In this document: positions 1-64,000 of the stretch, one piece after another | Layout of the letters: each line of letters opens with the position of its first letter | Position numbering within the stretch: the first letter of the stretch is position 1 | Assembly: GCF_003790525.1 (NCBI RefSeq) | Contig: NZ_CP033635.1 | Reading direction: 5' to 3' (one strand) | Length of the DNA: 64,000 nucleotides | DNA from: Escherichia coli | GTDB taxonomy: Bacteria > Pseudomonadota > Gammaproteobacteria > Enterobacterales > Enterobacteriaceae | Translations under genes and position numbers: made by a program | The notes under the pieces: model-generated | Told to the model about the DNA's origin: nothing | Database searches by the model: none | What the model saw: only the letters and a program-made list of their open reading frames with translations

Positions 1-809
<809 letters not shown>

Positions 810-826
810 TAGGCCAGCACCATACC

Positions 827-854
827 TGATAAAACGCTCGCTGCGTTTTATCAG
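827..854. terminator. Bidirectional hairpin between convergent dtpD and phr
   Basis: Inverted repeat CTGATAAAACG...CGTTTTATCAG between the two stop codons. Confidence 0.6.
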
Positions 855-2269
855 GCTCCTTTCCTCGCTTCTTCGTACGCTGCCAGCGTTCGCAGCCTTG
901 CCTCTTTGTGATCAACTATCGGTTGCGGATAATCCAGCGTCACACCTGCTTTCTGCGCCCACTTCCACGGCTCATGCACCACTTTCCCTGGCACATCGCG
1001 CAGTTCCGGTAGCCACTGGCGGATAAACTCGCCTTCGCGGTCAAATTTCTCGCCCTGGGTTGTCGGGTTAAAAATACGAAAATACGGCGCTGCATCGGTT
1101 CCGGTTGAAGCGGCCCACTGCCAGCCACCGTTATTGGCTGCCAAATCACCATCAATCAGCTGCGACATGAAATATCGCTCACCTTCGCGCCAGTCGATCA
1201 ATAAATCTTTCACCAAAAAACTGGCTGTAATCATCCGTAGCCGGTTATGCATCCAGCCAGTGCTGTTAAGCTGACGCATGGCAGCATCAACAATCGGGTA
1301 TCCCGTTTTGCCTTCCTGCCAGGCCTTTAAATGCGCGGAATTGCTCTGCCACTGCACGCGGTCGGTCCAGACAATAAACGGACGATGTTTACACAGCGAG
1401 GGGTAATACGTTATCAGATGACGGTAAAACTCGCGCCAGATCAGCTCATTAAGCCAGATACTACCGGCCCCACCGTCCAGCGCCTGCGGCTGTTCCGCCA
1501 ACAGGCGATGCAAACACTGGCGAGGCGATAACCCGCCCGTTGCCAGGCTGGCGGACAAACGGCTGGTGCCTTCTACCGCAGGGAAATCTCGCTGTTGCTC
1601 ATACTCTCCGGCACCGTTCTGGCAAAACTGGCGTAATTGCGCAATCGCCGCTTTCTCTTCCACCGGGAAATGCGCAGTATCGAAAGGCTGACGAGGATAA
1701 TTCAGCGTAATGGATGGCGCGGGATCTATCGATCCGCTACTACGTACTTTTGGCGCAGCGACGCACTCCGGCATCCCTTCTCGCAGCCGTTTAAGCCAGG
1801 CGTTTTTAAATGGCGTAAAGACTTTGTACATCTCATGATTGCCAGTCATCACCGCCCCCGGCGGCAGGATCACGCCGTCGTCAAATCCTTCACACACCAC
1901 GTTACGCAGCGCCCTCTCAGCCTGCACATCCCGCGCCCGCTCATTCACCTCATACTGATAGTTATAAAACAGATGGGTAACACGATTTTCCGCGCACACC
2001 TGTTTAACTATTTCGACGCTGGCGGCAAAGTCATCCACTTCATGAAACAGCAAAGGAATGCCTTTTTCCGCCAGCGCGATTTGTAGCCCGTTCAGTTGTG
2101 CATTGATAAATTCAGCCTGACGCGGCGACATATTATGCGCCGCCCACTGGCGTGGGGTAGCGATATACAACGCCAGCACGCGCACAGACGAATTGCGGCA
2201 GGCGGCAGCCAGCGCGAGATTATCGTGCTGACGTAAATCCTGGCGAAACCAGACCAGATGGGTAGTCAT
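851..2269 (-). CDS. phr: Deoxyribodipyrimidine photolyase
   Basis: 472 aa ORF, N-terminus MTTHLVWFRQDLR, photolyase/FAD-binding C-terminal region; start overlaps ybgA stop (ATGA). Confidence 0.95.
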   Translation of the reverse strand: MTTHLVWFRQDLRQHDNLALAAACRNSSVRVLALYIATPRQWAAHNMSPRQAEFINAQLNGLQIALAEKGIPLLFHEVDDFAASVEIVKQVCAENRVTHLFYNYQYEVNERARDVQAERALRNVVCEGFDDGVILPPGAVMTGNHEMYKVFTPFKNAWLKRLREGMPECVAAPKVRSSGSIDPAPSITLNYPRQPFDTAHFPVEEKAAIAQLRQFCQNGAGEYEQQRDFPAVEGTSRLSASLATGGLSPRQCLHRLLAEQPQALDGGAGSIWLNELIWREFYRHLITYYPSLCKHRPFIVWTDRVQWQSNSAHLKAWQEGKTGYPIVDAAMRQLNSTGWMHNRLRMITASFLVKDLLIDWREGERYFMSQLIDGDLAANNGGWQWAASTGTDAAPYFRIFNPTTQGEKFDREGEFIRQWLPELRDVPGKVVHEPWKWAQKAGVTLDYPQPIVDHKEARLRTLAAYEEARKGA

Positions 2270-2775
2270 AAAACTCCTGAATGGCGCAAGTTAATCACAC
2301 ACGGCCAAAGTTCGAAATAACGCTGCACTGAAAGCCAGGCGTCAGGATAAAGCGCCATATAGTGTTTGATACGCATCAGCGGCGCAAGAAGTGGTTGCTC
2401 GCCACGGCGATAACTGTCGATAAGCGCAGCCAGCTGCTGGCGTTCTGTGGAATCAATATGAGGGCGAAAATAACCCTGAACGTGCATCAAAACGTTAGTA
2501 TGATCACGCCGGTTGGCAGGGTGAGAAAGCAAAACAATTACGCGTTGGCGGTACTGGTTGTAATAGTCATCCAGATTTTGCCACTGGTGAATATCAGCCA
2601 CAAACGGGCCAAGTTTGCGGTACTCGGGCTGGGAATGGGCCAGAAAGACGAGTTTATAGCGGCTGTGATAATCGAGAAGCGCCCCGCGCGTTAGTCCTCG
2701 ATCTTTGAGATTGTGTAACTCATGCAAAGCAAAAATGCGGATAAGGGTGCTGTCATCAAAAAGTTGTTGATTCAT
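2266..2775 (-). CDS. ybgA: DUF1722 protein YbgA, co-transcribed with phr
   Basis: 169 aa ORF matching E. coli YbgA; 4-bp overlap with phr start. Confidence 0.9.
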   Translation of the reverse strand: MNQQLFDDSTLIRIFALHELHNLKDRGLTRGALLDYHSRYKLVFLAHSQPEYRKLGPFVADIHQWQNLDDYYNQYRQRVIVLLSHPANRRDHTNVLMHVQGYFRPHIDSTERQQLAALIDSYRRGEQPLLAPLMRIKHYMALYPDAWLSVQRYFELWPCVINLRHSGVL

Positions 2776-2823
2776 TACTGCTCCTGAACGGTTTACAGGA
2801 GTAAGTGTAGACGCCGAAAAAAG

Positions 2824-2854
2824 AAAACCGCCAGCGTTTCCGCTGGCGGTTTTC
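2824..2854. terminator. Rho-independent terminator downstream of ybfA (hairpin flanked by A-run and T-run)
   Basis: AAAACCGCCAGCGTTTCCGCTGGCGGTTTTC: perfect 9-bp stem CCGCCAGCG/CGCTGGCGG with flanking A/T runs. Confidence 0.7.
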
Positions 2855-2875
2855 TTTGAACGTAATATTTAGCAA

Positions 2876-3082
2876 TCAGTAAAAATCACCCGTTGCCTTT
2901 TCGGCCTGATCCATCCACACCGGTTTCTCGCTGGTTTTCGACCAGACGCGGTGCAGGTAGCTGTAAAAGCGGGCGCGGTCTTTCCAGAAAAGCATGAAAG
3001 GCAGCGCCAGAACGCCCGCTGCAACCGCATAAGTACGGCGTAAAAAGATAAGCCATGCAGGATATTCTCTGTAGAGTTCCAT
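2876..3082 (-). CDS. ybfA: Small DUF2517 protein YbfA
   Basis: 68 aa [19 protein letters not shown]..., divergent from kdp promoter as in E. coli. Confidence 0.85.
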
Positions 3083-3294
3083 ACTTTTCTCCCCCTTTTG
3101 TATCTACCCGGTGAATGGCACCGGAAAAATGAATTTGTTTATCTGATGAAAATAGTACCGCCTTTTGTGTAATTTTACTACTCATCCGACCACTTATTTT
3201 TGTTTATTGATGGTTTATTTACATTCACTGTGTAATTAAGTTACACAAAAGTTAAATTAATACTAACCATTAGTTAAATCATGGCTTTTGCCAT

Positions 3295-3321
3295 TTTTAT
3301 ACTTTTTTTACACCCCGCCCG
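3295..3321 (+). promoter_or_regulatory. KdpE response-regulator binding site upstream of kdpFABC promoter
   Basis: TTTTTATACTTTTTTTACACCCCGCCCG, matches the T-rich/CCCCGCCC KdpE operator known from E. coli. Confidence 0.65.
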
Positions 3322-3328
3322 CAGATTT

Positions 3329-3360
3329 TTGCGAAATCTTTGCAGCCAGAATTCTACCCT
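3329..3360 (+). promoter_or_regulatory. Probable kdpFABC core promoter (TTGCGA ... TACCCT)
   Basis: -35-like TTGCGA and -10-like TACCCT downstream of KdpE site, about 35 bp upstream of kdpF GTG; exact spacing uncertain. Confidence 0.4.
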
Positions 3361-3394
3361 TCCGATATCACTTTTAGGCCACTGGAGGTGCACT

Positions 3395-3484
3395 GTGAGT
3401 GCAGGCGTGATAGCCGGCGTGTTGCTGGTGTTTTTATTACTGGGTTATCTGGTTTATGCCCTGATCAATGCGGAGGCGTTCTGA
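3395..3484 (+). CDS. kdpF: KdpF, 29-aa membrane subunit of Kdp K+-ATPase (GTG start)
   Basis: GTG AGT GCA GGC... encodes [29 protein letters not shown]; stop TGA overlaps kdpA ATG; too short for ORF track. Confidence 0.85.
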
Positions 3485-5157
3485 TGGCTGCGCAAGGGTT
3501 CTTACTGATTGCCACGTTTTTACTGGTGTTAATGGTGCTGGCACGTCCTTTAGGCAGCGGGCTGGCGCGGCTGATTAATGATATTCCTCTTCCTGGCACG
3601 ACGGGCGTTGAACGCGTACTCTTTAGCGCGCTTGGCGTCTCTGACCGCGAGATGAACTGGAAGCAGTATCTCTCTGCCATTCTCGGCCTGAACATGCTGG
3701 GGCTGGCGGTGCTGTTTTTTATGTTGCTCGGTCAGCACTATCTGCCGCTTAATCCACAGCAGTTGCCAGGGCTGTCATGGGATCTGGCGCTGAATACCGC
3801 CGTCAGCTTTGTCACCAATACCAACTGGCAATCTTATAGCGGTGAAACCACGTTGAGCTATTTCAGCCAGATGGCGGGCTTAACGGTGCAAAACTTTCTT
3901 TCTGCCGCCAGCGGGATTGCGGTGATTTTTGCCTTCATCCGTGCATTTACCCGCCAGAGCATGAGCACACTCGGGAATGCCTGGGTCGATCTGCTACGCA
4001 TCACGTTATGGGTGCTAGTCCCTGTGGCGTTGTTGATCGCACTGTTTTTTATTCAACAAGGTGCGCTGCAAAACTTTCTGCCCTATCAGGCGGTGAATAC
4101 CGTTGAAGGAGCGAAACAGCTGTTACCAATGGGTCCGGTGGCTTCTCAGGAAGCGATCAAGATGCTCGGCACTAACGGTGGTGGCTTCTTTAATGCCAAC
4201 TCGTCGCATCCATTTGAAAACCCAACCACACTGACCAACTTCGTGCAGATGCTGGCGATCTTCTTGATCCCAACAGCGCTGTGCTTTGCCTTTGGTGAAG
4301 TGGCGGGCGATCGCCGCCAGGGGCGCATGTTGCTGTGGGCGATGTCAGTGATTTTTGTCATCTGCGTAGGCGTAGTGATGTGGGCAGAAGTTCAGGGTAA
4401 TCCTCATCTGCTGGCGCTCGGCGCGGACAGCAGCATCAATATGGAAGGTAAAGAGAGCCGTTTCGGCGTGCTGGTCAGTAGCCTGTTTGCGGTCGTGACT
4501 ACGGCGGCTTCCTGCGGCGCGGTGATTGCGATGCATGATTCGTTTACCGCTCTTGGTGGCATGGTGCCGATGTGGTTGATGCAAATTGGTGAAGTGGTAT
4601 TCGGCGGCGTCGGTTCCGGCCTTTACGGCATGATGCTGTTTGTCCTGCTGGCGGTGTTTATTGCCGGGCTGATGATTGGTCGTACACCGGAATATCTGGG
4701 TAAAAAAATCGACGTACGCGAGATGAAACTGACTGCACTGGCGATTCTGGTCACCCCGACGCTGGTGCTGATGGGCGCGGCTCTGGCAATGATGACCGAC
4801 GCCGGACGTAGCGCCATGCTCAACCCTGGCCCGCATGGTTTTAGCGAAGTGCTGTACGCCGTGTCGTCCGCCGCTAACAACAACGGCAGCGCCTTTGCCG
4901 GATTAAGCGCCAACTCTCCGTTCTGGAACTGTTTACTGGCGTTCTGCATGTTTGTCGGTCGCTTCGGGGTGATTATCCCGGTGATGGCGATTGCCGGTTC
5001 GCTGGTGAGTAAAAAGAGCCAGCCCGCCAGCTCCGGTACACTGCCTACGCACGGCCCGCTGTTTGTTGGCCTGTTAATCGGCACCGTGTTGCTGGTTGGC
5101 GCACTGACCTTTATCCCTGCCCTGGCGCTTGGTCCGGTGGCGGAATATCTCTCCTGA
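3484..5157 (+). CDS. kdpA: Kdp K+-transporting ATPase subunit A
   Basis: 557 aa starting [14 protein letters not shown]; polytopic; ORF-track start 3340 is an upstream in-frame extension. Confidence 0.95.
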
Positions 5158-5179
5158 TGATATTGAGTGAGCACTGAAT

Positions 5180-7228
5180 ATGAGTCGTAAACAACTGGCG
5201 CTATTCGAACCAACACTTGTCGTTCAGGCGCTGAAAGAAGCGGTGAAAAAATTAAACCCGCAGGCGCAATGGCGCAATCCGGTGATGTTTATCGTCTGGA
5301 TCGGCAGTCTGCTGACCACCTTTATTAGCATCGCAATGGCAAGCGGCGCGATGCCTGGCAATGCGCTGTTTAGCGCGGCAATTAGCGCATGGCTGTGGGT
5401 CACCGTACTGTTCGCTAATTTCGCCGAGGCGCTGGCTGAAGGCCGCAGTAAAGCGCAGGCCAACAGTCTGAAAGGTGTAAAAAAAACCGCCTTTGCCCGC
5501 AAGCTGCGTGAGCCGAAATATGGCGCTGCGGCGGACAAAGTACCTGCCGATCAACTGCGTAAAGGCGATATCGTACTGGTAGAAGCTGGCGATATTATCC
5601 CCTGCGATGGTGAAGTTATTGAAGGGGGGGCATCGGTCGATGAAAGCGCCATCACCGGGGAATCGGCACCGGTGATCCGTGAATCCGGCGGCGATTTTGC
5701 CTCCGTCACTGGCGGTACGCGTATTCTTTCTGACTGGCTGGTGATTGAGTGCAGCGTTAACCCCGGCGAGACATTTCTGGATCGGATGATCGCGATGGTG
5801 GAAGGCGCGCAGCGACGCAAAACGCCAAACGAGATTGCCCTGACCATTCTCCTGATTGCCCTGACTATCGTCTTTTTACTGGCAACCGCCACGCTGTGGC
5901 CGTTTTCCGCGTGGGGCGGTAATGCAGTCAGCGTAACGGTACTGGTGGCGCTGCTGGTCTGTCTGATCCCAACGACCATTGGCGGTCTGTTGTCAGCGAT
6001 CGGCGTCGCCGGGATGAGTCGGATGCTGGGCGCGAATGTGATTGCCACCAGCGGACGTGCAGTTGAAGCGGCAGGTGACGTTGACGTTCTGCTACTGGAT
6101 AAAACCGGCACCATCACACTTGGTAACCGTCAGGCGTCGGAGTTTATCCCTGCGCAGGGCGTGGATGAAAAAACGCTGGCTGACGCCGCACAACTGGCTT
6201 CGCTGGCTGATGAAACGCCGGAAGGCCGCAGTATTGTGATCCTCGCCAAGCAGCGTTTTAACCTGCGTGAGCGCGATGTGCAGTCGCTTCACGCCACCTT
6301 TGTACCGTTTACTGCGCAAAGCCGGATGAGCGGGATCAACATCGACAACCGCATGATCCGTAAAGGTTCTGTCGATGCCATTCGCCGCCATGTTGAGGCT
6401 AACGGCGGTCACTTCCCTGCCGACGTCGATCAAAAAGTCGATCAGGTTGCGCGTCAGGGAGCCACGCCGCTGGTGGTGGTGGAAGGTTCTCGTGTGCTGG
6501 GCGTTATTGCGCTGAAAGATATCGTCAAAGGCGGTATTAAAGAGCGCTTCGCCCAACTGCGCAAAATGGGCATTAAAACGGTGATGATTACCGGTGATAA
6601 CCGTCTGACTGCCGCCGCGATAGCTGCGGAAGCGGGTGTCGATGATTTTCTCGCCGAAGCGACACCGGAGGCCAAGCTGGCATTGATTCGTCAGTATCAG
6701 GCGGAAGGCCGTTTGGTGGCGATGACCGGCGACGGCACCAACGATGCTCCGGCGCTGGCGCAGGCAGATGTCGCGGTGGCGATGAACTCTGGTACTCAGG
6801 CGGCGAAAGAAGCGGGCAATATGGTGGATCTCGACTCCAACCCGACCAAGTTGATCGAGGTGGTACATATTGGCAAACAGATGCTGATGACCCGTGGCTC
6901 GCTGACCACCTTCAGCATTGCCAACGATGTGGCGAAATACTTCGCCATTATTCCGGCGGCGTTCGCGGCAACGTATCCGCAGTTAAATGCGCTGAACATC
7001 ATGCGCCTGCATTCGCCCGACTCCGCCATTCTCAGTGCGGTGATTTTCAACGCCTTGATTATCGTCTTTTTGATTCCCCTGGCGTTAAAAGGCGCGAGTT
7101 ATAAACCGCTTACCGCTTCTGCCATGTTGCGCCGTAACTTATGGATTTACGGTCTGGGTGGGCTGCTGGTGCCGTTTATTGGTATCAAAGTCATTGATTT
7201 ACTGCTAACCGTTTGCGGTCTGGTGTGA
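5180..7228 (+). CDS. kdpB: Kdp K+-transporting P-type ATPase subunit B
   Basis: 682 aa; P-type ATPase motifs [17 protein letters not shown]. Confidence 0.95.
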
Positions 7229-7236
7229 GGTTTACC

Positions 7237-7809
7237 ATGAGTGGATTACGTCCGGCATTATCGACATTTCTCTTTCTGTTATTGATTACTGGCGGCGTTT
7301 ACCCGCTGCTGACCACCGCGCTGGGGCAATGGTGGTTTCCCTGGCAGGCCAACGGTTCGTTGATTCGTGAAGGTGATACGGTGCGCGGTTCGGCATTGAT
7401 CGGGCAGAATTTTACTGGCAACGGCTATTTTCATGGTCGCCCGTCGGCAACGGCAGAAATGCCCTATAATCCACAGGCTTCTGGCGGGAGCAATCTGGCG
7501 GTCAGTAACCCTGAGCTGGATAAACTAATAGCCGCACGCGTTGCTGCATTACGGGCCGCTAACCCGGATGCCAGCGCGAGCGTTCCGGTTGAGCTGGTGA
7601 CGGCATCGGCAAGCGGGCTGGACAATAATATCACCCCGCAAGCGGCGGCATGGCAGATCCCACGCGTGGCGAAAGCGCGTAATCTCAGCGTTGAACAGCT
7701 CACGCAACTGATCGCAAAATACAGCCAACAACCGCTGGTGAACTATATCGGCCAGCCGGTCGTCAACATTGTCGAACTCAATCTGGCGCTGGATAAGCTT
7801 GATGAATAA
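7237..7809 (+). CDS. kdpC: Kdp ATPase subunit C
   Basis: 190 aa from ATG 7237 ([11 protein letters not shown]...); ORF-track start 7213 is an extension; overlaps kdpD start. Confidence 0.9.
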
Positions 7810-10486
7810 CGAACCCTTACGTCCCGACCCCGATCGTCTGCTGGAACAAACTGCCGCGCCGCATCGGGGGAAGCTGAAAGTTTTCTTCGGTGCCTGCGCA
7901 GGCGTCGGGAAGACCTGGGCGATGCTGGCAGAAGCCCAGCGACTGCGGGCGCAAGGGCTGGATATTGTGGTTGGCGTGGTAGAAACCCACGGGCGGAAAG
8001 ATACCGCCGCAATGCTGGAAGGGCTGGCTGTTCTGCCGTTAAAACGCCAGGCGTACCGTGGGCGGCACATCAGCGAGTTTGATCTCGATGCCGCCCTCGC
8101 CCGCCGTCCGGCACTGATCTTAATGGACGAACTGGCGCACAGTAATGCGCCAGGTTCTCGTCATCCCAAACGCTGGCAGGATATTGAAGAACTGCTGGAA
8201 GCTGGCATTGATGTTTTCACTACCGTCAACGTTCAGCATCTGGAAAGTCTGAATGATGTGGTCAGCGGCGTCACCGGAATTCAGGTACGGGAAACCGTGC
8301 CCGATCCTTTTTTTGATGCCGCCGACGACGTAGTACTGGTGGACTTGCCCCCGGACGATCTGCGCCAGCGACTGAAAGAAGGCAAAGTCTATATTGCCGG
8401 GCAGGCGGAGCGCGCCATTGAACATTTTTTTCGTAAAGGTAATCTGATCGCCCTGCGCGAACTGGCACTGCGCCGTACTGCCGATCGCGTTGATGAGCAA
8501 ATGCGCGCCTGGCGGGGGCATCCTGGCGAAGAGAAAGTCTGGCACACGCGCGACGCGATCCTTTTATGCATCGGGCATAACACCGGCAGCGAAAAACTGG
8601 TCCGCGCGGCGGCGCGGCTGGCGTCACGGCTGGGAAGCGTCTGGCACGCGGTGTATGTTGAAACCCCTGCCCTGCACCGCTTACCGGAGAAAAAACGTCG
8701 GGCAATTCTCAGCGCCTTACGTCTGGCGCAGGAGCTGGGCGCAGAGACGGCAACACTTTCTGATCCAGCGGAAGAGAAAGCGGTAGTGCGTTATGCCCGT
8801 GAACATAATCTCGGCAAGATTATTCTCGGTCGCCCAGCCTCGCGCCGCTGGTGGCGTCGGGAAACGTTTGCTGACCGACTGGCGCGAATCGCCCCCGATC
8901 TCGATCAGGTGCTGGTCGCGCTTGATGAACCACCCGCCCGCACGATAAACAACGCGCTGGATAGCCGCTCTTTTAAAGACAAGTGGCGGGTACAGATTCA
9001 GGGATGCGTGGTTGCCGCCGCGTTATGCGCCGTTATCACCTTAATTGCCATGCAGTGGCTGATGGCGTTTGATGCCGCCAACCTGGTGATGCTGTATCTG
9101 CTTGGCGTGGTGATGGTGGCGCTATTTTATGGACGCTGGCCTTCAGTGGTTGCCACCGTCATTAATGTGGTGAGTTTCGATCTCTTTTTTATCGCCCCAC
9201 GCGGCACGCTCGCCGTCTCTGATGTGCAATATCTACTGACCTTCGCGGTGATGTTAACCGTCGGGCTGGTGATCGGGAACCTTACTGCGGGCGTGCGTTA
9301 TCAGGCGCGGGTAGCCCGTTACCGCGAGCAACGCACACGGCACTTATATGAAATGTCGAAAGCTCTGGCTGTGGGCCGCAGTCCGCAGGACATCGCCGCC
9401 ACCAGCGAACAATTTATTGCCTCCACGTTTCATGCCCGCAGTCAGGTGCTGTTACCCGATGACAACGGTAAATTGCAGCCGTTAACACATCCGCAAGGAA
9501 TGACGCCGTGGGACGATGCCATCGCGCAGTGGAGTTTTGATAAAGGCCTGCCTGCGGGCGCGGGCACCGACACGTTACCCGGTGTACCGTACCAGATTTT
9601 GCCGCTAAAAAGCGGCGAGAAAACCTACGGACTGGTGGTGGTGGAACCGGGGAATCTGCGTCAATTGATGATCCCGGAACAGCAGCGCCTGCTGGAGACG
9701 TTTACGCTGTTAGTCGCCAATGCCCTTGAGCGGCTGACGCTGACCGCCAGCGAAGAACAGGCGCGGATGGCAAGCGAACGAGAACAGATCCGCAACGCCC
9801 TGCTGGCGGCACTTTCGCATGATTTACGCACGCCGCTTACGGTGCTGTTCGGTCAGGCAGAAATCTTAACGCTCGATCTGGCAAGCGAAGGATCGCCCCA
9901 CGCCCGCCAGGCCAGCGAGATTCGCCAGCATGTGCTGAACACGACCCGACTGGTGAATAATCTACTGGATATGGCGCGAATTCAGTCCGGCGGCTTTAAT
10001 TTGAAGAAAGAGTGGTTAACGCTGGAAGAAGTGGTCGGCAGCGCGCTGCAAATGCTGGAACCGGGTTTATCGTCGCCCATCAATCTTTCTCTGCCAGAAC
10101 CGCTGACCTTAATCCACGTTGACGGGCCACTGTTTGAACGGGTGCTGATTAATCTGCTGGAGAACGCGGTGAAATACGCGGGTGCGCAGGCCGAAATTGG
10201 TATCGATGCCCACGTTGAGGGCGAAAATCTACAACTGGATGTCTGGGATAATGGCCCCGGTCTTCCACCAGGCCAGGAGCAGACGATTTTCGATAAGTTT
10301 GCTCGTGGAAATAAAGAGTCGGCGGTGCCGGGGGTAGGGCTTGGGCTGGCAATTTGTCGGGCGATTGTGGATGTACACGGCGGCACCATTACCGCGTTCA
10401 ACCGACCGGAAGGTGGTGCCTGTTTTCGTGTTACACTTCCCCAGCAAACTGCCCCTGAACTTGAAGAATTTCATGAGGATATGTGA
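7802..10486 (+). CDS. kdpD: Sensor histidine kinase KdpD
   Basis: 894 aa from [13 protein letters not shown]; Walker-like [10 protein letters not shown]-domain, TM cluster, H-box [12 protein letters not shown]-binding G-boxes. Confidence 0.9.
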
Positions 10487-11160
10487 CAAACGTTCTGATT
10501 GTTGAAGATGAACAGGCTATTCGTCGCTTTCTGCGCACGGCGCTGGAGGGCGACGGGATGCGCGTCTTTGAGGCCGAAACGCTGCAACGCGGCTTGCTGG
10601 AAGCGGCAACCCGTAAGCCAGATTTGATTATTCTCGATCTCGGCCTGCCCGATGGTGATGGGATTGAGTTTATCCGCGACCTGCGCCAGTGGAGCGCGGT
10701 GCCGGTGATTGTGCTTTCCGCACGCAGCGAAGAGAGCGACAAAATCGCCGCACTGGATGCCGGAGCGGATGATTACCTGAGTAAGCCGTTTGGCATTGGC
10801 GAATTGCAGGCCCGTCTGCGCGTCGCTTTACGCCGCCACTCCGCCACCACCGCGCCCGATCCGCTGGTGAAATTTTCCGATGTGACCGTCGATTTAGCCG
10901 CCCGCGTGATTCACCGGGGTGAGGAAGAGGTGCATCTCACGCCGATTGAATTCCGCCTGCTGGCCGTGCTGCTCAACAACGCCGGAAAAGTGCTCACCCA
11001 GCGCCAGTTACTCAATCAGGTGTGGGGACCAAACGCGGTCGAACACAGTCATTATTTGCGTATTTATATGGGGCATCTGCGACAAAAACTGGAGCAAGAT
11101 CCCGCCCGCCCCCGCCATTTCATTACTGAAACCGGTATTGGGTATCGGTTTATGCTTTGA
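10483..11160 (+). CDS. kdpE: Response regulator KdpE (OmpR family)
   Basis: 225 aa; receiver domain DLIILDLGLPDGDG; winged-helix C-terminus; ATGA overlap with kdpD. Confidence 0.95.
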   Translation: MTNVLIVEDEQAIRRFLRTALEGDGMRVFEAETLQRGLLEAATRKPDLIILDLGLPDGDGIEFIRDLRQWSAVPVIVLSARSEESDKIAALDAGADDYLSKPFGIGELQARLRVALRRHSATTAPDPLVKFSDVTVDLAARVIHRGEEEVHLTPIEFRLLAVLLNNAGKVLTQRQLLNQVWGPNAVEHSHYLRIYMGHLRQKLEQDPARPRHFITETGIGYRFML

Positions 11161-11195
11161 ATATTAATTTTAATACATCCTGCCTTTTATTAATT

Positions 11196-11226
11196 AAAGC
11201 CGTAATAATAAATACGGCTTTTTATC
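11196..11226 (+). terminator. kdpE rho-independent terminator
   Basis: AGCCGTA-ataataaa-TACGGCT hairpin followed by TTTTTA. Confidence 0.65.
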
Positions 11227-11393
11227 TTAAACAACACACAAAAATAACAATTCAATATTTTATATTACTGAGTAAAAAGTTCATCATTAAATAAATTAAG
11301 ATTGATCATTTTTTATTGATCACCTTCACAGTTCAACAGTATTTCCTGGATAGAATACCTTCACCTTCATTCACATCAGGAAAGGTAAATTAA

Positions 11394-11498
11394 ATGGAAA
11401 ATAACAGCCGCACTATGCCCCATATAAGGCGGACAACTCATATTATGAAGTTTGCTCATCGCAATAGCTTCGACTTTCACTTCTTCAATGCCCGTTAG
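11394..11498 (+). CDS. speFL: SpeFL ornithine-sensing ribosome-arrest leader peptide (34 aa)
   Basis: ATG GAA AAT AAC AGC CGC... encodes MENNSRTMPHIRRTTHIMKFAHRNSFDFHFFNAR-stop, about 255 nt upstream of speF; below ORF-track size cutoff. Confidence 0.85.
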   Translation: MENNSRTMPHIRRTTHIMKFAHRNSFDFHFFNAR

Positions 11499-11755
11499 TC
11501 TACCGACTAAGGGCACTTCAGCGTACAGGTCTTCCTGACTCTCTGTATTACAGGCATATGCCTGTATTCCGCAGTGCTCATTCTCTGTTAACCCTTGTAT
11601 TATCAGCCACCGGACTGATAAGGGTTTCTGCATTCTGAAAAAAGCAAACTTCTGATTAATTTATCAGCGGGGTAACTTTGCTTTTTTTCCGGCACGATCG
11701 ATTTCTCATTCGAGAAATTGAGGACCTGCTATTACCAAAAATAAAGAGTTGGAAA

Positions 11756-13954
11756 ATGTCAAAATTAAAAATTGCGGTTAGTGATTCTTGCCCGGACTGT
11801 TTTACCACGCAGCGAGAATGTATCTATATTAATGAAAACAGTAATATCGATGTGGCGGCAATAGTTTTATCGCTCAACGATGTTACACGCGGAAAACTCG
11901 ATGAAATCGATGCCACGGGTTATGGCATCCCGGTATTTATTGCTACTGAAAATCAAGAACGTGTACCCGCAGAGTATTTGCCCCGTATTTCGGGTGTCTT
12001 TGAGAATTGCGAATCGCGACGAGAATTTTATGGTCGTCAGTTAGAAACCGCAGCCAGCCATTATGAAACTCAACTGCGCCCGCCCTTCTTCCGCGCACTG
12101 GTCGATTATGTCAATCAGGGTAACAGCGCGTTTAATTGCCCCGGTCATCAGGGCGGCGAATTTTTCCGTCGCCATCCGGCGGGGAATCAGTTTGTGGAAT
12201 ACTTTGGTGAGGCGCTGTTCCGTGCTGACTTGTGCAACGCGGATGTGGCAATGGGCGATCTGCTGATTCACGAAGGCGCGCCATGCATTGCACAGCAACA
12301 TGCGGCAAAAGTGTTTAATGCCGATAAAACATACTTCGTTCTAAATGGCACTTCATCTTCTAACAAAGTGGTTTTAAACGCCCTGTTAACACCGGGGGAT
12401 CTGGTGCTGTTTGACCGTAATAACCATAAATCTAATCACCACGGAGCGTTGCTACAGGCTGGCGCAACACCAGTTTATCTGGAAACCGCACGCAACCCGT
12501 ATGGCTTTATCGGTGGTATTGATGCCCACTGCTTCGAAGAAAATTACCTGCGCGAACTGATTACAGAAGTCGCACCGCAGCGGGCAAAAGAGGCGCGTCC
12601 TTTCCGCCTCGCCGTTATTCAGCTAGGCACTTACGACGGTACGATTTATAACGCCCGTCAGGTGGTGGATAAAATTGGTCATCTGTGTGACTACATCCTC
12701 TTTGACTCCGCATGGGTCGGCTATGAGCAGTTTATCCCGATGATGGCGGACTGTTCACCACTGTTGCTGGATCTTAATGAGAACGATCCGGGTATTCTGG
12801 TTACGCAATCTGTGCATAAACAGCAGGCTGGTTTTTCCCAGACTTCACAAATCCATAAAAAAGACAGCCATATCAAAGGGCAACAGCGTTATGTACCGCA
12901 CAAACGCATGAACAACGCCTTTATGATGCATGCCTCCACCAGCCCGTTCTATCCGCTGTTTGCCGCACTGGATATCAACGCCAAAATGCATGAAGGCGTC
13001 AGCGGTCGTAATATGTGGATGGATTGTGTGGTAAATGGCATTAATGCCCGCAAACTGATCCTCGATAACTGTCAGCATATTCGTCCATTCGTACCTGAAC
13101 TGGTGGATGGTAAACCCTGGCAGTCGTATGAAACAGCGCAAATTGCGGTTGATCTGCGCTTCTTCCAGTTTGTACCAGGTGAGCACTGGCATTCTTTTGA
13201 AGGCTATGCAGAGAATCAATACTTTGTCGATCCGTGCAAACTGTTGCTGACAACCCCAGGTATTGATGCACGTAACGGCGAATATGAAGCGTTCGGTGTA
13301 CCCGCGACGATTCTTGCTAACTTCCTGCGCGAAAATGGCGTAGTGCCGGAAAAATGCGATCTTAACTCCATCCTCTTTCTGCTGACTCCGGCAGAAGATA
13401 TGGCCAAACTTCAGCAACTTGCTGCTCTGCTGGTACGCTTCGAAAAACTGCTTGAGTCCGACGCGCCATTATCAGAAGTACTGCCTTCCATCTACAAACA
13501 GCATGAAGAGCGCTACACCGGTTATACCCTGCGTCAGTTGTGTCAGGAAATGCATGATTTGTATGCCCGTCACAACGTGAAACAACTGCAAAAAGAGATG
13601 TTTCGTAAGGAACACTTCCCACGTGTCAGCATGAATCCACAAGAAGCCAACTACGCCTATTTACGCGGTGAAGTGGAGCTGGTTCGTCTGCCGGATGCAG
13701 AAGGCCGTATCGCTGCAGAAGGTGCGCTTCCTTATCCTCCGGGAGTGCTGTGTGTTGTTCCGGGTGAAATCTGGGGTGGTGCTGTTCTGCGTTACTTCAG
13801 CGCTCTGGAAGAAGGGATCAACCTGCTGCCAGGTTTTGCACCGGAGCTTCAGGGTGTCTATATCGAAGAACATGATGGTCGTAAGCAAGTTTGGTGCTAT
13901 GTCATCAAGCCTCGTGGTGCGCAAAGCACCCTGCTGAAAGGGGAAAAATTATGA
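11756..13954 (+). CDS. speF: Inducible ornithine decarboxylase (PLP-dependent)
   Basis: 732 aa from MSKLKIAVSDS; Orn/Lys/Arg decarboxylase fold; ORF-track start 11678 is an extension; stop overlaps potE start. Confidence 0.95.
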   Translation: MSKLKIAVSDSCPDCFTTQRECIYINENSNIDVAAIVLSLNDVTRGKLDEIDATGYGIPVFIATENQERVPAEYLPRISGVFENCESRREFYGRQLETAASHYETQLRPPFFRALVDYVNQGNSAFNCPGHQGGEFFRRHPAGNQFVEYFGEALFRADLCNADVAMGDLLIHEGAPCIAQQHAAKVFNADKTYFVLNGTSSSNKVVLNALLTPGDLVLFDRNNHKSNHHGALLQAGATPVYLETARNPYGFIGGIDAHCFEENYLRELITEVAPQRAKEARPFRLAVIQLGTYDGTIYNARQVVDKIGHLCDYILFDSAWVGYEQFIPMMADCSPLLLDLNENDPGILVTQSVHKQQAGFSQTSQIHKKDSHIKGQQRYVPHKRMNNAFMMHASTSPFYPLFAALDINAKMHEGVSGRNMWMDCVVNGINARKLILDNCQHIRPFVPELVDGKPWQSYETAQIAVDLRFFQFVPGEHWHSFEGYAENQYFVDPCKLLLTTPGIDARNGEYEAFGVPATILANFLRENGVVPEKCDLNSILFLLTPAEDMAKLQQLAALLVRFEKLLESDAPLSEVLPSIYKQHEERYTGYTLRQLCQEMHDLYARHNVKQLQKEMFRKEHFPRVSMNPQEANYAYLRGEVELVRLPDAEGRIAAEGALPYPPGVLCVVPGEIWGGAVLRYFSALEEGINLLPGFAPELQGVYIEEHDGRKQVWCYVIKPRGAQSTLLKGEKL

Positions 13955-15270
13955 GTCAGGCTAAATCGAACAAGATGGGCGTCGTTCAGTTAACCATACT
14001 GACGATGGTCAACATGATGGGCTCCGGTATCATCATGCTGCCGACAAAGCTTGCCGAAGTTGGGACAATCTCAATTATCTCCTGGCTGGTGACAGCCGTA
14101 GGCTCAATGGCACTGGCGTGGGCATTCGCAAAATGCGGTATGTTCAGCCGTAAGGCAGGTGGTATGGGCGGTTATGCGGAGTATGCTTTCGGTAAATCCG
14201 GTAACTTTATGGCGAACTACACCTACGGTGTCTCGCTGCTGATTGCTAACGTCGCGATTGCTATTTCGGCGGTTGGTTACGGCACCGAACTGCTCGGCGC
14301 GAGTTTGTCGCCAGTGCAGATTGGTCTTGCGACCATCGGGGTGCTGTGGATTTGTACCGTGGCTAACTTCGGTGGTGCGCGCATTACCGGGCAAATCAGT
14401 AGCATTACTGTGTGGGGGGTAATCATTCCGGTCGTCGGTCTGTGCATTATCGGCTGGTTCTGGTTTAGCCCGACGCTGTACGCTAACTCATGGAACCCTC
14501 ATCATGTACCGTTCTTTAGCGCTGTAGGTTCCTCCATCGCCATGACGTTGTGGGCTTTCCTCGGTCTGGAGTCTGCCTGTGCCAACGCCGAAGTAGTGGA
14601 AAACCCGGAACGTAACGTGCCAATAGCAGTCCTTGGCGGTACGTTAGGTGCGGCAGTGATTTATATCGTCTCCACCAACGTGATTGCCGGGATTGTGCCC
14701 AATATGGAGCTGGCAAATTCAACGGCACCATTTGGCCTGGCCTTCGCACAGATGTTCACACCAGAAGTGGGTAAAGTCATTATGGCGCTGATGGTGATGT
14801 CCTGCTGCGGTTCACTGCTTGGCTGGCAGTTCACCATTGCCCAGGTGTTTAAATCTTCATCTGATGAAGGCTACTTCCCTAAAATTTTCTCCCGTGTAAC
14901 CAAAGTGGATGCACCGGTTCAGGGAATGTTGATCATTGTGATTATTCAGAGTGGATTGGCACTGATGACCATTAGCCCGTCACTGAACAGCCAGTTCAAC
15001 GTGCTGGTTAACCTGGCCGTGGTGACCAATATCATCCCGTATATTCTGTCGATGGCAGCATTAGTTATTATTCAGCAGGTCGCCAATGTGCCACCGTCAA
15101 AAGCGAAAGTAGCAAACTTTGTTGCCTTTGTTGGTGCGATGTACAGTTTCTATGCGCTGTACTCATCCGGGGAAGAAGCCATGCTGTACGGTTCCATCGT
15201 GACCTTCCTTGGTTGGACACTGTATGGTCTGGTATCTCCACGCTTTGAACTGAAAAATAAACACGGTTAA
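13951..15270 (+). CDS. potE: Putrescine:ornithine antiporter
   Basis: 439 aa from MSQAKSNKMGVVQLT; APC-family transporter; ATGA overlap with speF. Confidence 0.95.
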   Translation: MSQAKSNKMGVVQLTILTMVNMMGSGIIMLPTKLAEVGTISIISWLVTAVGSMALAWAFAKCGMFSRKAGGMGGYAEYAFGKSGNFMANYTYGVSLLIANVAIAISAVGYGTELLGASLSPVQIGLATIGVLWICTVANFGGARITGQISSITVWGVIIPVVGLCIIGWFWFSPTLYANSWNPHHVPFFSAVGSSIAMTLWAFLGLESACANAEVVENPERNVPIAVLGGTLGAAVIYIVSTNVIAGIVPNMELANSTAPFGLAFAQMFTPEVGKVIMALMVMSCCGSLLGWQFTIAQVFKSSSDEGYFPKIFSRVTKVDAPVQGMLIIVIIQSGLALMTISPSLNSQFNVLVNLAVVTNIIPYILSMAALVIIQQVANVPPSKAKVANFVAFVGAMYSFYALYSSGEEAMLYGSIVTFLGWTLYGLVSPRFELKNKHG

Positions 15271-15284
15271 AAAAAGCGAAATAA

Positions 15285-15318
15285 AAAAGGGCGATTGAAT
15301 GATCGCCCTTTCTGTTTG
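15285..15318 (+). terminator. potE rho-independent terminator
   Basis: GGGCGAT-tgaa-TGATCGCCC hairpin followed by TTTCTGTTTGTT. Confidence 0.65.
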
Positions 15319-15354
15319 TTGACAAAGAGTTCGTTATTTATGCCGCATCCGGCA

Positions 15355-15496
15355 GGTGTAGGGTCCAAACGCGGTCGAACACAGCAACTATTTGCGTAAT
15401 TATATGAGGCATTTGCGACAAAAACTGGAACAGGATCTCGTCCGCCCCGCCATTTCATTACTGAAACCGGTATTGGGTATCGGTTTATGCTTTGAA
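15355..15496 (+). repeat. Decayed duplicate of the 3' end of kdpE (direct repeat of 11019..11161, about 90% identity)
   Basis: Read by eye: ...CCAAACGCGGTCGAACACAG...GCGACAAAAACTGG...CCGCCATTTCATTACTGAAACCGGTATTGGGTATCGGTTTATGCTTTGAA present at both loci; copy B has an early stop in the kdpE frame; preceded by a partial REP (TGCCGCATCCGGCA). Confidence 0.85.
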
Positions 15497-15618
15497 AAAA
15501 GTGGCAATGTATGGATAAAGTCATTTTTTATTCAAATATAAGGAACTTAATATTTAAAAAATGTCCCATACAATGCCTCATCATAAATGACACCGTAGCA
15601 CACAAGGAGCAAGTAGCG

Positions 15619-16269
15619 ATGCGTGAAGTGAGTCAGTTAGTAAATACTGAAGATTCAGCCTGGCCAATAATCCAGAATTGGTTAAAAGAAGCCACAAACC
15701 ATGCCGAACTCTTACCGGTTAATAAAGATTTAGCCGAAACCGCACTTTATCAATTACAGGTTACAACAAAATCACCGATGGGTGCGCTTGTCTATGGCTC
15801 CGGAGGTCTGCTGATTGATAACGGTTGGTTACGCATAGCAGGCTCTGGTCACCCCCGGTTACCACGAGATCCAGCAAGTTGGACACAACGCCCTGAATTC
15901 GCAAGCGTGCGGGCTTTACCCATCGCCGATGATGTCGCAGGGGGAATTTTTGCTCTTAATGGTGGCGATCTTGGGGAAGATACTGGCTGCGTTTATTATT
16001 TTGCGCCAGATACGCTGAATTGGGAAAGTCTGGAGGTTGGATATTCTGAGTTTCTTCAGTGGGCATTATCCGGTGATTTAGATACCTTCTATGAAAATGT
16101 ACGCTGGCCGCAATGGCAAGAAGACGTAATAAAATTATCGGCAACGGAAGCCTTCACTTTCTACCCTTTCTTATGGGTACAATGTGAAGAAGCAAGAACA
16201 AGAAAAGTTATTTCGCTTACTGAACTCTGGGAAATGCAGTATCAAATGAAAGAAACAATCACGCAATAA
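15619..16269 (+). CDS. ybfG: Uncharacterized protein YbfG-like (possibly DUF2625)
   Basis: ORF 15511..16269; start chosen at ATG 15619 preceded by AAGGAG; start uncertain; AT-rich gene. Confidence 0.6.
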   Translation: MREVSQLVNTEDSAWPIIQNWLKEATNHAELLPVNKDLAETALYQLQVTTKSPMGALVYGSGGLLIDNGWLRIAGSGHPRLPRDPASWTQRPEFASVRALPIADDVAGGIFALNGGDLGEDTGCVYYFAPDTLNWESLEVGYSEFLQWALSGDLDTFYENVRWPQWQEDVIKLSATEAFTFYPFLWVQCEEARTRKVISLTELWEMQYQMKETITQ

Positions 16270-16309
16270 GACATGTTCAGGTCCGGGTTTCATTCCCGGA
16301 CTCGCTATT

Positions 16310-16804
16310 TTAATGTGTGTTTATCGCTTTCAATTCTTGCTGGCAATTTTCTGACTGACAGCGTCGCAACTCAATAATCCCTACATGCATCATCGAGCCA
16401 AAAAATCCGCTTTCGCTGACATAATCCTCATTAACTAGCGGTCGAGTGCCGGGCTTACCCTGGCAAATCCCCATAAAAAATGAGGTGTAGCATTGCCATT
16501 CAGGATTTAAACCGGTCTTTTCTTGTGCTGACATATCATGAAGATAAGTAAGTTCTTTTTCGTTCCCGCCTGACAACTGCCAGCGGCGGGTATTATCAGG
16601 TAAGTTATCGCCACGGCAATTTGTCTTACACCGGGAAGGCGCAATATTTACCGTAATGCTCCCCGTTAATCCTCTGGTTTTATCTTTAGGGGTCAGTAAC
16701 CAGTCACCAGCTAATGATGATTGTTCAGGTTGGGCGCATGCTGTCAGCAGTAGTGTGGCGGTAATTAATGCCACTCTGACGACCAGACTCCTTTTGGTCT
16801 TCAT
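16310..16804 (-). CDS. ybfP: Uncharacterized lipoprotein YbfP
   Basis: 164 aa from MKTKRSLVVRVALITATLLLTAC (signal peptide plus lipobox LTAC); ORF-track extension to 16855 is an upstream in-frame start. Confidence 0.8.
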   Translation of the reverse strand: MKTKRSLVVRVALITATLLLTACAQPEQSSLAGDWLLTPKDKTRGLTGSITVNIAPSRCKTNCRGDNLPDNTRRWQLSGGNEKELTYLHDMSAQEKTGLNPEWQCYTSFFMGICQGKPGTRPLVNEDYVSESGFFGSMMHVGIIELRRCQSENCQQELKAINTH

Positions 16805-16854
16805 TTTGAATTCCCTTGAGCTATTCAGTTTGTTGGCAAAGTGCTCGTTGTTCA

Positions 16855-16954
16855 TGCCGGATGCGGCGTGAACGTCTTATCCGGCCTACAAAATCGCGTA
16901 AATTCAATATATTGCACCATCTTCCCAAGCCTGATAAGCGTAGCGCATCAGGCA
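16855..16954. repeat. REP elements (BIME-like pair) between ybfP and pgm
   Basis: GCCGGATGCGGCGTGAACGTCTTATCCGGCCTAC and GCCTGATAAGCGTAGCGCATCAGGC, typical REP palindromes. Confidence 0.7.
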
Positions 16955-16963
16955 GTCATAAGT

Positions 16964-16998
16964 AAAAAAAGGCGATCTTCTGACCGCCCTTTTTCTTA
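16964..16998 (-). terminator. Probable pgm terminator
   Basis: GGCG...CGCC hairpin flanked by A-run/T-run immediately downstream of pgm stop. Confidence 0.45.
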
Positions 16999-17008
16999 TT
17001 AAATGTGT

Positions 17009-18649
17009 TTACGCGTTTTTCAGAACTTCGCTAACAATCTCAACCGCTTCTTTCTCAATCTGCTTGCGATGTTCTTCCCCGAGGAAGCTTTCGCAGTAGA
17101 TTTTGTATGCGTCTTCTGTGCCTGACGGACGCGCGGCGAACCAGCCGTTGTCAGTCATCACTTTCAGACCGCCAATAGAAGCACCATTACCCGGAGCCGC
17201 CGTCAGGCGTGCGGTGATCGGGTCACCTGCCAGGGTGCTGGAGCTCACCATTTCCGGAGACAGCTTAGACAGCGCCGCTTTTTGTGCGGAAGTCGCAGCT
17301 GCCTGCAAACGGTTATAGCTCGGCGCACCAAAGCGTTCTGCCAGTTCGTTGTAGTGTTCCTGCGGGTTCTTACCAGTGACAGCGGTGATTTCCGCCGCCA
17401 GCAGACACATGATGATGCCGTCTTTATCAGTCGACCACGGCGTGCCGTCGAAACGCAGGAAGGAAGCCCCTGCGCTCTCTTCGCCGCCAAAGCCGAAGCT
17501 GCCATCGAACAGACCATCAACAAACCATTTGAAACCTACCGGGACTTCTACCAGCTTACGGCCCAAGTCATTGACCACACGGTCGATCATCGCAGATGAA
17601 ACCAGCGTTTTACCGACAGCAACATCTTTGCCCCACTGCGGACGGTGCTGGAACAGGTAGTTGATCGCCACCGCCAGGTAGTGGTTCGGATTCATCAAAC
17701 CTGCCGGAGTGACGATACCGTGACGGTCATAATCCGGGTCGTTAGCAAACGCCAGATCGAACTTATCACGCAGTGCCAGCAGACCCGCCATCGCACACTC
17801 GGAGGAGCAGTCCATACGGATCGCACCGTCTTTATCGAGGTGCATAAAGCGGAAGGTTTGATCGACCTGATCGTTAACGATGGTCAGGTTGAGGTTGTAA
17901 TACTCGCCAATGCGCTTCCAGTATTCGATACCGGAACCGCCCAACGGATCAACGCCCAGCGTCAGGCCCGCTTTCTGAATCGCCGCCATATCAACGATAT
18001 CGGCCAGACCTTCCACAAACGGCTGCACCAGATCCTGCTCTTTCACATGACCGGATGCCATCGCTTCGTCGAGGGAGATACGCTTCACGCCTTTCAGGCC
18101 ATCGGCCAGCAGTGCGTTGGCCCTGTCTTCCACCACTTTGGTGACGTTGGTATCAGCCGGGCCACCATTTGGCGGGTTGTACTTGATACCACCATCTTCC
18201 GGCGGGTTATGGGACGGTGTAATCACGATACCGTCTGCCAGCGGGCCACCTTTTTTATTGTGAACCAGGATGGCATTGGAAACGGCAGGCGTTGGAGTGA
18301 AGCCATTGTTTTCCTGCACAATAACATCAACGCCGTTCGCTGCCAGCACTTCCAGAACGGAAATAAACGCAGGCTCGGACAGGGCGTGAGTATCTTTACC
18401 CACATAGCAAGGGCCAGTGATGCCGTTTTTCGCACGTTCTTCAGCAATTGCCTGAGCGATCGCCAGAATGTGCGGCTCGTTAAAGCTGTGGCGCGCTGCA
18501 CTGCCACGGTGACCGGAAGTACCGAATTTCACCGCGTGCTCCGCATTCCCTGCTTCTGGTTTCAGTACATAATATTGCGCCGTCAGTTGGGCGACGTTAA
18601 TCAAATCACTCTGTTGTGCAGGTTGGCCTGCACGATTGTGGATTGCCAT
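17009..18649 (-). CDS. pgm: Phosphoglucomutase
   Basis: 546 aa from [12 protein letters not shown]; active-site TPSHNP, GGEESAG; ORF-track start 18700 is an extension. Confidence 0.95.
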
Positions 18650-18674
18650 TGCTTTGTCCTTTGTCTGCAACGTT

Positions 18675-19220
18675 TTAGATAGTTCCGCAAACCTTCTCAA
18701 TCAATTCCGCCGGGAATTGCATCGACTGCATGATGTGTTCGATCATGCTGCATTTACGGCCGGTGTTGGTGTTGGTGATCACCCAATACGGCGTACCAGG
18801 CACATGTTTCGGCTTGGTCTGATTACCATTTTTCAGCAGCGTTTGTTCATCTGCCGCAAAGTAAACGCGTGTACGACCGTGCAACGATTCCGTTGCTTCG
18901 GCAAACGCCTGGGCGTCAAGAGAATATAGTGTAGACAACAGCAGCATAAAGCGATTGACCGCTCGCTTTTGCTCTGCGTATTCATCCGAAAGCAGAAGTT
19001 CACGCATTGCGCGAACCTTGTCTTTAATCGTTTTGACCGGCTTCGCTTCGACGATAGCAGGTGACGCAACGCGAACCTCTTTCGTCACCGGAGCAGCAGG
19101 CTGTGATGCGGCGGAAAATTTCAACATACGCCGTAAAATGTCGGATGCGCTCTCGCCGATATGCTTAGTGTGGCTGGCAATATAGCTGTAGAGTTCATCA
19201 TCAACTTCAATCGTTTTCAT
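18675..19220 (-). CDS. seqA: Replication-initiation negative regulator SeqA
   Basis: 181 aa from [23 protein letters not shown]; directly upstream of pgm (seqA-pgm operon). Confidence 0.95.
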
Positions 19221-19404
19221 CTTAATCCAGTGCAGTGTCTTAGCTGAATACAAGTCGCCAGGAGTATATGAATAAATCCCGGCAGCGGATAGCGTCAAGC
19301 CTGGCTTGCAGAAAAACTCGGAATAAACCTTATTTGTTGCAGCCCTGTGGCACAATGGTCAACATAATACCCTAACCCGACAACGCGAAAAAAAGAACTT
19401 TGCC

Positions 19405-20169
19405 ATGAAATTGAATATCCGCGCGCAAACTGCACAAAACCAGCACAATAATTCTCCCATCGTTCTTGTCCATGGTCTGTTTGGCAGCCTCGACAACCTT
19501 GGCGTACTGGCTCGCGATCTGGTAAACGATCACAATATCATCCAGGTTGATATGCGTAACCACGGTCTTTCACCGAGAGATCCGGTAATGAATTACCCGG
19601 CGATGGCGCAGGATCTTGTTGATACCCTGGATGCACAGCAGATCGACAAAGCAACATTTATCGGTCACTCCATGGGCGGTAAAGCGGTAATGGCTCTTAC
19701 TGCACTAGCCCCCGATCGCATTGACAAGCTGGTGGCGATTGATATTGCGCCGGTCGACTATCACGTACGCCGTCATGATGAGATTTTCGCGGCCATCAAC
19801 GCAGTCAGTGAATCAGACGCACAAACACGCCAGCAAGCAGCGGCAATAATGCGCCAGCATCTTAATGAAGAAGGGGTGATTCAGTTTCTGTTAAAATCTT
19901 TTGTTGACGGGGAGTGGCGCTTTAACGTGCCAGTATTGTGGGATCAGTATCCGCATATTGTGGGTTGGGAGAAAATCCCGGCATGGGATCATCCTACCCT
20001 GTTTATCCCTGGCGGCAATTCTCCGTATGTTAGCGAGCAGTACCGTGATGATTTACTGGCACAATTTCCACAGGCTCGGGCGCATGTGATTGCAGGCGCG
20101 GGTCACTGGGTCCATGCTGAAAAACCGGATGCGGTATTACGCGCTATCCGTCGCTATCTCAATGATTAA
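19405..20169 (+). CDS. ybfF: Alpha/beta-hydrolase esterase YbfF
   Basis: 254 aa; nucleophile elbow GHSMGG. Confidence 0.9.
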   Translation: MKLNIRAQTAQNQHNNSPIVLVHGLFGSLDNLGVLARDLVNDHNIIQVDMRNHGLSPRDPVMNYPAMAQDLVDTLDAQQIDKATFIGHSMGGKAVMALTALAPDRIDKLVAIDIAPVDYHVRRHDEIFAAINAVSESDAQTRQQAAAIMRQHLNEEGVIQFLLKSFVDGEWRFNVPVLWDQYPHIVGWEKIPAWDHPTLFIPGGNSPYVSEQYRDDLLAQFPQARAHVIAGAGHWVHAEKPDAVLRAIRRYLND

Positions 20170-20174
20170 CGCAA

Positions 20175-20190
20175 CTGATTAAAAACCCAG
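20175..20190 (+). promoter_or_regulatory. Candidate LexA box upstream of ybfE
   Basis: CTGATTAAAAACCCAG fits CTG-N10-CAG with AT-rich centre; ybfE is reported as LexA-regulated in E. coli. Confidence 0.4.
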
Positions 20191-20308
20191 CGTCCGCGTC
20201 GCTTTCCGCGCGTGGGCGTTGGCGTGACTCATCGCGCTGATGTATTATGGCGCGCTATCCATCCGGGCAGGCGCCTGGCTGATTGTTTCCCCCGAAGTCA
20301 CCAAGATC

Positions 20309-20602
20309 ATGGCCAAAGAACAAACGGACCGTACGACATTAGATCTGTTCGCGCACGAGCGTCGACCGGGACGACCGAAAACTAATCCGCTTTCGCGCGA
20401 TGAACAGCTGCGTATTAATAAACGCAACCAACTAAAACGCGACAAAGTACGTGGCCTTAAGCGTGTCGAACTGAAGTTGAACGCGGAAGCTGTCGAGGCA
20501 CTGAACGAGCTGGCGGAATCGCGCAATATGAGCCGTAGCGAGCTGATCGAAGAGATGTTAATGCAGCAACTGGCGGCGCTGCGTAGTCAGGGCATCGTTT
20601 AA
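20309..20602 (+). CDS. ybfE: CopG/RHH-family DNA-binding protein YbfE
   Basis: 97 aa from [14 protein letters not shown]; ORF-track start 20240 is an extension. Confidence 0.8.
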
Positions 20603-20741
20603 ATTTCCACTTTCATGTAGCACAGTGTGCAGTCCTGCTCGTTTGCTGATTCCGCAAGACTGCCTGTTCTGCTATGATTGCCTTTATCCGTGGGCAATTT
20701 TCCACCCCCATTTCAATAAGTTTCAAGAGGTTATTTCACTC

Positions 20742-21272
20742 ATGGCTATCACTGGCATCTTTTTCGGCAGCGACACCGGTAATACCGAAAATATCGCAAA
20801 AATGATTCAAAAACAGCTTGGTAAAGACGTTGCCGATGTCCATGACATTGCAAAAAGCAGCAAAGAAGATCTGGAAGCATATGACATTCTGCTGCTGGGC
20901 ATCCCAACCTGGTATTACGGCGAAGCGCAGTGTGACTGGGATGACTTCTTCCCGACTCTCGAAGAGATTGATTTTAATGGTAAACTGGTTGCGCTGTTTG
21001 GTTGTGGCGACCAGGAAGATTACGCAGAATACTTCTGCGATGCATTGGGCACCATCCGCGACATCATTGAACCGCGCGGCGCAACTATCGTTGGTCACTG
21101 GCCAACCGCGGGCTACCACTTCGAAGCGTCAAAAGGTCTGGCTGATGATGACCACTTTGTCGGTCTGGCTATCGACGAAGATCGTCAGCCGGAACTGACC
21201 GCTGAACGTGTAGAAAAATGGGTTAAACAAATTTCTGAAGAGCTGCATCTCGACGAAATTCTCAATGCCTGA
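20742..21272 (+). CDS. fldA: Flavodoxin 1
   Basis: 176 aa from [16 protein letters not shown]; flavodoxin FMN-binding signature. Confidence 0.95.
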
Positions 21273-21278
21273 TGTGAT

Positions 21279-21310
21279 GCGGCGTAGACTCATGTCTACG
21301 CCGTATTAAT
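21279..21310 (+). terminator. fldA terminator hairpin
   Basis: GCGGCGTAGAC-tcat-GTCTACGCCG followed by TATT. Confidence 0.55.
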
Positions 21311-21477
21311 AGATAATGCCAATCAAAATAATTGCTACAAATTTGTAACTTTTGCTGTTGTACCTGTACAATGTCCCGGTGTTCAAGTGGCCTTGCCGTT
21401 GTAAATGTAAGCTGTGCCACGTTTTTATTAACAATATTTGCCAGGGACTTGTGGTTTTCATTTAGGCGTGGCAATTC

Positions 21478-21496
21478 TATAATGATACGCATTATC
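21478..21496 (+). promoter_or_regulatory. Fur-box-like operator at the fur/uof promoter
   Basis: TATAATGATACGCATTATC matches 16/19 of the Fur consensus GATAATGATAATCATTATC; overlaps the uof ATG, so promoter geometry is unresolved. Confidence 0.5.
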
Positions 21497-21568
21497 TCAA
21501 GAGCAAATTCTGTCACTTCTTCTAATGAAGTGAACCGCTTAGTAACAGGACAGATTCCGCATGACTGA
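21482..21568 (+). CDS. uof: Uof, 28-aa upstream ORF translationally coupled to fur
   Basis: ATG ATA CGC... encodes MIRIISRANSVTSSNEVNRLVTGQIPHD; stop overlaps fur start region. Confidence 0.7.
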   Translation: MIRIISRANSVTSSNEVNRLVTGQIPHD

Positions 21569-22007
21569 TAACAATACCGCCCTAAAGAAAGCTGGCCTGA
21601 AAGTAACGCTTCCTCGTTTAAAAATCCTGGAAGTTCTTCAGGAGCCGGACAACCATCACGTCAGTGCGGAAGATTTATACAAACGTCTGATCGATATGGG
21701 TGAAGAAATTGGTCTGGCTACGGTATATCGCGTACTGAACCAGTTTGACGACGCTGGTATCGTCACCCGCCACAATTTTGAAGGCGGTAAATCCGTATTT
21801 GAACTGACACAGCAACATCACCACGATCACCTGATCTGCCTCGACTGCGGCAAGGTAATCGAATTTAGTGATGATTCCATCGAAGCGCGTCAGCGTGAAA
21901 TTGCCGCAAAACATGGCATTCGCCTGACTAACCACAGTCTCTATCTTTACGGTCACTGTGCCGAAGGCGATTGCCGCGAAGATGAGCACGCGCACGAAGG
22001 CAAATAA
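21561..22007 (+). CDS. fur: Ferric uptake regulator Fur
   Basis: 148 aa MTDNNTALKKAGLKVTLPRLKILEVL...; HHHDH and CxxC metal sites. Confidence 0.95.
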   Translation: MTDNNTALKKAGLKVTLPRLKILEVLQEPDNHHVSAEDLYKRLIDMGEEIGLATVYRVLNQFDDAGIVTRHNFEGGKSVFELTQQHHHDHLICLDCGKVIEFSDDSIEARQREIAAKHGIRLTNHSLYLYGHCAEGDCREDEHAHEGK

Positions 22008-22022
22008 GCCAGCCTGAACGAG

Positions 22023-22051
22023 AAAAGCCAACCTGCGGGTTGGCTTTTTTA
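22023..22051. terminator. Bidirectional terminator between fur and chiQ
   Basis: AAAAGCCAACC-tgcg-GGTTGGCTTTTTT, palindrome with A/T runs on both sides. Confidence 0.75.
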
Positions 22052-22090
22052 TGCAAGGGAAATAAGAAAAGCGAGAGTTACAGCTCTCAC

Positions 22091-22417
22091 TTATTTGTTA
22101 TTACTGCGAATTTCCTGCCAGACCTTATCACAATCGGCTTTCACCGCCTGATCATTTCCGGTTTGCGTTGCGCGCAGACACTGCTGATAATCCAGTACGC
22201 GGACACTTTCCTGGTCGGCAAACTGCTGATGTTGTTTCTCTTTCTTCAGCACGTTTAACACGCTCTGGCAGGCTTCAATTTTTTCTGGCGAACCTTGTGC
22301 GGTGTTGATACAGGCGCTGTATGCCTCTTTCAGACGACTGTCTTCCTGTGGCGCGGTTGATTGCACACAAGCTACCAGCCCCGATGCCATTATGGCGATG
22401 AGAATCAGTTTTTTCAT
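22091..22417 (-). CDS. chiQ: Lipoprotein ChiQ (YbfN)
   Basis: 108 aa; signal peptide plus LVAC lipobox; downstream of chiP. Confidence 0.85.
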   Translation of the reverse strand: MKKLILIAIMASGLVACVQSTAPQEDSRLKEAYSACINTAQGSPEKIEACQSVLNVLKKEKQHQQFADQESVRVLDYQQCLRATQTGNDQAVKADCDKVWQEIRSNNK

Positions 22418-22466
22418 AGCAAATTCCTCAAACGTGCGGCAGGCACAAAACCTGCCGCGTCGGGCA

Positions 22467-23873
22467 TCAGAAGATGGTGAATGGTGCGATTACCATAAAT
22501 TTCACGTCACGCTCATCCTGGAAGATGTTGCCGTAACCACCGCCCCAGCTTGGGATGTCGGAGTGGTTGTCGTATTCGGTGAAGTGCAGTTTGAACATCG
22601 TGCCTTTGGCGCGACCGTCCTGAATGGTGTACACCGCATCCAGGCTGTAGGCAGACTCTTCAATAGTCCGGTTTTTATCGTAGTACGCATCCGGATTGCT
22701 CTGCCAGGTCGCAGGTTTAGCATCCCATGCGTAAACGTAGGAAGCGCCGATGGCGAAGCCTGGAAGATTCCAGTTTTTCAGGTCATACATCGCACCGAAG
22801 AAGATCGCTTTTTCGCCGTTGGCGTTGAAGTCGGAACGGTTATCCCACCAGATATCCAGGCGACCGTTCGAGGAAGCGTAGGTTGGAGTCATACGTTGCA
22901 GGAAGTATCCCTGCTGACCGTCAGCCTTAACCCAGGTACCTTCGAGGCGCAAATCCACTACGTCAGCCGCCCGGTAACCAAAGGTCAACGCCTGCAGCCA
23001 GGCGGTGCCGTCATAAAGATCGTTGACGCTGCGATCGTCAACTTTATCGCGCGTACCATAGAACTGGTAGCTGGTGGTTAACGGGCTACCGGCGATATCA
23101 AATTTGTAGCTGGCTTTGGCAAAATATTGATCGATATACCCTTCGGCCTGACCAAACGCCGCTTCCAGTACGAAGTTATTTTTGAAGTCGTACTTCGCCC
23201 CAAGGGAGTGTAGATAATCAACTTTGGTGGTTTTATCGTTCTGATAAAACTCATCCATTTCCAGATGCCACGGTGCTTTGTATTCGTTGGTCCACATGTA
23301 GGAGAAACTCAACGCACCAGCATCGCCATAATCAAAATTCGCCCCGGCTTCCGCCCCCTGATAAGTACCCGGCATAAAGCTCCAGTGCGGCGCTAACAGC
23401 GTTTGACCAGTTGGCTGAATGTAACCTGCCCTCGCCCAAACCGGACCGTATTTAAATTTAGCCGCCGCTTTATACAGACTTATACCGCTTTTATCGCCGG
23501 ACCAGTCTTCGTCATAGGCTTTATTACTTTTTGAAAACGCGATTTCGTTCGGGTGAGAGCTGTCGCCGTTTTCTGCCATTTCAATCGCTGTAAACGCGGC
23601 AATATCCAGACCGAACATATCAGCGGCATAGCCAGACTGAAAATCGAGATTAGCGTTCCAGGTGGAGTGAGAAAGGTTGGTTTTATATTTGTCGCCGTCG
23701 GTAACATCTTTACGGTCGCGTTCACGCTGCCAGTAATAGATACCGCCGGTTAAGGTTGAATCGTCGATGAATCCTTCGGCGCGAGCCTCCGGAATTGCCA
23801 TAAAGCCCGACATAGCTGTAACACCGGCGATAGCCAGCGCCAGCGTACTACGTTTGCCACTAAACGCACGCAT
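22467..23873 (-). CDS. chiP: Chitooligosaccharide porin ChiP (YbfM), OprD-like outer-membrane barrel
   Basis: 468 aa with signal peptide, aromatic-rich beta-barrel sequence, C-terminal F. Confidence 0.9.
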
Positions 23874-24224
23874 GGGTTAATCCTCTTTGACGTATAAATT
23901 GCTGCACCAAAGGTGAACAGCGAAAAAAATAAAAATTAAAAAAGTAGCGTTGAGAAAAGTCTCGCTGACTACAGGAACAGACTATTTTTCGCGACGCGAA
24001 TTATCAATCTCTTTCTGTAACCAGAATGTAATAACATGAGCAACCGCACATATTTTGATGATTTTTGTTACAAGGCTTAAGTTTGCAGTTGAAAGGCTTG
24101 CAGAAGAATAAAAACGTGAAATTCCAGCAAGATGAAAGCGGTTACATTTTATTTAATTATGATTTGTAATTTTAAATTTGCTTTATGAATAAATTACGAA
24201 GCGGAATTAATTCGCGAAGAAAAG

Positions 24225-24256
24225 CAGAAAAAAAACGCCGCGGAGCGCGGCGTTTG
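24225..24256 (-). terminator. glnS rho-independent terminator
   Basis: AACGCCGCG-gag-CGCGGCGTT hairpin with T-run on the minus strand. Confidence 0.65.
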
Positions 24257-24275
24257 GGTTTGTTTGCTATTTTTT

Positions 24276-24309
24276 GCCGGATGCGGCGTGAACGCTCTAT
24301 CCGACAACG
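24276..24309. repeat. REP element just downstream of glnS
   Basis: GCCGGATGCGGCGTGAACGCTCTATCCGACAACG. Confidence 0.65.
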
Positions 24310-24314
24310 TAAAC

Positions 24315-25979
24315 TTACTCGCCTACTTTCGCCCAGGTATCACGCAGCCCAACGGTGCGGTTAAATACCGGTTTTTCCGCCGTAGAATGGCGGCTGTCGA
24401 GGCAGAAGTAACCTTCACGCTCAAACTGGAATGCTTTACCCGCAACCGCATCTTTCAGCGACGGTTCAGCAAAGCCCTGTTTGATCACCAGCGATTCCGG
24501 GTTAATCACCGACAGGAAATCATCCGCAGCACCAGGGTTCGGCACGCTGAACAGACGGTCATACAAACGGATTTCAACCGGCAGCGCATGTGCCGCGCTC
24601 ACCCAGTGAATAACACCTTTGACTTTACGACCATCTGCCGGATCTTTGCTTAAGGTGTCGGCGTCATAAGTACAGAAGATGGTGGTGATATTGCCTTCGG
24701 CATCTTTCTCCACGCGTTCTGCCTTAATGACGTAAGCATTACGCAGACGCACTTCTTTACCCAGCACCAGACGTTTGTACTGCTTGTTAGCTTCTTCGCG
24801 GAAATCGGCGCGATCGATCCAAATCTCACCGCTAAATGGCACCTGGCGGCTGCCCATTTCCGGTTTATTCGGATGGTTCGGCATGGTAACCATTTCGCCT
24901 TCGCCCTGGTAGTTTTCGATAACCAGTTTCACCGGATCGATAACCGCCATTGCGCGCGGCGCATTTTCGTTGAGATCTTCACGGATGCAGGATTCCAGCG
25001 ACGCCATCTCAATGGTGTTGTCCTGCTTGGTCACGCCGATGCGTTTGCAGAACTCACGAATAGAAGCTGCAGTGTAACCACGACGACGCAGACCGGAAAT
25101 GGTCGGCATACGCGGGTCATCCCAGCCTTCAACGTGCTTGTCGGTCACCAGCAGGTTCAGCTTACGCTTGGACATCACAGTGTATTCCAGATTCAGGCGC
25201 GAGAATTCGTACTGGCGCGGGTGAACAGGAATGGTGATGTTGTCCAGCACCCAGTCGTACAGGCGACGGTTGTCCTGGAACTCAAGCGTACACAGAGAGT
25301 GCGTAATACCTTCCAGCGCATCGCTGATGCAGTGGGTAAAGTCGTACATCGGGTAGATGCACCACTTGTTGCCAGTCTGGTGGTGTTCAGCAAACTTAAT
25401 GCGGTACAGCACCGGATCGCGCATCACGATAAACGGCGAAGCCATGTCGATCTTCGCACGCAGGCAGGCTTTACCTTCTTCAAAACCGCCGGTACGCATT
25501 TTCTCGAACAGCGCCAGGTTCTCTTCAACGCTGCGATCGCGGTACGGGCTGTTTTTACCCGGCTGCGTCAGGGTGCCACGGTATTCGCGGATCTGTTCCG
25601 GTGTCAGTTCATCAACGTACGCCAGGCCTTTATTGATCAGTTCGATCGCATAGGCGTGGAGCTGATCAAAATAATCGGAGGAGTAACGGACGTTACCAGA
25701 CCAGTGAAAACCTAACCACTCAACGTCGTTTTTGATCGACTCAACATACTCGATATCTTCTTTTACCGGGTTAGTGTCGTCGAAACGCAGGTTGCACTGG
25801 CCTTTATAGTCCTGGGCGATCCCGAAGTTCAGGCAGATAGATTTCGCATGGCCAATATGCAGATAGCCATTCGGCTCCGGCGGGAAACGGGTGTGTACTG
25901 TGGTGTGCTTACCACTGGCCAGATCTTCATCGATGATCTGACGAATAAAGTTAGTCGGGCGGGCTTCTGCCTCACTCAT
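24315..25979 (-). CDS. glnS: Glutaminyl-tRNA synthetase
   Basis: 554 aa; class I HIGH motif ([12 protein letters not shown]) and KMSKS-like VMSKR. Confidence 0.95.
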
Positions 25980-26096
25980 CGTGGATTCCTCAAAGCGTAA
26001 ACAACGTATAACGGCGTATGATCTTATAAGCGGGACAGGCTGACAACTGTTAGTTAGTGAAAATCGACAATCTCACTGAGATTATGGGGATTATTG

Positions 26097-26132
26097 ATGA
26101 AAAAAAAAGCGGCAGAGAAGATCTCCACCGCT
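26097..26132 (-). terminator. Probable nagE terminator
   Basis: Imperfect hairpin GCGGCAGAGA...TCTCCACCGC with T-run on minus strand. Confidence 0.4.
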
Positions 26133-26138
26133 TGTCAT

Positions 26139-26172
26139 TGTTGGATGCGACGCTCAAGCGTCGCATCAGGCA
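26139..26172. repeat. REP element downstream of nagE
   Basis: TGTTGGATGCGACGCTCAAGCGTCGCATCAGGCA. Confidence 0.6.
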
Positions 26173-26181
26173 TAAAGAAGA

Positions 26182-28128
26182 TTACTTTTTGATTTCATAC
26201 AGCGGCGTTTGACCCGCCACGACATGGCCCTGAGCTTTAATGATCAAGCCGCTGAAATCGTCGATATTGCTGCAAACCACCGGGCTAATCATCGAGCGGG
26301 CGTTTTCGTTCAGATAATCCAGATCCATTTCCAGAATCGGTTGCCCTGCGCTTACTTGCGCGCCCTCTTCCACCAGACGTTTAAAGCCTTTACCTTCCAG
26401 CGCTACGGTGTCGATACCCATATGGACGACAATCTCCGCGCCTTTTTCAGTTTCCAGGCAGAATGCGTGGTTGGTGTTGAAGATTTTCACGATAGTCCCT
26501 GCGGCTGGTGATACGACGATTTTATCTGTCGGTTTCACCGCCACACCGTCACCCACCGCTTTGCTGGCGAATGCTTCGTCAGGAACCTGATCCAGTGCCA
26601 CAACATCACCGGTAATCGGCGATACCAGCTCCGCGATAGATACTGCGTTTGGTACAGCCTGCGGTTTTGCTACAGGCGCGGCAGTTGCCGGAGCAGTTTC
26701 AGCAGAGGCAGCGGCTACCGGACCGCGGGCAACGACTTTCTTCATCGCATCGCCGATGGATTCTGCTTTCGCGCCAACAATCACCTGAATAGTCTGTTTG
26801 TTCAGTTTCACTACCCCAGAAGCACCCAGACGTTTACACATCGTATCGTTAACGCGGGCAGAGTCAGCCACTGTAAGGCGCAGACGGGTGATACAGGCGT
26901 CAATTGCTTTCAGGTTGTCAGTGCCGCCAACCGCAGCAATATAGTTGGTTGCCAGTTGATTGAGACCTTCTTCAGTATTGCTGTTAGCCTCTTCAGTAAC
27001 GATCTCGTCTTCTTTATCTTCACGACCTGGCGTTTTCAGGTTGAACATGCGGATAACCAAACTGAACACCACGAAGTAGATAGCGAAGAAGACAACCCCC
27101 ATCACCAGCAGCATCCAGACGTTCTGGCTGGCGGCCGGCAGGTTATACATCAACGCGTAGTCGATAGCCCCCGCAGAGAAAGAGAAGCCGGCATGGATAC
27201 CCAGCAACGTTGCCACAAACAGGCTGATACCGGTCAGCAGTGCGTGCAGGAGGTACAGCAGCGGTGCAAGGAACATGAACAGGAATTCCAGCGGCTCAGT
27301 CACACCGGTCAGGAACGCAGTAACAGCAACAGAAAGCAGCATCCCGCCAACCATCGGACGGCGCTCTTTCGGTGCTGCAAAGTACATCGCCAGCGCCGCA
27401 CCCGGCAGACCGAACATCATGATCGGGAAGAAGCCGGACATGAACATCCCCGCGGTGCCGTCACCGGCATAGAAGCGGTTGATGTCACCGTGAAAAACCG
27501 TACCCGCCGCGTTGGTGAATTCACCAATCTGGAACCAGGCGATGGTGTTCAGTACCTGATGCAGACCGGTTGGGATCAGCAGACGGTTGATGAAACCAAA
27601 GATACCGGAACCCAGCGCGCCCGCAGAAACGATCCACTCGCCGCCTGCATGGATAGCGTGCTGTACCGGCGGCCAGACGTAACCAAAAATGGCCGCCAGC
27701 ACCAGGCAGAAGAAGCCGGTGGCAATCGGCACAAAGCGTTTGCCGCCGAAGAAACTCAGGAAGTCCGGCAGTTTAATATCGGACCAACGGTTATAAGCTG
27801 CGCCACCAACCAGACCGGTAATGATACCCGCCAGTACACCCATGTTAATTTCTGGGTTGATGGTCACCATCGCTTTGGTTAACACAAAGTAACCTACCGC
27901 ACCCGCCAGTGCCGCCGCACCTGCGCTGTCTTTCGACCAGCTGGATGCCACACCGATGGCGAAGATTAATGCGAGGTTATCAAAAATCGCACCGCCCGCC
28001 TGGGCAATAAACGCAACGTTAAGTAAATCTGGCTGACCGAATCGCAGCAACAGCGCCGCCACCGGCAGCACCGCGATAGGGAGCTGTAACGCCCTACCGA
28101 GTCGCTGGAAAAAACCTAAAATATTCAT
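26182..28128 (-). CDS. nagE: PTS N-acetylglucosamine-specific EIICBA
   Basis: 648 aa; EIIC membrane domain, EIIB Cys region, EIIA C-terminus. Confidence 0.95.
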   Translation of the reverse strand: MNILGFFQRLGRALQLPIAVLPVAALLLRFGQPDLLNVAFIAQAGGAIFDNLALIFAIGVASSWSKDSAGAAALAGAVGYFVLTKAMVTINPEINMGVLAGIITGLVGGAAYNRWSDIKLPDFLSFFGGKRFVPIATGFFCLVLAAIFGYVWPPVQHAIHAGGEWIVSAGALGSGIFGFINRLLIPTGLHQVLNTIAWFQIGEFTNAAGTVFHGDINRFYAGDGTAGMFMSGFFPIMMFGLPGAALAMYFAAPKERRPMVGGMLLSVAVTAFLTGVTEPLEFLFMFLAPLLYLLHALLTGISLFVATLLGIHAGFSFSAGAIDYALMYNLPAASQNVWMLLVMGVVFFAIYFVVFSLVIRMFNLKTPGREDKEDEIVTEEANSNTEEGLNQLATNYIAAVGGTDNLKAIDACITRLRLTVADSARVNDTMCKRLGASGVVKLNKQTIQVIVGAKAESIGDAMKKVVARGPVAAASAETAPATAAPVAKPQAVPNAVSIAELVSPITGDVVALDQVPDEAFASKAVGDGVAVKPTDKIVVSPAAGTIVKIFNTNHAFCLETEKGAEIVVHMGIDTVALEGKGFKRLVEEGAQVSAGQPILEMDLDYLNENARSMISPVVCSNIDDFSGLIIKAQGHVVAGQTPLYEIKK

Positions 28129-28246
28129 CTTATTCCCCCTACGAGAACCCTATTTGGCTCGTTTAAAGCCGTATTTTTATTTTGCTGCAAATTGTACTGC
28201 CGATGTTCTGTAATCAGATTGTTAGATCATCTGCTACAGAGTGTGT

Positions 28247-28370
28247 GAAAATTTAATTCGTATCGCAAATTAAACGCGTGTCTTTTGTGAGTTTTGTCAC
28301 CAAATATCGTTATCATCACTCCCTTTTACTGGCTAAACCAGAAAACTTATTTTATCATTCAAAAAATCAG
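28247..28370. promoter_or_regulatory. nagE/nagB divergent control region: CRP site flanked by two candidate NagC operators
   Basis: CRP-like TGTGAgttttgTCAC at 28286..28300; palindromic TTTAATTCGTATCGCAAATTAAA at 28251..28273; AT-rich TTATTTTATCATTCAAAAAATCA near 28346..28368. Confidence 0.45.
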
Positions 28371-28460
28371 GTCGGATTGACGCCTGTCTGCGCAAATCCA
28401 GGTTACGCTTAAAGATGCCTAATCCGCCAACGGCTTACATTTTACTTATTGAGGTGAATA

Positions 28461-30469
<2,009 letters not shown>

Positions 30470-30477
30470 GAGAAAGT

Positions 30478-31698
30478 ATGACACCAGGCGGACAAGCTCA
30501 GATAGGTAATGTTGATCTCGTAAAACAGCTTAACAGCGCGGCGGTTTATCGCCTGATTGACCAGTACGGGCCAATCTCGCGGATTCAGATTGCCGAGCAA
30601 AGTCAGCTTGCCCCCGCCAGCGTAACCAAAATTACGCGTCAGCTTATCGAACGCGGGCTGATCAAAGAAGTTGATCAGCAGGCCTCCACCGGGGGCCGCC
30701 GCGCTATCTCTATCGTCACCGAAACCCGCAATTTCCACGCAATCGGCGTACGGCTTGGTCGTCACGACGCCACCATCACTCTGTTTGATCTTAGTAGCAA
30801 AGTGCTGGCAGAAGAACATTACCCGCTGCCGGAACGTACCCAGCAGACGCTGGAACATGCCCTGCTGAATGCCATTGCTCAGTTTATTGATAGCTACCAG
30901 CGCAAGCTGCGCGAGCTGATCGCCATTTCCGTGATCCTGCCAGGGCTTGTTGACCCGGACAGCGGTAAAATTCATTACATGCCGCATATTCAGGTGGAAA
31001 ACTGGGGGCTGGTAGAAGCACTGGAAGAGCGTTTTAAAGTGACCTGTTTTGTCGGCCACGATATCCGCAGTCTGGCGCTGGCAGAGCACTACTTCGGTGC
31101 AAGTCAGGATTGCGAAGACTCCATTCTGGTGCGTGTCCATCGCGGAACCGGGGCCGGGATTATCTCTAACGGGCGAATTTTTATCGGGCGCAACGGCAAC
31201 GTCGGTGAAATTGGCCATATTCAGGTCGAACCGCTGGGTGAACGCTGCCACTGTGGCAACTTTGGCTGCCTGGAAACTATCGCCGCCAACGCTGCCATTG
31301 AACAACGGGTGTTGAATCTGTTAAAGCAGGGCTACCAGAGCCGCGTGCCGCTGGACGACTGCACCATCAAAACTATCTGCAAAGCCGCGAACAAAGGCGA
31401 TAGCCTGGCGTCGGAAGTGATTGAGTATGTCGGTCGTCATCTGGGCAAAACCATCGCCATTGCCATCAACCTGTTTAACCCGCAAAAGATTGTTATTGCC
31501 GGAGAAATCACCGAAGCCGATAAAGTGCTGCTCCCTGCTATTGAAAGCTGCATTAATACCCAGGCGCTGAAGGCGTTTCGTACTAATCTGCCGGTGGTAC
31601 GTTCTGAGCTGGATCACCGCTCGGCAATCGGCGCTTTTGCGCTGGTAAAACGCGCCATGCTCAACGGTATTTTGCTCCAGCATTTGCTGGAAAATTAA
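30478..31698 (+). CDS. nagC: ROK-family transcriptional repressor NagC
   Basis: 406 aa; N-terminal HTH, ROK sugar-kinase-like domain with CxCGxxGC. Confidence 0.95.
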   Translation: MTPGGQAQIGNVDLVKQLNSAAVYRLIDQYGPISRIQIAEQSQLAPASVTKITRQLIERGLIKEVDQQASTGGRRAISIVTETRNFHAIGVRLGRHDATITLFDLSSKVLAEEHYPLPERTQQTLEHALLNAIAQFIDSYQRKLRELIAISVILPGLVDPDSGKIHYMPHIQVENWGLVEALEERFKVTCFVGHDIRSLALAEHYFGASQDCEDSILVRVHRGTGAGIISNGRIFIGRNGNVGEIGHIQVEPLGERCHCGNFGCLETIAANAAIEQRVLNLLKQGYQSRVPLDDCTIKTICKAANKGDSLASEVIEYVGRHLGKTIAIAINLFNPQKIVIAGEITEADKVLLPAIESCINTQALKAFRTNLPVVRSELDHRSAIGAFALVKRAMLNGILLQHLLEN

Positions 31699-31745
31699 TG
31701 TGCTTTTATAGTGGCGCTTATTGTTGTCAATATTCTGGGTAGTCC

Positions 31746-32498
31746 ATGACCATTAAAAATGTAATTTGCGATATCGACGGCGTGCTGATGCACGATAACG
31801 TCGCCGTACCGGGTGCAGCGGAATTTTTGCACGGGATTATGGATAAAGGCCTGCCGCTGGTGTTGCTGACCAACTATCCTTCGCAGACCGGGCAAGATCT
31901 GGCGAACCGCTTTGCCACTGCGGGTGTCGATGTGCCGGACAGCGTGTTTTATACCTCCGCGATGGCGACCGCCGATTTCCTGCGTCGCCAGGAAGGCAAG
32001 AAAGCGTATGTGGTGGGCGAAGGCGCACTGATTCATGAACTGTACAAAGCCGGTTTCACTATTACCGATGTGAACCCTGATTTTGTGATTGTTGGCGAAA
32101 CGCGTTCCTACAACTGGGACATGATGCATAAAGCAGCCTATTTCGTCGCTAACGGTGCACGCTTTATCGCCACCAACCCGGACACCCACGGGCGCGGTTT
32201 TTATCCGGCCTGTGGCGCGTTGTGTGCAGGCATCGAAAAAATCTCCGGACGTAAACCGTTCTATGTTGGTAAGCCGAGTCCGTGGATCATCCGCGCAGCA
32301 TTAAACAAAATGCAGGCGCATTCGGAAGAAACGGTGATTGTCGGCGATAACTTGCGCACCGACATTCTGGCGGGCTTCCAGGCGGGTCTGGAGACGATTC
32401 TGGTGCTTTCTGGTGTTTCATCGCTCGACGATATCGACAGTATGCCGTTCCGCCCAAGCTGGATTTACCCGTCGGTCGCTGAAATCGACGTTATCTGA
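31746..32498 (+). CDS. nagD: HAD-family UMP phosphatase NagD/UmpH
   Basis: 250 aa; HAD motif I DIDGVL. Confidence 0.9.
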   Translation: MTIKNVICDIDGVLMHDNVAVPGAAEFLHGIMDKGLPLVLLTNYPSQTGQDLANRFATAGVDVPDSVFYTSAMATADFLRRQEGKKAYVVGEGALIHELYKAGFTITDVNPDFVIVGETRSYNWDMMHKAAYFVANGARFIATNPDTHGRGFYPACGALCAGIEKISGRKPFYVGKPSPWIIRAALNKMQAHSEETVIVGDNLRTDILAGFQAGLETILVLSGVSSLDDIDSMPFRPSWIYPSVAEIDVI

Positions 32499-32502
32499 AT
32501 AG

Positions 32503-32536
32503 CAACCACGCCTCAGGGCGTGGTTTCTTATTTTTA
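32503..32536 (+). terminator. nag operon terminator
   Basis: CCACGCC-tcag-GGCGTGG followed by TTTCTTATTTTT. Confidence 0.65.
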
Positions 32537-32754
32537 GCCATCATTAAAATCATCCTATTCAATAAAACCCGCCCAAAATTATCGATCCATCAATAAATAC
32601 GTCACCACACCCTATCCTTTTTCACAAATCAGCAATCGCCATTACGTTTTTTATTTTTCCACCGCCAAATCGCTTGCGCACAGTGCTGCTTTGCGGCATT
32701 TTTTTAAACAAGCAAACACAACAAGCAACAAATACCAGGTTAACGGAGAAGGTT

Positions 32755-34419
32755 ATGTGTTCAATTTTTGGCGTATTCGATATCAAAACAGACGCAGTTG
32801 AGCTGCGGAAGAAAGCCCTCGAGCTGTCACGCCTGATGCGTCATCGTGGCCCGGACTGGTCCGGTATTTATGCCAGCGATAACGCCATTCTCGCTCACGA
32901 ACGTCTGTCAATTGTTGACGTTAACGCAGGGGCGCAACCTCTCTACAACCAACAAAAAACCCACGTACTGGCGGTAAACGGTGAAATCTACAACCACCAG
33001 GCACTGCGCGCCGAATATGGCGATCGTTATCAGTTCCAGACCGGATCTGACTGCGAAGTGATCCTCGCGCTGTATCAGGAAAAAGGGCCGGAATTTCTTG
33101 ACGACTTGCAGGGCATGTTTGCCTTTGCCCTGTACGACAGCGAAAAAGATGCCTACCTGATTGGTCGCGACCATCTGGGGATCATCCCACTGTATATGGG
33201 CTATGACGAACATGGTCAGCTGTATGTGGCCTCAGAAATGAAAGCCCTGGTGCCGGTATGCCGCACGATTAAAGAGTTCCCGGCGGGGAGCTATTTGTGG
33301 AGTCAGGACGGCGAAATCCGTTCTTATTATCATCGCGACTGGTTCGACTACGATGCGGTGAAAGATAACGTGACCGACAAAAACGAGCTGCGTCAGGCAC
33401 TGGAAGATTCCGTTAAAAGCCATCTGATGTCTGATGTGCCTTACGGTGTGCTGCTATCTGGTGGCCTGGATTCCTCAATCATTTCCGCTATCACCAAGAA
33501 ATACGCCGCCCGTCGCGTGGAAGATCAGGAACGCTCTGAAGCCTGGTGGCCGCAGCTGCACTCCTTTGCTGTAGGTCTGCCGGGTTCACCGGATCTGAAG
33601 GCAGCCCAGGAAGTGGCAAACCATCTGGGCACTGTGCATCATGAAATTCACTTCACTGTACAGGAAGGTCTGGACGCCATCCGCGACGTGATTTACCACA
33701 TCGAAACCTATGACGTGACGACAATCCGCGCTTCAACACCGATGTATTTAATGTCGCGTAAGATCAAGGCGATGGGCATTAAAATGGTGCTGTCCGGTGA
33801 AGGATCTGATGAAGTGTTTGGCGGTTATCTTTACTTCCACAAAGCGCCGAATGCCAAAGAACTGCATGAAGAGACGGTGCGTAAACTGCTGGCCCTGCAT
33901 ATGTATGACTGCGCGCGTGCCAACAAAGCGATGTCAGCCTGGGGCGTGGAAGCACGCGTTCCGTTCCTCGACAAAAAATTCCTCGACGTGGCGATGCGCA
34001 TTAACCCACAGGATAAAATGTGCGGTAACGGCAAAATGGAAAAACACATCCTGCGTGAATGTTTTGAAGCGTATCTGCCCGCAAGCGTGGCCTGGCGGCA
34101 GAAAGAGCAGTTCTCCGATGGCGTCGGTTACAGTTGGATCGACACCCTGAAAGAAGTGGCGGCGCAGCAGGTTTCTGATCAACAGCTGGAAACTGCCCGC
34201 TTCCGCTTCCCGTACAACACACCGACCTCAAAAGAAGCGTATCTGTACCGGGAGATCTTTGAAGAACTGTTCCCGCTTCCGAGCGCCGCTGAGTGCGTGC
34301 CGGGCGGTCCTTCCGTCGCGTGTTCTTCCGCTAAAGCGATTGAGTGGGATGAAGCGTTCAAGAAAATGGACGATCCGTCTGGTCGCGCGGTTGGTGTTCA
34401 CCAGTCGGCATATAAATAA
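32755..34419 (+). CDS. asnB: Asparagine synthetase B (glutamine-hydrolysing)
   Basis: 554 aa from MCSIFGVFD (N-terminal Cys nucleophile); PP-loop SGGLDSS; ORF-track start 32674 is an extension. Confidence 0.95.
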   Translation: MCSIFGVFDIKTDAVELRKKALELSRLMRHRGPDWSGIYASDNAILAHERLSIVDVNAGAQPLYNQQKTHVLAVNGEIYNHQALRAEYGDRYQFQTGSDCEVILALYQEKGPEFLDDLQGMFAFALYDSEKDAYLIGRDHLGIIPLYMGYDEHGQLYVASEMKALVPVCRTIKEFPAGSYLWSQDGEIRSYYHRDWFDYDAVKDNVTDKNELRQALEDSVKSHLMSDVPYGVLLSGGLDSSIISAITKKYAARRVEDQERSEAWWPQLHSFAVGLPGSPDLKAAQEVANHLGTVHHEIHFTVQEGLDAIRDVIYHIETYDVTTIRASTPMYLMSRKIKAMGIKMVLSGEGSDEVFGGYLYFHKAPNAKELHEETVRKLLALHMYDCARANKAMSAWGVEARVPFLDKKFLDVAMRINPQDKMCGNGKMEKHILRECFEAYLPASVAWRQKEQFSDGVGYSWIDTLKEVAAQQVSDQQLETARFRFPYNTPTSKEAYLYREIFEELFPLPSAAECVPGGPSVACSSAKAIEWDEAFKKMDDPSGRAVGVHQSAYK

Positions 34420-34430
34420 GACGTATAATA

Positions 34431-34457
34431 TTGCCCCGGAGAAATCCGGGGCAATTT
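34431..34457 (+). terminator. asnB terminator
   Basis: GCCCCGGA-gaaa-TCCGGGGC followed by AATTT. Confidence 0.6.
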
Positions 34458-34730
34458 CAGTTACTGGGGCGCTTGTTGATTCTGATATGCAGTAAGGAAA
34501 TGTTCCGGGTTTGCCACATCGCTGTTTGACAACTCATTACTGTAGGCCAGTATTTCATAGATTAATTTCCCACCACTATTGTTGAATTCCGAATTTCATC
34601 CTGTATGACAAAAGAATGGCTGTAGGGTGGGGAAAAAACACAAAGTAAACAATAATTGACGAATATAGCGCCACGCTGTTCGCAACCTAACCAAACAGTC
34701 ACTTTCGAGCAATTTTCCTTGAAAAAGAGG

Positions 34731-34760
34731 TTGACGCTGCAAGGCTCTATACGCATAATG
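34731..34760 (+). promoter_or_regulatory. Promoter of the tRNA operon (TTGACG -35, CATAAT -10, GC-rich discriminator)
   Basis: TTGACGctgcaaggctctatacgCATAATgcgcccc about 40 bp upstream of first tRNA; stringent-type discriminator. Confidence 0.6.
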
Positions 34761-34799
34761 CGCCCCGCAACGCCGATAAGGTATCGCGAAAAAAAAGAT

Positions 34800-34876
34800 G
34801 GCTACGTAGCTCAGTTGGTTAGAGCACATCACTCATAATGATGGGGTCACAGGTTCGAATCCCGTCGTAGCCACCA
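34800..34876 (+). tRNA. metT: tRNA-Met (elongator, CAU)
   Basis: GGCTACGTAGCTCAGTTGGTTAGAGC...CTCATAA...GGTTCGAATCC...CCA; cloverleaf readable. Confidence 0.95.
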
Positions 34877-34884
34877 TCTTTTTT

Positions 34885-34969
34885 GCGGGAGTGGCGAAAT
34901 TGGTAGACGCACCAGATTTAGGTTCTGGCGCCGCAAGGTGTGCGAGTTCAAGTCTCGCCTCCCGCACCA
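34885..34969 (+). tRNA. leuW: tRNA-Leu (UAG), long variable arm
   Basis: GCGGGAGTGGCGAAATTGGTAGACGC...GATTTAGGTTC...CCA, 85 nt. Confidence 0.9.
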
Positions 34970-34992
34970 TTCACCAGAAAGCGTTGTACGGA

Positions 34993-35067
34993 TGGGGTAT
35001 CGCCAAGCGGTAAGGCACCGGTTTTTGATACCGGCATTCCCTGGTTCGAATCCAGGTACCCCAGCCA
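34993..35067 (+). tRNA. glnU: tRNA-Gln (UUG)
   Basis: TGGGGTATCGCCAAGCGGTAAGGCACCGGTTTTTGATACCGG...CCA. Confidence 0.9.
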
Positions 35068-35101
35068 TCTTCTTCGAGTAAGCGGTTCACCGCCCGGTTA
35101 T

Positions 35102-35176
35102 TGGGGTATCGCCAAGCGGTAAGGCACCGGTTTTTGATACCGGCATTCCCTGGTTCGAATCCAGGTACCCCAGCCA
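35102..35176 (+). tRNA. glnW: tRNA-Gln (UUG), second copy
   Basis: Identical to the preceding tRNA-Gln(UUG). Confidence 0.9.
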
Positions 35177-35191
35177 TCGAAGAAACAATCT

Positions 35192-35268
35192 GGCTACGTA
35201 GCTCAGTTGGTTAGAGCACATCACTCATAATGATGGGGTCACAGGTTCGAATCCCGTCGTAGCCACCA
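35192..35268 (+). tRNA. metU: tRNA-Met (elongator, CAU), second copy
   Basis: Identical to metT copy. Confidence 0.95.
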
Positions 35269-35316
35269 AATTCTGAATGTGTCGAATATGTTCGGCAAAT
35301 TCAAAAACCAATTTGT

Positions 35317-35391
35317 TGGGGTATCGCCAAGCGGTAAGGCACCGGATTCTGATTCCGGCATTCCGAGGTTCGAATCCTCGTACCCCAGCCA
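35317..35391 (+). tRNA. glnV: tRNA-Gln (CUG)
   Basis: TGGGGTATCGCCAAGCGGTAAGGCACCGGATTCTGATTCCGG...CCA; anticodon CTG. Confidence 0.9.
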
Positions 35392-35428
35392 ATTTATTCA
35401 AGACACTTACCTTGTAAGTGCACCCAGT

Positions 35429-35503
35429 TGGGGTATCGCCAAGCGGTAAGGCACCGGATTCTGATTCCGGCATTCCGAGGTTCGAATCCTCGTACCCCAG
35501 CCA
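35429..35503 (+). tRNA. glnX: tRNA-Gln (CUG), second copy
   Basis: Identical to glnV copy. Confidence 0.9.
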
Positions 35504-35508
35504 CATTA

Positions 35509-35540
35509 AAAAAGCTCGCTTCGGCGAGCTTTTTGCTTTT
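35509..35540 (+). terminator. tRNA operon terminator
   Basis: AAAGCTCGC-ttcg-GCGAGCTTTTTGCTTTT. Confidence 0.8.
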
Positions 35541-35641
35541 CTGCGTATATTCAATGTCGAATGCGATGTTGATACAGCTAATTTGAATTTGGCCCACGGT
35601 TCAGGGCAAACCAGCCTGGAAGCACACTCAGGCGCGGTTTT

Positions 35642-35681
35642 CCCCCTCACCCTAACCCTCACCCGAGGGGCGAGGGGACCG
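35642..35681. repeat. GC-rich imperfect palindrome (CCCTCACCC x2 ... GAGGGGCGAGGGG), likely dispersed-repeat family member at ubiF 3' end
   Basis: CCCCCTCACCCTAACCCTCACCCGAGGGGCGAGGGGACCG read directly; family membership not verified. Confidence 0.4.
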
Positions 35682-35718
35682 TCCGCACGCTTTTGTAGCT
35701 TTGGTATCAACCGTTACG

Positions 35719-36894
35719 CTACAACCCTAACGCATATTTCAGCGCCTGACGTTTCAACACGCCAGCACGCTCCGCCGCCATTAATCCGAGATTACGCATA
35801 AAACGCAGTGGTGGCAGATTATTGCTGAATCCGGCATAAAACAGATCCATACCGCTTTGCATAATGAAGTTATCCGCCATGCGCCGCATCTGGTAACGCT
35901 TGAGCACAGGATAACTGGCCCACGCTTCGCCGTAGCTGCGGGCGTTCACCAGAACGTCAATCAGGGCATCGACATCACGATAACCAAGATTCACCCCCTG
36001 CCCCGCCAGCGGATGGATGGTATGCGCGGCATCTCCCACCAGTGCCAATCCCGGCTGAACATACTGCAACGCATGGCGACGTGTCAGCGGAAACGCCCCC
36101 GCGGCAAGCGGTGTCACGTAACCCAGACGCGACGGGAAATGCTTCGCGATTTCCGCCTGTAGCTGCGCCATATTCATATTCTGCAACTGGCGAATGCGCG
36201 CCGGAGAGTCATACCACACCAGCGATGCCCAGTTATCAAACAACGGCAGAAACGCACGCGGTCCGTCCGGGGTAAATTGCTGCCAGGTGCTATCGCCGGG
36301 ATCGTTCTCGCACTGTACGCTAATCAACATACACGACTGTGCATACTGCCAGGCATGAACGCCAATTCCCGCCATCTGCCGCACCTGCGAATTTGCGCCG
36401 TCGGCACCAATCACCAGCTTCGCGCGGATCGTTTCACCGCCCTTCAGTTCCAGCTCCTGAAGATCATTATGGCGATGCAGCGCAATCAGCGAGCCTGGCA
36501 CACGTAACGTTACTTTCGGATGCGCTTCCAGCGCCTGCCACAGCGCCTGTTGCAGGACAGTGTTTTCCACCATGTAGCCAAGCAACGGTAGCTTAAGTTC
36601 AGCGGCGTCAAACACCACATGCGCCGTTTCCCACTCCCACGTTTCCAGTCTGCGGTAAGGATGGCAACGCATAGCCTGTACTGCATCCCAGACCCCTAAC
36701 CCTTTAAGCAATGATACCGAAGCCGCACTAATCGCCGAGATCCGCACGTCCGGCTGGCTGTCAGCGACAAACGGTGCAGGTTGGGCATGTTCGATAACCA
36801 TTACCGAAAATCCGTGCTGAGCCAGTCCCAGCGCCAGTGCGCCGCCGACCATTCCTCCGCCGACAATGGCAATTTCCGTTGGTTGATTTGTCAT
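35719..36894 (-). CDS. ubiF: 2-octaprenyl-3-methyl-6-methoxy-1,4-benzoquinol hydroxylase (FAD monooxygenase)
   Basis: 391 aa from ATG at 36892..36894 (MTNQPTEIAIVGGGMVGG, FAD GxGxxG); ORF-track start is an upstream alternative start. Confidence 0.9.
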   Translation of the reverse strand: MTNQPTEIAIVGGGMVGGALALGLAQHGFSVMVIEHAQPAPFVADSQPDVRISAISAASVSLLKGLGVWDAVQAMRCHPYRRLETWEWETAHVVFDAAELKLPLLGYMVENTVLQQALWQALEAHPKVTLRVPGSLIALHRHNDLQELELKGGETIRAKLVIGADGANSQVRQMAGIGVHAWQYAQSCMLISVQCENDPGDSTWQQFTPDGPRAFLPLFDNWASLVWYDSPARIRQLQNMNMAQLQAEIAKHFPSRLGYVTPLAAGAFPLTRRHALQYVQPGLALVGDAAHTIHPLAGQGVNLGYRDVDALIDVLVNARSYGEAWASYPVLKRYQMRRMADNFIMQSGMDLFYAGFSNNLPPLRFMRNLGLMAAERAGVLKRQALKYALGL

Positions 36895-37039
36895 GGTCAA
36901 TCATCCTGTTAGCAATATGCTTTAAGTTTACAGGATTTTTACCCCCAAGGGCTGATAACGCTCATACTGGTCACAACGGCAGCAAAGCATTACACTATGC
37001 GCCCTGCATTCCTGGCTACTATTTCGCAAGAGCAAGTCG

Positions 37040-38464
37040 ATGACCAAAAAACTCCATATTAAAACCTGGGGCTGTCAGATGAACGAGTACGATTCATCGA
37101 AGATGGCCGATCTGCTGGATGCCACCCACGGCTATCAACTGACCGATGTGGCGGAAGAAGCGGATGTGCTGCTGCTGAACACCTGCTCAATCCGCGAGAA
37201 GGCTCAGGAAAAAGTCTTCCATCAGTTGGGTCGCTGGAAACTGTTAAAAGAGAAGAATCCAGACCTGATTATCGGCGTCGGCGGCTGCGTGGCATCGCAA
37301 GAAGGCGAGCACATTCGCCAGCGCGCCCACTATGTCGATATTATTTTTGGGCCGCAAACGCTGCACCGTCTGCCGGAGATGATCAACTCCGTGCGCGGCG
37401 ACCGCAGCCCGGTTGTAGATATCAGCTTCCCGGAAATCGAGAAGTTTGACCGTCTGCCGGAACCGCGCGCCGAAGGGCCGACCGCGTTTGTCTCCATCAT
37501 GGAAGGCTGCAATAAATATTGCACCTACTGCGTAGTGCCTTACACCCGTGGTGAAGAGGTAAGCCGTCCGTCCGACGATATTCTGTTTGAAATTGCCCAG
37601 CTTGCGGCTCAGGGCGTGCGTGAAGTCAACCTGCTCGGTCAGAACGTGAACGCCTGGCGTGGTGAGAACTACGACGGCACCACCGGATCGTTTGCCGACC
37701 TGCTGCGTCTGGTTGCGGCGATCGACGGGATCGATCGTATTCGCTTTACCACCAGCCATCCGATCGAATTCACCGACGATATCATCGAAGTGTACCGCGA
37801 CACGCCGGAGCTGGTGAGTTTCCTGCATCTGCCGGTACAGAGCGGTTCCGATCGCATTCTGAACCTGATGGGACGTACCCATACAGCGCTGGAGTACAAA
37901 GCGATCATCCGTAAACTGCGTGCGGCGCGTCCGGATATTCAGATCAGTTCTGACTTCATCGTTGGCTTCCCTGGCGAAACCACCGAAGACTTCGAGAAAA
38001 CGATGAAGCTGATTGCCGACGTCAATTTCGACATGAGCTACAGCTTTATCTTCTCTGCACGTCCGGGTACGCCAGCCGCCGATATGGTTGATGATGTTCC
38101 GGAAGAAGAGAAGAAGCAGCGTCTGTATATTCTGCAAGAACGTATTAATCAGCAAGCGATGGCATGGAGCCGCCGGATGCTCGGCACCACCCAGCGTATT
38201 CTGGTAGAAGGTACATCGCGTAAGAGCATCATGGAGCTTTCCGGTCGCACTGAAAATAACCGCGTGGTCAACTTTGAAGGCACGCCAGATATGATCGGTA
38301 AATTCGTCGATGTAGAAATTACCGACGTCTACCCGAACTCTCTGCGCGGTAAAGTGGTGCGTACTGAAGATGAAATGGGTCTGCGCGTGGCAGAAACGCC
38401 GGAATCGGTGATTGCCCGTACCCGCAAAGAAAACGACCTTGGCGTGGGTTATTATCAGCCGTAA
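37040..38464 (+). CDS. miaB: tRNA-i6A37 methylthiotransferase MiaB (radical SAM)
   Basis: 474 aa; CNKYCTYC radical-SAM cysteine motif; N-terminal MTTase cysteines. Confidence 0.95.
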
Positions 38465-38469
38465 TTCTC

Positions 38470-38500
38470 AGGCCCGCCGTTCCGGTGGGCCTTGTTTTTT
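38470..38500 (+). terminator. Hairpin after miaB (possible attenuating terminator before ybeZ)
   Basis: GGCCCGCCGTTCCGGTGGGCC followed by TTGTTTTTTC. Confidence 0.5.
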
Positions 38501-38616
38501 CTCTCTTTATCCCCATCTTTATCGCAATGCTTGCGCCTTTTTCCTGTGGCGTGAATAATTTCCTTATAGGCCGGTGAATGTTCAGCTTCCGGCGGCATAC
38601 AGATAAGAGGAACGGT

Positions 38617-39657
38617 TTGAACATAGACACTCGCGAAATCACCCTGGAGCCAGCAGACAATGCGCGTCTGTTGAGCCTGTGCGGCCCGTTTGATGACAAC
38701 ATCAAGCAGCTCGAACGCCGTCTCGGCATCGAGATCAATCGCCGCGATAACCACTTTAAACTGACCGGCCGTCCGATTTGCGTCACCGCTGCGGCAGACA
38801 TTCTGCGTAGCCTGTATGTCGATACTGCCCCGATGCGTGGTCAGATTCAGGATATCGAACCGGAACAGATCCACCTTGCGATTAAAGAAGCGCGGGTACT
38901 GGAGCAAAGCGCGGAGAGCGTGCCGGAGTACGGCAAAGCGGTCAATATCAAAACCAAACGCGGCGTAATCAAGCCGCGTACGCCAAACCAGGCGCAGTAC
39001 ATCGCCAATATTCTCGACCATGACATCACCTTCGGCGTTGGCCCGGCGGGTACGGGTAAAACCTACCTGGCAGTGGCTGCGGCAGTTGATGCCCTGGAGC
39101 GTCAGGAAATTCGCCGTATTCTGCTGACTCGTCCGGCGGTAGAAGCCGGTGAGAAACTGGGCTTCCTGCCTGGCGATTTAAGCCAGAAAGTAGACCCGTA
39201 TTTGCGCCCACTGTACGACGCGCTGTTTGAAATGCTGGGCTTTGAGAAAGTCGAGAAACTGATTGAGCGCAACGTTATTGAAGTCGCGCCGCTGGCCTAT
39301 ATGCGTGGTCGTACGCTGAACGACGCGTTTATCATTCTCGATGAGAGCCAGAACACTACCATCGAACAGATGAAGATGTTCCTGACCCGTATCGGTTTTA
39401 ACTCAAAAGCGGTTATCACCGGCGACGTCACGCAGATCGACTTGCCGCGTAATACTAAATCAGGCTTACGTCACGCTATCGAAGTGTTAGCCGATGTCGA
39501 AGAGATCAGCTTTAACTTCTTCCACAGCGAAGACGTGGTTCGTCACCCGGTGGTGGCGCGTATCGTTAACGCTTATGAAGCCTGGGAAGAAGCAGAACAA
39601 AAACGTAAAGCGGCGCTGGCAGCAGAACGCAAGCGCGAAGAACAGGAACAAAAATGA
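38617..39657 (+). CDS. ybeZ: PhoH-like ATPase YbeZ
   Basis: Walker A GPAGTGKT; chosen TTG start 38617 after AGAGGAA gives 346 aa; ORF-track ATG 38578 is an alternative. Confidence 0.85.
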
Positions 39658-40121
39658 GTCAGGTGATCCTCGATTTACAACTGGCATGTGAAGATAATTC
39701 CGGGTTACCGGAAGAGAGCCAGTTTCAGACATGGCTGAATGCGGTGATCCCGCAGTTTCAGGAAGAATCGGAAGTGACTATTCGCGTGGTCGATACCGCC
39801 GAAAGCCACAGTCTGAATCTGACCTATCGCGGTAAGGATAAGCCGACCAACGTGCTCTCCTTCCCGTTTGAAGTGCCGCCTGGCATGGAAATGTCGCTAC
39901 TGGGCGATCTGGTTATCTGCCGTCAGGTGGTTGAGAAGGAAGCTCAGGAGCAAGGCAAACCACTGGAGGCGCACTGGGCGCATATGGTGGTGCACGGCAG
40001 TCTGCATTTGTTAGGTTACGATCACATCGAAGATGACGAAGCAGAAGAAATGGAAGCCATCGAAACAGAGATTATGCTTGCTCTGGGCTATGAGGATCCG
40101 TACATTGCCGAGAAAGAATAA
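39654..40121 (+). CDS. ybeY: rRNA maturation endoribonuclease YbeY
   Basis: 155 aa; metal-binding [11 protein letters not shown] motif; ATGA overlap with ybeZ. Confidence 0.95.
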
Positions 40122-40210
40122 TTTGCCAGGCATTTGACTGGCAGACGTCCCCGCCGTTGGTGATTAACGACGGCGTTTTGATTAACTAACATGAGAACCC
40201 ATACGACGCC

Positions 40211-41089
40211 ATGAGCGACGACAATTCACACAGTAGTGACACGATAAGCAACAAGAAGGGATTTTTCTCCCTGTTACTCAGCCAACTTTTCCACGGTGAA
40301 CCGAAAAACCGTGACGAACTGCTGGCGCTGATCCGTGATTCCGGGCAGAACGACCTTATCGACGAAGATACGCGCGATATGCTCGAAGGGGTGATGGACA
40401 TCGCAGACCAACGCGTCCGCGACATCATGATCCCCCGCTCCCAGATGATTACCCTGAAACGCAACCAGACGCTGGACGAATGCCTTGATGTCATCATTGA
40501 GTCCGCCCACTCACGTTTCCCGGTGATTAGCGAAGACAAAGATCACATTGAAGGGATTCTGATGGCGAAAGACTTGCTGCCGTTTATGCGCAGCGATGCT
40601 GAAGCCTTCAGCATGGACAAAGTGTTACGTCAGGCGGTTGTCGTTCCTGAAAGTAAGCGCGTAGACCGGATGCTGAAAGAGTTTCGCTCTCAGCGTTACC
40701 ACATGGCGATCGTCATTGACGAATTCGGTGGAGTTTCCGGTCTGGTGACCATTGAAGACATCCTGGAACTGATTGTTGGTGAGATTGAAGACGAGTATGA
40801 CGAAGAAGATGATATCGACTTCCGTCAGCTGAGTCGTCATACCTGGACCGTGCGCGCACTGGCTTCTATTGAAGACTTCAACGAAGCGTTCGGCACCCAC
40901 TTTAGCGATGAAGAGGTTGACACTATCGGTGGTCTGGTGATGCAGGCATTTGGGCATCTTCCGGCGCGTGGCGAAACCATCGACATCGACGGTTACCAGT
41001 TCAAAGTGGCGATGGCCGACAGTCGGCGTATTATTCAGGTTCATGTCAAAATCCCGGATGACTCACCCCAGCCGAAGCTGGATGAATAA
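40211..41089 (+). CDS. corC: Mg/Co efflux-associated CBS-domain protein CorC (YbeX)
   Basis: 292 aa; CBS pair plus CorC/HlyC C-terminal domain. Confidence 0.9.
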
Positions 41090-41113
41090 AACCGAAACTG
41101 GATAGATAACTAC

Positions 41114-42652
41114 ATGGCTTTTGCCTCATTAATTGAACGCCAGCGCATTCGCCTGCTGCTGGCGTTATTATTCGGTGCCTGCGGAACGCTGGCCTTCTCT
41201 CCTTACGACGTCTGGCCTGCGGCGATTATTTCGCTGATGGGGCTTCAGGCGTTGACCTTTAACCGCCGTCCACTCCAGTCTGCCGCTATTGGCTTTTGCT
41301 GGGGATTTGGCCTCTTTGGCAGCGGTATTAACTGGGTCTATGTCAGCATCGCGACCTTTGGCGGAATGCCTGGCCCGGTTAACATCTTCCTGGTGGTACT
41401 GCTGGCGGCGTATTTGTCGCTGTATACCGGACTGTTTGCTGGCGTGCTGTCGCGTCTGTGGCCGAAAACCACCTGGCTGCGCGTGGCGATTGCCGCCCCT
41501 GCTCTCTGGCAAGTGACCGAGTTTCTGCGCGGTTGGGTACTAACAGGCTTCCCGTGGTTACAGTTCGGCTATAGCCAGATTGATGGCCCGTTAAAAGGGC
41601 TGGCACCGCTAATGGGCGTGGAAGCCATTAACTTCCTGCTTATGATGGTTAGCGGCCTGCTGGCACTGGCGTTAGTCAAACGCAACTGGCGTCCGCTGGT
41701 GGTGGCCGTCGTGCTGTTTGCCCTACCCTTCCCGCTGCGTTACATCCAGTGGTTTACCCCGCAACCGGAGAAAACCATTCAGGTTTCGATGGTTCAGGGC
41801 GATATTCCGCAATCGCTGAAATGGGACGGAGACCAGCTACTTAATACGCTGAAGATTTACTACAACGCAACGGCACCGCTGATGGGCAAATCATCGTTGA
41901 TTATCTGGCCGGAGTCGGCGATAACCGATCTGGAAATTAATCAGCAACCGTTCCTCAAAGCACTGGACGGTGAGTTGCGCGATAAAGGTAGCTCGCTGGT
42001 AACCGGGATTGTCGACGCGCGTCTCAATAAGCAGAACCGCTACGATACCTACAACACCATCATCACACTGGGTAAAGGTGCACCGTACAGCTACGAATCA
42101 GCCGATCGCTATAACAAAAACCATCTGGTGCCGTTTGGCGAGTTTGTCCCGCTCGAGTCGATTCTGCGTCCGTTAGCACCGTTCTTTGATCTGCCGATGT
42201 CGTCGTTCAGCCGTGGGCCATATATCCAGCCGCCGCTGTCGGTAAATGGTATTGAGCTTACTGCGGCTATTTGCTACGAGATCATTCTCGGCGAGCAAGT
42301 GCGCGATAACTTCCGCCCGGATACCGACTATCTGCTGACTATCTCCAACGATGCGTGGTTTGGTAAGTCTATTGGTCCATGGCAGCACTTCCAGATGGCG
42401 CGAATGCGTGCGTTGGAGCTGGCGCGCCCACTGTTGCGCAGCACCAACAACGGCATTACGGCGGTGATTGGCCCGCAGGGTGAGATTCAGGCGATGATCC
42501 CGCAGTTCACCCGCGAGGTGTTAACCACTAATGTGACGCCGACCACCGGACTCACACCGTATGCACGTACCGGCAACTGGCCGCTGTGGGTACTGACGGC
42601 ATTGTTTGGTTTTGCCGCTGTGTTGATGAGTCTGCGTCAACGACGTAAATAA
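41114..42652 (+). CDS. lnt: Apolipoprotein N-acyltransferase
   Basis: 512 aa; N-terminal multi-TM region, C-terminal nitrilase-like domain. Confidence 0.95.
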
Positions 42653-42663
42653 TCCCTTCTTAT

Positions 42664-42731
42664 CGTGCCGGAATACATCCCGTATTTCGGCACGCTCGCC
42701 GGATGTGGCATCAGTGCGTTATCCGGATGAC
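42664..42731. repeat. Hairpin plus REP element downstream of lnt
   Basis: GTGCCGGAATACATCCCGTATTTCGGCAC hairpin and CGCCGGATGTGGCATCAGTGCGTTATCCGGATGAC. Confidence 0.55.
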
Positions 42732-42948
42732 AAAATTCCCCTATCCAACTTTGGCACATCTATTGCTTTGTTATACAAGGCAAAGCTTGAACCCGCATCA
42801 GTACAACCCGGTTGCACCACAGCAATCCACCGGTAGCACCAAAAGAGTGCATTTTAAGAATTTTGCTTCGGAATGGTGCGGCGCATCTCGCAAAAACAAA
42901 CAATAAAACATCAATATCTTTACATTTAGCCAAACTAAATGTTACCTA

Positions 42949-43004
42949 ACAAACACAACACTGCACAATAAAGTTGCAGATGATAACAACACAAACACTC
43001 ACAA
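42949..43004 (+). promoter_or_regulatory. C/A-rich elements in gltI 5' UTR (candidate GcvB sRNA target / translational enhancer)
   Basis: AACAAACACAACACTGCACAATAAA and ATAACAACACAAACACTCACAAC upstream of gltI RBS; gltI is a known GcvB target in enterobacteria. Confidence 0.5.
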
Positions 43005-43048
43005 CGGGTATCCATGCGTTCTTAACGCAGAAGATAAAGGAGTTGGAT

Positions 43049-43957
43049 ATGCAATTACGTAAACCTGCCACAGCAATCCTGGCCCTGGCGCTTTCCGCAG
43101 GACTGGCACAGGCAGATGACGCCGCCCCGGCAGCAGGCAGTACGCTGGACAAAATCGCCAAAAACGGTGTGATTGTCGTCGGTCACCGTGAATCTTCAGT
43201 ACCTTTCTCTTATTACGACAATCAGCAAAAAGTGGTGGGTTACTCGCAGGATTACTCCAACGCCATTGTTGAAGCAGTGAAAAAGAAACTCAACAAACCG
43301 GACTTGCAGGTGAAATTGATTCCGATCACCTCACAAAACCGTATTCCGCTGCTGCAAAACGGCACTTTCGATTTTGAATGTGGTTCTACCACCAACAACG
43401 TCGAACGCCAAAAACAGGCGGCTTTCTCCGACACTATTTTCGTGGTCGGTACGCGCCTGCTGACAAAAAAAGGCGGCGATATTAAAGATTTTGCCGATCT
43501 GAAAGACAAAGCCGTCGTAGTCACTTCCGGCACCACCTCTGAAGTTTTGCTCAACAAACTGAATGAAGAGCAAAAAATGAACATGCGCATCATCAGCGCC
43601 AAAGATCACGGTGACTCTTTCCGTACCCTGGAAAGCGGTCGTGCCGTTGCCTTTATGATGGATGATGCTCTGCTGGCTGGTGAACGTGCGAAAGCGAAGA
43701 AACCAGACAACTGGGAAATCGTCGGCAAGCCGCAGTCTCAGGAAGCCTACGGTTGCATGTTGCGTAAAGACGATCCGCAGTTCAAAAAGCTGATGGATGA
43801 CACTATCGCTCAGGTGCAGACCTCCGGTGAAGCGGAAAAATGGTTTGATAAATGGTTCAAAAACCCAATTCCGCCGAAAAACCTGAACATGAATTTCGAA
43901 CTGTCGGACGAAATGAAAGCACTGTTCAAAGAACCGAATGACAAGGCACTGAACTAA
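43049..43957 (+). CDS. gltI: Glutamate/aspartate periplasmic binding protein
   Basis: 302 aa from MQLRKPATAILALALSAGLAQA (signal peptide); ORF-track start 42974 is an extension through the 5' UTR. Confidence 0.9.
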   Translation: MQLRKPATAILALALSAGLAQADDAAPAAGSTLDKIAKNGVIVVGHRESSVPFSYYDNQQKVVGYSQDYSNAIVEAVKKKLNKPDLQVKLIPITSQNRIPLLQNGTFDFECGSTTNNVERQKQAAFSDTIFVVGTRLLTKKGGDIKDFADLKDKAVVVTSGTTSEVLLNKLNEEQKMNMRIISAKDHGDSFRTLESGRAVAFMMDDALLAGERAKAKKPDNWEIVGKPQSQEAYGCMLRKDDPQFKKLMDDTIAQVQTSGEAEKWFDKWFKNPIPPKNLNMNFELSDEMKALFKEPNDKALN

Positions 43958-44113
43958 TTACAAGAACCAGGGGCGGAAATTCCAGCCCTCTCGATTGTTA
44001 CGTAGCACGGACAGACTATACGCCTGATGGTCGTTCCCCATCGGGCCTGAAAACCGCAATACGCTGGGTAACAATCTTCGAGGGTAGCAGTTAACGCTGC
44101 TACCCTCTTTTTT
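43958..44113 (+). ncRNA. sroC: SroC sRNA region (gltI-gltJ intergenic, processed from gltIJKL mRNA)
   Basis: 169-bp intergenic region ending in strong hairpin GAGGGTAGCAG-ttaac-GCTGCTACCCTC plus TTTTTT at 44081..44113; 5' boundary not determinable from sequence. Confidence 0.5.
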
Positions 44114-44126
44114 CTGGAGTAGATTT

Positions 44127-44867
44127 ATGTCTATAGACTGGAACTGGGGTATTTTTTTACAACAAGCCCCGTTCGGCAACACCACCTATCTTGGTTGGAT
44201 CTGGAGTGGTTTTCAGGTGACGATCGCTTTGTCGATCTGCGCCTGGATTATCGCTTTCCTCGTCGGTTCATTTTTCGGCATTTTACGTACCGTTCCAAAC
44301 CGTTTTCTCTCCGGTCTGGGTACGTTGTATGTCGAACTGTTCCGCAACGTGCCGTTGATTGTGCAATTCTTTACCTGGTATCTGGTGATCCCGGAGCTGT
44401 TGCCGGAGAAAATCGGCATGTGGTTTAAGGCCGAGCTGGATCCCAATATTCAGTTTTTCCTTTCATCCATGCTCTGCCTGGGGCTGTTTACCGCCGCCCG
44501 TGTTTGCGAACAGGTACGCGCCGCGATTCAGTCGTTGCCGCGTGGGCAAAAGAATGCCGCGCTGGCAATGGGTCTGACGCTACCGCAGGCTTACCGCTAT
44601 GTACTGCTGCCTAATGCTTATCGCGTTATCGTCCCGCCGATGACCTCCGAGATGATGAACCTGGTGAAAAACTCCGCCATCGCCTCGACTATCGGTCTGG
44701 TAGATATGGCGGCGCAGGCGGGTAAATTGCTCGATTACTCAGCTCATGCCTGGGAGTCGTTTACCGCCATTACGCTTGCGTATGTGTTGATTAACGCGGT
44801 TATCATGCTGGTAATGACGCTGGTTGAACGTAAAGTTCGCCTGCCCGGCAACATGGGGGGCAAATAA
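44127..44867 (+). CDS. gltJ: Glutamate/aspartate ABC transporter permease
   Basis: 246 aa polytopic permease. Confidence 0.9.
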
Positions 44868-45541
44868 TGTACGAGTTTGACTGGAGTTCCATAGTTCCTT
44901 CCCTGCCATATCTGCTCGACGGGCTGGTGATCACCCTGAAAATCACCGTCACGGCAGTCGTGATTGGTATTTTGTGGGGCACCATGCTGGCGGTGATGCG
45001 CTTGTCCAGCTTTGCGCCCGTAGCGTGGTTTGCCAAAGCCTACGTTAACGTATTCCGCTCGATTCCTTTAGTTATGGTTTTGCTGTGGTTTTACCTGATT
45101 GTGCCGGGTTTTCTGCAAAACGTGCTGGGATTATCGCCAAAAAATGATATCCGTTTAATCTCGGCGATGGTGGCGTTTTCGATGTTTGAAGCGGCCTACT
45201 ATTCAGAGATTATCCGTGCCGGTATTCAAAGTATTTCCCGTGGTCAGTCGAGCGCCGCGCTGGCGTTGGGGATGAATCACTGGCAGTCGATGAAACTGAT
45301 TATTCTGCCGCAGGCGTTCCGCGCGATGGTGCCGCTGCTGCTCACTCAGGGCATCGTACTGTTCCAGGATACCTCACTGGTGTATGTGTTATCTCTGGCC
45401 GATTTCTTCCGTACCGCCTCAACCATTGGTGAGCGTGATGGTACGCAGGTCGAGATGATCCTGTTTGCCGGGTTTGTTTATTTCGTTATTAGCCTTAGCG
45501 CATCGTTGTTGGTCAGCTACTTGAAAAGAAGGACAGCATAA
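44867..45541 (+). CDS. gltK: Glutamate/aspartate ABC transporter permease
   Basis: 224 aa; start overlaps gltJ stop. Confidence 0.9.
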
Positions 45542-46266
45542 TGATTACCCTGAAAAATGTTTCAAAATGGTATGGTCACTTTCAGGTGCTGACCGACTGC
45601 TCAACCGAAGTGAAAAAAGGCGAAGTGGTGGTGGTTTGCGGCCCGTCTGGTTCCGGCAAATCAACGCTGATTAAAACCGTCAACGGCCTCGAACCGGTGC
45701 AGCAAGGTGAAATCACCGTCGATGGCATCGTGGTTAATGATAAGAAAACCGATCTGGCAAAGCTGCGTTCCCGCGTCGGGATGGTGTTTCAGCATTTCGA
45801 GCTGTTCCCCCATCTGTCGATTATCGAAAACCTGACCCTGGCGCAGGTGAAAGTGCTTAAACGCAATAAAGCGCCGGCTCGTGAAAAAGCATTGAAATTG
45901 CTGGAGCGCGTCGGGCTTTCCGCACATGCCAATAAGTTTCCGGCGCAGCTTTCCGGCGGCCAGCAGCAGCGAGTGGCGATCGCTCGCGCATTGTGCATGG
46001 ATCCTATTGCCATGCTGTTCGACGAACCAACGTCGGCGCTGGATCCGGAGATGATCAACGAAGTGCTGGACGTGATGGTCGAACTGGCGAACGAAGGAAT
46101 GACGATGATGGTGGTGACCCACGAAATGGGCTTTGCCCGTAAAGTGGCGAATCGGGTGATCTTTATGGACGAGGGTAAAATTGTCGAAGACTCGCCGAAA
46201 GACGCTTTCTTCGATGATCCGAAATCGGACCGCGCAAAAGACTTCCTCGCGAAAATCCTGCATTAA
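45541..46266 (+). CDS. gltL: Glutamate/aspartate ABC transporter ATP-binding protein
   Basis: 241 aa; Walker [10 protein letters not shown], signature LSGGQQQR, Walker [12 protein letters not shown]. Confidence 0.95.
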
Positions 46267-46383
46267 TCACTCTGGCGCGCATACCCAAGTGCGCGCCATC
46301 TCACGCTTTATCGTTTCGCTCCTCGTATCTGTTACATCCTGGCGGTACCCTTGTCGCAAAGAAGCACACAACAAGGAGCAACA

Positions 46384-47319
46384 ATGGCACTGCCAATTCT
46401 GTTAGATTGCGACCCAGGTCATGACGACGCTATCGCAATCGTTCTCGCCCTCGCCTCACCAGAGCTTGATGTCAAAGCAATTACGTCTTCCGCCGGAAAC
46501 CAGACACCAGAAAAAACCTTACGCAATGTTCTGTGTATGCTGACCTTGCTTAATCGCACCGATATTCCGGTAGCAAGCGGTGCGGTAAAACCATTAATGC
46601 GTGATTTGATTATCGCGGACAATGTGCACGGCGAAAGCGGTCTCGACGGCCCGGCATTACCGGAACCGACGTTCGCACCGCAAAACTGTACGGCGGTGGA
46701 GCTGATGGCGAAAACGCTGTGTGAAAGTGAGGAACCTGTCACCATTGTTTCTACCGGACCGCAAACTAACGTTGCCTTGCTGCTCAATAGCCACCCGGAA
46801 CTGCATAGCAAAATTGCCCGTATCGTGATTATGGGCGGCGCAATGGGGCTTGGTAACTGGACGCCTGCGGCTGAATTTAATATTTACGTTGACCCGGAAG
46901 CGGCAGAAATTGTCTTCCAGTCAGGGATCCCGGTGGTGATGGCCGGTCTGGATGTTACTCACAAAGCACAAATTCACGTTGAGGACACCGAGCGTTTCCG
47001 CGCCATTGGCAACCCTGTTTCAACCATTGTTGCCGAACTGCTGGATTTCTTCCTCGAATATCATAAAGACGAAAAATGGGGCTTTGTCGGCGCACCGCTG
47101 CATGACCCATGCACCATCGCCTGGCTGTTAAAACCGGAGTTGTTTACCACTGTTGAGCGCTGGGTTGGCGTGGAAACACAAGGGAAATATACCCAAGGTA
47201 TGACGGTTGTTGATTATTATTATCTGACTGGCAATAAACCGAATGCCACTGTAATGGTCGATGTTGATCGTCAGGGCTTTGTTGATTTACTGGCCGATCG
47301 TCTGAAATTTTACGCTTAA
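46384..47319 (+). CDS. rihA: Pyrimidine-specific ribonucleoside hydrolase RihA
   Basis: 311 aa from [16 protein letters not shown] (IU-nucleoside hydrolase DxDxxxDD motif). Confidence 0.9.
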
Positions 47320-47332
47320 CACACGTCATTGA

Positions 47333-47372
47333 TTAAGATCACCACGCGTTACCTGGGTGGTCTTAATCTGTT
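47333..47372 (+). terminator. Hairpin after rihA
   Basis: TAAGATCACC...GGTGGTCTTA inverted repeat then T-rich run. Confidence 0.45.
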
Positions 47373-47402
47373 TATCTCTTTTTCTTTCAAGATATAAATG
47401 CA

Positions 47403-49073
47403 ATGGATAATGCAGAACTCGCCATTGGTATCGATCTCGGTACTACCAATAGTTTAATTGCCGTCTGGAAAGACGGTGCCGCGCAATTAATTCCAAATAA
47501 GTTCGGTGAATATTTAACACCATCCATAATTAGCATGGATGAAAATAATCATATTTTAGTCGGAAAACCGGCTGTATCACGGCGTACTTCGCATCCGGAT
47601 AAAACGGCAGCGTTATTTAAACGTGCAATGGGCAGTAATACCAACTGGCGGTTAGGCAGCGACACATTTAACGCGCCAGAACTGTCCTCTTTGGTATTAC
47701 GCTCATTAAAAGAAGATGCCGAAGAATTTCTGCAACGTCCGATTAAAGATGTGGTGATCTCCGTTCCGGCTTATTTCAGCGATGAACAACGCAAGCATAC
47801 CCGTTTAGCAGCGGAGTTAGCCGGGTTAAATGCGGTACGCTTAATTAATGAACCCACAGCAGCTGCGATGGCATATGGCCTGCATACGCAACAAAATACC
47901 CGCTCGCTGGTTTTTGATCTCGGTGGCGGCACGTTTGACGTCACGGTGCTCGAATACGCCACGCCGGTGATTGAAGTTCACGCCTCCGCTGGCGACAACT
48001 TTCTTGGCGGCGAAGATTTTACTCATATGCTGGTGGATGAAGTTTTAAAACGCGCCGCAGTGGCTAAAAACATGCTCAACGAAAGTGAGCTGGCAGCCCT
48101 GTACACCAGCGTGGAAGCGGCAAAATGTAGCAATCAATTACCGCTGCAAATTAGCTGGCAGTATCAGGAAGAAACGCGTGAGTGCGAATTTTACGAGAAC
48201 GAACTGGAAGATTTGTGGTTGCCGCTGCTCAATCGCTTGCGAGTGCCGATTGAACAGGCGTTGCGCGATGCACGTCTGAAGCCAAGTCAAATCGACAGTC
48301 TGGTGCTGGTTGGCGGCGCATCACAAATGCCGCTGGTGCAGCGAATCGCCGTGCGTCTGTTTGGCAAATTACCGTATCAAAGTTACGATCCGAGCACCAT
48401 TGTCGCGCTGGGCGCAGCAATCCAGGCCGCCTGCCGCTTACGCAGTGAAGATATTGAAGAAGTGATCCTCACTGATATTTGCCCCTACTCCTTAGGTGTT
48501 GAAGTTAACCGCCAGGGCGTTTCCGGCATTTTCTCACCGATTATTGAACGAAATACCACTGTGCCGGTGTCGCGAGTAGAAACTTACTCGACCATGCACC
48601 CGGAGCAGGATTCAATAACGATTAATGTTTATCAGGGAGAAAATCACAAAGTTAAGAATAATATACTGGTTGAATCCTTTGATGTTCCGCTGAAGAAAAC
48701 CGGGGCTTATCAGTCTATTGATATTCGCTTTAGTTATGATATTAACGGATTGCTTGAAGTTGACGTGCTTCTGGAAGACGGCAGCGTTAAGTCCAGAGTC
48801 ATTAACCACAGCCCGGTAACGTTAAGTACCCAGCAAATTGAAGAGAGTCGGGCACGGTTATCCGCATTAAAAATTTATCCGCGCGATATGCTCATCAACC
48901 GTACCTTTAAAGCCAAACTGGAAGAGTTATGGGCGCGGGCGCTGGGTGACGAGCGAGAAGAGATTGGCCGGGTAATCACCGATTTTGATGCGGCGCTGCA
49001 ATCAAACGATATGGCCCGCGTCGATGAAGTTCGTCGACGGGCGAGCGATTATTTGGCCATTGAGATCCCTTAA
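47403..49073 (+). CDS. hscC: Hsp70-family chaperone HscC (Hsc62)
   Basis: 556 aa; actin-like ATPase motifs IDLGTTNS, DLGGGTFD; no C-terminal EEVD-type lid tail. Confidence 0.9.
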   Translation: MDNAELAIGIDLGTTNSLIAVWKDGAAQLIPNKFGEYLTPSIISMDENNHILVGKPAVSRRTSHPDKTAALFKRAMGSNTNWRLGSDTFNAPELSSLVLRSLKEDAEEFLQRPIKDVVISVPAYFSDEQRKHTRLAAELAGLNAVRLINEPTAAAMAYGLHTQQNTRSLVFDLGGGTFDVTVLEYATPVIEVHASAGDNFLGGEDFTHMLVDEVLKRAAVAKNMLNESELAALYTSVEAAKCSNQLPLQISWQYQEETRECEFYENELEDLWLPLLNRLRVPIEQALRDARLKPSQIDSLVLVGGASQMPLVQRIAVRLFGKLPYQSYDPSTIVALGAAIQAACRLRSEDIEEVILTDICPYSLGVEVNRQGVSGIFSPIIERNTTVPVSRVETYSTMHPEQDSITINVYQGENHKVKNNILVESFDVPLKKTGAYQSIDIRFSYDINGLLEVDVLLEDGSVKSRVINHSPVTLSTQQIEESRARLSALKIYPRDMLINRTFKAKLEELWARALGDEREEIGRVITDFDAALQSNDMARVDEVRRRASDYLAIEIP

Positions 49074-49080
49074 ACACGGC

Positions 49081-49180
<100 letters not shown>

Positions 49181-49183
49181 CAT

Positions 49184-50635
49184 CTAACTGAACAACATCG
49201 CGATTTTACCGATCGCGTAACCTATCACCAGCACCGTTAAGCTGATTTTGATAATGCTGGTAATGCTCTGTGGTTTTTCATCCTCATCATTTTTTTCTTC
49301 GTGGTTTTCAGGTGTTGGCTCATCGACATCTTCATCCTCCGGCTCGAGTTTCACTTTCGTCAACAGCATCCGCGTGATAATGGCCTCTAATGGATGAGCA
49401 TCTCCACCTTCCAGCCTTGTATTAAGACGGGCCAGCATCTCTTGTTTCGGGAACGCTTCCAGCACAACCTGTTCCGCTACCCGATACAAATCCAGTAACG
49501 GTGAATCTTGTTCTGTCTCGCTACCGACTCTCGATTTCCACCATGCCCATGCTTTGCGCTTGAAGAATAACGACTCAATAAACGATTGACCTAACGGCGA
49601 TAATTTTCCGCTATGTAAAATTTCCGCCCATAACAGCCGCGTCCGGGCGCTCTCACCAGGAACATATTTCAACGGTTGACCTTGCGCATCTATCATGCTT
49701 CGCGCTTCGATAACCATCACTAATAACGCGAAATAATCCGGGCAATGACGCTTGCTCCACTGCAACAACAAATTATCAGCTTGTGTAGATGGGTAACTCT
49801 CCCGGTATGCGCAGAGATCGGCAAGCAGGCTTTCCCCCTCGCCACAGTACAACCGTTGCGCACACTGGTAATAACGGGCATCTTCGCTTTCTGGATTTTC
49901 TGCTTGCCACTGTTGGGCAACAGGAATAAGTTCCGCCATACCTGTTTTCACCGAGCTGTACCAGCGCAACAGTTTGCGATGTAACTTGACATCATCAGGA
50001 ATGAACCACGGACCTTCCATTGCCATAAACGCAGTGACATAGTCAGGATGGTAACGGCAGCAGCGTTCCAGCGCGAAGTAATACTCAACAGTCTGGTTCT
50101 GCAACGCGACGGGATATTCCAGAAGGCTAAGGAAATCGAAACAATCACCAGCCTGAATGGCCTCAAGAAAAGCCTCCCTTTCTTCCTCATCCATTCCTTC
50201 GCTGTCATTAAACGAATGCCAGTTCAAACGCTCTGCCAGCAAAGAAGCACAATTTAATGAAAGATATCGCGCTTCTATAGCGACTGCACACAGCGGCCAG
50301 CGTAATTGATCGACATCCTCCATGTTCCAGGTATTTAATTGCTGAATAAATTTCTGCCAGGCGGAGGGCTGAAAACGATCACTTTCAGAATCCAGTAATG
50401 CCCTGAATGCACGTAGTATTTCATGTTCAGCGGCGGCATCTTTTTCTTCATCATCTGCTTCCTCGACAGGATTTACCGCCAGTCGCAGCGCCTCTTCATA
50501 GGCCTGGCGTAATGCTTTAAACCCCTGCGGATCGGTTTCGGGATGACACAACGGTAAGCGAGCAAGATAAGCCTGGCGGATAATGTCTATTTGCGTCGTG
50601 CTTTCAATTTCGAGGATTTGCCAACATGTTTTCAT
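49184..50635 (-). CDS. djlC: J-domain-like co-chaperone DjlC (YbeV), C-terminally membrane-anchored
   Basis: 483 aa; N-terminal J-like region with HPE in place of HPD; acidic linker; C-terminal hydrophobic segment [26 protein letters not shown]. Confidence 0.85.
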
Positions 50636-51339
50636 AGGTCGCTCACATCCTTAAGCGTTACCGGGCATTCAGGCTGGACAGTTAATGGCTGCCAGGGAAG
50701 CGTGGCATAGAAACGGTCGCTTCCCGCTGCCAGCTCTTCGAACATCCGACTCCCGGCGCTATCGTATTTGTACAGGGTTAGCGCCTCGCGTAGCGAAGCG
50801 TTGTCTTCGCACTGAGAAGATTGCCAGTAGAGACGCCCTAACGAATAGGCGGAAAAATAGTGCATCCAGCTGTGATAGTAATGGTGTGCTCGTATATAGA
50901 CGCGCGATTGCAGCCATAAACTCTCGTCTTCCGTCAGCCACTTGTTGAGCACACCAACCCGTGATAAAAAACCCATCCGCACATAATCCCAGGCTTTGAT
51001 TCCCCCTTCCCCACAACACATAGCGGTTTGGGCAACGAATTGGGTATAAATCAACCCTCTCTCCGAGCCGCCAGCAATTAATGCTTTCCACTCTTCAGGG
51101 GAAGAGCGATGCCATGTCAGATATAAGCCAGCTAAATCATTGGCATGACCATCATCGGTCATCTGATAAATAGTCTGAATTAAATCATCACGATTATTTA
51201 TTCCCCAGGATGATGAGAGATCGAATTCTTTTATCCCGGTATACATTTTTGGCGAGTCATGCGCGGGCTTGCAACCCTGATTAAGTATTTCCATGGGCGT
51301 AGAAAGCGCAAAAAGAAGATATTGTTCTTCCTTATTCAT
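50632..51339 (-). CDS. ybeU: DUF1266 protein YbeU, translationally coupled to djlC
   Basis: 235 aa; paralog of YbeR (about 60% identity by eye); stop overlaps djlC start (ATGA). Confidence 0.85.
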
Positions 51340-51440
51340 TTGTTAATAATCCCTTATGTGCATTAACTGACTACTTTTTTATTATTGATGAGTATAAACT
51401 TGACGCTTTCAAAATAAAAAGAAAATCGAAGCATTCACTC

Positions 51441-51995
51441 ATGAATAAAAAATTAATGTATATATTCGCAATATTTATAGTTGCAGCAATAACCTGTATT
51501 AGCCAACCCAAGAAAACGACGTTGCGTGATAAAGCCATGGCGAATTATGCCTTTGATTATTTAAGCTCACCGGGCAGTCTTCCATTCACCACGGCAGCCA
51601 CGGAGCTTTCCGCGATTCATGGTCACTCAACGTCGCAATATCGCCTTGGAGAATTTTATCTTCATGGTAGCGACGGTAAACCACTGGATTATACACAGGC
51701 GAGATACTGGTATGAGCAATCAGCGGAACAGGAAAATCCACGCGCGCAAAGTAAACTGGGGTGGATCTACCTCAAAGGTCTGGGGGTCAAACCCGATACC
51801 CGTAAAGCAATTCTCTGGTATAAGGAAGCAGCTGAACAAGGGTATGCTCATGCTCAATATACTTTAGGTTTGATCTACAGAAACGGCTCAGGTATTAATG
51901 TTAACCATTATGAATCTCAAAAATGGTTAAAACTGGCCGCCAAACAACATTACAAAAACGCGGAAAGATTACTTGCCGGGCTTCCCGCACATTAA
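51441..51995 (+). CDS. ybeT: Sel1-repeat protein YbeT with N-terminal signal/anchor
   Basis: 184 aa; hydrophobic N-terminus [19 protein letters not shown]; repeated AxxWY..AAEQG Sel1-like units. Confidence 0.85.
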
Positions 51996-52004
51996 CGTCG
52001 ACTG

Positions 52005-53432
52005 TCACCCGAACAGATGGAGTATTTTCCCTATCAAACCGGCAAAGATAAAAATGTAGAAAATAATTTTGATGACGCCCAGGCAGCCCGGCCCACCATC
52101 GTCAACGGGCATCGACTGCGGTTGCGGCTCCGGTTCGACGGTTTGCTTCTCGGTAAAATTTGCCGCCTGAATTAATAATCGACGAATCATTAATGCTTCC
52201 AGTGGACAACGATCTTCTGCATCAAGGCGGCTGACGATCGGCATTAATGATTCTTCTGTCGGTTGGCTGGCCTGAACTAATTGTTTAGCAACTAAATATA
52301 ATGGCCATAAGGGATGTTCTGTATCACGCGTGAGTGAGATCCGCGGCTTACGTCCTTTGTGCAAAACCATCTCGACCAGAGAACGCCCCAGCGCAGAGAG
52401 TTTTTCATCACTGAGTATTTCGTATAAATGAAAACGCGTACGAGCGCTGTCACCAGGGACATAAAGTAGCGGTTTTCCCTGATCGTTAACCAGATCACGC
52501 GCTTCAATCATCATCACCACTAACGGGTAATAATCGACCCGATGCTGACGGCACCATTGCAACATTAAAGCATCCGCCTGGGTGGAGGGATACTCGCGCC
52601 AGTAGTCACAAAGTTCTGCCAGCAGGCTTTCGCCTTCTCCACAATAGACGCGTTGCGCGTATTCATAATAACGCGCATCTTCATTATCAGGTTCAGCTTC
52701 CCGCCACGACCGGGCGTAATCCAGAAGTTCGGGGATATCCAGACGGCTTGTGCTATACCAGCGGAGTAAATTTCTGTGCAAATTTGCATCATCGGGGATA
52801 ATCACTGCGCGATGTTGCGCTAAATACAATGTCAGCCATTCTGGATGCGATGACCAAATCCGAGCGAACATTTGGTAAAAATCAATGGTGTCATTTTGTA
52901 CGGCAACGGGCAGATGCAGAATGGTCTGGAAGTTAAAAACATTCCCCTTCGCAATGGCATATAAAAAGGATTCCAGTTCTTCTTCGTCTATTTCCCCGAC
53001 GTTTTCCTCCTGCAACCACCGCAATCTTTCTGCTAATAACACCACGCACTCGAAGGATAAATGGGCAGTGTTCATGGCTATTGTGCACAGCGACCAGCGT
53101 AATTCATCAATATCTTCCATCGAGCAATAATTTAATTGCTGAATGAATCGCTGCCAGGCAGAGGGCAGAAAACGTTCGCTATCAGAGGCGAGTAACGCAC
53201 GAAAGGCGAGCAGAATTTCATGTTCTGCAACTTCATGTTCTTCTGGTTGCCAAACAGATTTAGCAGGCGACTGCGCAATCCGTAGCGCGTCCTCATACGC
53301 CTGACGAAGTTGTTTAAAACCCTGCGGATCGGTTTCTGGATGAAAGGACGGTAACAGCGCCAGATAAGCGCGGCGGATAATATCGACGTCAGTCGTTTCC
53401 TCTATTTCGAGAATCTTCCAGCAATTTTTCAT
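52005..53432 (-). CDS. djlB: J-domain-like co-chaperone DjlB (YbeS), C-terminally membrane-anchored
   Basis: 475 aa; full-length paralog of DjlC; HPE motif; C-terminal hydrophobic tail [24 protein letters not shown]. Confidence 0.85.
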
Positions 53433-54136
53433 AGGTCGCTCATATCCTTAAGCGTTTCCGGGCATGTGGGGTAGTCAGCCAGTGGTTGCCAGGGTAAGGT
53501 CGCGTAATATGCATCGTCACTGGCAAATAATTGATAAAACATATCATTGCCGGAATCGTCGTATTCTTTACGCGCTAAGAATTCACGTAATAAAGGCAGA
53601 TCATCATCCTCGGGAGACTGCCAATATTGCCGACCAAAGGTATAACCGGCAAAGTATTGCCGCCAGTGACTATAATAACGTAGAGCCCGTAGATGAATGC
53701 GCGACTGGATCCACAGGCTTTCTTCTTCACTCAACCAGTTATTAAGTACGCCCATTCGGCTTAAAAAACCCATCCGGACATAATCCCAGGCTTTAATTCC
53801 TCCCTCACCACAGCATTCGGCGGTGCTGGCGACAAATTGCGCATAAGCCTGACCTTGCTCATTTAATTCAGCAAGATAGTCACGCCATTCACATGGCGAA
53901 TAACGAAACCAGCAGTGATAAAACCCTGCCAACCGCGCGGCATGACCGTTATCAATCATTCGGTAAATTGTGCGCAGCAGGTCATCACGGTCATCAATTC
54001 TCCAGGAGGAAGAAAGGTCAAAAAAGCGTGTACCTAAATACATTTTGGGGGATGAATGCGAAGGTAAACAGCATTCATTGCGTATTTCCATCGGAGTGGA
54101 AAGTGCAAACAATATTTTTTGCGACTCCATGTCCAT
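53429..54136 (-). CDS. ybeR: DUF1266 protein YbeR, translationally coupled to djlB
   Basis: 235 aa from ATG 54136 (ORF-track start 54163 is an extension); paralog of YbeU; ATGA overlap with djlB. Confidence 0.8.
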
Positions 54137-54299
54137 ATAATTCATCCTTAAATATTCATTCAATGAATATTAACCACGTTGCGAGGCTCATTTATTTATA
54201 CTTTTCTGACGCAACATAATACGCATAAAATAAGGCTTACGCAAAAATGGAACACATAAAAATATAATATGTTTTATATGCAACCATAAGGAAATGATA

Positions 54300-55277
54300 A
54301 TGATTTTTACGTCAAGTTGCTGCGATAATTTATCAATAGAAAAGATTGTTAAACGTGCTGAAAAAGGCGATAGCGAGGCTCAATATATTGTTGGGTTTTA
54401 TTATAATCGCGATAGCGCAATTGACTCTCCGGACGACGAAAAAGCCTTCTACTGGCTGAAGCTTGCCGCTGAACAAGGCCATTGTGAAGCACAATATTCC
54501 TTAGGGCGGAAATACTCCGAGGATAAAAGCCGTCATAAAGATAATGAGCAAGCCATCTTTTGGCTGAAAAAAGCTGCCCTACAAGGCCATACTTTCGCTT
54601 CCAACGCCCTTGGCTGGATACTGGATCGTGGAGAAGACCCCAACTATAAAGAAGCGGTTGCCTGGTATCAGATAGCCGCGGAGAGCGGAATGCCTTATGC
54701 GCAAAATAATCTTGGATGGATGTACAGAAATGGTAACGGAGTCGCACAAGACTATGCGCTGGCATTTTTCTGGTACAAACAAGCTGCATTACAAGGCCAT
54801 AGTTACGCGCAAGACAACCTGGCCGATCTCTATAAAGACGGAGAAGGCGTTGCTCAAAACAAGACACTCGCCGCATTCTGGTATTTGAAAAGCGCACAGC
54901 AGGGTAATCGGCATGCCCAGTTTCAAATTGCATGGGATTATAACGCTGGCGAAGGGGTGGACCAGGACTATAAGCAAGCGATGTACTGGTATCTGAAGGC
55001 TGCCGCTCAGGAAAGCGTCGGCGCTTACGTCAACATCGGTTATATGTATAAACATGGACAAGGCGTTGAGAAAGATTATCAGGCCGCCTTTGAATGGTTT
55101 ATGAAAGCCGCTGAATGCAATGACGCCACTGCCTGGTATAACCTGGCCATTATGTATCACTACGGAGAAGGAAGACCTGTCGATCTCCGACAGGCTCTCG
55201 ACCTGTATCGTAAAGTTCAGGCATCCGGTACCAGGGATGTCAGTCAAGAAATCCGTGAGATTGAAGATTTACTGTAA
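54300..55277 (+). CDS. ybeQ: Sel1-repeat protein YbeQ
   Basis: 325 aa from ATG 54300 (better RBS spacing than 54294); at least 7 Sel1-like repeats. Confidence 0.85.
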   Translation: MIFTSSCCDNLSIEKIVKRAEKGDSEAQYIVGFYYNRDSAIDSPDDEKAFYWLKLAAEQGHCEAQYSLGRKYSEDKSRHKDNEQAIFWLKKAALQGHTFASNALGWILDRGEDPNYKEAVAWYQIAAESGMPYAQNNLGWMYRNGNGVAQDYALAFFWYKQAALQGHSYAQDNLADLYKDGEGVAQNKTLAAFWYLKSAQQGNRHAQFQIAWDYNAGEGVDQDYKQAMYWYLKAAAQESVGAYVNIGYMYKHGQGVEKDYQAAFEWFMKAAECNDATAWYNLAIMYHYGEGRPVDLRQALDLYRKVQASGTRDVSQEIREIEDLL

Positions 55278-55290
55278 GAGATAAAAACAA

Positions 55291-55315
55291 GGGCCGGGGA
55301 ATTTTATTCGGCCCA
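55291..55315. terminator. Hairpin between convergent ybeQ and ybeL
   Basis: GGGCCGGGGAATTTTATTCGGCCC. Confidence 0.45.
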
Positions 55316-55347
55316 TATTCTCTTTATTGCTGTGCGAAATCAGACCA

Positions 55348-55830
55348 TTAAGGCTCGAACGGGCGTCTCTGGAACTGGTCATGACCACATTTCGGGCATA
55401 GCGTCAGCACTTCCGGTGTGTAGATTGGGAGATGGAAATGACATTTCTCGCAGACCAGATTTCCCAGCCCTACCACTTCTCCGCTGTGATAAACCCCATG
55501 ATGATTGAGGTCCTGGAAAACTTCGCGCCATTCAAGCTGCGTTTTATCGGTGATGTCTGCCAGCTCCTGCCATAAGCTTTCTTTAATCACCCGCATAAAG
55601 ACGCTGTCAGATTCTTCTTTCAGGCTCTCTTCATAGCTCATGGCGAACTCTTCCAGGTCACGTCTGACAGCTCGCGTCAGCTCATCGACCTCGGTTCGCG
55701 TTAACTCCCCTGTTTTTATTACGCGCTCGCGCGCCTGCTCCACCAGTGCGTCGATATCACGTTCCCCATTACGCAGGCGTTCGCTCAGTGACGCGACCAG
55801 TTCACGGTAATATTGAGCAACCTTGTTCAT
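55348..55830 (-). CDS. ybeL: Zinc-ribbon protein YbeL (DUF1451)
   Basis: 160 aa; C-terminal CEKCHF...CPKCGH zinc-ribbon. Confidence 0.85.
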   Translation of the reverse strand: MNKVAQYYRELVASLSERLRNGERDIDALVEQARERVIKTGELTRTEVDELTRAVRRDLEEFAMSYEESLKEESDSVFMRVIKESLWQELADITDKTQLEWREVFQDLNHHGVYHSGEVVGLGNLVCEKCHFHLPIYTPEVLTLCPKCGHDQFQRRPFEP

Positions 55831-56064
55831 CGTTTCATCTCCCGGGTCGTTAACTGACTATAATAATAGACGTTCTTTGTTCCTTGCTTTGCTAATACGC
55901 CCACAAACTCTGTAAATTAATGTATGAATAATCCGGGCATCATTTCAACGTCGAGTGCGCGAAAGGCTGTTTTGACGCGGACGTTTGGGCTATGCTATGC
56001 GGATCTGAAAAACCACCTCAACGCTACATTTGTAGCCGTATTGAAAACAGGACCACTGGCTGCC

Positions 56065-58647
56065 ATGCAAGAGCAATACCGCCCGGAAGAGATAGAATCC
56101 AAAGTACAGCTTCATTGGGATGAGAAGCGCACATTTGAAGTAACCGAAGACGAGAGCAAAGAGAAGTATTACTGCCTGTCTATGCTTCCCTATCCTTCTG
56201 GTCGACTACACATGGGCCACGTACGTAACTACACCATCGGTGACGTGATCGCCCGCTACCAGCGTATGCTGGGCAAAAACGTCCTGCAGCCGATCGGCTG
56301 GGACGCGTTTGGTCTGCCTGCGGAAGGCGCGGCGGTGAAAAACAACACCGCTCCGGCACCGTGGACGTACGACAACATCGCATACATGAAAAACCAGCTC
56401 AAAATGCTGGGCTTTGGTTATGACTGGAGCCGCGAGCTGGCAACCTGTACGCCGGAATACTACCGTTGGGAACAGAAATTCTTCACCGAGCTGTATAAAA
56501 AAGGCCTGGTATATAAAAAGACTTCTGCGGTCAACTGGTGCCCGAACGACCAGACCGTACTGGCGAACGAACAAGTTATCGACGGCTGCTGCTGGCGCTG
56601 CGATACCAAAGTTGAACGTAAAGAGATCCCGCAGTGGTTTATCAAAATCACCGCTTACGCTGACGAGCTGCTTAACGATCTGGATAAACTGGATCACTGG
56701 CCAGACACCGTTAAAACCATGCAGCGTAACTGGATCGGTCGTTCCGAAGGCGTGGAAATCACCTTCAACGTTAACGACTATGACAACACGCTGACCGTTT
56801 ACACTACCCGTCCGGACACCTTTATGGGTTGTAGCTACCTGGCGGTAGCGGCGGGTCATCCGCTGGCGCAGAAAGCGGCGGAAAATAATCCTGAACTGGC
56901 GGCCTTTATTGACGAATGCCGTAACACCAAAGTTGCCGAAGCTGAAATGGCAACGATGGAGAAAAAAGGCGTCGATACTGGCTTTAAAGCGGTTCACCCA
57001 TTAACGGGCGAAGAAATTCCCGTTTGGGCAGCAAACTTCGTATTGATGGAGTACGGCACGGGCGCAGTTATGGCGGTTCCGGGTCACGACCAGCGCGACT
57101 ACGAGTTTGCCTCTAAATACGGCCTGAACATCAAACCGGTTATCCTGGCAGCTGACGGCTCTGAGCCAGATCTTTCTCAGCAAGCCCTGACTGAAAAAGG
57201 CGTTCTGTTCAACTCTGGCGAGTTCAACGGTCTTGACCATGAAGCGGCCTTCAACGCCATCGCCGATAAACTGACTGCGATGGGCGTTGGCGAGCGTAAA
57301 GTGAACTACCGCCTGCGCGACTGGGGTGTTTCCCGTCAACGTTACTGGGGCGCGCCAATTCCGATGGTAACGCTGGAAGACGGCACTGTGATGCCGACCC
57401 CGGACGACCAGCTGCCGGTGATCCTGCCGGAAGATGTGGTGATGGACGGTATTACCAGCCCGATTAAAGCAGATCCGGAGTGGGCAAAAACTACCGTTAA
57501 CGGTATGCCAGCGCTGCGTGAAACCGACACTTTCGACACCTTTATGGAGTCCTCCTGGTACTATGCGCGCTACACTTGCCCGGAGTACAAAGAAGGTATG
57601 CTGGATTCCAAAGCGGCTAACTACTGGCTGCCGGTGGATATCTACATTGGTGGTATCGAACACGCCATTATGCACCTGCTCTACTTCCGCTTCTTCCACA
57701 AACTGATGCGTGATGCAGGCATGGTGAACTCTGACGAACCAGCGAAACAGTTGCTGTGTCAGGGTATGGTGCTGGCAGATGCCTTCTACTATGTTGGCGA
57801 AAACGGCGAACGTAACTGGGTTTCCCCGGTTGATGCTATCGTTGAACGTGACGAGAAAGGCCGTATCGTGAAAGCGAAAGACGCGGCAGGTCATGAACTG
57901 GTTTATACCGGCATGAGCAAAATGTCCAAGTCGAAGAACAACGGTATCGACCCGCAGGTGATGGTTGAACGTTACGGCGCGGACACCGTTCGTCTGTTTA
58001 TGATGTTTGCTTCTCCGGCGGATATGACTCTCGAATGGCAGGAATCCGGCGTGGAAGGGGCTAACCGCTTCCTGAAACGTGTCTGGAAACTGGTGTACGA
58101 GCACACAGCAAAAGGTGATGTTGCGGCACTGAACGTTGATGCGCTGACTGAAGATCAGAAAGCGCTGCGTCGCGATGTGCATAAAACTATCGCTAAAGTG
58201 ACCGATGATATCGGCCGTCGTCAGACCTTCAACACCGCTATTGCGGCGATTATGGAGCTGATGAACAAACTGGCGAAAGCACCGACCGATAGCGAGCAGG
58301 ATCGCGCCCTGATGCAGGAAGCGCTGCTGGCGGTAATCCGTATGCTTAACCCGTTCACCCCACACATCTGCTTCACGCTGTGGCAGGAACTGAAAGGCGA
58401 AGGCGATATCGACAACGCGCCGTGGCCGGTTGCTGACGAAAAAGCGATGGTGGAAGACTCCACGCTGGTCGTGGTGCAGGTTAACGGTAAAGTCCGTGCA
58501 AAAATCACCGTTCCGGTGGACGCAACGGAAGAACAGGTTCGCGAACGTGCTGGCCAGGAACATCTGGTAGCAAAATATCTTGATGGCGTTACTGTACGTA
58601 AAGTGATTTACGTACCAGGTAAACTCCTCAATCTGGTCGTTGGCTAA
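56065..58647 (+). CDS. leuS: Leucyl-tRNA synthetase
   Basis: 860 aa from [15 protein letters not shown]; HIGH (HMGH) and KMSKS motifs; ORF-track start 55924 is an extension. Confidence 0.95.
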
Positions 58648-58661
58648 GCGCGGGAGGAAGC

Positions 58662-59243
58662 GTGCGATATCTGGCAACATTGTTGTTATCTCTGGCGGTG
58701 TTAATCACCGCCGGGTGTGGCTGGCATCTGCGTGATACCACGCAGGTTCCTTCCACTATGAAGGTCATGATCCTGGACTCAGGCGATCCGAACGGGCCAT
58801 TAAGCCGTGCGGTGCGTAATCAGTTACGTCTGAATGGTGTCGAGTTGCTTGATAAAGAAACCACGCGTAAGGACGTTCCATCCCTGCGTTTGGGTAAAGT
58901 GAGCATCGCGAAAGATACCGCATCGGTATTCCGTAACGGTCAAACAGCAGAGTATCAGATGATCATGACGGTGAATGCGACCGTGTTGATCCCCGGCCGT
59001 GATATCTACCCGATTAGCGCCAAAGTCTTCCGTTCGTTCTTCGATAACCCGCAAATGGCGTTAGCGAAAGATAACGAACAAGACATGATCGTAAAAGAGA
59101 TGTACGACCGTGCTGCCGAACAGCTGATTCGTAAGCTGCCAAGCATCCGTGCTGCGGATATTCGTTCCGACGAAGAACAGACGTCGACCACAACGGATAC
59201 TCCGGCAACGCCTGCACGCGTCTCCACCACGCTGGGTAACTGA
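58662..59243 (+). CDS. lptE: LPS-assembly lipoprotein LptE (RlpB)
   Basis: 193 aa; signal peptide with lipobox ITAGC. Confidence 0.9.
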
Positions 59244-60274
59244 TGATTCGGTTGTACCCGGAACAACTCCGCGCGCAGCTCAATGAAGGGCTGCGCGCGG
59301 CGTATCTTTTACTTGGTAACGATCCTCTGTTATTGCAGGAAAGCCAGGACGCTGTTCGTCAGGTCGCTGCGGCACAAGGATTCGAAGAACACCACACTTT
59401 TTCCATTGATCCCAACACTGACTGGAATGCGATCTTTTCGTTATGCCAGGCTATGAGTCTGTTTGCCAGTCGACAAACGCTATTGCTGTTGTTACCAGAA
59501 AACGGACCGAATGCGGCGATCAATGAACAACTTCTCACACTCACCGGACTTCTGCATGACGACCTGCTGTTGATCGTCCGCGGTAATAAATTAAGCAAAG
59601 CGCAAGAAAATGCCGCCTGGTTTACTGCTCTTGCGAATCGCAGCGTGCAGGTGACCTGTCAGACACCGGAGCAGGCTCAGCTTCCCCGCTGGGTTGCTGC
59701 GCGTGCAAAACAGCTCAACTTAGAACTGGATGACGCTGCAAATCAGGTGCTCTGCTACTGTTATGAAGGTAACCTGCTGGCGCTGGCCCAGGCACTGGAG
59801 CGTTTATCGCTGCTCTGGCCAGACGGCAAACTGACATTACCGCGCGTTGAACAGGCGGTGAATGATGCCGCGCATTTCACCCCTTTTCATTGGGTTGATG
59901 CTTTGTTGATGGGAAAAAGTAAGCGCGCGTTGCATATTCTTCAGCAACTGCGTCTGGAAGGCAGCGAACCGGTTATTTTGTTGCGCACATTACAACGTGA
60001 ACTGTTGTTACTGGTTAACCTGAAACGCCAGTCTGCCCATATGCCACTGCGTGCATTGTTTGATAAGCATCGGGTATGGCAGAACCGCCGGGGCATGATG
60101 GGCGAGGCGTTAAATCGCTTAAGCCAGCCGCAGTTACGTCAGGCCGTGCAACTCCTGACACGAACGGAACTCACCCTCAAACAAGATTACGGTCAGTCAG
60201 TGTGGGCAGAGCTGGAAGGGTTATCTCTTCTGTTGTGCCATAAACCCCTGGCGGACGTATTTATCGACGGTTGA
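59243..60274 (+). CDS. holA: DNA polymerase III delta subunit
   Basis: 343 aa [30 protein letters not shown]. Confidence 0.9.
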
Positions 60275-60275
60275 T

Positions 60276-60917
60276 ATGAAATCTTTACAGGCTCTGTTTG
60301 GCGGCACCTTTGATCCGGTGCACTATGGTCATCTTAAACCCGTGGAAACGCTGGCGAATTTGATTGGTCTGACGCGGGTCACAATCATCCCTAATAATGT
60401 TCCTCCGCATCGTCCCCAGCCGGAAGCGAACAGCGTGCAGCGTAAACACATGCTTGAACTGGCGATTGCCGACAAGCCATTATTTACTCTTGATGAACGC
60501 GAGCTAAAGCGCAATGCCCCCTCTTACACTGCGCAAACACTGAAAGAGTGGCGGCAGGAACAAGGACCGGACGTGCCGCTGGCGTTTATTATTGGTCAGG
60601 ATTCATTGCTGACCTTTCCGACCTGGTACGAATACGAAACGATACTCGACAATGCACATTTGATCGTCTGTCGGCGTCCAGGTTACCCACTTGAAATGGC
60701 GCAACCGCAATACCAGCAATGGCTGGAAGATCATTTGACACATAACCCGGAAGATCTTCACCTTCAGCCTGCCGGTAAAATTTATCTGGCTGAAACGCCG
60801 TGGTTTAACATCTCGGCGACCATCATCCGCGAACGTTTGCAAAACGGTGAATCGTGTGAGGATTTATTGCCGGAACCGGTACTGACTTACATTAACCAAC
60901 AAGGCTTGTATCGCTGA
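60276..60917 (+). CDS. nadD: Nicotinate-mononucleotide adenylyltransferase
   Basis: 213 aa; [11 protein letters not shown] nucleotidyltransferase motif. Confidence 0.95.
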
Positions 60918-60940
60918 TACCTGTCGTTACGGAGGGCATG

Positions 60941-61552
60941 ATGCGACTGTGGTTAATTCGTCATGGCGAAACGCAAGCGAATGTCGATGGTCTGTACAGC
61001 GGTCATGCGCCCACTCCCCTGACCGCACGCGGTATTGAGCAAGCGCAAAATCTGCATACGCTGCTACATGATGTTTCCTTTGACCTGGTTTTATGCAGTG
61101 AACTGGAACGGGCACAGCATACCGCGCGACGGGTTCTCAGTGATCGCCAGCTCCCCGTGCAAATCATCCCTGAACTCAACGAAATGTTTTTTGGCGACTG
61201 GGAGATGCGACATCATCGCGACCTCATGCAAGAAGATGCCGAAAACTATAGCGCGTGGTGCAATGACTGGCAGCATGCTATCCCCACGAACGGTGAAGGA
61301 TTTCAGGCATTTTCACAACGTGTGGAACGGTTTATCGCAAGGCTTAGTGAATTTCAGCACTATCAGAATATTTTAGTCGTCAGCCATCAGGGTGTACTGA
61401 GTCTGTTAATCGCTCGTTTAATTGGCATGCCTGCCGAGGCTATGTGGCATTTTCGCGTTGATCAAGGGTGTTGGAGCGCCATTGATATCAACCAAAAATT
61501 CGCGACGCTACGCGTCCTCAATAGCCGTGCCATCGGGGTCGAGAATGCATGA
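60941..61552 (+). CDS. cobC: Alpha-ribazole phosphatase / histidine-phosphatase family (CobC/PhpB)
   Basis: 203 aa from MRLWLIRHGETQAN (RHG catalytic motif). Confidence 0.85.
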   Translation: MRLWLIRHGETQANVDGLYSGHAPTPLTARGIEQAQNLHTLLHDVSFDLVLCSELERAQHTARRVLSDRQLPVQIIPELNEMFFGDWEMRHHRDLMQEDAENYSAWCNDWQHAIPTNGEGFQAFSQRVERFIARLSEFQHYQNILVVSHQGVLSLLIARLIGMPAEAMWHFRVDQGCWSAIDINQKFATLRVLNSRAIGVENA

Positions 61553-61793
61553 CTTTTCTGTTTTTTTACGGGTAAGCCGCAACGACCATTGACAGCCCCG
61601 GGCAGGCTGATATTCTCCGCAGCCAGACTTTTTCCGCCAGACACGACTTTGTAGAAATTGTTTTACAAAAATGGCGATGCAATCTGCGGCGCGGGGTGGG
61701 ATGATAGCCCACTTTCGAAAGCCGATTCGGCGACAATTGTCCCGAAATCGCCTCTGGTTCAGGTATACTGACAGACCATTTTTATCTATTTGA

Positions 61794-62129
<336 letters not shown>

Positions 62130-62132
62130 TGC

Positions 62133-62600
62133 GTGAAGCTGCAACTTGTCGCCGTGGGAACGAAAATGCCGGACTGGGTACAAACCGGTTTTACCGAGTA
62201 CCTGCGTCGTTTTCCGAAAGATATGCCCTTCGAGCTGATTGAAATTCCGGCCGGAAAACGCGGCAAGAATGCGGACATCAAGCGCATACTCGACAAAGAG
62301 GGTGAGCAGATGTTGGCGGCCGCAGGCAAAAACCGCATTGTCACCCTCGATATTCCAGGCAAGCCCTGGGATACGCCGCAGTTAGCCGCTGAGCTGGAAC
62401 GCTGGAAGCTGGATGGTCGCGACGTCAGTCTACTGATTGGCGGGCCTGAAGGGTTGTCGCCTGCCTGTAAAGCGGCGGCTGAGCAGAGCTGGTCGCTGTC
62501 GGCGCTTACCCTCCCCCATCCGCTGGTTCGCGTGCTGGTCGCAGAGAGTCTGTACCGGGCGTGGAGCATCACCACCAACCATCCTTATCACCGTGAGTGA
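62133..62600 (+). CDS. rlmH: 23S rRNA m3Psi1915 methyltransferase RlmH (YbeA), GTG start
   Basis: 155 aa SPOUT-family protein. Confidence 0.9.
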
Positions 62601-62630
62601 TAAGGGAGCCTTGAGTAGAAAACGCAGCGG

Positions 62631-64000
62631 ATGAAACTACAGAACTCTTTTCGCGACTATACGGCAGAGTCCGCGCTGTTTGTGCGCCGGGCGCTGGTCG
62701 CCTTTTTGGGGATTTTGCTGCTGACCGGCGTGCTTATCGCCAACCTGTATAATCTGCAAATTGTTCGCTTTACCGACTACCAGACCCGCTCTAATGAAAA
62801 CCGCATTAAGCTGGTGCCTATCGCACCCAGCCGCGGCATTATCTACGACCGTAACGGTATCCCTCTGGCTCTCAACCGCACTATCTACCAGATAGAAATG
62901 ATGCCGGAGAAAGTCGATAACGTGCAGCAAACGCTGGACGCTTTGCGCAGCGTGGTTGATCTGACCGATGATGATATTGCTGCATTCCGAAAAGAGCGCG
63001 CACGTTCACACCGTTTCACCTCCATTCCGGTGAAAACTAACCTGACCGAAGTACAAGTAGCTCGCTTTGCCGTCAACCAGTACCGTTTTCCGGGTGTTGA
63101 AGTTAAAGGCTATAAACGTCGTTACTATCCTTACGGTTCGGCGTTGACCCACGTCATCGGCTATGTGTCGAAAATCAACGATAAAGACGTCGAACGCCTG
63201 AATAATGACGGCAAACTGGCCAACTATGCGGCAACGCATGATATCGGTAAGCTGGGCATTGAGCGTTACTATGAAGACGTGCTGCACGGTCAGACTGGTT
63301 ATGAAGAGGTTGAAGTTAACAACCGTGGGCGTGTTATCCGCCAGTTAAAAGAAGTACCACCGCAAGCCGGACACGATATTTACCTGACGCTGGATCTCAA
63401 ACTCCAGCAATATATTGAAACGCTGCTGGCGGGTAGCCGCGCAGCTGTGGTAGTCACCGATCCGCGTACAGGTGGGGTGCTGGCGCTGGTTTCCACGCCT
63501 AGTTATGACCCAAACCTGTTTGTTGACGGTATCTCCAGCAAAGATTATTCCGCCTTGCTGAACGACCCGAATACACCGCTGGTGAACCGCGCCACACAAG
63601 GGGTTTATCCTCCCGCGTCTACAGTTAAACCCTATGTGGCGGTTTCGGCATTGAGCGCCGGAGTGATCACGCGCAATACGACGCTGTTTGACCCAGGCTG
63701 GTGGCAACTGCCAGGTTCGGAAAAACGTTATCGTGACTGGAAAAAATGGGGCCACGGGCGTCTGAATGTCACAAGATCGCTGGAAGAATCTGCGGATACC
63801 TTCTTCTATCAGGTGGCCTACGATATGGGAATCGATCGCCTCTCCGAATGGATGGGTAAATTCGGTTATGGTCATTACACCGGTATCGACCTGGCGGAAG
63901 AACGTTCCGGCAACATGCCTACCCGCGAATGGAAACAGAAACGCTTTAAAAAACCGTGGTATCAGGGTGACACCATTCCGGTTGGTATCGGTCAGGGTTA
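62631..64000 (+). CDS. mrdA: Penicillin-binding protein 2 (peptidoglycan transpeptidase), N-terminal part; 3' end outside window
   Basis: ATG 62631, MKLQNSFRDYTAESALFVRR; TM anchor; SXXK active-site motif STVKP; frame open to window end. Confidence 0.9.
   Translation, partial: MKLQNSFRDYTAESALFVRRALVAFLGILLLTGVLIANLYNLQIVRFTDYQTRSNENRIKLVPIAPSRGIIYDRNGIPLALNRTIYQIEMMPEKVDNVQQTLDALRSVVDLTDDDIAAFRKERARSHRFTSIPVKTNLTEVQVARFAVNQYRFPGVEVKGYKRRYYPYGSALTHVIGYVSKINDKDVERLNNDGKLANYAATHDIGKLGIERYYEDVLHGQTGYEEVEVNNRGRVIRQLKEVPPQAGHDIYLTLDLKLQQYIETLLAGSRAAVVVTDPRTGGVLALVSTPSYDPNLFVDGISSKDYSALLNDPNTPLVNRATQGVYPPASTVKPYVAVSALSAGVITRNTTLFDPGWWQLPGSEKRYRDWKKWGHGRLNVTRSLEESADTFFYQVAYDMGIDRLSEWMGKFGYGHYTGIDLAEERSGNMPTREWKQKRFKKPWYQGDTIPVGIGQG

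What the first reader, a model, noticed from the sequence alone, without database searches (positions are those of the whole stretch)
2776..2875. Compact ybgA/ybfA junction: no Rhs element where K-12 carries RhsC
Seen in sequence: only about 100 bp, containing one strong bidirectional hairpin, separate ybgA (start 2775) from ybfA (3' end 2876). Established knowledge, recalled not verified: in K-12 MG1655 this junction holds the RhsC element and associated ybf pseudogenes, several kb. This window therefore represents either the unoccupied site or a strain lacking the Rhs insertion; the junction is an integration point for accessory DNA. The ybgA-phr promoter must lie within or very near the ybfA terminator region.
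Basis: partly seen in the sequence, partly recalled or inferred. Interest (0 to 1): 0.3.

Follow-up and report, generated by a model that had tools for sequence, protein, structure and literature searches.

The report
Unoccupied RhsC site, ybfA–ybgA junction
This 100-bp gap between two E. coli genes is the empty form of a chromosomal spot that in K-12 and about three quarters of sequenced E. coli carries a several-kilobase Rhs toxin island; it is a real but already known and ordinary presence/absence polymorphism.

Summary
The window is E. coli SMS-3-5 (100% match). ybgA starts at 2775 and ybfA ends at 2876, both on the minus strand. They are separated by exactly 100 bp holding one perfect 17-bp inverted repeat (2820-2857). 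Breakpoints map to window 2813-2823, between the U-tract of the ybfA terminator and a conserved TCTACACTTA box upstream of ybgA. No target-site duplication, terminal inverted repeat, integrase or tRNA is present. Among 5,426 complete E. coli genomes, 1,310 have the compact junction. 3,690 have the K-12-type ybfA|rhsC joint, 171 a 1.75-kb island with immunity-type genes and no Rhs core, and 146 a PAAR-Rhs island that also replaces the terminator. The compact layout is collinear with Enterobacter and Trabulsiella, so the architecture predates Escherichia. E. albertii, E. whittamii and two unnamed Escherichia isolates are occupied at the same ybgA-side breakpoint. The hairpin is best read as the ybfA intrinsic terminator, because B2 variants keep pairing only in the ybfA-sense RNA. 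The ybgA-phr promoter -10 lies 18 nt downstream of it. The locus is published as rhs "position 5" (Jackson 2009). Low interest.

The parts
2266..2775 (-). ybgA (YbgA, 169 aa, DUF1722 only), first gene of the ybgA-phr operon
   Evidence: ORF; RefSeq annotation; Pfam PF08349 E=5.9e-35
851..2269 (-). phr/phrB, deoxyribodipyrimidine photolyase; its start overlaps the ybgA stop by 4 nt
2776..2875 (.). 100-bp ybfA-ybgA intergenic region, the compact (Rhs-free) allele of the RhsC / rhs 'position 5' locus
2781..2785 (-). Shine-Dalgarno AGGAG of ybgA, 5 nt before the ATG
   Evidence: sequence; conserved in alignment A1
2804..2809 (-). Putative -10 hexamer TACACT inside the conserved box TCTACACTTA (sigma-S-like); inferred ybgA-phr promoter
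   Evidence: Conserved in all Escherichia alleles, Enterobacter and Trabulsiella; position analysis; ybgAp1 is listed as a sigma-38 promoter in bioRxiv 10.1101/2020.02.05.936344
2813..2823 (.). Breakpoint zone. In occupied strains the island lies between the sequence left of 2813 (ybgA side) and right of 2823 (ybfA side)
   Evidence: BLAST and manual alignments with MG1655 and four other occupied strains
2817..2857 (-). ybfA intrinsic terminator. The GC core stem is 2828-2836/2841-2849, the loop is GAAA, the stem extends to 2820-2857, and the U-tract UUUUCUUUUUU is at 2827-2817
   Evidence: hairpin plus T-run are positionally conserved in Enterobacter and Trabulsiella; wobble-preserving variants in B2 strains
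2876..3082 (-). ybfA (YbfA, 68 aa, DUF2517)
   Evidence: Pfam PF10725 E=1.2e-33
3395..3484 (+). kdpF, start of the divergently transcribed kdpFABCDE operon (flank marker of the locus)

Best explanation
Window 2776-2875 is the Rhs-free allele of the E. coli Rhs locus that holds RhsC in K-12 (rhs 'position 5', between kdp/ybfA and ybgA/phr). The 100 bp holds two functional signals packed back to back. The first is the rho-independent terminator of ybfA: a 9-bp GC core stem with a GAAA loop, extendable to 17 bp, followed by UUUUCUUUUUU. The second, 18 nt further on, is the -10 box TCTACACTTA, sigma-S type with no usable -35, of the ybgA-phr (photolyase) operon, followed by AGGAG and the ATG. In occupied strains the accessory island sits in the roughly 11-nt gap between the U-tract and that box. 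The compact architecture is the older one, because it is shared with other genera. Island-bearing and island-free alleles both circulate in Escherichia. They are most likely exchanged by homologous recombination through the conserved flanks rather than by site-specific integration or excision. Shown here: the coordinates, the hairpin, the K-12 comparison, the breakpoints, the population counts and the collinearity with outgroups. Inferred: terminator activity, the promoter assignment, the recombination mechanism, and whether the SMS-3-5 lineage was never occupied.
For: The window is identical to SMS-3-5 and the genes are annotated as stated. MG1655 has a 9,660-bp gap containing rhsC through ybfD. 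Homology to K-12 resumes at window 2824 on the ybfA side. On the ybgA side it holds firmly through 2812 and only weakly to 2823. Four further occupied strains, plus O157:H7 and APEC E123, share the ybgA-side breakpoint ...|CGTCTACAC. Counts in 5,426 genomes are 1,310 compact, 3,690 K-12-type left joint, 171 small island and 146 PAAR-Rhs type. Enterobacter JUb54 and Trabulsiella show the same order: stop, GC hairpin, T-run, about 10 nt, TACACTTA, SD, ATG. The island ends carry no direct or inverted repeats beyond 9-nt chance matches. There is no tRNA and no integrase in the annotated islands. Hairpin stability is z = -6.2. B2 variants change the arm to G.U and U.G pairs only in the ybfA-sense RNA. 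Both flank haplotypes occur with both occupancy states: 042 is empty with K-12-type flanks, and 23AR0303 is occupied with an SMS-type ybfA flank. That pattern fits recombinational shuffling. Jackson et al. 2009 (PMC2935791) list this locus and its variable occupancy.
Against: E. albertii, E. whittamii and two unnamed Escherichia isolates are occupied at the same ybgA-side breakpoint. Jackson et al. inferred that ancestral E. coli already carried rhs here, so the SMS-3-5 lineage may have lost the island secondarily rather than never having had it. The -35 region of the proposed promoter is essentially absent in the compact allele, 0-3 of 6 matches. The generic sigma-70 scan found no promoter. 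No transcription start data were available to me. ybgA-phr could also be fed by read-through from ybfA.
Confidence: 0.88

Rival explanations
1. The compact junction is a secondary loss. The Escherichia ancestor already had an Rhs island here, and the lineage leading to SMS-3-5 (and to B2/D/F strains) lost it again, restoring a clean junction.
For: Other Escherichia species and isolates are occupied with the identical ybgA-side breakpoint. Jackson 2009 infers an ancestral rhs at position 5, with a complete gene in E. albertii. Strain 042 is empty but carries K-12-type flanking alleles on both sides. A 1.75-kb island with immunity-type genes and no Rhs core exists in 171 genomes; it might be a decayed Rhs island, but that was not tested.
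Against: The compact junction has no scar and is collinear, element by element, with Enterobacter and Trabulsiella. No flanking repeats exist that could drive a precise deletion. Two divergent GTDB 'E. coli' representatives, E69 and SCPM-O-B-8794, are also compact. A loss would therefore have to happen by recombination with a pre-existing empty allele, which still makes the allele itself ancestral in type.
Confidence: 0.3
2. The hairpin is a dedicated attachment or target site for a mobile element: site-specific integration of Rhs islands or of the ISAs1-type H-repeat.
For: Several different islands end at nearly the same nucleotides on both sides. The ybgA-proximal end of most islands is an ISAs1-family (ybfD / H-repeat) element with a conserved terminal motif CACAAAnnTCATTTnnnAn.
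Against: There is no target-site duplication or terminal inverted repeat, no integrase and no tRNA. The hairpin is retained intact on the ybfA side in K-12-type islands. It is replaced by another hairpin in the PAAR-Rhs type, so the ybfA-side boundary is not fixed. Coincident boundaries are equally explained by one old insertion that later diversified internally and spread by flank recombination.
Confidence: 0.07
3. The hairpin acts as a true bidirectional terminator or as a regulatory RNA element, such as an sRNA 3' end or an attenuator of ybgA-phr.
For: A-tract and T-tract flank the stem symmetrically, and both strands fold equally well.
Against: No gene converges on the hairpin from the plus-strand side. 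B2 variants keep pairing only in the ybfA-sense RNA. No Rfam family reaches its threshold. In K-12 the hairpin is 9.6 kb away from ybgA, yet ybgA-phr is retained, so it is not an obligatory leader of ybgA.
Confidence: 0.05

Closest known systems
RhsC element of E. coli K-12 / rhs 'position 5' (kdpA-phr) of Jackson et al. 2009, BMC Genomics 10:584 (PMC2935791)
   Same: Same chromosomal locus and flanking genes. The window is the island-free allele of exactly this site.
   Different: The window contains no RHS-repeat gene, immunity gene or H-repeat. Only the 100-bp ancestral-type spacer is present.
Rhs-free strains of the ECOR collection (Hill et al. 1995, Genetics 141:15; recalled from memory, not held in the library)
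   Same: A presence/absence polymorphism of Rhs elements that correlates with E. coli lineages.
   Different: I could not read the paper here, so I cannot say whether this exact joint was sequenced there.
Rho-independent (intrinsic) terminators
   Same: A GC-rich stem, a GNRA-type loop, and a U-tract directly after the stem on the sense strand, 18 nt after the ybfA stop codon.
   Different: Activity is not measured. Symmetric A/T tracts give it a bidirectional look that is probably incidental.
Sigma-S dependent promoters (extended -10 consensus TCTATACTTAA, recalled from Weber et al. 2005); ybgAp1 of RegulonDB as cited in bioRxiv 10.1101/2020.02.05.936344
   Same: TCTACACTTAC matches 9 of 11 positions, including the C at -13. 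There is no -35 in the compact allele, as is typical for sigma-S promoters.
   Different: The mapped start site of ybgAp1 was not available to me. In K-12 a -35-like TTCACA (19-bp spacer) is supplied by the island end and is absent from the window.

Membership tests
Unoccupied allele of the RhsC / rhs position-5 locus | Flanked by kdpF-ybfA on one side and ybgA-phr-dtpD on the other, in the K-12 order | tested here: met
Unoccupied allele of the RhsC / rhs position-5 locus | K-12 carries rhsC and associated genes between the same two genes | tested here: met
   9,660 bp between ybfA and ybgA in NC_000913.3, holding rhsC, ybfB, ybfO, ybfC, ybfQ, ybfL and ybfD
Unoccupied allele of the RhsC / rhs position-5 locus | No Rhs core, toxin tip, immunity gene or H-repeat remnant in the spacer | tested here: met
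   The 100 bp aligns fully to the two K-12 flanks except for about 11 nt at the breakpoint. It is collinear with the outgroup spacers.
Rho-independent terminator (of ybfA) | Stable GC-rich stem-loop directly followed by a U-tract on the sense strand, downstream of the stop codon | tested here: met
Rho-independent terminator (of ybfA) | Pairing maintained by selection in the transcribed orientation | tested here: met
   The ST1193, ZLWT and Z135-1 variants give G.U and U.G pairs in the ybfA-sense RNA and C.A and A.C mismatches on the other strand. This rests on only two variable positions, so the support is weak.
Rho-independent terminator (of ybfA) | Transcripts actually end there | not testable with these tools
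   Needs Term-seq or 3' RACE
Sigma-S type promoter of ybgA-phr (ybgAp1) | -10 element resembling TCTATACTTAA at a suitable distance from the start codon | tested here: met
   TCTACACTTAC lies at -37 to -27 from the ATG and is conserved across three genera. The consensus is recalled from memory.
Sigma-S type promoter of ybgA-phr (ybgAp1) | Mapped transcription start and RpoS dependence | not testable with these tools
   Only an indirect literature mention that ybgAp1 is in the sigma-38 promoter set
Site-specific integration site (attB of a genomic island) | Direct repeats (att or target duplication) flanking the island in occupied strains | tested here: not met
   only 9-nt or shorter chance matches between the two K-12 island ends
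Site-specific integration site (attB of a genomic island) | Integrase or recombinase in the island, or a tRNA/tmRNA target | tested here: not met
   Annotations show only ISAs1-family transposase genes or fragments. No tRNA.

The most novel reading that the evidence does not exclude
Occupancy of this site may rewire photolyase expression. In the compact allele the ybgA-phr promoter has only a sigma-S-type -10, pressed against the ybfA terminator, so read-through from ybfA is possible. In K-12-type strains the ISAs1/H-repeat end of the island supplies a -35-like TTCACA and removes the terminator from the vicinity. Together with the identical breakpoint in several Escherichia species, this would make the locus a long-lived trans-species presence/absence polymorphism with a regulatory side effect on light-dependent DNA repair.
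Probability: 0.2. Interest if true: 0.35.

Novelty: already known. Interest (0 to 1): 0.13.

Why it matters
It matters little beyond correct annotation. The result confirms that the window strain (SMS-3-5) carries the Rhs-free allele of a well-known variable locus. It also gives nucleotide-level breakpoints and genome-scale frequencies. These are 24% empty, 68% K-12-type RhsC joint, and about 3% each for two other island types, with roughly 2% of genomes unassigned. This could serve as a typing marker or as a clean natural example of accessory DNA wedged between a terminator and the next promoter. The only mildly new angle is that the island end changes the sequence context of the photolyase operon promoter.

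Tried and rejected
1. The generic promoter/terminator scan found neither the hairpin nor a sigma-70 promoter. It was replaced by direct folding and comparative analysis.

2. I searched for target-site duplications or terminal inverted repeats at the K-12 island ends and around the intact ISAs1 copy of O157:H7. Nothing convincing appeared, so the exact IS end could not be defined.

3. The Rfam scan of 2500-3500 gave only sub-threshold, generic hairpin matches.

4. Literature searches for a mapped ybgA/phr promoter produced only an indirect mention of ybgAp1 as a sigma-38 promoter. Hill et al. 1995 is not held. The Shimada 2017 SELEX hits near ybfA/rhsC concern K-12 island DNA and do not bear on the compact junction.

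5. I tested whether flank haplotype predicts occupancy, as hitch-hiking with the island would suggest. It does not do so cleanly: 042 is empty with K-12-type flanks, and 23AR0303 is occupied with an SMS-type ybfA flank.

6. In the bin-wise identity comparison to K-12, the bins 276-475 and 676-875 are alignment artefacts of my coordinate offset. They should be ignored.

Full report
**Identity of the window and check of the observation**

A 1,100-bp query centred on the finding is 100% identical to E. coli SMS-3-5 (NC_010498.1, reverse strand). The ORF list and the RefSeq annotation of that segment give the following layout:
- dtpD (+)
- phr at 851-2269 (-)
- ybgA at 2266-2775 (-)
- ybfA at 2876-3082 (-)
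- kdpF from 3395 (+)

The ybgA/ybfA spacer is therefore exactly 2776-2875, 100 bp. It holds one perfect inverted repeat, arms 2820-2836 and 2841-2857 with a 4-nt loop. As RNA the ybfA-sense strand folds at -32.9 kcal/mol and the other strand at -34.0 kcal/mol. The z-scores are -6.2 and -6.9, and none of 200 shuffles did as well. The hairpin is single-copy in the window. It matches no Rfam family at threshold.

**Comparison with K-12**

In MG1655 ybfA ends at 729340 and ybgA starts at 739001. Between them lie rhsC, ybfB, ybfO (pseudogene), ybfC, ybfQ, ybfL (pseudogene) and ybfD. BLAST and manual register alignments place the breakpoints as follows:
- The ybfA side of K-12 matches the window from 2824 rightwards, so the hairpin stays with ybfA.
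- The ybgA side matches firmly through 2812 (…GTGTAGACG). It matches only weakly, 7 of 11 positions, up to 2823.
- The extra DNA in K-12 is about 9.56 kb.
- The breakpoint zone is 2813-2823. This is the roughly 11 nt between the terminator U-tract and the box CGTCTACACTT.

The two island ends share no direct or inverted repeats beyond 9-nt chance matches. No tRNA lies nearby. The annotated islands carry no integrase, only ISAs1-family (H-repeat) transposase genes or fragments.

**What occupies the site across E. coli**

| Class | Genomes of 5,426 | Source |
|---|---|---|
| Uninterrupted (compact) junction | 1,310 | |
| K-12-type ybfA\|rhsC joint | 3,690 | |
| 1.75-kb island, immunity-type genes, no Rhs core (MS1050 type) | 171 | |
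| DcrB-related fragment plus 1,559-aa PAAR-Rhs protein | 146 | |

- These four classes account for about 98% of genomes.
- The small island encodes a CdiI_3 protein, a weak sub-threshold SUKH-1/SMI1 match and one unassigned ORF.
- The PAAR-Rhs island replaces the ybfA terminator with a different hairpin. Its ybfA-side boundary sits right after the ybfA stop codon.
- All occupied alleles examined share the ybgA-side breakpoint …|CGTCTACAC. This includes O157:H7 and APEC E123, whose terminal island sequence differs from K-12's.
- The site is therefore a hypervariable Rhs locus, and the window shows its minority, empty form.
- Jackson et al. 2009 (PMC2935791) list it as rhs position 5, between kdpA and phr. 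They note that it is widely but not universally occupied and that one group of pathogenic strains lacks the clade I expansion.

**Which state is older**

A scan of species-representative genomes with YbgA returned 15 loci.
- In Enterobacter sp. JUb54 and Trabulsiella odontotermitis, ybfA and ybgA are 80-100 bp apart.
- Their spacers align element by element with the E. coli compact spacer: stop codon, GC-rich hairpin, T-run, about 10 nt, TACACTTA, Shine-Dalgarno, ATG (alignment A1).
- In Dickeya, Erwinia, Pragia, Budvicia and Samsonia, ybfA lies further upstream. For Dickeya this is because the ybgA homologue is longer: its 319-aa ORF has a 2-thiouracil desulfurase (PF04463) domain followed by DUF1722. 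In the other genera the reading frame also stays open upstream of the YbgA match. E. coli YbgA has only DUF1722.

The compact architecture therefore predates Escherichia. On the other hand, E. albertii, E. whittamii and two unnamed Escherichia isolates (E1V33, MOD1-EC7003) are occupied at the same ybgA-side breakpoint. Their island termini are related, with the motif CACAAAnnTCATTT…. Jackson et al. inferred that ancestral E. coli already had rhs here. Two divergent GTDB "E. coli" representatives, E69 and SCPM-O-B-8794, are compact.

Flank haplotypes do not track occupancy:
- Strain 042 is empty but has K-12-type alleles on both sides.
- Strain 23AR0303 is occupied but has the SMS-type ybfA flank.

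My reading is that the empty allele is ancestral in type, because it has no scar and no repeats that could mediate a precise excision. Both alleles have coexisted in Escherichia and have been shuffled by homologous recombination through the flanks. Whether the SMS-3-5 lineage itself was ever occupied cannot be decided here; I give secondary loss about 0.3. The ybgA-phr flank is more diverged between SMS-3-5 and K-12 (about 85-98% per 200 bp) than the kdp flank (about 94-99%). That is compatible with repeated recombination next to the hotspot.

**How the 100 bp most likely works**

On the ybfA-sense (minus) strand the transcript reads: stop codon, 18 nt, AAAGAAAA-CCGCCAGCG-GAAA-CGCTGGCGG-UUUUCUUUUUU. 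This is a textbook intrinsic terminator. In ST1193, ZLWT and Z135-1 the 5' arm reads CCGCCGGUG. That still pairs with CGCUGGCGG through G.U and U.G wobbles in this orientation, but it would give C.A and A.C mismatches in the opposite-strand RNA. No gene converges on the hairpin from the plus-strand side. So "bidirectional" describes its shape, not a demonstrated function.

Eighteen nucleotides after the stem comes TCTACACTTA, with TACACT at 2809-2804. This box is conserved in every Escherichia allele and in Enterobacter (TCTACACTTA) and Trabulsiella (TTTACACTTA). It lies 34 nt before the ATG and is followed by AGGAG. It matches the sigma-S extended -10 consensus TCTATACTTAA (recalled from memory) at 9 of 11 positions. 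ybgAp1 is included in a published set of 169 sigma-38 promoters.

In the compact allele the -35 position falls in the 3' arm of the terminator stem and has 0-3 of 6 matches to TTGACA. In K-12 the corresponding position lies in the island end and reads TTCACA at 19-bp spacing. This may explain why ybgAp1 was one of only two sigma-38 promoters with a recognisable -35 in that study. Whether this changes photolyase expression is untested.

**Comparison with known systems and verdict**

The feature is the island-free allele of the RhsC locus, plus an ordinary terminator and promoter pair. All membership features that could be tested for "empty RhsC site" and "intrinsic terminator" were met. Those for a site-specific attachment site were tested and not met. 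The locus, its variable occupancy and its presence in E. albertii are published (Jackson 2009). Rhs-free E. coli lineages have been described since the 1990s (Hill et al. 1995, from memory; the paper could not be opened). Novelty: already known. Interest: low (0.13).

Noticed in passing
window 2266-2775; L020 2524-3483 (Dickeya undicola): E. coli YbgA (169 aa) has only DUF1722. The Dickeya homologue is a 319-aa fusion of a 2-thiouracil desulfurase (PF04463) domain and DUF1722, and in Erwinia, Pragia, Budvicia and Samsonia the reading frame also stays open upstream of the YbgA match. E. coli residue 8 aligns to about residue 160 of the long form. The Escherichia/Enterobacter/Trabulsiella lineage therefore lost the N-terminal domain exactly at what is now the ybfA-ybgA junction.
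   Followed up: partly
L001 11925-11952 (MG1655, island end just upstream of ybgA); window 2827-2832 equivalent: In K-12 a -35-like TTCACA, 19 bp upstream of the conserved TACACT, lies inside the H-repeat/ISAs1-side end of the Rhs island. In the compact allele that position is the terminator stem. A published analysis found ybgAp1 to be one of only two sigma-38 promoters with a -35 hit.
   Followed up: partly
L008-L010 positions about 840-880 (ST1193, ZLWT, Z135-1): These compact strains carry two substitutions in one arm of the ybfA hairpin. The substitutions keep pairing as G.U wobbles only in the ybfA-sense RNA.
   Followed up: yes
L004 14309-16057 (MS1050; 171 genomes): A 1.75-kb island with immunity-type genes and no Rhs core occupies the same site with nearly the same boundaries. 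It encodes a CdiI_3 protein, a weak SUKH-1-like match and one unknown ORF. Part of it (query 1517-1698) is repeated elsewhere in E. coli genomes.
   Followed up: partly
L005 15003-16004 and L006 31217-32218: A PAAR-containing Rhs island preceded by a DcrB-related gene fragment replaces the ybfA terminator with a different hairpin (CCAGCC…GGCTGG). It occurs in 146 genomes and may correspond to the non-clade-I rhs that Jackson 2009 reported at position 5 in Shigella flexneri.
   Followed up: no
L027 2440-2520 (O157:H7 Z1834) versus L012 1-123 (E. albertii): The island terminus next to ybgA in O157:H7 (…CCCCACAAAATTCATTTACCAT|CGTC) is nearly identical to that of E. albertii and differs from K-12's. 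This hints at interspecies exchange of the island end.
   Followed up: no
window 851-2812 versus MG1655: ybgA-phr is unusually diverged and mosaic among E. coli, with 85-100% identity per 100-bp bin. The first 200 nt of ybgA fall into two allele classes. The kdp side is less diverged.
   Followed up: partly
window about 15500-16900 (SMS-3-5 record 714648-716090); L004 24454-24948: The region between kdpE/potE and pgm is a second small variable spot. SMS-3-5 has a DUF2625 gene, a hypothetical gene and a wHTH pseudogene after potE. Strain MS1050 lacks speF-potE altogether between kdpE and pgm.
   Followed up: no

Follow-up and report, generated by a model that had tools for sequence, protein, structure and literature searches.

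In Campbell integration, as known for phage lambda and for suicide-plasmid cointegrates, direct repeats flank the inserted block and exact excision occurs between the repeats. Islands that target tRNA genes supply a replacement 3' end of the target gene. Homology-facilitated illegitimate recombination is known from naturally transforming Acinetobacter and Streptococcus pneumoniae, and REP elements serve as endpoints of duplications and deletions in enterobacteria. At the locus considered here, the closest described feature is the pseudogene ybfI (b4636) of E. coli K-12 MG1655, located in NC_000913.3 between potE and ybfG on the kdpE strand. A literature search for ybfI or for the kdpE-pgm locus gave nothing relevant.

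We analyzed a 64,000-nucleotide stretch of E. coli DNA (the window) in which gene order at this locus is identical to that of K-12 and in which the tail of kdpE recurs downstream of potE. The recurring copy is the already catalogued pseudogene ybfI, and the repeat is thus not new. It has the same locus, orientation and neighbours (potE and ybfG) as K-12 ybfI, and shows the same homology to the C-terminal winged helix-turn-helix part of KdpE, its reading frame being broken as in K-12. The two sequences are approximately 92% identical. The window, which carries a haplotype of the SMS-3-5 type, differs from K-12 in that its copy has lost 1 bp, meets an early TAG and agrees fully with the kdpE of the same genome over 52 bp, whereas K-12 ybfI is interrupted by an internal stop, lacks the deletion and departs from its own kdpE at three positions within that 52-bp stretch.

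The kdpE tail repeat and its surroundings

The response regulator gene kdpE is intact in the window (10483..11160, plus strand; 225-aa ORF, annotated as kdpE in identical or related E. coli records). Alignment and a repeat finder were used to delimit the last 143-145 nt of the gene, including the TGA and one further nucleotide (copy A, 11017..11161, plus strand), and its recurrence (copy B, or ybfI, 15353..15496, plus strand; name from NC_000913.3). The initial annotation had reported a 143-bp tail recurring at about 90% identity after the potE terminator, and MAFFT alignment of 11019-11161 with 15355-15496 confirmed this, with 130/143 columns identical (90.9%) and one 1-bp gap. The BLASTN match between the copies had an E value of about 2e-51. 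The repeat finder extended the repeat by 2 nt (11017-11161 and 15353-15496) and divided it into two parts, 96 nt at 88% identity followed by 52 nt at 100%. All 13 differences between the copies fall within the first 91 columns of the 143-column alignment, a clustering for which a uniform spread would give a chance of (91/143)^13, or about 0.003 by our own arithmetic, and over the final 52 bp copy B of the window does not differ from copy A. The longest uninterrupted match between the copies is 52 nt in SMS-3-5 and 29 nt in K-12. On the right, homology runs to one base past the kdpE stop (TGA A); on the left it breaks off sharply, at a REP-like remnant. The early stop previously noted in copy B was also found: in the kdpE frame it reads CAG GTG TAG, with the stop as third codon. 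A 1-bp deletion is present in addition, and PGAP labels the copy as 'frameshifted; incomplete; missing N-terminus'.

The 4.19 kb between the copies contains what the initial annotation had listed. A terminator scan placed the kdpE terminator hairpin at 11196..11221 (plus strand), and this is followed on the same strand by the leader peptide gene speFL (11394..11498; 34-aa ORF, annotated at the same position in L001), speF, encoding the inducible ornithine decarboxylase (11756..13954; GC 0.49), and potE, encoding the putrescine-ornithine antiporter (13951..15270; GC 0.51), the latter two assigned from ORF and annotation. The bidirectional terminator 3' of potE, designated T' (15284..15313), was located by terminator scan and by comparison of potE-pgm spacers. 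It is followed by u' and the REP remnant (15309..15353, plus strand), a left extension of a REP/BIME element whose end, ...GCCGCATCCGGCA, abuts copy B. To the right of copy B lie an AT-rich spacer (15497..15618, plus strand; GC 0.33) and the DUF2625 gene ybfG (15619..16269, plus strand), which is intact in the window and was assigned from its ORF, PF10946 homologs and annotation. A terminator hairpin found by the scan (16280..16302) separates ybfG from the convergent lipoprotein gene ybfP (16310..16804, minus strand; ORF and annotation). Between ybfP and the pgm terminator lie u and a BIME, that is a REP pair with an IHF-type linker (16823..16960, plus strand); the pgm-side terminator T (16967..16994) was recognized by its inverted repeat and by spacer comparison. 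The conserved right-hand neighbour is the phosphoglucomutase gene pgm (17009..18649, minus strand; ORF and annotation).

Distribution of the cassette and of the ybfI-ybfG-ybfP block

Population counts were made over 5,426 E. coli genomes, and cross-species comparison used the loci of 80 other Enterobacterales species, a set that does not include E. fergusonii, E. marmotae, E. ruysiae or Salmonella. Five arrangements of the kdpE-pgm locus (S, L, X, X+ and N) coexist in E. coli. In approximately 61% of E. coli genomes speFL-speF-potE occupies the kdpE|pgm site with no kdpE duplicate, and the same was observed in 25-29 of the 80 other species, where identity of the cassette proteins follows that of KdpE. 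Since the same site is occupied without a duplicate both across E. coli and in other species, the cassette is much older than the scar: the cassette is family-old and the scar species-level. The proposal that the scar marks arrival of the cassette is therefore not sustained, and a flanking direct repeat should be treated with caution, being no proof of the way in which the genes between the repeats were originally acquired.

Nor is the cassette the unit that varies in presence and absence among E. coli strains; this unit is copy B together with ybfG and ybfP. This ybfI-ybfG-ybfP block is found in approximately 34% of E. coli genomes. Cassette-free E. coli have kdpE-REPs-ybfP-pgm (244 genomes) or kdpE-REPs-pgm (about 46 genomes). 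In genomes lacking the cassette the gene after kdpE is pgm or ybfP, and not ybfG, with the exception of three rare genomes. The presence or absence of ybfG and ybfP in E. coli, and occasionally that of speF-potE, thus reflects recombination at one variable site.

The potE-T'-u' arrangement occurs in 1,825 genomes, equal to the number with copy B, and potE-T'-REP without copy B, which would be the cassette-side parental allele, was not found in the E. coli genomes. Neither a second kdpE tail nor a kdpE-ybfG arrangement was found among the 80 other species. Outside E. coli, identity to YbfG reaches only 50-57% in the nearest homologs whose genome context is available; two closer matches (86% and 75%) lie on metagenome contigs of about 1 kb with no context. 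YbfP hardly occurs outside E. coli, with 27 homologs found in total. Divergent YbfP matches were considered as a source of ybfP and rejected, as they proved to come from a type X E. coli and from an error-ridden assembly with frameshifts.

The three exceptional genomes (GF4-3, CUWW10 and KL53; 3/5,426) have full-length kdpE joined straight to the downstream flank of copy B and ybfG, and their kdpE tails are wholly copy-A-like. Compared with K-12, CUWW10 has an exact 4,335-bp deletion. As its DNA is 100% identical to that of K-12 as far as the kdpE stop, CUWW10 looks like a product of secondary excision, and hence derived, in place of a recipient that has survived. The kdpE tail of GF4-3, copy-A-like throughout, is compatible with the same explanation, and the three genomes taken together look secondary. 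The repeat still occasionally recombines, with loss of the cassette between the copies, and the part of the initial annotation that took the duplicate for a recombination scar around an excisable speFL-speF-potE segment agrees with these loop-outs.

Terminators, the junction and the decay of copy B

T' matches the E. albertii potE/pgm terminator at 19/20 nt, while by spacer comparison T is the allele common to cassette-free and short-form E. coli. As the left block ends in T' and the right block in T, the two halves of the locus carry different alleles of the same terminator. A short sequence of 15-17 nt is common to the left side of both hairpins. These data are compatible with a T'-T deletion by which the long form gave rise to short-form E. 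coli; they are explained equally well if T' was converted to T by sequence on the pgm side. Positions 15309-15353 and 16823-16867 are 82% identical, a score reached in 0/500 shuffles. This u'/u repeat was considered as a sign that both stacked units had ended in the same ybfP-upstream sequence, and was rejected as such: the u motif is a dispersed left extension of REPs, found beside them at unrelated loci. The whole of u and the BIME (16823-16960) aligns with the kdpE-pgm spacer of cassette-free genomes. At the left end of copy B, the REP remnant (...CCGGCA) meets GGTGT... at position -143 of kdpE with a 2-nt CA overlap. The novel microhomology junction of unrelated sequences that characterizes homology-facilitated illegitimate recombination is present, with an overlap of only 2 nt.

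Of 83 kdpE tails compared, that of E. coli is the closest relative of copy B, and 9/13 differences between copies B and A are private to copy B. The window-type and K-12-type copies have four private changes in common, followed by 5 and 7 lineage-specific ones. A6, T10, A32 and A45 are states private to copy B. Judged from its sequence, copy B is a decaying pseudogene which predates the split of the window-type and K-12-type lineages, since both haplotypes carry the four common private changes. It had been described as a diverged donor copy whose donor lineage a phylogeny might identify. With E. coli itself nearest among the 83 tails, no foreign donor lineage emerges, and the divergence is for the most part copy B's own. 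In K-12 copy B, the states G85, T94 and T103 are shared with cassette-free alleles (E. whittamii and the type X genome L093). This allele-class signal covers three sites at a rough post-hoc P of about 0.04 and is suggestive only, because the three states are absent from two E. coli of type N.

Origin of the arrangement

We think it likely that ybfI is the scar of a tandem joining of two alternative kdpE-pgm alleles, one having been added to the other instead of replacing it. One parent would have been kdpE-speFL-speF-potE-T'-REP element and the other kdpE-spacer-ybfG-ybfP-BIME-T-pgm. A single recombination would suffice, with the kdp operon or pgm as its homologous side and, as its other side, an illegitimate join that links the end of the REP element following T' to position -143 of the second kdpE. 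Linear DNA entering the cell and recombining by the homology-facilitated illegitimate mechanism would be the most likely route; the identical product would come from a circular Campbell intermediate. Either chromosome could have been recipient or donor, and a homologous join on either flank would leave no scar. Copy B would thereafter have decayed neutrally, and in the window lineage gene conversion has probably replaced its last 52 bp with the sequence of copy A. Against stacking, neither parental allele is extant in clean form, and the kdpE-ybfG genomes are not relic-like. A simple tandem duplication was rejected, as the units differ in content (speFL-speF-potE in the first, ybfG-ybfP in the second).

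The initial annotation had proposed a Campbell-type insertion. In its strict form, a circle with the 143-bp kdpE fragment and speFL-speF-potE-T'-REP would have entered a kdpE-ybfG-ybfP-pgm chromosome by one crossover in the kdpE tail. The direct repeats that bracket the cassette, the exact loop-out products and the kdpE-ybfG arrangement of three genomes all speak for it, and a circle is possible. It is, however, not needed, because linear DNA joined homologously at one end and illegitimately at the other would leave the same, indistinguishable product. The 4.2 kb between the repeats contains no replicon, origin, integrase, plasmid backbone gene or other circle-associated gene. The circle would itself need an illegitimate closure at the REP|kdpE junction and then a crossover within only 143 bp, one step more than the linear route, and neither CUWW10, identical to K-12 up to the kdpE stop, nor GF4-3, with its copy-A-like tail, looks like a surviving recipient. 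While the direct repeats and exact excision are as in Campbell integration, one repeat here is a truncated gene tail at an illegitimate junction, and the cassette is a long-standing chromosomal block and not a mobile element. We therefore consider the strict Campbell route improbable. The generic PGAP label 'winged helix-turn-helix domain-containing protein, missing N-terminus' would suit what is left of a paralogous second response-regulator gene, or of a duplicated kdpDE operon, mostly deleted later. Such an origin is very improbable given that at the DNA level copy B matches kdpE itself at 88-91% identity, with E. coli alleles the closest, that its homology runs from the REP junction to exactly 1 nt past the stop codon, and that no longer kdpE copy was found in the 5,426 E. 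coli genomes or the 80 other species. A genomic island integrated site-specifically into the kdpE 3' end, with attL/attR-like repeats and a replacement 3' end supplied, would share the geometry of islands whose insertion leaves a second copy of the target gene's 3' end. This is scarcely credible here: no integrase or excisionase lies in or beside the 4.2-kb segment, the repeats are 143 bp long and diverged with no short exact core, and in many genera this cassette stands at the site without a repeat.

The tandem joining of two alleles resembles homology-facilitated illegitimate recombination in its one-sided homologous anchor, its junction of very short microhomology and its addition of DNA in place of replacement. 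It differs in that it concerns E. coli and two alleles of one locus, and that we infer it from the product alone. It would account for the origin of the K-12 pseudogene ybfI and otherwise has little to offer except cleaner annotation and a neat case study. Somewhat more tentatively, kdpE|pgm might be a recombination hot spot at which ybfI records a rare, datable one-ended recombination, with the repeat governing loss of the cassette, whose decarboxylase and antiporter serve in acid stress, and lineages carrying the perfect 52-bp repeat (such as SMS-3-5) more prone to loop-out. With respect to known REP and BIME rearrangement endpoints, the illegitimate junction of ybfI coincides exactly with the end of a REP-type element, although its partner is unique coding sequence (kdpE -143) with no REP. 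In the cassette-free types ybfP is likewise flanked by REP pairs.

The kdpE 3'-end repeat and its relatives

The last 143 bp of kdpE (11019-11161, copy A) were aligned with the sequence following potE (15355-15496, copy B). As the initial annotation had claimed, the repeat is real, with 130/143 columns identical, a single 1-bp gap and a BLASTN E value of about 2e-51. A repeat finder placed it 2 bases longer (11017-11161 and 15353-15496) and divided it into 96 nt at 88% identity and 52 nt at 100%. All 13 differences lie within the first 91 columns, a clustering with P of about 0.003 by our own arithmetic if their spread were uniform. The perfect 52-bp block is specific to the window lineage, the K-12 copies differing at 3 positions there, and is most simply read as local gene conversion from copy A. 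Homology of copy B to kdpE starts abruptly at REP-like sequence and ends 1 base past the kdpE stop codon; in the kdpE frame the third codon is TAG, and there is also a 1-bp deletion. The 4.19 kb separating the copies contains, as first described, the kdpE terminator and the speFL-speF-potE cassette, followed by the terminator of potE and the remnant of a REP.

Copy B is an already catalogued pseudogene, recorded in the curated K-12 MG1655 entry as ybfI (b4636) between potE and ybfG and labeled by the NCBI pipeline as a pseudogene, [quoted passage not shown]. Literature searches on ybfI and the locus gave no paper discussing the origin of ybfI. The window is E. coli DNA, 100% identical to strain SMS-3-5 across 1.8 kb of the region and to AR_0013 across 281 bp. 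The neighboring ybfG (DUF2625), of 216 codons, is intact in the window (15619-16269) and in many strains; that of K-12 (NC_000913.3 715947-716597; L089 6520-7170) is a pseudogene with an internal stop.

Copy B had been taken for a diverged donor copy. Among 83 kdpE tails compared, its nearest relative is E. coli kdpE and no foreign donor lineage is visible. Four of the 13 differences from the window copy A correspond to ordinary polymorphisms of E. coli; the other 9 occur in copy B only. Private changes common to the window-type and K-12-type haplotypes number 4, with 5 and 7 being lineage-specific, the pattern of a neutrally decaying pseudogene predating the split of these lineages. Three states in K-12 copy B (G85, T94 and T103) are common to cassette-free alleles of E. 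whittamii and one E. coli with the cassette-free type X arrangement described below. As they are missing from two E. coli of the likewise cassette-free type N, this signal is only suggestive that copy B was formerly the tail of a cassette-free kdpE.

Age of the cassette and arrangements of the kdpE-pgm interval

A kdpE locus was present in 80 species representatives. In 25 of them speF-potE lies between kdpE and pgm, with 4 more on truncated contigs; the kdpE-pgm distance is below 400 bp in 30 and 400-1,500 bp in 12. The cassette occupies the same site in Escherichia, Citrobacter, Enterobacter, Kluyvera, Lelliottia, Cedecea, Atlantibacter and others, and Serratia, Pantoea, Dickeya and Yersinia are without it. 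SpeF and PotE identity declines roughly in parallel with KdpE identity, suggesting that the cassette is old, was passed on mostly by vertical descent and was lost repeatedly. Neither a further kdpE tail nor ybfG or ybfP was found at any of the 80 loci. The cassette is thus much older than the scar, and copy B is not the signature of its original insertion but at most the mark of a later event within Escherichia. In Pseudocitrobacter faecalis (L024 3251-5404) speF apparently lies between kdpE and pgm, and no potE was detected. Differing insertions in the kdpE (or potE)-pgm interval of other species, of about 9.7 kb in Klebsiella (L038, L046) and about 7.5 kb in L043 and L056, together with 0.5-1.1 kb inserted after potE (L017, L022, L026, L045), support the view that the interval is a hot spot for insertions in general.

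Arrangements were counted among 5,426 complete E. coli genomes. Type L, that of both the window and K-12, reads kdpE-cassette-T'-REP remnant-ybfI-spacer-ybfG-ybfP-BIME-T-pgm, where T' and T are the terminators after potE and beside pgm, and was present in 1,825-1,844 genomes (about 34%). Type S (kdpE-speFL-speF-potE-T-pgm) makes up the remainder, about 61%. Type X (kdpE-REP pair-ybfP-BIME-T-pgm), without cassette or ybfG, was found in 244 genomes, and type N (kdpE-BIME-T-pgm) in about 46, a figure inferred by subtracting from 290 the 244 type X genomes also admitted by the piece-joining rule. The variable block between most E. coli genomes is ybfI-ybfG-ybfP, not the cassette. Cassette-free genomes had been expected to carry ybfG directly after kdpE; they are instead of types X and N, and full-length kdpE joined to the downstream flank of copy B, then ybfG-ybfP-pgm, occurs in only 3 genomes (type X+).

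Two very different kdpE-speFL intergenic haplotypes exist in E. coli (window 11161-11393 versus L003, L090 and L091 after kdpE), both in long-form and short-form genomes; one is E. albertii-like, with an extra annotated 44-codon ORF overlapping speFL. YbfP (window ybfP 16310-16804) occurs almost exclusively in E. coli; 27 homologs were found in 5.8 billion proteins. The allele of one type X genome (L093 8001-8474) nevertheless has identities of only 67% (protein) and 87% (DNA), so ybfP is either evolving fast or decaying. Against that genome, the cassette-free species representative SCPM-O-B-8794 (L004), labeled E. coli, shows only about 95% DNA identity in kdpD and about 92% in kdpE, and could be from a cryptic clade of Escherichia.

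Terminator alleles and origin of the long form

The left half of type L ends in T' (GGGCGATTGAATGATCGCCC), matching the E. albertii potE/pgm terminator at 19/20 positions, and the right half in T (GGGCGATCTTCTGACCGCCC), the allele of E. coli types N, X and S; each half of the long form thus holds a different allele of the same terminator. The 44 nt after T' resemble the region upstream of ybfP. As the motif there is a conserved stretch extending REP/BIME elements on their left side at unrelated loci, all it shows is that T' used to be followed by a REP element. This motif of about 30 nt (TTGTTGRCAAAGTG..GTTGTTCATG; window 15309-15341 and 16823-16855, L098 and L099 700-745) lies directly left of REP elements at the ybfP, yhjG/yhjE and yiiF loci of E. 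coli, at a median of 3 places per genome, and seems to be an extension conserved in one REP/BIME subclass. The REP remnant (...CCGGCA) directly abuts GGTGT in the kdpE tail, the two overlapping by 2 nt, and the structure contains no other illegitimate junction. The order potE-T'-REP was found in 1,825 genomes, a number matching that of copy B carriers, so the cassette-side parental allele is now absent on its own in E. coli. Short-form E. coli may derive from the long form by T'-T deletion.

Type L most likely consists of two alternative versions of the interval stacked one after the other, [kdpE tail - cassette - T' - REP] followed by [kdpE tail - ybfG - ybfP - BIME - T]. A single recombination would be enough, with ordinary homology on one side and the illegitimate REP|kdpE(-143) join on the other; with an incoming linear fragment this would be homology-facilitated illegitimate recombination. 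The Campbell-type circle initially proposed would leave the same end product, and sequence alone cannot separate the two routes, but the circle requires one step more, since closure at the same junction must precede a crossover confined to 143 bp. The geometry of that proposal holds in part; its account of what the scar records, of the donor copy and of what follows kdpE in cassette-free genomes does not. A site-specific island at the kdpE 3' end is argued against by the lack of any integrase or replicon gene in the 4.2 kb between the copies. Copy B is an ordinary scar of recombination at a site that varies, and of limited general interest.

Excision and other losses of the cassette

Strain CUWW10 matches K-12 at 100% identity for 2,062 bp up to the kdpE stop and then continues into the copy B flank; exactly 4,335 bp have been lost, and the crossover lies in the final 19-nt run of identity. 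GF4-3 shares this architecture but on a different kdpE allele. Because their kdpE tails are wholly copy-A-like, both are more plausibly products of secondary excision than recipients that survived; the repeat still mediates excision. Other cassette losses occurred through IS1. In the short-form strain 2018-166 (L003 9834-12808), IS1A interrupts speF, which survives as two pseudogene fragments; here the cassette was inactivated independently. In MB10 (L085 6378-7306), IS1A replaces the stretch from mid-speFL to just past copy B, giving kdpE-speFL'-IS1-ybfG, and both cassette and ybfI were lost via the IS.

Follow-up and report, generated by a model that had tools for sequence, protein, structure and literature searches.

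A conserved CRP-type operator predicted at the class II position of the speFL-speF-potE promoter in Enterobacterales

Background

Much is known about how speF is controlled through its leader peptide (SpeFL, or orf34), together with ornithine, Rho and RNase G. Class II CRP promoters, such as galP1 and the synthetic CC(-41.5), carry a site of the TGTGA-N6-TCACA type about 41 bp 5' of the transcription start, over a poor -35 region, and in galP1 one of the two half-sites is good and the other imperfect. FNR sites (TTGAT-N4-ATCAA) are usually found at the same position, -41.5, and the bases that discriminate between the two factors are G/C for CRP (GTGA...TCAC) and T/A for FNR (TTGA...TCAA). In another group of loci, namely pap (Lrp), agn43, gtr and opvAB (OxyR), and std (HdfR), two close GATCs in the regulatory region 5' of the promoter fall in alternative sites of a methylation-sensitive factor and give rise to bistability. 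Wang and Church reportedly found in 1992 that the GATC-containing CRP sites of E. coli mtlA, srlA/gut, cdd and ppiA are protected from Dam. The consensus sequences of both CRP and FNR are known to contain GATC (PMC5155068), and GATC-containing CRP sites cause undermethylation, for example at nanA and dgoR in Salmonella (PMC7708049).

Here we present an analysis of the speFL promoter in a 64-kb window, by which we mean the whole stretch of E. coli DNA that was analysed. An earlier note on this DNA had drawn attention to a short tandem motif with two Dam sites upstream of speF. We propose that half of this motif belongs to an operator conserved well beyond E. coli, and that CRP is the protein most likely to bind it.

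Gene map and alleles of the speFL promoter region

The window carries kdpD (7769-10486), kdpE (10483-11160), the leader peptide gene speFL (11394-11498, plus strand), speF, which codes for the inducible ornithine decarboxylase (11756-13954, plus strand), and potE, which codes for the putrescine-ornithine antiporter (13951-15270, plus strand). The two kdp genes were placed by the list of open reading frames and the annotation of homologous E. coli records, potE by that list and the annotation of homologous loci, and speFL, with its product of 34 aa (MENNSRTMPHIRRTTHIMKFAHRNSFDFHFFNAR), by the list and the RefSeq annotation of identical DNA. The spacer between kdpE and speFL measures 233 nt and holds the kdpE intrinsic terminator (11196-11221, plus strand), a terminator-like stem-loop followed by a T run, which forms the 5' limit of the speFL promoter region. 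The motif lies 3' of this terminator at 11301-11322 on the plus strand and reads ATTGATCA-TTTTTT-ATTGATCA (in full ATTGATCATTTTTTATTGATCA), so that the sequence, the coordinates and the placement in the speFL-speF-potE promoter region given by the earlier note all stand. Its GATCs, at 11304-11307 and 11318-11321, have a 14-bp period (GATC-N10-GATC), and about 71-72 nt lie between its end at 11322 and the speFL ATG at 11394, the latter being preceded by a Shine-Dalgarno sequence, as read, of AGGAAAGG (11378-11385, plus strand). In this region the window is 100% identical to E. coli SMS-3-5, and K-12 has the same motif, with the GATCs at MG1655 720895-720898 and 720909-720912. An Rfam search of 11100-11900 at E<=1 gave no match, i.e. 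no known RNA element over the motif.

The repetition of the 8-mer is not in itself remarkable: the window has 4 copies of ATTGATCA where 3.0 would be expected, and direct repeats of exact 8-mers separated by <=10 nt are found at 30 of its positions, compared with about 11 in shuffles of matched composition. We rejected the reading of the motif as a tandem repeat, because such repeats are common in the window and the identity of the two 8-mers is specific to the K-12-type allele described below; where the earlier note saw tandem ATTGATCA motifs, the other E. coli allele has TATGATCG and GTTGATCT. The two copies are thus not a functional tandem unit. As a separate observation, GATC pairs 4-16 nt apart number 23 in the whole window against 11.6 in dinucleotide-preserving shuffles (1 of 100 shuffles reaches 23), and most of the close pairs are intragenic.

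What exceeds chance here is conservation, not repetition. E. coli has two divergent alleles of the spacer, the leader and the 5' end of speF, a K-12-type, which is that of the window, in about 1700 of 5426 complete genomes and an O157-type in about 3300, with 73-77% identity between them in this region. From the distal TGATC onwards (window 11303, or 143 in the query) the alleles show detectable homology, which continues in a common block of the form TGATC-n-TTTTTT-n-TTGATC-nn-CTTCACAG, a variable stretch, and ATTTC-n-TGGATAGAATA. Of the 1695 K-12-type genomes, 1678 share an identical 44-mer around the motif; its O157-type counterpart is present in 3295 genomes, and the skeleton TGATC-N9-TGATC survives in the O157-type allele as well as in many genera. 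Conservation in relatives, which the earlier note had asked about, was hence borne out.

The alleles differ over window positions of about 11100-12100 (compared with 5760-6860 of the O157-type locus L003), a tract that runs from the 3' end of kdpE through the spacer, speFL and the leader into speF, of which it takes in the first ~350 nt. Identity in 200-nt windows falls to 49-85% within this tract against 97-99% in its flanks, and the two alleles have leaders of 258 and 310 nt between speFL and speF; the divergence looks like an old recombinational replacement. The 3' end of kdpE (11017-11161) recurs in the window as a 145-bp direct copy of 91% identity at 15353-15496, just 3' of potE, so that copies of the kdpE 3' end stand on both sides of the speFL-speF-potE block (about 11162-15352). 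In the O157-type arrangement potE adjoins pgm, and both the repeat and a 1.65-kb stretch, which in the window comes after potE and contains two open reading frames (15511-16269 and 16310-16855), are missing. These features suggest that recombination inserted the operon into the K-12-type lineage or restored it there. In E. coli KL53 (L002, 3001-3800), IS1 directly follows kdpE and speFL-speF-potE is missing; about 430 of the 5426 genomes match neither promoter allele, and loss of the operon may be fairly common.

Two points of annotation concern the same region. In O157-type genomes, RefSeq has a gene for a 44-aa 'hypothetical protein' that overlaps the speFL promoter and the first part of speFL (5981-6115 of L003, with counterparts in L004 and L005); it is labelled 'TonB-dependent receptor' in one genome, and is very probably a spurious gene call. 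The record NZ_CP026085.1, labelled E. coli DH5alpha, has the O157-type promoter allele, whereas K-12 strains have the other, and may be mislabelled or not derived from K-12.

Promoter architecture and a conserved palindrome

Primer extension in Salmonella has mapped a single start, which puts the ATG of orf34 (= speFL) at +32 (PMC6386406) and agrees with the position of a conserved -10 hexamer. The hexamer of the window, TAGAAT (11351-11356, plus strand), is of the TAnnAT type found at a fixed distance in all taxa, the commonest forms being TAAAAT (30), TAGAAT (6) and TACAAT (5). Its distance to the speFL ATG is 37 nt, the same as in S. enterica subsp. arizonae. Given the Salmonella ATG at +32 and this equal distance from the -10 hexamer, we infer that transcription in E. 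coli starts at about 11363 (an A, plus strand), 31 nt 5' of the speFL ATG. The motif would then span about -62 to -41, with the start downstream of it, rather than upstream as in the refuting case that the earlier note had envisaged. Neither the eLife 3'-end mapping data nor the Cappable-seq data, the latter looked up in both genome coordinate versions, yielded the E. coli speF start.

A consensus scan of 11100-11800 returned no passing pair of sigma-70 -35 and -10 elements, and the sequence 17 bp 5' of TAGAAT is a poor match to TTGACA, as of a weak or absent -35. Since no pair passes the scan, the promoter looks activator-dependent; we read the missing pair as a sign of such dependence and not as absence of a promoter.

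For the comparison across genera, 80 speF loci were taken from species-representative genomes with a SpeF query, and speFL was located by script in 46 Enterobacterales loci. The 150 nt 5' of each speFL start were compared, the counts given here covering about 48 Enterobacterales upstream regions, and each region was subjected to a weighted scan for TGTGA-N6-TCACA. In every taxon the best CRP-like 16-mer falls at the position homologous to 11315-11330 of the window. It is a palindrome of the form (G/T)TGA-N6-TCAC, which in the window has the strand-neutral 16-bp core ATTGA-TCACCT-TCACA, centred between 11322 and 11323. The proximal ATTGATCA (11315-11322), with the GATC at 11318-11321, constitutes its left half. 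The proximal copy, which the earlier note framed as one of a tandem pair, is thus better explained as half of a palindrome that reaches 11330, beyond the 3' end of the repeat.

The site sequences are ATTGATCACCTTCACA in E. coli and GTTGATCCGGTTCACA in Salmonella, while Enterobacter (GGTGATCTGATTCACA), Hafnia (AGTGATAAATATCACG), Serratia (CGTGACTAACGTCACA) and Yersinia (CGTGACTTAAGTCACA) have near-consensus CRP sites; the corresponding site of Proteus is TTTGATCTATATCACA. Of the 48 taxa, 46 have TCAC as the right half. At the left, TTGA is found in 24, GTGA in 20 and ATGA in 2, so that 44 of 48 have GTGA or TTGA. Within the 26 core Enterobacteriaceae, TGAT and TCAC are invariant (TGA 26/26, TCAC 26/26). 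The central N6 and the stretch from the site to the -10 hexamer vary freely, with an information content of 0.1-0.8 bit. At the positions flanking the half-sites, changes on one side are mirrored on the other (T..A in 11 taxa, C..G in 7), which is what binding by a symmetric dimer would lead one to expect. The distance from the palindrome centre to the start of the -10 hexamer is 28 nt (28.5 bp) in every one of the about 48 taxa, hence also in Yersinia, despite the differing length of its 5' UTR. If the hexamer is taken as -12 to -7, the centre lies at -40.5, one base from the canonical -41.5; the Salmonella-mapped start puts it at -40.5/-41.5, the class II position, with the E. coli start placed by homology as above. 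Invariant or nearly invariant half-sites around a free centre are the pattern of a protein footprint, here that of a candidate operator of the CRP/FNR family at the class II position.

Outside the Enterobacterales, Shewanella (L057, L058) has a speFL-like leader (MKRKSKIMAHIRRTRHIMMP...) and a palindrome, TATGACTTGGCTCATA, about 75-90 nt 5' of the speFL-like open reading frame and about 27 nt 5' of TATAAA. The geometry is that of the Enterobacterales, but the half-sites are ATGA and TCAT.

CRP as the probable ligand of the operator

We posit that the palindrome serves as a class II CRP-type operator of speFL-speF-potE, with cAMP-CRP as its probable ligand, and that the speF promoter is probably a hitherto undocumented CRP target. 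The sequence itself, its spacing to the -10 hexamer and its conservation are direct observations, from which we infer both the identity of the bound protein and activation by it. In E. coli, ATTGA-TCACCT-TCACA matches 8/10 CRP core positions (right half 5/5, left half 3/5), and the orthologous sites up to 9/10. The two-fold symmetry of TGTGA-N6-TCACA is present, imperfectly so in E. coli, where the left half is TTGA, not GTGA, and is without the G that is read by CRP. The window holds about 12 equally good CRP-like sites and 38 FNR-like 14-mers of quality equal to the FNR match; the E. coli sequence alone is therefore not diagnostic.

The nearest competitor is FNR itself, with the palindrome acting as a TTGAT-N4-ATCAA site at about -41.5 that would mediate the anaerobic part of speF induction, and the proximal ATTGATCA being a perfect FNR half-site. 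The left half is indeed TTGAT in 24 of the 48 taxa, including E. coli, Citrobacter, Salmonella, Kluyvera and Proteus, and the E. coli site agrees with FNR at 8/10 core positions (left 5/5, right, TTCAC, 3/5), as many as with CRP. The position is the one usual for FNR, and the Orn system has been described as activated anaerobically at pH 5 (PMC11434309). Across the taxa, however, the right half is of the CRP type in the same 46 of 48, and TCAA in none, while the left half is also of the CRP type, GTGA, in 20 taxa against the 24, E. coli among them, where it is of the FNR type. The abundance of equally good FNR-like 14-mers in the window likewise weakens this reading. The 15 supplementary files of an E. 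coli FNR ChIP-seq study (PMC3688515) mention none of speF, potE and kdpE, a weak point in that the study used glucose minimal medium and the files are possibly incomplete. We hence rank CRP as the most likely protein and consider FNR an improbable one, though FNR or ArcA may have some input.

A Proteus mirabilis crp mutant has lost ornithine decarboxylase activity (PMC5544767, where this is given as data not shown). The searchable literature, which does not extend to RegulonDB, EcoCyc and the ChIP data sets, yielded neither CRP binding to nor crp-dependence of speF, no direct connection of the gene with cAMP or FNR, and no published transcription-factor site for its promoter other than weak NtrC binding.

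Under the proposed CRP mechanism, the proximal copy at 11315-11322 would be the upstream half-site of the two-fold symmetric operator ATTGA-N6-TCACA (11315-11330). A dimer bound at -40.5/-41.5 would overlap and replace the poor -35 region and recruit RNA polymerase, as in class II activation, and the distal TGATC together with the T6 tract (about -62 to -49) would be the region where the C-terminal domain of the RNA polymerase alpha subunit docks. Catabolite control of speFL-speF-potE would thereby be added to the known control by ornithine, Rho and mRNA decay via speFL, and the proximal GATC would be a by-product of the CRP consensus (TGTGATC).

The GATC pair and the distal element

The proximal GATC lies inside the CRP-type site and the distal one 14 bp further 5', so that the pair does sit at regulator sites near a promoter. 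Constraint on GATC itself, as distinct from the overlapping motif, is not what we find, its retention within the core Enterobacteriaceae being partial. The proximal GATC is gone wherever the half-site is GTGATA, GTGACC, GTGACT or TTGATG, and the palindrome and the -10 hexamer stay. In the left-half GATC, 24-26 of the 26 core taxa retain the TC (C at -2 in 24/26), as against the mirror G at +1 in only 1/26, an excess that CRP alone does not explain.

Further upstream, the distal ATTGATCA (11301-11308, plus strand; about -62 to -55, its GATC about -59 to -56) is conserved only in its TGATC core. Of the 26 core Enterobacteriaceae, 22-24 keep this pentamer, while positions -15 and -14 are variable. 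The pentamer is missing from E. albertii (AATC), the Escherichia lineage L007 (GATT), Cedecea and Serratia (CCCGC-like), Hafnia and Yersinia. Between the two copies runs the T6 tract (11309-11314, plus strand; about -54 to -49), an A/T-rich 5' flank of the CRP-type site with T in 17-23 of the 26 core taxa per position. The conservation of the distal TGATC, which like that of the T6 tract is confined to the core Enterobacteriaceae, is likewise not explained by the CRP site. This element lies about 17-19 bp 5' of the operator centre; in class II CRP promoters the alpha C-terminal domain docks at about this place.

These residues of conservation leave room for two further readings, neither of which we favour. 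The earlier note had raised the possibility of a methylation-sensitive regulator, and the paired GATCs might accordingly be viewed as an element, sensitive to Dam methylation or bound by SeqA, that modulates the speF promoter, either because methylation alters binding or because a bound regulator blocks methylation and thereby sets up heritable ON and OFF states. The two divergent E. coli alleles retain both GATCs at their 14-bp period, as do 21 of the 48 taxa. Their presence is correlated (both in 21 taxa, neither in 18, only one in 9), but this correlation is confounded by phylogeny. The left-half TC is conserved beyond what CRP symmetry requires, and CRP-bound GATCs lead to Dam-dependent heterogeneity at Salmonella nanA and dgoR (PMC7708049). 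Against these points, GATC is lost at >=1 of the positions in E. albertii, Escherichia lineage L007, Cedecea, Serratia, Hafnia, Buttiauxella and Yersinia, with the palindrome and the -10 hexamer persisting, and the distal TGATC is conserved no better than the neighbouring upstream blocks or the T-tract. Moreover, the 14-bp spacing sets the two GATCs about 120 degrees apart on the helix, speF / STM0701 is absent from the supplements of the Salmonella study of undermethylated GATCs, and the literature searched held no link between speF and Dam, nor any case of Dam or SeqA control of speF. We therefore regard a methylation-sensitive element as quite unlikely. Its most elaborate form, in which CRP blocks methylation of the pair and methylation feeds back on occupancy to give a bistable, heritable ON/OFF switch in the core Enterobacteriaceae, as at nanA/dgoR, strikes us as more remote still.

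The other reading assigns the distal TGATC and the T-tract, possibly with the upstream boxes of other genera described below, to a second regulator, such as a pH-responsive factor or ArcA, acting with the class II activator. The retention of the TGATC in 22-24 of 26 core taxa would fit this, as would the fact that homology between the two E. coli alleles starts exactly there; ArcA activates speF-potE in Haemophilus influenzae (PMC1974803), and the literature searched assigns no regulator to the acid and anaerobic induction of speF. On the other hand, many genera lack the element although the rest of their promoter is kept, it lies where non-specific docking of the alpha C-terminal domain is expected anyway, and, as judged by eye, it matches none of IHF, Fis, OxyR, LysR T-N11-A, ArcA and ArgR. 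A second regulator at this place is, in our estimate, doubtful, about as improbable as FNR at the palindrome.

None of the candidates compared by eye with the distal TGATC fits it: these were IHF (WATCAANNNNTTR), Fis, OxyR-type GATC-N9-GATC units, the LysR-type T-N11-A (here T-N12-A), a further CRP site in the distal register, and the boxes of KdpE, ArcA and ArgR. An UP element was also considered; the T6 tract matches the distal UP subsite at 8/11 positions, but would be covered by any protein at -41.5. Separately, many Enterobacteriaceae (e.g. L012, L015, L020 and L029) have two more conserved boxes 20-55 nt 5' of the palindrome centre, upstream of the distal GATC. Box 1 is CGACTAATTATTTCTGAAAT, or TGAATAATTATTTAT in Serratia, and resembles an ARG box or Fur box; box 2 is ATATGCATAA. 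Both are missing from the K-12-type allele of the window. The seqA gene, whose product binds hemimethylated GATC, lies two genes 3' of potE in the order potE, pgm, seqA (L003, 11746-12100); this is a coincidence of map position and lends no support to the Dam/SeqA idea.

Comparison with known systems

The speF element is real, conserved and regulatory, and of an ordinary kind. A conserved CRP-type class II operator extending from Escherichia to Yersinia, Proteus and Hafnia yields the testable prediction that the inducible ornithine decarboxylase is under catabolite control; such an operator would explain the ornithine-decarboxylase-negative crp mutant of Proteus, and it accounts for a GATC pair that might otherwise be mistaken for an epigenetic element. 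As a CRP target, speF would be an incremental addition to a very large known regulon, without a new mechanism.

Its closest counterparts are galP1 and CC(-41.5), with which it shares the position of the site about 41 bp 5' of the start over a poor -35 region, and in the case of galP1 also the pairing of one good half-site (TCACA in speF) with an imperfect one. The speF site differs from them in that it is predicted, has TTGA as its left half in E. coli, and is centred at -40.5 by inference, if the -10 hexamer is at -12 to -7. Like nanA and dgoR of Salmonella (PMC7708049), and like the E. coli sites named above, it has a GATC within the TGTGATC half of a promoter CRP-type site; in contrast to the CRP sites protected from Dam, it is a predicted site and does not appear in the undermethylated lists that were checked. 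With the class II FNR sites it has in common the position and, in E. coli, a perfect TTGAT left half, but its right half, TCAC in 46/48 taxa, is never TCAA, and we found no FNR ChIP-seq record for it. Finally, it resembles pap, agn43, gtr, opvAB and std in having two close GATCs in the regulatory region 5' of the promoter. In those switches the GATCs belong to alternative sites of one methylation-sensitive factor, whereas at speF one of the two is explained by the CRP consensus, the GATC-N10-GATC arrangement does not fit the GATC-N9-GATC units of the OxyR type (PMC7708049), and the GATCs are dispensable in many genera.

Follow-up and report, generated by a model that had tools for sequence, protein, structure and literature searches.

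The open reading frame at 11394..11498 on the plus strand of the window, that is, of the whole 64-kb stretch of DNA analysed here, is with a probability of about 0.96 the gene speFL, which encodes a ribosome-borne ornithine sensor and forms the leader of the speF-potE operon in an Escherichia coli chromosome of the K-12 / SMS-3-5 locus type. Small-metabolite sensing by a ribosome via its nascent peptide has a textbook example in SpeFL, which governs acid-stress and polyamine metabolism in enteric bacteria. The leader is already characterised and annotated, and its rediscovery is biologically nothing new; it does illustrate that a sequence-only reading can recover a real 34-codon gene below the cutoffs of an ORF track. 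The identity and position of the gene, the coding selection acting on it, the conservation of its motifs, the hairpin at its stop codon, the composition bias and the structure of the spacer are results of the present analysis.

Identity and conservation of the leader gene

The frame starts with ATG, encodes 34 amino acids (MENNSRTMPHIRRTTHIMKFAHRNSFDFHFFNAR) and ends with a TAG stop codon. The ORF listing reproduces exactly the position and the letters that an earlier note on this DNA had assigned to a leader ORF. The note had further placed the end of the frame about 255 nt upstream of speF and had called it invisible to the ORF track; the spacer (11499..11755) measures 257 nt, and the default cutoff of the ORF listing is 60 aa, below which speFL falls. 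The naming of the peptide as SpeFL was correct as well. The peptide of the window is identical at 34 of 34 residues to the chain 'SpeFL' of the PDB entries 6TBV and 6TC3 (E 7.6e-20), the corresponding RefSeq protein, encoded by DNA with 100% identity to the window, is labelled 'leader peptide SpeFL' (WP_211180488.1), and the ORF shows no nucleotide differences from that of strain K-12. The Pfam family PF10940 SpeFL (DUF2618) is matched with 23.8 bits (E 4e-5), 1.2 bits under its gathering cutoff of 25 bits. The NCBIfam HMM scan of the peptide gave no model match, so PGAP must name SpeFL by another rule. The size of 34 codons alone is unremarkable, since 125 ORFs of at least 20 aa overlap the surrounding 8 kb. 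It is the identity to the PDB chain, the conservation upstream of speF and the dN/dS ratio that lift speFL beyond chance.

About 60 of the 80 loci carry speFL upstream of speF; the alignment scores are 43–182, compared with at most 31 for the opposite-strand control. In the comparison of leader ORFs across loci, neither the Pseudomonas decarboxylase homologues nor the second decarboxylase copies (L070 and L071), which were taken as speC-like, were preceded by it. Selection was analysed on 45 distinct Enterobacterales speFL ORFs. The dN/dS ratio of ~0.05–0.06 indicates strong purifying selection: the peptide is kept in the orthologous loci, and synonymous and nonsynonymous changes are not equally tolerated. 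Variable sites are found at 18, 17 and 29 of the 33 first, second and third codon positions, respectively. The residues M1, E2, N3, N4, H10, I11, R12, R13, H16, M18, R23, F26, and F28 are invariant in all 45 loci, and R12, R13, H16, M18, R23, and F26 remain so as far as Shewanella and Sutterella. The HIRRXXH segment, whose conservation the earlier note had proposed as a check, is thus invariant at all of its named residues. The Phe-rich effector core, F20, F26, F28, F30, and F31, is present in full in the peptide of the window, and the roles of these residues have been described (10.1101/604074). Across the 45 loci F26 and F28 never vary, and position 31 is occupied by F or Y. The remaining C-terminal residues are more variable, with F, L, K, I or Y at position 30, A, S, F, Y or H at position 33 and R, K or Q at position 34. 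The terminal 'FFNAR' segment, which the note had expected to be conserved, is therefore retained only loosely, and F26 and F28 take its place as the conserved effector residues. SpeFL-like leader ORFs were also observed in the beta-proteobacterial Sutterella, where His10 is missing.

Operon context and proposed mechanism

The gene order in the window is kdpE, speFL, speF, and potE. The translation of speF matches the model TIGR04301 'ornithine decarboxylase SpeF' (ODC_inducible) with 1429 bits (cutoff 1310), and PotE matches NF007938 with 853 bits and TIGR04299 with 845 bits; both proteins exceed the equivalog cutoffs. The features of the locus are listed in the table. The transcription start site of the Salmonella leader was mapped 31 nt upstream of the AUG of orf34, for which AGGA is marked as the Shine-Dalgarno sequence (PMC6386406). 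By homology, the start in the window is inferred at about 11363, likewise 31 nt before the AUG of speFL. The sequence GGATAGAATA is conserved in the alignment of the two E. coli locus types, E. albertii and S. arizonae. Most positions of the inverted repeat further upstream, which is possibly a regulator site, are invariant in the same alignment. A simple sigma-70 scan did not call the homology-inferred promoter and found no good -35 element at 16–18 nt.

Table. Features of the speFL leader and the adjacent operon genes in the window
Feature	Position	Strand	Basis or remark
Inverted repeat TGATCA-N8-TGATCA, putative regulator site upstream of the promoter	11303..11322	+	sequence, alignment
Inferred -10 hexamer TAGAAT	11351..11356	+	homology with Salmonella
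Shine-Dalgarno sequence of speFL, AGGAAAGG, purine-rich	11378-11385	+	ends 8 nt before ATG 11394
speFL, 34 codons and UAG stop	11394..11498	+	ORF listing, PDB identity, RefSeq, dN/dS
Sensor domain, codons 1-13	11394-11432	+	domain limits from 10.1101/604074
HIRRXXH ornithine-recognition motif, codons 10-16 (HIRRTTH)	11421..11441	+	role from 10.1101/604074
Effector domain, codons 14-34	11433-11495	+	domain limits from 10.1101/604074
C>G, pyrimidine-rich zone straddling the speFL stop, best candidate rut	11450..11545	+	composition, which alone cannot locate a rut
CU-rich tract GACUUUCACUUCUUC, codons 27-31, anti-SD partner of the speF RBS, proposed rut core	11472..11486	+	MFE, Salmonella
Stop-codon (pause) hairpin U GCCC G UUAGUC UACC GACUAA GGGC A	11489..11515	+	fold predictions
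Elemental-pause-like motif G-11 G-10 ... Y-1 G+1	11512..11523	+	pattern, once per 110 nt by chance
Helix H1	11512-11517 with 11573-11578	+	3 of 6 pairs change on both sides, 93.6% paired
Helix H2, by position the 'downstream-of-stop' hairpin	11527-29 with 11534-36	+	RNAalifold
Helix H3	11549-55 with 11560-66	+	RNAalifold
Helix H4 (UCAGC...ACUGA)	11603..11618	+	4 of 5 pairs change on both sides
Helices H5 (AAAAAGCA with UGCUUUUU) and H6 (CUGAU with AUCAG), then U-run	11639..11686	+	97.5% paired
Helix H7 (UCGAUUUCUC-AUUC-GAGAAAUUGA)	11698..11721	+	10 pairs, 6 change on both sides, 97.5% paired
speF ribosome-binding region and AUG, AAGAGUUGGAAAAUG	11744..11758	+	paired to the CU tract in the MFE
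speF, inducible ornithine decarboxylase, 732 aa	11756..13954	+	TIGR04301, RefSeq annotation
potE, putrescine-ornithine antiporter	13951..15270	+	start overlaps the speF stop (ATGA); HMMs, RefSeq annotation

Ornithine sensing in the exit tunnel and Rho-dependent termination before speF, both claimed by the earlier note, agree with the published work. For K-12 SpeFL, the identical peptide, the stall was demonstrated by ornithine-dependent toeprints and a cryo-EM structure, and bicyclomycin-sensitive regulation and a reporter with the 257-nt intergenic region have been described (10.1101/604074). Bicyclomycin or a rho mutation relieves termination in K-12 and Salmonella (10.1101/604074, PMC6386406), and compensatory anti-SD mutants as well as regulation by arginine and RNase G were reported for Salmonella (PMC6386406). 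In the following scheme, ornithine binding, RF1 inhibition and Rho dependence come from earlier work on the identical ORF, and the steps of stalling, Rho binding and termination rest on the published K-12 and Salmonella studies.

We propose that the transcript begins ~31 nt ahead of the speFL AUG and that RNA polymerase pauses just past the stop-codon hairpin. Without ornithine, the ribosome would terminate at the UAG codon and depart, exposing the CU-rich C>G stretch around the 3′ end of speFL, on which Rho could load and end transcription approximately 20–25 nt past the speFL stop. The exposed CU tract may also pair with the speF ribosome-binding site (RBS) and thereby hold it shut. When ornithine is present, one L-ornithine molecule would be trapped against the 23S rRNA by the N-terminal sensor hairpin (HIRRXXH), the Phe-rich C-terminal effector domain would compact, and RF1 would fail to free the peptide at the UAG codon. 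The rut / anti-SD tract would then lie under the arrested ribosome and the queue behind it. With Rho excluded in this manner, transcription would cross the structured spacer and speF-potE would be expressed. The rare Arg codons of R12 and R13 (AGG CGG) may tune the ribosome spacing, and in Salmonella the same codons link the system with the supply of arginine and, via alternative spacer folds, with decay by RNase G.

These codons are also the basis of a different reading, according to which the leader is an arginine-supply attenuator: the speed of the ribosome at R12-R13 selects between alternative spacer folds and RNase G decay, and ornithine is secondary. Arginine does down-regulate Salmonella speF through the Arg codons and RNase G (PMC6386406). 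In the window the rare codons ATA (I11), AGG (R12) and CGG (R13) lie at 11424-11432, with the Arg pair at 11427-11432, and they are conserved in 26, 33 and 23 of the 45 loci, respectively. In addition, helix H1 overlaps in its coordinates with the 3′ arm of the stop hairpin (11509-11515), the two structures are mutually exclusive competitors, and the structure of the spacer is conserved. However, both arginines are invariant at the amino-acid level and touch ornithine in the structure, and the substitutions R12K/R13K abolish the arrest in an in vitro system, in which the supply of tRNA is no constraint (10.1101/604074). Purifying selection also extends beyond the Arg codons and covers the whole peptide. 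An attenuator driven by arginine supply is unlikely, and the arginine-codon effect is more aptly regarded as a further layer of the ornithine-sensing element than as an alternative to it.

The stop-codon region and the structured spacer

The stop-codon hairpin holds the codons of Ala33 and Arg34 and the UAG stop. In 20 Enterobacteriaceae, 86% of the alignment cells of this hairpin are paired compared with 21–46% when the helix is slid. The covariation is thin, with two pairs changed on both sides, and the 5′ arm is partly constrained by coding. The segment consisting of the ORF and the proximal spacer (11394-11560), which contains this conserved hairpin, is only mildly more stable than shuffles (z = -1.96). 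In Salmonella the leader transcript terminates in a Rho-dependent manner at nt 157 (PMC6386406). For the window, the elemental-pause-like motif at 11512..11523 is weak evidence for a predicted premature 3′ end at 11522, which would be nt 160 from the inferred transcription start. The text-form supplementary 3′-end tables of Adams et al. 2021 contain no 3′ end in the speFL leader; at this locus they list only an antisense 3′ end within speF.

The earlier note had regarded the spacer as C-rich and structure-poor and consistent with a rut region. The data do not support this description and contradict the alleged lack of structure. With 22.6% C and 19.5% G (C/G 1.16) the spacer is weakly C-rich overall, and its predicted fold has an energy of -78.5 kcal/mol compared with -57.0 +/- 4.7 kcal/mol for shuffles (z = -4.59, 0 of 200 shuffles). 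The C>G bias is instead centred on the stop codon of speFL. In 78-nt segments from 11400 to 11550 the C/G ratio amounts to 1.5–1.8, which corresponds to the 90th–95th percentile of the window. In the 45 orthologs the ratio is 1.8–1.9 from -45 to +45 around the stop, with C exceeding G in 84–93% of the loci, and the bias is gone beyond +105. The Rho-entry-like composition thus sits on the stall site and not along the spacer. This putative rut matches the published one at the stall site: a rut or CU-rich tract was predicted within or overlapping the 3′ end of the ORF (10.1101/604074, PMC6386406), and the CU-rich tract at nt 112-124 of the Salmonella leader was proposed as rut (PMC6386406).

The CU-rich tract is also the predicted partner of the speF RBS. 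In the MFE structure of the full leader, positions 11472-11485 are paired with 11744-11760. Two of the predicted pairs, C11478-G11751 and A11479-U11750, have counterparts in the Salmonella leader (C116-G511 and A117-U510) that compensatory mutations have confirmed (PMC6386406). The anti-SD duplex of the window (-8.4 kcal/mol) is no better than the shuffled controls, and support for the pairing stems from the relatives, with duplexes that reach -12 to -17 kcal/mol compared with about -7 kcal/mol for shuffles, and from the Salmonella compensatory mutants. The speF RBS of the window carries T11749 and G11752, where K-12 has A at both positions; these variants might reset the anti-SD lock.

The helices H1–H7 of the spacer were obtained from the RNAalifold consensus and mapped onto the window. 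Across 16 genera, 94.5% of the cells of these seven helices are paired compared with 42–49% when slid, and 18 pairs show changes on both sides, which makes the spacer a conserved structured RNA. Helix H1 encloses H2 and H3 in an element spanning 11512..11578; a downstream-of-stop (DS) hairpin, to which H2 corresponds by position, has been described in the Salmonella leader (PMC6386406). The MFE structure lengthens H4 to AACCCUUG...UAAGGGUU. A second small ORF within the spacer (ATG at 11558, 26 aa) was considered and rejected: its start codon falls within the H3 loop and is unconserved in the alignment. We regard it as quite improbable that the 257-nt spacer is a regulatory RNA domain itself, or that the variant RBS of the window resets the anti-SD lock. 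If true, the spacer domain might respond to a second signal, with pH and polyamines as examples, or work as a programmed RNase G / translation switch. Such a role would go beyond the SpeFL-Rho model and the 'ring-like structure' of Salmonella.

The A-tract, hairpin and U-run of H5-H6 (11639-11686 plus the T-run) are terminator-like in shape, and attenuation could be Rho-independent at this point if they formed an intrinsic terminator. The terminator scan flags 11666-11682 with the T-run TTTTTTCCGG, and the element is conserved across genera. However, the stem beside the U-run is A/U-rich with two to three G-C pairs, and the long H5 stem is A/U-rich as well. No Rho-independent terminator was reported for the Salmonella leader by Ben-Zvi et al., and the short Salmonella transcript ends far upstream, at nt 157 (PMC6386406). 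The relief of termination by bicyclomycin also argues against an intrinsic terminator, which we consider very unlikely.

The alpha-proteobacterial speF RNA element, which we take to be RF00518 of Rfam, is likewise a conserved leader that precedes a gene for ornithine decarboxylase, and to our knowledge it is an RNA-only motif without a leader peptide. By analogy to what was proposed for this element, the leader of the window could be a riboswitch-like, RNA-only switch with a chance ORF, as the spacer is a conserved structured RNA and ORFs of this size are common by chance. Yet a scan of 11100-11900 on both strands at E<=1 gave no Rfam match, the speF family included. The dN/dS of ~0.05 and the concentration of variation at third codon positions also oppose this reading, the peptide has been seen inside the ribosome (PDB 6TBV/6TC3), and start-codon and nonsense mutants abolish expression in Salmonella (PMC6386406). 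The codon-position pattern and the published mutants refute an RNA-only switch, to which we give hardly any credence. Assignment of the conserved sequence to the 85-codon antisense ORF at 11376..11633 (-), which is present in the window and whose codon-aligned frame is stop-free across the speFL span in 32 of the 45 loci, is refuted by the comparative data and negligible in probability: among the loci, the longest ATG-initiated antisense ORF near speFL varies in length between 20 and 101 aa and is hence unconserved, the variable sites are third positions in the sense and first positions in the antisense frame, and RefSeq carries no annotation for it.

Related systems and locus types

The closest known system is the speFL leader of K-12 (PDB 6TBV/6TC3; Herrero del Valle et al., 10.1101/604074, later Nat Microbiol 2020), with which the window shares the peptide, the nucleotides of the ORF, the 257-nt spacer, the UAG stop and the neighbouring genes kdpE and speF-potE. 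The window allele differs from it by 10 nt in the spacer, among them the speF RBS positions 11749 and 11752, and by 4 nt in the upstream intergenic region. The leader of Salmonella Typhimurium, orf34, is an orthologous 34-codon ORF (Ben-Zvi et al. 2019, PMC6386406). Its published stop codon is UGA (PMC6386406), whereas S. arizonae, the Salmonella representative compared here (locus L008, leader peptide MENNNRFMPHIRRTTHIMMFAHRNSFDFHFFNAR), has TAG. The Salmonella peptide differs from that of the window at three positions (S5N, T7F, and K19M). The stop-codon hairpin, the CU-rich anti-SD tract, the AGG-CGG codon pair and the distal spacer helices are common to both. The Salmonella spacer is longer, ~380 nt, with an insertion of ~120 nt after H3 relative to the window.

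A further comparison is offered by TnaC, the leader peptide of tnaCAB, which responds to tryptophan through a different binding site in the tunnel and acts on RF2 at a UGA codon. We know of no sequence relationship between TnaC and SpeFL. The two have in common that ligand-dependent arrest at the stop codon blocks the release factor, masks the rut site and prevents Rho termination (10.1101/604074).

Two divergent speFL locus types were observed within E. coli. The second type, found in E. coli and E. albertii (e.g. strain M45, WP_001312672.1), has the same order of kdpE, speFL, speF, and potE as the window, and its peptide differs only by S5N and T7L, with the motifs unchanged. Its speF DNA is 90–95% identical to that of the window. 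The spacer of the second type measures 309 nt and contains an insertion of ~50 nt, which is a multi-copy repeat. The second type occurs in ~3330 genomes and the type of the window in ~1700. A loss of the leader in two-thirds of the E. coli genomes was rejected, as the apparent absence reflects the second divergent leader type. The two locus types, the kdpE relic and the Sutterella leaders without His10 may be of interest to specialists. The relic is a 3′-end fragment of kdpE that follows potE in the window, so that the operon is bracketed by kdpE sequence; in the second type the kdpE' relic is missing and potE abuts pgm.

The leader ORF and its surroundings

The element upstream of speF in the window is the SpeFL switch. 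The length of 34 codons is by itself unremarkable, as 125 ORFs of 20 aa or longer overlap the surrounding 8 kb, and the case for speFL therefore rests on identity and conservation. The earlier note had recognized the ORF as that of the arrest peptide SpeFL, and its coordinates, sequence and TAG stop were reproduced exactly (11394..11498, plus strand). The peptide is identical at 34 of 34 positions to the SpeFL chain of PDB entries 6TBV and 6TC3 (E 7.6e-20), which bears out the assignment. The RefSeq annotation agrees: the 640 nt around speFL show 100% identity to E. coli SMS-3-5 and further RefSeq chromosomes, on which the ORF is named speFL, 'leader peptide SpeFL' (WP_211180488.1). Relative to the K-12 derivative MC4100, no nucleotide differs in the ORF, 10 differ in the spacer and four in the upstream intergenic region. 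The Pfam model PF10940 'Leader peptide SpeFL' scores 23.8 bits on the window peptide, slightly below its 25-bit cutoff; the NCBIfam scan of the peptide gave no model match and the Rfam scan of the leader region returned nothing at E<=1. SpeFL is an already known element, with a solved structure and annotation in RefSeq and EcoCyc.

The genes kdpD and kdpE are the upstream neighbours of speFL. The spacer between speFL and speF (11499..11755) measures 257 nt, as does the corresponding intergenic region of E. coli K-12 (bioRxiv 10.1101/604074).

Features of the speFL-speF-potE region and of its leader RNA (H1-H7, spacer helices)
Feature	Position	Strand	Basis or remark
Putative -10 hexamer TAGAAT	11351-11356	+	homology
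Inferred transcription start (TSS)	~11363	+	homology with Salmonella
Shine-Dalgarno of speFL	11378-11385	+	AGGAAAGG
speFL ORF	11394..11498	+	ATG start, encodes MENNSRTMPHIRRTTHIMKFAHRNSFDFHFFNAR, stop TAG
Stop-codon hairpin	11489-11515	+	predicted fold; holds Ala33 and Arg34 codons and UAG
Pause-like motif G-11 G-10 ... Y-1 G+1	predicted 3′ end 11522 (nt 160 from inferred TSS)	+	
H1	11512-17 with 11573-78	+	RNAalifold, 16 genera
H2	11527-29 with 11534-36	+	RNAalifold, 16 genera
H3	11549-55 with 11560-66	+	RNAalifold, 16 genera
H4	11603-07 with 11614-18	+	RNAalifold, 16 genera
H5	11639-46 with 11679-86	+	RNAalifold, 16 genera
H6	11652-56 with 11663-67	+	RNAalifold, 16 genera
H7	11698-707 with 11712-21	+	RNAalifold, 16 genera
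speF	ATG at 11756	+	TIGR04301 'ornithine decarboxylase SpeF', 1429 bits vs cutoff 1310
potE	13951..15270	+	NF007938, 853 bits; next gene after speF

The block 5′ of speFL contains an inverted repeat TGATCA-N8-TGATCA (11303-11322), TTCACA (11325-11330) and TAGAAT (11351-11356), and is largely invariant among E. coli, E. albertii and Salmonella arizonae. Judged from its sequence, this block (11303-11356) is probably the promoter with a putative regulator site; no -35 element stands at standard spacing from TAGAAT. A terminator-like hairpin at 11196-11221 (AAAGCCGTA...TACGGCTTT, then a T-run), 36 nt past the kdpE stop codon, is presumably the kdp operon terminator, insulating speFL from kdpE read-through.

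Coding constraint and distribution of SpeFL

All upstream ATG ORFs of 80 speF-like loci, one genome per species, were scored against SpeFL. A SpeFL-like ORF is present in about 60 of them, with scores of 43-182 versus at most 31 for the opposite-strand control. None was detected among the upstream ATG ORFs of the Pseudomonas decarboxylase loci, nor at the second decarboxylase copy that Yersinia thracica and Edaphovirga each carry, taken here to be speC-like. These loci serve as natural negative controls for speFL.

Selection was assessed on 45 Enterobacterales loci with the 34-codon core, all distinct in DNA sequence. The sites varying at codon positions 1, 2 and 3 number 18, 17 and 29 out of 33, dN averages 0.080 and dS 1.264 (ratio 0.064), and the two other sense frames contain stops in every locus. 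With a median pairwise dN/dS of 0.050, the conservation in orthologous loci on which the earlier note had made its reading depend was found. Residues M1, E2, N3, N4, H10, I11, R12, R13, H16, M18, R23, F26 and F28 are invariant, so that the HIRRXXH segment proposed there is fully conserved. Its second proposed segment, the C-terminal FFNAR, did not hold up, as positions 30-34 all vary (F30 F/L/K/I/Y, F31 F/Y, N32 N/H, A33 A/S/F/Y/H, R34 R/K/Q). The rare codon ATA for I11 is kept in 26 of the 45 loci; rare Arg codons are kept as AGG at R12 (33/45) and as CGG (23/45) or CGA (12/45) at R13. The stop codon is TAG in 24 loci and TAA in 21. An 85-codon antisense ORF (11376..11633) was rejected as a candidate: it lacks conservation, since the length of the longest antisense ORF differs between loci, from 20 to 101 aa, and the variable sites of speFL would be its first codon positions.

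In the wider family including Shewanella and Sutterella, R12, R13, H16, M18, R23 and F26 are still invariant. SpeFL-like leaders such as MHVNAYVQNSVIRRIRHIMCFVCRSCFSFHRFSSASTNAS precede speF in Sutterella/Burkholderiaceae (comparison loci L052, L057, L058, L059, L064, L067 and L081), 165-400 nt upstream and with an AGGAG Shine-Dalgarno. In six of these seven loci speF is followed by potE (65-67% identical); a tblastn search with potE gave no match at L067. The leaders belong to beta-proteobacteria and thus lie beyond the gamma-proteobacterial range reported for SpeFL (bioRxiv 10.1101/604074). They keep the same six residues, but differ from E. coli SpeFL in exceeding 34 positions and in lacking His10, which is replaced by V, T or G, although the substitution H10A abolishes SpeFL stalling in E. 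coli.

Leader RNA and control of speF

Of the steps of the switch, our analysis shows the ORF and its context, the constraint on the coding sequence and its motifs, the hairpin, the bias in base composition and alternative structures that are conserved. In experiments on the identical ORF, L-ornithine was trapped between the HIRRXXH hairpin and 23S rRNA, the Phe core compacted and RF1 was unable to act at UAG, stalled ribosomes masked the predicted rut, and bicyclomycin led to constitutive expression (bioRxiv 10.1101/604074). In Salmonella, leader translation also opens an anti-SD lock, and the leader Arg codons couple expression to the arginine supply and to decay by RNase G (Ben-Zvi et al. 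2019, PMC6386406). In the window, ornithine held by the HIRRXXH hairpin would accordingly compact the Phe core and block RF1 at UAG, stalled ribosomes on speFL would mask the rut, and translation of the leader would open the anti-SD lock. The Arg codons of speFL may likewise couple the switch to the supply of arginine and to decay by RNase G. Attenuation by arginine only, an intrinsic terminator at H5/H6, a switch made of RNA only and the antisense ORF are each either extra layers on the SpeFL switch or contradicted.

The spacer had been described as C-rich and structure-poor, consistent with a rut region. Overall it is barely C-rich (22.6% C, 19.5% G, C/G 1.16) and, far from lacking structure, is strongly folded, with an MFE of -78.5 kcal/mol (z = -4.59) that none of 200 dinucleotide shuffles attained (-57.0 +/- 4.7), and with seven consensus helices. 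These were derived with RNAalifold from 16 genera whose spacers are similar in length and then mapped to window coordinates. In the alignment 94.5% of cells are paired versus 42-49% with the partners slid by 1-3 columns, both sides have changed in 18 of 44 pairs versus 3-8 when slid, and the observed covariation was reached by none of 500 column shuffles, the consensus structure having been built from the alignment on which it was scored. It is quite improbable that the conserved seven-helix spacer senses or switches beyond the published models.

The stop-codon hairpin is paired in 86% of cells among 20 Enterobacteriaceae, versus 21-46% when slid; only two pairs have changed on both sides, and its 5′ arm is coding. 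H1 shares positions with its 3′ arm, and the two are therefore mutually exclusive, which is consistent with the alternative folds described for the Salmonella leader (PMC6386406). The H5/H6 region (11639-11692) consists of a conserved A-tract, a two-step hairpin and a U-run, with 97.5% of cells paired across the 16 genera. From this arrangement it looks like a weak bidirectional intrinsic terminator; the Salmonella leader study reports none of this kind (PMC6386406).

The C>G bias is rut-like and centred on the speFL stop codon, in agreement with the published models. Windows of 78 nt with C/G 1.5-1.8, the 90th-95th percentile of the 64 kb, span about 11400 to 11550 and again 11520 to 11617, and the distal spacer past 11600 has C/G of at most 1.1. 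Across the 45 orthologs, C/G is 1.93, 1.82 and 1.83 at -45..-16, -15..+15 and +16..+45 from the stop; in these bins 84-93% of loci have more C than G and the pyrimidine content is 62-66%, and the bias is absent beyond +105. Part of it arises because the effector codons are rich in Phe, His and Asp (UUY, CAY, GAY). In the more distant Hafnia, Serratia and Yersinia a C-rich run directly follows the stop. The predicted rut of the SpeFL paper overlaps speFL and is masked by the stalled ribosome (bioRxiv 10.1101/604074); in the Salmonella mRNA a CU-rich tract lies at nt 112-124, inside the ORF, and Rho-dependent termination gives a 3′ end at nt 157, some 21 nt beyond the stop (PMC6386406). The pause-like motif has a chance frequency of once per 110 nt.

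Folding the whole leader (11363-11780) to its MFE brings the CU tract in the 3′ end of speFL (11472-11485) into pairing with the speF RBS and AUG (11744-11760). The pairs C11478-G11751 and A11479-U11750 are the positional equivalents, assuming an equal TSS-AUG distance of 31 nt, of two Salmonella pairs confirmed by compensatory mutation, C116-G511 and A117-U510 (PMC6386406). In relatives this duplex reaches -12 to -17 kcal/mol versus about -7 for shuffles; in the window allele T11749 and G11752 reduce it to -8.4 kcal/mol, which is no better than shuffles. At both of these positions in the speF ribosome-binding region, A is the base in K-12 and in nearly all relatives (AAAGAGAUGAAA).

Locus types and the kdpE relic

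In Escherichia sp. ESNIH1 (L078) and Pseudocitrobacter faecalis (L027), a speF-like gene (~80% identical) lies directly 3′ of kdpE, at a distance of 240-270 nt. At both loci the search for a SpeFL ORF or motif, in all frames, was negative, as was that for potE within 3 kb of the gene. ESNIH1 retains the promoter-like TTTTTATTGATCAACCTCAC and the pre-RBS AATTGAGGGGCGATTATTACCTAAAATAAGGA, which is what a deletion of the leader ORF and most of the spacer would leave.

Within E. coli, two deeply divergent speFL-speF versions occur (window 11161-13954 versus 2355-5241 of the E. coli M45 locus, L082), and in about half of the genomes the speF DNA is just 90-95% identical. The gene was matched in 5124 of 5426 E. 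coli genomes, over most of its length in 4678, and is absent or partial in the remaining few hundred. The locus type of the window (K-12/SMS-3-5), with the 257-nt spacer, is found in ~1700 of the 5426 genomes. The second, in ~3330, combines SpeFL S5N/T7L and a 309-nt spacer with the 90-95% identical speF DNA, and its potE abuts pgm without a kdpE relic. Its spacer carries an insertion of ~50 nt (L082 about 2852-2890), a ~39-nt segment of which has a median of 4 and a maximum of 9 matches per E. coli genome and is therefore a small dispersed repeat. This repeat may resemble the ends of ERIC/IRU elements. At the corresponding spacer position Salmonella carries a larger insertion. RefSeq calls a 44-aa 'hypothetical protein' in the second type (WP_001295874.1, L082 2516-2650) in another frame, overlapping the speFL start; it lies across the region of the promoter and 5′ UTR, and the call is probably spurious.

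Just past potE, at about 15345-15497, the window holds a frameshifted kdpE relic ~90% identical to 11018-11163. It comprises the last ~145 nt of kdpE including the stop codon, with a 1-nt deletion, is listed in RefSeq as a 'winged helix-turn-helix' pseudogene, and is followed by a DUF2625 gene and a lipoprotein gene. As a copy of the kdpE 3′ end, the relic forms a direct repeat bracketing the speFL-speF-potE module, which suggests that the module was inserted or replaced via recombination within kdpE.

Follow-up and report, generated by a model that had tools for sequence, protein, structure and literature searches.

A known, weak and lineage-restricted LexA box in Escherichia coli lies upstream of the ybfE core promoter

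Introduction

Is the LexA-box-like sequence between ybfF and ybfE in Escherichia coli an SOS operator for ybfE? A sequence-only reading of a 64,000-nucleotide stretch of E. coli DNA (the window) had proposed a candidate LexA operator at 20175-20190, beginning 6 bp after the ybfF stop codon, and had noted that ybfE is described as LexA-regulated. The motif CTGATTAAAAACCCAG does occupy these positions on the + strand, starting at the sixth base past the ybfF stop (TAA, 20167-20169), and the description is borne out by the literature. PMC2585105 gives the same 16-mer for the LexA site of ybfE, attributing it to Fernandez de Henestrosa 2000; ybfE is placed among the classical SOS genes in Table 1 of PMC11228462, with a heterology index (HI) of 11 and a box described as 'predicted (weak)', and reviews count the gene in the LexA regulon. 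Since CTGATTAAAAACCCAG is identical to the literature box, the site is already known; it has been the published ybfE LexA box since 2000 and is rediscovered here. The original experimental reports are said to place ybfE in the LexA regulon, and Fernandez de Henestrosa et al. in 2000 reportedly confirmed it with Northern blots of lexA+, lexA(Def) and lexA(Ind-) strains.

What then does the box do? It could be a functional SOS operator, whereby LexA bound at 20175-20190 substantially represses ybfE, whether from an unusual upstream position, by a block to read-through from ybfF (a gene lacking a canonical terminator), or via a minor promoter absent from the transcription start map. Alternatively it could be a look-alike with no LexA occupancy in vivo, the motif arising from the context of a stop codon together with a hairpin, and the response of ybfE to damage and growth occurring by other routes. 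The place of ybfE in the LexA regulon, in the literature and in annotation, favours the first; the experimental reports that are said to put it there count against the second. Between these lies a weak box having at most a small effect, and this is the explanation that we come to prefer.

Results

The ybfF-ybfE-fldA locus

The stretch at 19400-20760 of the window was matched in 5424 of 5426 complete E. coli genomes, the best match (99.9%) being to strain SMS-3-5. In RefSeq this 1361-base match region is annotated with the ybfF esterase, ybfE as 'LexA regulated protein', and fldA. The gene order in the window, which has the opposite orientation to K-12, is seqA, ybfF, ybfE, fldA, fur. On the + strand ybfF occupies 19405-20169 (from the open reading frame list and the RefSeq annotation), ybfE 20309-20602 and fldA 20742-21272 (annotation; PMC4161252). 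RNA-seq places ybfE at the head of an operon, ybfE-fldA-uof-fur, whose transcription is shut off in stationary phase (PMC4161252). At least one E. coli genome has two copies of the ybfF-ybfE-fldA stretch, and in one record there is a plasmid copy.

For comparison, 80 loci encoding YbfE were collected from the Enterobacteriaceae and a few Erwiniaceae, and the 200 bases upstream were aligned. One of these loci lies on a 606-base contig labelled Geodermatophilus sabuli, an actinobacterium (NZ_JAAGWF010000077.1), where the encoded YbfE shares 87% identity with that of E. coli; enterobacterial contamination of the assembly is the most likely explanation.

The YbfE protein

A 120-amino acid open reading frame could be read from an ATG at 20240 (20240-20602), the start of which would lie inside the -10 region of the promoter and upstream of the transcription start at 20257 (see below). 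YbfE begins MAKE(Q/N)TDR in all 80 loci, and we therefore take the start to be at 20309, giving a protein of 97 amino acids. The ribbon-helix-helix (RHH) character suggested for this protein from its sequence is confirmed, with the Pfam model RHH_1 matching residues 52-89 at E = 1.7e-10 (40.9 bits; gathering score 20.5). The NCBIfam model PRK11675 'LexA regulated protein' matches YbfE from end to end (E = 2e-50), and a search of PDB sequences returned weak RHH matches only (CopG, YiiF), with E of 0.2 or higher.

YbfE shares the RHH_1 domain with RHH (CopG/Arc/MetJ) proteins and type II antitoxins, and has weak similarity to the antitoxin models BrnA, VapB and RelB that falls far under their cut-offs. 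It differs from them in a basic N-terminal extension of 50 residues that precedes the RHH domain, and in its genomic surroundings. A type II antitoxin gene has a co-oriented toxin gene adjacent to it, whereas ybfE is flanked by the ybfF esterase and fldA, and the open reading frame list contains no additional frame in the 139-base gaps on either side. The order seqA-ybfF-ybfE-fldA-fur is found in 72 of the 80 loci, the others being cut by contig ends, and the ybfE-fldA gap ranges from 144 to 285 bases. In this comparison the FldA query, which was read one base out of frame, acted as a marker of position only. With these neighbours kept and no toxin gene adjoining, the claim that YbfE has no cognate partner and is not part of a toxin-antitoxin pair stands.

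Sequence and score of the LexA-box-like site

LexA boxes of the E. coli type have the consensus TACTG(TA)5CAGTA. CTGATTAAAAACCCAG shares the palindromic arms CTG-N10-CAG and is A/T-rich on its left and in the centre. It differs in that the right inner half is C-rich, and that the half-sites are CTGA and CTGG, i.e. the T of CTGT is missing from both. The bare CTG-N10-CAG pattern is uninformative, because there are 32 copies of it in the window where shuffled sequences lead to an expectation of 12.85; the excess probably results from the frequent CTG and CAG codons. The remaining copies have poor scores as LexA boxes.

The window was scored with a matrix of 20 positions derived from 24 E. coli LexA boxes. 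The matrix is a reconstruction and not the original Lewis 1994 matrix; for six of the boxes the 16-base core is the one tabulated in PMC2585105. The 20-base site AACTGATTAAAAACCCAGCG (20173-20192) ranks first among the 63,981 window positions, with 13.5 bits and an HI of 9.8 (asymmetric) or 11.6 (symmetric). This score is level with that of polB, the weakest box of the training set; the published HI is 11, and all these values fall under the customary cut-off of 15. From the exact score distribution the probability of reaching this score is 5.2e-6 per position, corresponding to 0.33 occurrences per 64 kb and about 24 per 4.6 Mb genome by chance, and it was attained in 28 of 100 windows simulated with a first-order Markov model. 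Thus the matrix score for which the sequence-only reading had asked is the best in the window, yet marginal. AACTGATTAAAAACCCAGCG may be considered a plausible but marginal LexA box, whose standing above chance is not given by its sequence alone. The weak score tells against a functional operator, and the number of equally good sites expected by chance is consistent with a look-alike. Against a look-alike, however, the HI is among those of boxes to which LexA does bind, for example polB and dinB.

Position of the box relative to the ybfE promoter

A consensus scan locates a sigma-70 promoter for ybfE at 20219-20248 on the + strand, with a -35 hexamer TTGGCG (20219-20224), a spacer of 18 bases and a -10 hexamer TATTAT (20243-20248). 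By our own sigma-70 scoring it is within the 10 best of the approximately 64,000 positions in the window, and the same hexamers were described as the constitutive RpoD promoter of ybfE by Shimada et al. (PMC3946193). The transcription start map of Kim et al. 2012 (PMC3415461, supplement) contains a single start for ybfE, at 711173 on the - strand, with 889 reads; the 5' UTR is given as 52 and the upstream sequence terminates ...TATTATGGCGCGCTA. Placed on the window, this mapped start is the A at 20257 on the + strand, 52 bases before the ATG.

Relative to the mapped start the box extends from -82 to -67, with its centre at -74.5, and is separated from the -35 hexamer by 28 bases. In the canonical SOS genes the LexA box coincides at least in part with the -35, the -10 or the transcription start. 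In contrast the ybfE site lies about 75 bases upstream of the start, neither overlapping the core promoter nor placed just downstream of it. Because the box is outside the core promoter its role as an operator for ybfE is doubtful. The site is upstream of ybfE as had been claimed, but it is beyond the region from which LexA usually represses, and the term operator is open to doubt. A second promoter over the box was considered and rejected, since the interval 20060-20300 has no usable sigma-70 score except that of the mapped promoter. Both the distance of the box from the only mapped start and the lack of promoter-like sequence over it argue against the functional operator. LexA-independent behaviour has been found to accompany boxes that are distant and of high HI (PMC8072944).

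In the alignment of upstream sequences the -35 and -10 hexamers are near-invariant across the Enterobacteriaceae. They are followed by the GC-rich sequence GGCGCGCT (20249-20256), which lies between the -10 and the start and is almost invariant across the 80 loci. Promoters subject to stringent or growth-rate control typically have a GC-rich segment in this position. If GGCGCGCT were such a feature, it would fit the shut-off of ybfE in stationary phase (PMC4161252), and that shut-off is itself in keeping with control of ybfE by routes other than LexA, as a look-alike would require.

Control of ybfE by Fur was rejected. The best match near the ybfE promoter agrees with the Fur consensus at 10 of 19 positions, which is the background level. 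As a positive control TATAATGATACGCATTATC (21478-21496), just upstream of uof-fur and presumably the known autoregulatory Fur site, matched the Fur-box consensus at 16 of 19. The reason for considering Fur was that AZT induces its regulon without the involvement of LexA (PMC11228462).

Conservation of the box

The core of the box, TGATTAAAAA (20176-20185, + strand), appears in the upstream alignment as a conserved block at a fixed distance. At the position homologous to the box CTG is present in 50 of 78 sequences, CAG in 25 and both arms in 17. The presence of both is limited to Escherichia (5 of 5), Citrobacter (11 of 12) and Yokenella (1 of 1). Salmonella arizonae has CAT instead of the CAG arm, and Enterobacter has TTG instead of the CTG arm. 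A LexA box should keep its arms in the orthologous promoters of related genera; here they have been lost in most of the genera that keep the promoter, and this weighs against a functional operator.

Frame analysis of 81 sequences reveals a different relationship between TGATTAAAAA and ybfF. The TGA within it (20176-20178) is in frame with ybfF, and serves as the stop of that gene in 52 of the 81; a TAA inside TGATTAAAAA is the stop in seven more. In Escherichia the ybfF product ends LND, with the stop codon nine bases earlier than in most Enterobacteriaceae. Because the stop has moved nine bases upstream, the ancestral TGA is now intergenic and forms a second in-frame stop. An ancestral ybfF stop would account for the left half of the motif, and this is a point in favour of a look-alike.

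Within the sampled Escherichia sequences conservation of the box is 100%, although the bases directly beside it vary, and such perfect conservation favours the functional operator. Of 5426 E. coli genomes, 5209 have an identical 36-mer that includes the box with both its arms, a point against a look-alike. Control 36-mers were found in 5354 (ybfF coding sequence), 5310 (-10 and start site) and 4057 (hairpin loop and -35) of the same genomes. Set against these flanking segments, the box does not stand out as specially conserved among E. coli genomes.

A hairpin between the box and the promoter

RNA folding and covariation reveal a GC-rich stem-loop at 20185-20225 (+ strand) in the 3' untranslated region of ybfF. 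The segment 20160-20235 that contains the stem has a folding energy of -29.5 kcal/mol (z = -2.7). The hairpin segment is calculated at -26.3 kcal/mol on the + strand compared with -15.6 kcal/mol on the - strand, the difference being due to G-U pairs. The 5' foot of the hairpin includes the CAG of the box (20188-20190), which is paired with the TTG of the ybfE -35 in the 3' arm. Among 43 distinct sequences 74-75% of the cells are paired, with 43 cells changed on both sides. The covariation score was reached by none of 500 shuffles, and sliding the register reduces the paired fraction to 20-57%. Roughly one in four sequences departs from this register; these belong to the more distant genera.

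The CAG of the box is frequently changed to CGG. This retains the base pair, A-U becoming G-U, and destroys the LexA arm, so that selection at these three bases seems to act on the hairpin rather than on binding of LexA. Pairing within the hairpin would then account for the right arm of the motif, as the ancestral stop codon would for the left half.

The hairpin is probably a 3'-end structure of ybfF. Like an intrinsic (Rho-independent) terminator it is GC-rich, lies just past the stop codon, folds more stably on the coding strand and carries compensatory changes. It differs from one in having CGUGACUC in place of a U tract 3' of the stem, and a terminator scan made no call there. A terminator on the minus strand, where there is a run of five T, is unlikely in E. 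coli, as three G-U pairs become A-C mismatches with the loss of stability given above. A search of Rfam gave no match to the hairpin at E up to 1. Because the hairpin that follows ybfF lacks a U tract, read-through from ybfF into ybfE is plausible; this is a point for the functional operator, in the form where LexA would block read-through.

Expression of ybfE after DNA damage

Published work does not agree on a damage response of ybfE. A fusion of GFP to the ybfE promoter responded to UV in a dose-dependent manner with atypical kinetics, which supports a functional operator. In that UV study the fusion was an outlier that showed a late and strong down-regulation, and it was dropped from the later analysis. 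RNA-seq after exposure to AZT found ybfE to be raised 4.0-fold, with a lexA dependence of 0.74-fold, and the authors state that it 'is not lexA-dependent' (PMC11228462). There was no significant change in ybfE over a ciprofloxacin time course, and a study of ciprofloxacin in EHEC gives no ybfE transcript change. The mutagen MX had no effect on ybfE in Salmonella; nalidixic acid did induce the gene in that genus, yet no SOS box is identifiable there. The lexA-independence and the null results with ciprofloxacin and MX argue against a functional operator. The lexA-independence, and the induction in Salmonella in the absence of a box, are consistent with a look-alike. The sequence-only reading had held that a lack of SOS induction of ybfE would tell against it, and this is partly the case: AZT raises ybfE four-fold, but not in a lexA-dependent manner, and ciprofloxacin has no effect.

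Discussion

The explanation that we favour, by a modest balance of the evidence, is that this is the known LexA box of ybfE, weak, badly placed and restricted to a few lineages, having come about from the context of a stop codon and the foot of a hairpin, and exerting at most a small repression. In terms of mechanism, the left half of the box would be the ancestral stop codon of ybfF together with the A-rich sequence around it, and the right arm would be the foot of the 3' RNA hairpin of ybfF that pairs with the ybfE -35. LexA might then occupy 20175-20190 weakly, some 75 bases upstream of the one mapped promoter of ybfE, a strong and conserved sigma-70 promoter. Since the box does not overlap the core contacts of RNA polymerase, repression should be small at most, and dependent on conditions. 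The responsiveness of ybfE to DNA damage would be largely independent of LexA. We infer the weak occupancy and slight regulatory effect from the sequence of the site, its score, its position with respect to the promoter and its pattern of conservation. Several points count against this explanation: the Northern analysis reported in 2000, the name 'LexA regulated protein' in RefSeq and NCBIfam, the UV response of the GFP fusion, the conservation of the box in Escherichia and the reconstructed nature of the matrix.

The functional operator discussed above is an unlikely alternative. The UV response, the invariance of the box in Escherichia and the plausibility of read-through can be set in its favour, but it has to contend with a lone mapped start far downstream of the box, with transcription that does not depend on lexA and with arms that most genera have dispensed with. 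We give still less credence to a look-alike never occupied by LexA. The stop codon, the hairpin and the frequency of such sites by chance could between them generate the motif, but its HI is that of boxes known to bind, and both arms survive intact in nearly all E. coli genomes. Finally, it is very improbable that the box is a LexA roadblock or occupancy site at the ybfF-ybfE junction and not a promoter operator, in which case SOS would raise ybfE, and slightly flavodoxin and Fur, by read-through rather than by derepression of the promoter, and the early Northern evidence that is said to exist would be reconciled with the lexA-independence of the main promoter.

Our preferred explanation, a weak box with little effect, has a parallel in the LexA box shared by ssb and uvrA, where likewise a recognisable box lies beside a gene that is inconsistently induced in SOS. 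Induction of ssb by AZT was 1.5-fold with a lexA dependence of 1.0 (PMC11228462), and in PMC9505508 ssb induction is described as long disputed. With an HI of 6.2, however, the box of ssb and uvrA is the stronger of the two, and its control of uvrA is clear, whereas the ybfE box has no gene that it clearly controls.

We note that the label 'LexA regulated protein' is carried by ybfE on thousands of genomes, and that its basis is a marginal box. That box lies outside the core promoter, is present in a few genera only, and can be explained by a stop codon and a hairpin. The annotation should therefore be treated with caution.

Follow-up and report, generated by a model that had tools for sequence, protein, structure and literature searches.

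Gene order and annotated features of the fur locus

The window analysed here, i.e. the whole stretch of 64,000 nucleotides of Escherichia coli DNA (NCBI RefSeq assembly GCF_003790525.1, contig NZ_CP033635.1), carries the gene order ybfF-ybfE-fldA-uof-fur-chiQ-chiP, with fldA ending at 21272. All positions given below are those of the window unless a genome coordinate is indicated. The two overlapping genes at the centre of the analysis are:

21482..21568, plus strand: uof, 28-codon leader ORF with its stop codon TGA at 21566-21568 (ORF list, RefSeq, NCBIfam)
21561..22007, plus strand: fur coding sequence (RefSeq; NF006999, 309 bits)

The uof ORF, MIRIISRANSVTSSNEVNRLVTGQIPHD, consists of 28 codons plus TGA, ends at 21568 and overlaps fur by 8 nt (ATGACTGA, 21561-21568). 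RefSeq annotates exactly these positions in E. coli as "fur leader peptide" (b4637), and the peptide scores 85.2 bits against NCBIfam NF011344 (fur leader peptide; cut-off 71). As a minor point, both frames other than that of fur are closed by ATGACTGA, which has TGA at +2..+4 and at +6..+8 of the fur start; this follows from the N-terminus of Fur being M-T-D.

A 401-base query centred on the region discussed below, around the Fur box, matches 5,424 of 5,426 complete genomes; identity is at least 99% in 5,409 records and 100% in the best-matching E. coli genomes listed. Since the window is identical to MG1655 in this region, published MG1655 coordinates can be transferred to it.

A Fur box on the proximal fur promoter

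A Fur box, a promoter, a mapped transcription start and a published Fur footprint all fall at or next to the beginning of uof:

21478..21496, unstranded: Fur box (fur autoregulatory operator), 19 bp (consensus scan and dyad; within the published Fur footprint)
21455..21460, plus strand: -35 element TTTTCA (proximal promoter of fur), spaced 17 bp from the -10 (hexamer scan and conservation)
21478..21483, plus strand: -10 element TATAAT (proximal promoter of fur), ending with the first two bases of the uof ATG (hexamer scan and conservation)
21491, plus strand: primary transcription start site (TSS; A) of the fur-only mRNA (SMRT-Cappable-seq TSS 710716 from cap-enriched full-length reads, mapped to the window)
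21470..21499, unstranded: Fur DNase I footprint from the literature (Chen 2007 coordinates mapped to the window)

The sequence TATAATGATACGCATTATC at 21478-21496 of the plus strand agrees with the Fur consensus GATAATGATAATCATTATC at 16 of 19 positions (3 mismatches). It is the sole match with at most 3 mismatches on both strands of the 64-kb window, for which the chance expectation is 0.01, and just 1 of 100 dinucleotide-preserving shuffles contained any match of this quality. The dyad is formed by ATAATG (21479-84) and CATTAT (21490-95), with the arms 5 nt apart, and the uof ATG (21482-21484) occupies positions 5-7 of the box. A preliminary description of this DNA had pointed to a Fur-box-like palindrome lying across the start codon of uof, and this was borne out in every detail, namely the 16/19 match, the ATG inside the palindrome and the overlap between uof and fur. 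The Fur box at 21478-21496 is the already known fur autoregulatory site of E. coli, and in this respect the finding is of low interest. Beyond the Fur consensus, the box region is also conserved at the GA-ACGCATT positions, a pattern which suggests additional constraints, imposed either by the region of the start site or by the RNA.

The box opens with TATAAT (21478-83), and these six bases form the -10 hexamer of the proximal promoter of fur, which is the best sigma-70-like site in the region (TTTTCA-17-TATAAT, 21455-21483, 10/12). The uof ATG is made up of the last two bases of this hexamer and the next G, so that a promoter using TATAAT must start transcription downstream of the ATG. The arrangement had previously been regarded as impossible to resolve from sequence alone. 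It is in fact largely readable: TATAAT is the -10 and TTTTCA stands exactly 17 bp upstream, a geometry that is deeply conserved.

Full-length transcript mapping by SMRT-Cappable-seq (PMC6131387, Suppl. Data 2) lists an operon of b0683 (fur) alone, with its TSS at 710716 on the reverse strand. In the window this start falls at 21491, which is 8 nt past the last base of the -10 and 9 nt past the A of the uof ATG, at the first base of uof codon 4. The resulting fur-only mRNA has a 70-nt leader from which the uof start codon is absent, and the Fur box, covering both the -10 and the TSS, reaches +6 of this transcript. Two RNAs were also detected on northern blots by Sinha et al. 2018 (PMC6191717), one of them, uof-fur, originating from Puof upstream of uof and the other, fur, from Pfur inside the uof ORF.

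At the fur promoter, the DNase I footprint of Fur extends over NC_000913.2 709931-709960 (de Lorenzo 1988, tabulated by Chen et al. 2007, PMC2189734 Table 3). It was mapped with an offset of +777 from NC_000913.2 to NC_000913.3, after which the fepB and entC footprints land on their own Fur boxes. So placed, the footprint equals the Fur box plus 8 and 3 bp and runs from -21 to +9 relative to the 21491 start. Start mapping for fur and Fur footprinting, both proposed earlier as checks, are thus already published; instead of a start well upstream and an unprotected site, they give a start at 21491 and protection at 21470-21499 that includes the box. The fur site is among the weakest footprinted Fur sites, with 12.3 bits (PMC2189734).

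As to the response to iron, uof-region RNA was 3.8-fold lower with iron than without it in a Fur+ strain (log2FC -1.92; PMC10219339, Table S1), which is consistent with exclusion of RNA polymerase by Fur at the proximal promoter. The fur CDS is absent from the table of differentially expressed genes (with and without iron) that lists uof, and the Fur ChIP peak table of this one study assigns no peak to either uof or fur (PMC10219339).

Upstream promoters, read-through and the expression of uof

Three further features upstream of the proximal promoter bear on the question of which RNAs may carry the uof start codon:

21343..21372, plus strand: distal promoter TTGTAA-18-TACAAT, probable Puof (hexamer scan and conservation; predicted start at about 21379-21381)
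21311..21347, unstranded: probable OxyR site ATAGATaatgcCAAT-N7-ATTGCTacaaaTTTG (sequence inference together with the stated OxyR control of fur; strongly conserved block)
21277..21310, plus strand: fldA terminator hairpin and mapped RNA 3' ends at 21308 and 21310 (SMRT-Cappable-seq TTS 710899; Term-seq 710897)

Both hexamers of the second promoter-like site, at 21343-21372, are more than 90% conserved across 81 loci, and the site is predicted to be the only fur-proximal promoter whose RNA would include the uof ATG. A start site for it is absent from the SMRT-Cappable-seq list (PMC6131387), the Cappable-seq 2016 list contains nothing for this region, and the literature that could be consulted yielded no mapped coordinate for the distal (Puof) TSS. 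The probable OxyR site adjoins the distal -35. The most conserved non-coding block upstream of fur is 21325-21352 (AAATAATTGCTACAAATTTGTAACTTTT), which overlaps the distal -35 and the OxyR-like half-site array.

Longer transcripts enter the region from the preceding genes. SMRT-Cappable-seq (PMC6131387) reports a fldA-uof-fur operon from 711521 (20686 in the window) and a ybfE-fldA-uof-fur operon from 711951 (20256 in the window). According to the same data, 2 of 57 reads from the fldA TSS pass the terminator at 21308, and Term-seq places the fldA 3' end at 21310 (710897) with an intrinsic terminator score of 19.7. The hairpin itself, GGCGTAGAC/GTCTACGCC, is without a clear T-run and is left uncalled by a simple terminator scan, yet two datasets place an RNA 3' end there.

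The uof start codon is thus contained in the mapped fldA-uof-fur and ybfE-fldA-uof-fur RNAs and in the uof-fur RNA seen on northern blots, and it is absent from the fur-only RNA. The preliminary description had put forward two alternatives: either the box sits inside the transcribed leader, acting as a roadblock or as context for RyhB targeting, or uof is translated only from upstream read-through transcripts. With the TSS 9 nt past the uof A, the latter stands, except that the sources of upstream transcripts also include the distal promoter. The former applies to the long, upstream-started RNAs only and fails for the fur-only RNA from 21491, and its roadblock part found no support.

As a roadblock, Fur bound at 21470-21499 would stop polymerases that had started upstream and would thereby control the long, uof-containing RNAs too, an effect added to promoter occlusion and not replacing it. 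The box is suitably placed, about 100 nt past the predicted distal start and within both operon transcripts that start at 20686 and 20256. However, the operator is weak (12.3 bits), and the long uof-fur RNA appears on northern blots of LB cultures, whether mock-treated or treated with the iron chelator dipyridyl (PMC6191717). No RNA 3' end is found at 710700-710799 (21408-21507 in the window) in curated Term-seq lists, which is weak evidence as these lists are thresholded, and the literature consulted contained no report of a roadblock at the fur box. We consider such a role of Fur unlikely.

By comparison, it is highly probable that the Fur box is a promoter-occluding operator acting on the proximal sigma-70 promoter of fur, and that uof is found only on RNAs started upstream. 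In this scheme, Fe2+-Fur covering -21 to +9 would exclude RNA polymerase from the proximal promoter, resulting in autorepression. The short fur mRNA with its 70-nt leader would be unable to encode uof, its start site being located downstream of the ATG. We infer that uof is translated only from long RNAs, which would originate either from the distal promoter at about 21343-21372, probably activated by OxyR, or from rare fldA/ybfE read-through. On these long RNAs, the box would be part of the transcribed leader and would supply the initiation region of uof.

Both -10 elements upstream of fur are followed by G, i.e. TACAATG at 21367-21373 and TATAATG at 21478-21484, which creates two ATGs in the same frame, and this frame is open from 21332 to 21568. 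An RNA reading through from fldA could encode an extended uof of 65 amino acids.

Comparison of fur loci across Enterobacterales

For the comparative analysis we used 80 fur loci from Enterobacterales species. In about 74 of 78 loci, among them those of Pantoea, Erwinia, Dickeya, Pectobacterium, Hafnia and Edwardsiella, TATAAT is accompanied by a TTyyCA-type -35 exactly 17 bp away. Across the loci, this proximal promoter keeps its spacer at a fixed length, whereas the spacer sequence drifts. The most conserved blocks upstream of fur are the -35 and -10 elements of both promoters together with the fur ribosome-binding region; the uof interior is among the least conserved.

The fate of the ORF that begins with the embedded ATG differs between species. 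Of the 80 species, 36 have it end at a uof-type overlap with fur; in 24 others, among them Salmonella arizonae, Klebsiella, Raoultella, Atlantibacter and Pantoea, the stop lies 16-74 nt ahead of fur. In 7 species it runs in another frame and ends at ATGA, in 4 it is in frame with fur, and in 1 the stop is lost. The ATG is absent though the promoter is kept in 5 species, and TATAAT is missing altogether in 3. The motif TATAATGA is kept even where the ORF starting from its ATG comprises 4-20 codons or lies in the other frame, and the promoter persists without the ATG, as TATAATTGAGAC, in Dickeya, Pectobacterium and Trabulsiella. Intact uof shows no codon periodicity, the entropy at codon positions 1/2/3 being 0.42/0.33/0.45 as against 0.03/0.02/0.72 for fur of the same genomes. 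Judged by these alignments, uof is not conserved like a coding gene, which would be expected if only the act of translation matters.

Some individual loci depart from the E. coli arrangement in their own way. In four loci of the Buttiauxella/Dryocola type (L055, L056, L058 and L061), the ATG of TATAATG lies about 66-69 nt upstream, in frame with fur and with no stop in between; if long RNAs were translated from this ATG, Fur would acquire an N-terminal extension of 22-23 amino acids. The uof stop is lost in Enterobacter asburiae (L044; ACAGAC in place of ACTGAC), where the ORF, in a different frame from fur, extends 49 codons into this gene.

The match to the Fur consensus is 16/19 in Escherichia, several Citrobacter and Salmonella arizonae, 12-15 in most of the remaining Enterobacteriaceae and, at the background level, about 10 in Erwiniaceae, although the latter have kept the promoter. 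Autoregulation via the Fur box may therefore be limited to Enterobacteriaceae. The background values in Erwiniaceae would also fit a mere chance resemblance, whereby an AT-rich -10 region happens to resemble a Fur box without playing any part in regulation. Consistent with such a coincidence are the lack of an assigned ChIP peak in one dataset and the fact that 7 of the 16 matches come from TATAATGA and could be supplied by the promoter itself. However, 9 of the 11 remaining positions match as well in E. coli, uof-region RNA is repressed by iron, and Fur protects exactly this stretch in vitro, so that a chance resemblance is contradicted by the published footprint. It is almost certainly not the explanation.

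If the box is instead taken as an operator of the proximal promoter, the comparison across species suggests an order of events. The promoter appears to be the oldest and strongest constraint, with the Fur box superimposed on it in Enterobacteriaceae. In turn, the ORF of uof appears to be a younger and looser feature, using an ATG that the promoter happens to supply.

RyhB pairing, folding and 3' ends of the leader RNA

On the RNA level, the leader contains the following features:

21483..21506, plus strand: best predicted bipartite RyhB pairing (windowed duplex scan; weak, about -12.5 kcal/mol)
21539..21568, plus strand: small invariant hairpin around the fur Shine-Dalgarno sequence (GGA 21548-50) and start codon (alifold, 23 sequences)
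21562..21562, plus strand: abundant RNA 3' end, located on the U in the AUG of fur (Term-seq 710645(-), 137,086 and 180,817 reads)

In the predicted RyhB duplex, UGAUAC (21483-88) pairs with RyhB 60-65 and GAGCAA (21501-06) with RyhB 42-47. The latter segment includes G44 and C45, the RyhB residues needed for uof/fur repression (PMC6191717). The sites from the windowed scan were all weak (-12 to -14 kcal/mol) and in several cases lay upstream of the proximal TSS, and the RyhB-complementary stretch is poorly conserved across Enterobacterales loci. By a published report, the published model of the RyhB-uof interaction is recovered by no computational tool. When full-length RyhB was folded with the entire leader, the resulting duplexes had very long loops and were unrealistic, and this approach was discarded. 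A RyhB pairing model as the basis of interpretation was likewise set aside, since the predicted duplexes are weak and the published interaction is computationally unpredictable. In the experiments of Sinha 2018 (PMC6191717), the short RNA was lowered by RyhB and the long one was not, an outcome that is unpredicted by a pure model in which RyhB blocks the initiation of uof.

Neither the short nor the long leader folded better than shuffled sequence (z = +0.28 and -0.22), and a search of 21200-21700 against Rfam returned no family even at E <= 1. The hairpin at the Shine-Dalgarno sequence and initiation codon of fur has the uof stop in its 3' arm; its pairs are kept, without covariation, in the 23 sequences. 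Such a predicted structure fits the idea of coupling between uof and fur. Vecerek, Moll and Blasi are said to have tested the translation of uof and fur in 2007, with uof reportedly being translated, coupled to fur and repressed by RyhB. Another small hairpin, ACUUC/GAAGU at 21515-21531, is invariant in 23 Enterobacteriaceae sequences and lies within the otherwise variable body of uof.

The RNA 3' end at 21562 is represented by 137,086 and 180,817 Term-seq reads, compared with 47,785 at the fldA terminator, and its scores fit neither Rho-dependent nor intrinsic termination. Combined with the TSS at 21491, this 3' end implies a fragment of the leader about 72 nt in length. A fragment that carries the Shine-Dalgarno sequence of fur together with its start codon accumulates in a pcnB mutant, which is without poly(A) polymerase, and was judged RyhB-independent by the authors.

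It may be asked whether the sequence of the box is kept mainly as the initiation region of uof and as part of the RyhB target, its likeness to a Fur box being secondary. The start codon does lie within the box, the dyad of which, as RNA, folds into a hairpin of 6 bp that contains the AUG; UGAUAC and GAGCAA are the segments paired in the best windowed RyhB duplex; and reviews state that RyhB blocks uof initiation. However, it is the -35 at a fixed distance of 17 bp that is conserved together with the TATAAT of the box, and the motif persists where the ORF has 4 codons, is frame-shifted or is without the ATG. Furthermore, uof is without codon periodicity, the RyhB-complementary stretch is poorly conserved, the duplexes are weak and the leader folds no better than shuffled sequence. 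Finally, transcription from the main TSS (21491) leaves the first 13 bases of the box out of the RNA. Taken as the main reason for the conservation of the box, a role in the RNA seems unlikely to us.

Relation to known systems and implications

The Fur box is the very same site as the E. coli fur autoregulatory operator (de Lorenzo, Herrero, Giovannini, Neilands 1988; included in the Fur model of Chen et al. 2007, PMC2189734), with no difference from the K-12 operator, the window being 100% identical here. Classical Fur operators such as those of iucA, fepA-fes, cir, tonB and fecA are alike in that a 19-bp dyad lies over the -10 and the start, with repression by exclusion of RNA polymerase (PMC2189734). 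The fur operator differs from them in being weaker (12.3 bits as against 17-23 for most) and in carrying a start codon used only by RNAs initiated upstream.

With respect to the leader ORF, the system described for uof-fur coupling and RyhB control (Vecerek, Moll, Blasi 2007) involves the same ORF (b4637), the same overlap with the fur start and the same RyhB residues G44/C45. That model concerns RNAs containing the uof AUG, whereas the fur-only mRNA from 21491 lacks it. There is also a likeness to other leader-peptide ORFs targeted by small RNAs, such as thrL with GcvB, where translation of a short upstream ORF sets downstream expression and the small RNA acts on the leader. Unlike in that type, the uof start is buried in the -10 of an internal promoter, and in consequence leader-less isoforms exist side by side with leader-containing ones.

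The operator, the leader ORF, the promoters and the link to a small RNA are all already published and annotated. What the present analysis clarifies is that the start codon of uof is part of the Fur-controlled -10, so that the commonly mapped fur mRNA cannot encode uof. The reach of the textbook model of uof coupling and RyhB control is limited by this uof-less fur mRNA. It also lines up observations that are still unreconciled: RyhB acts on the short and not on the long RNA, iron affects the leader RNA and not the fur CDS, and an RNA 3' end is located at the fur AUG. Together, these leader observations leave some room for a reading in terms of an isoform switch or a leader fragment, which we regard as improbable.

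In such a reading, Fur occupancy would itself act as the isoform switch. At low iron, the uof-less fur mRNA would be produced; with Fur on its operator, what is left of fur expression would come from uof-containing RNAs made from OxyR-/SoxS-dependent upstream promoters. Coupling through uof, the block by RyhB and iron-responsive decoding would then be limited to a stress-induced minority of transcripts. What limits the short isoform would be RyhB-dependent decay or else processing at the AUG of fur, the latter giving rise to an abundant, iron-responsive fragment of about 72 nt (21491-21562). With its RyhB-complementary GAGCAA, this fragment could titrate RyhB. We offer this scenario as a speculation that is rather unlikely to hold.

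The short mRNA also keeps an in-frame GUG at 21530. This codon would open a 12-codon ORF extending to the uof stop (21530-21568) and is without an obvious Shine-Dalgarno sequence.
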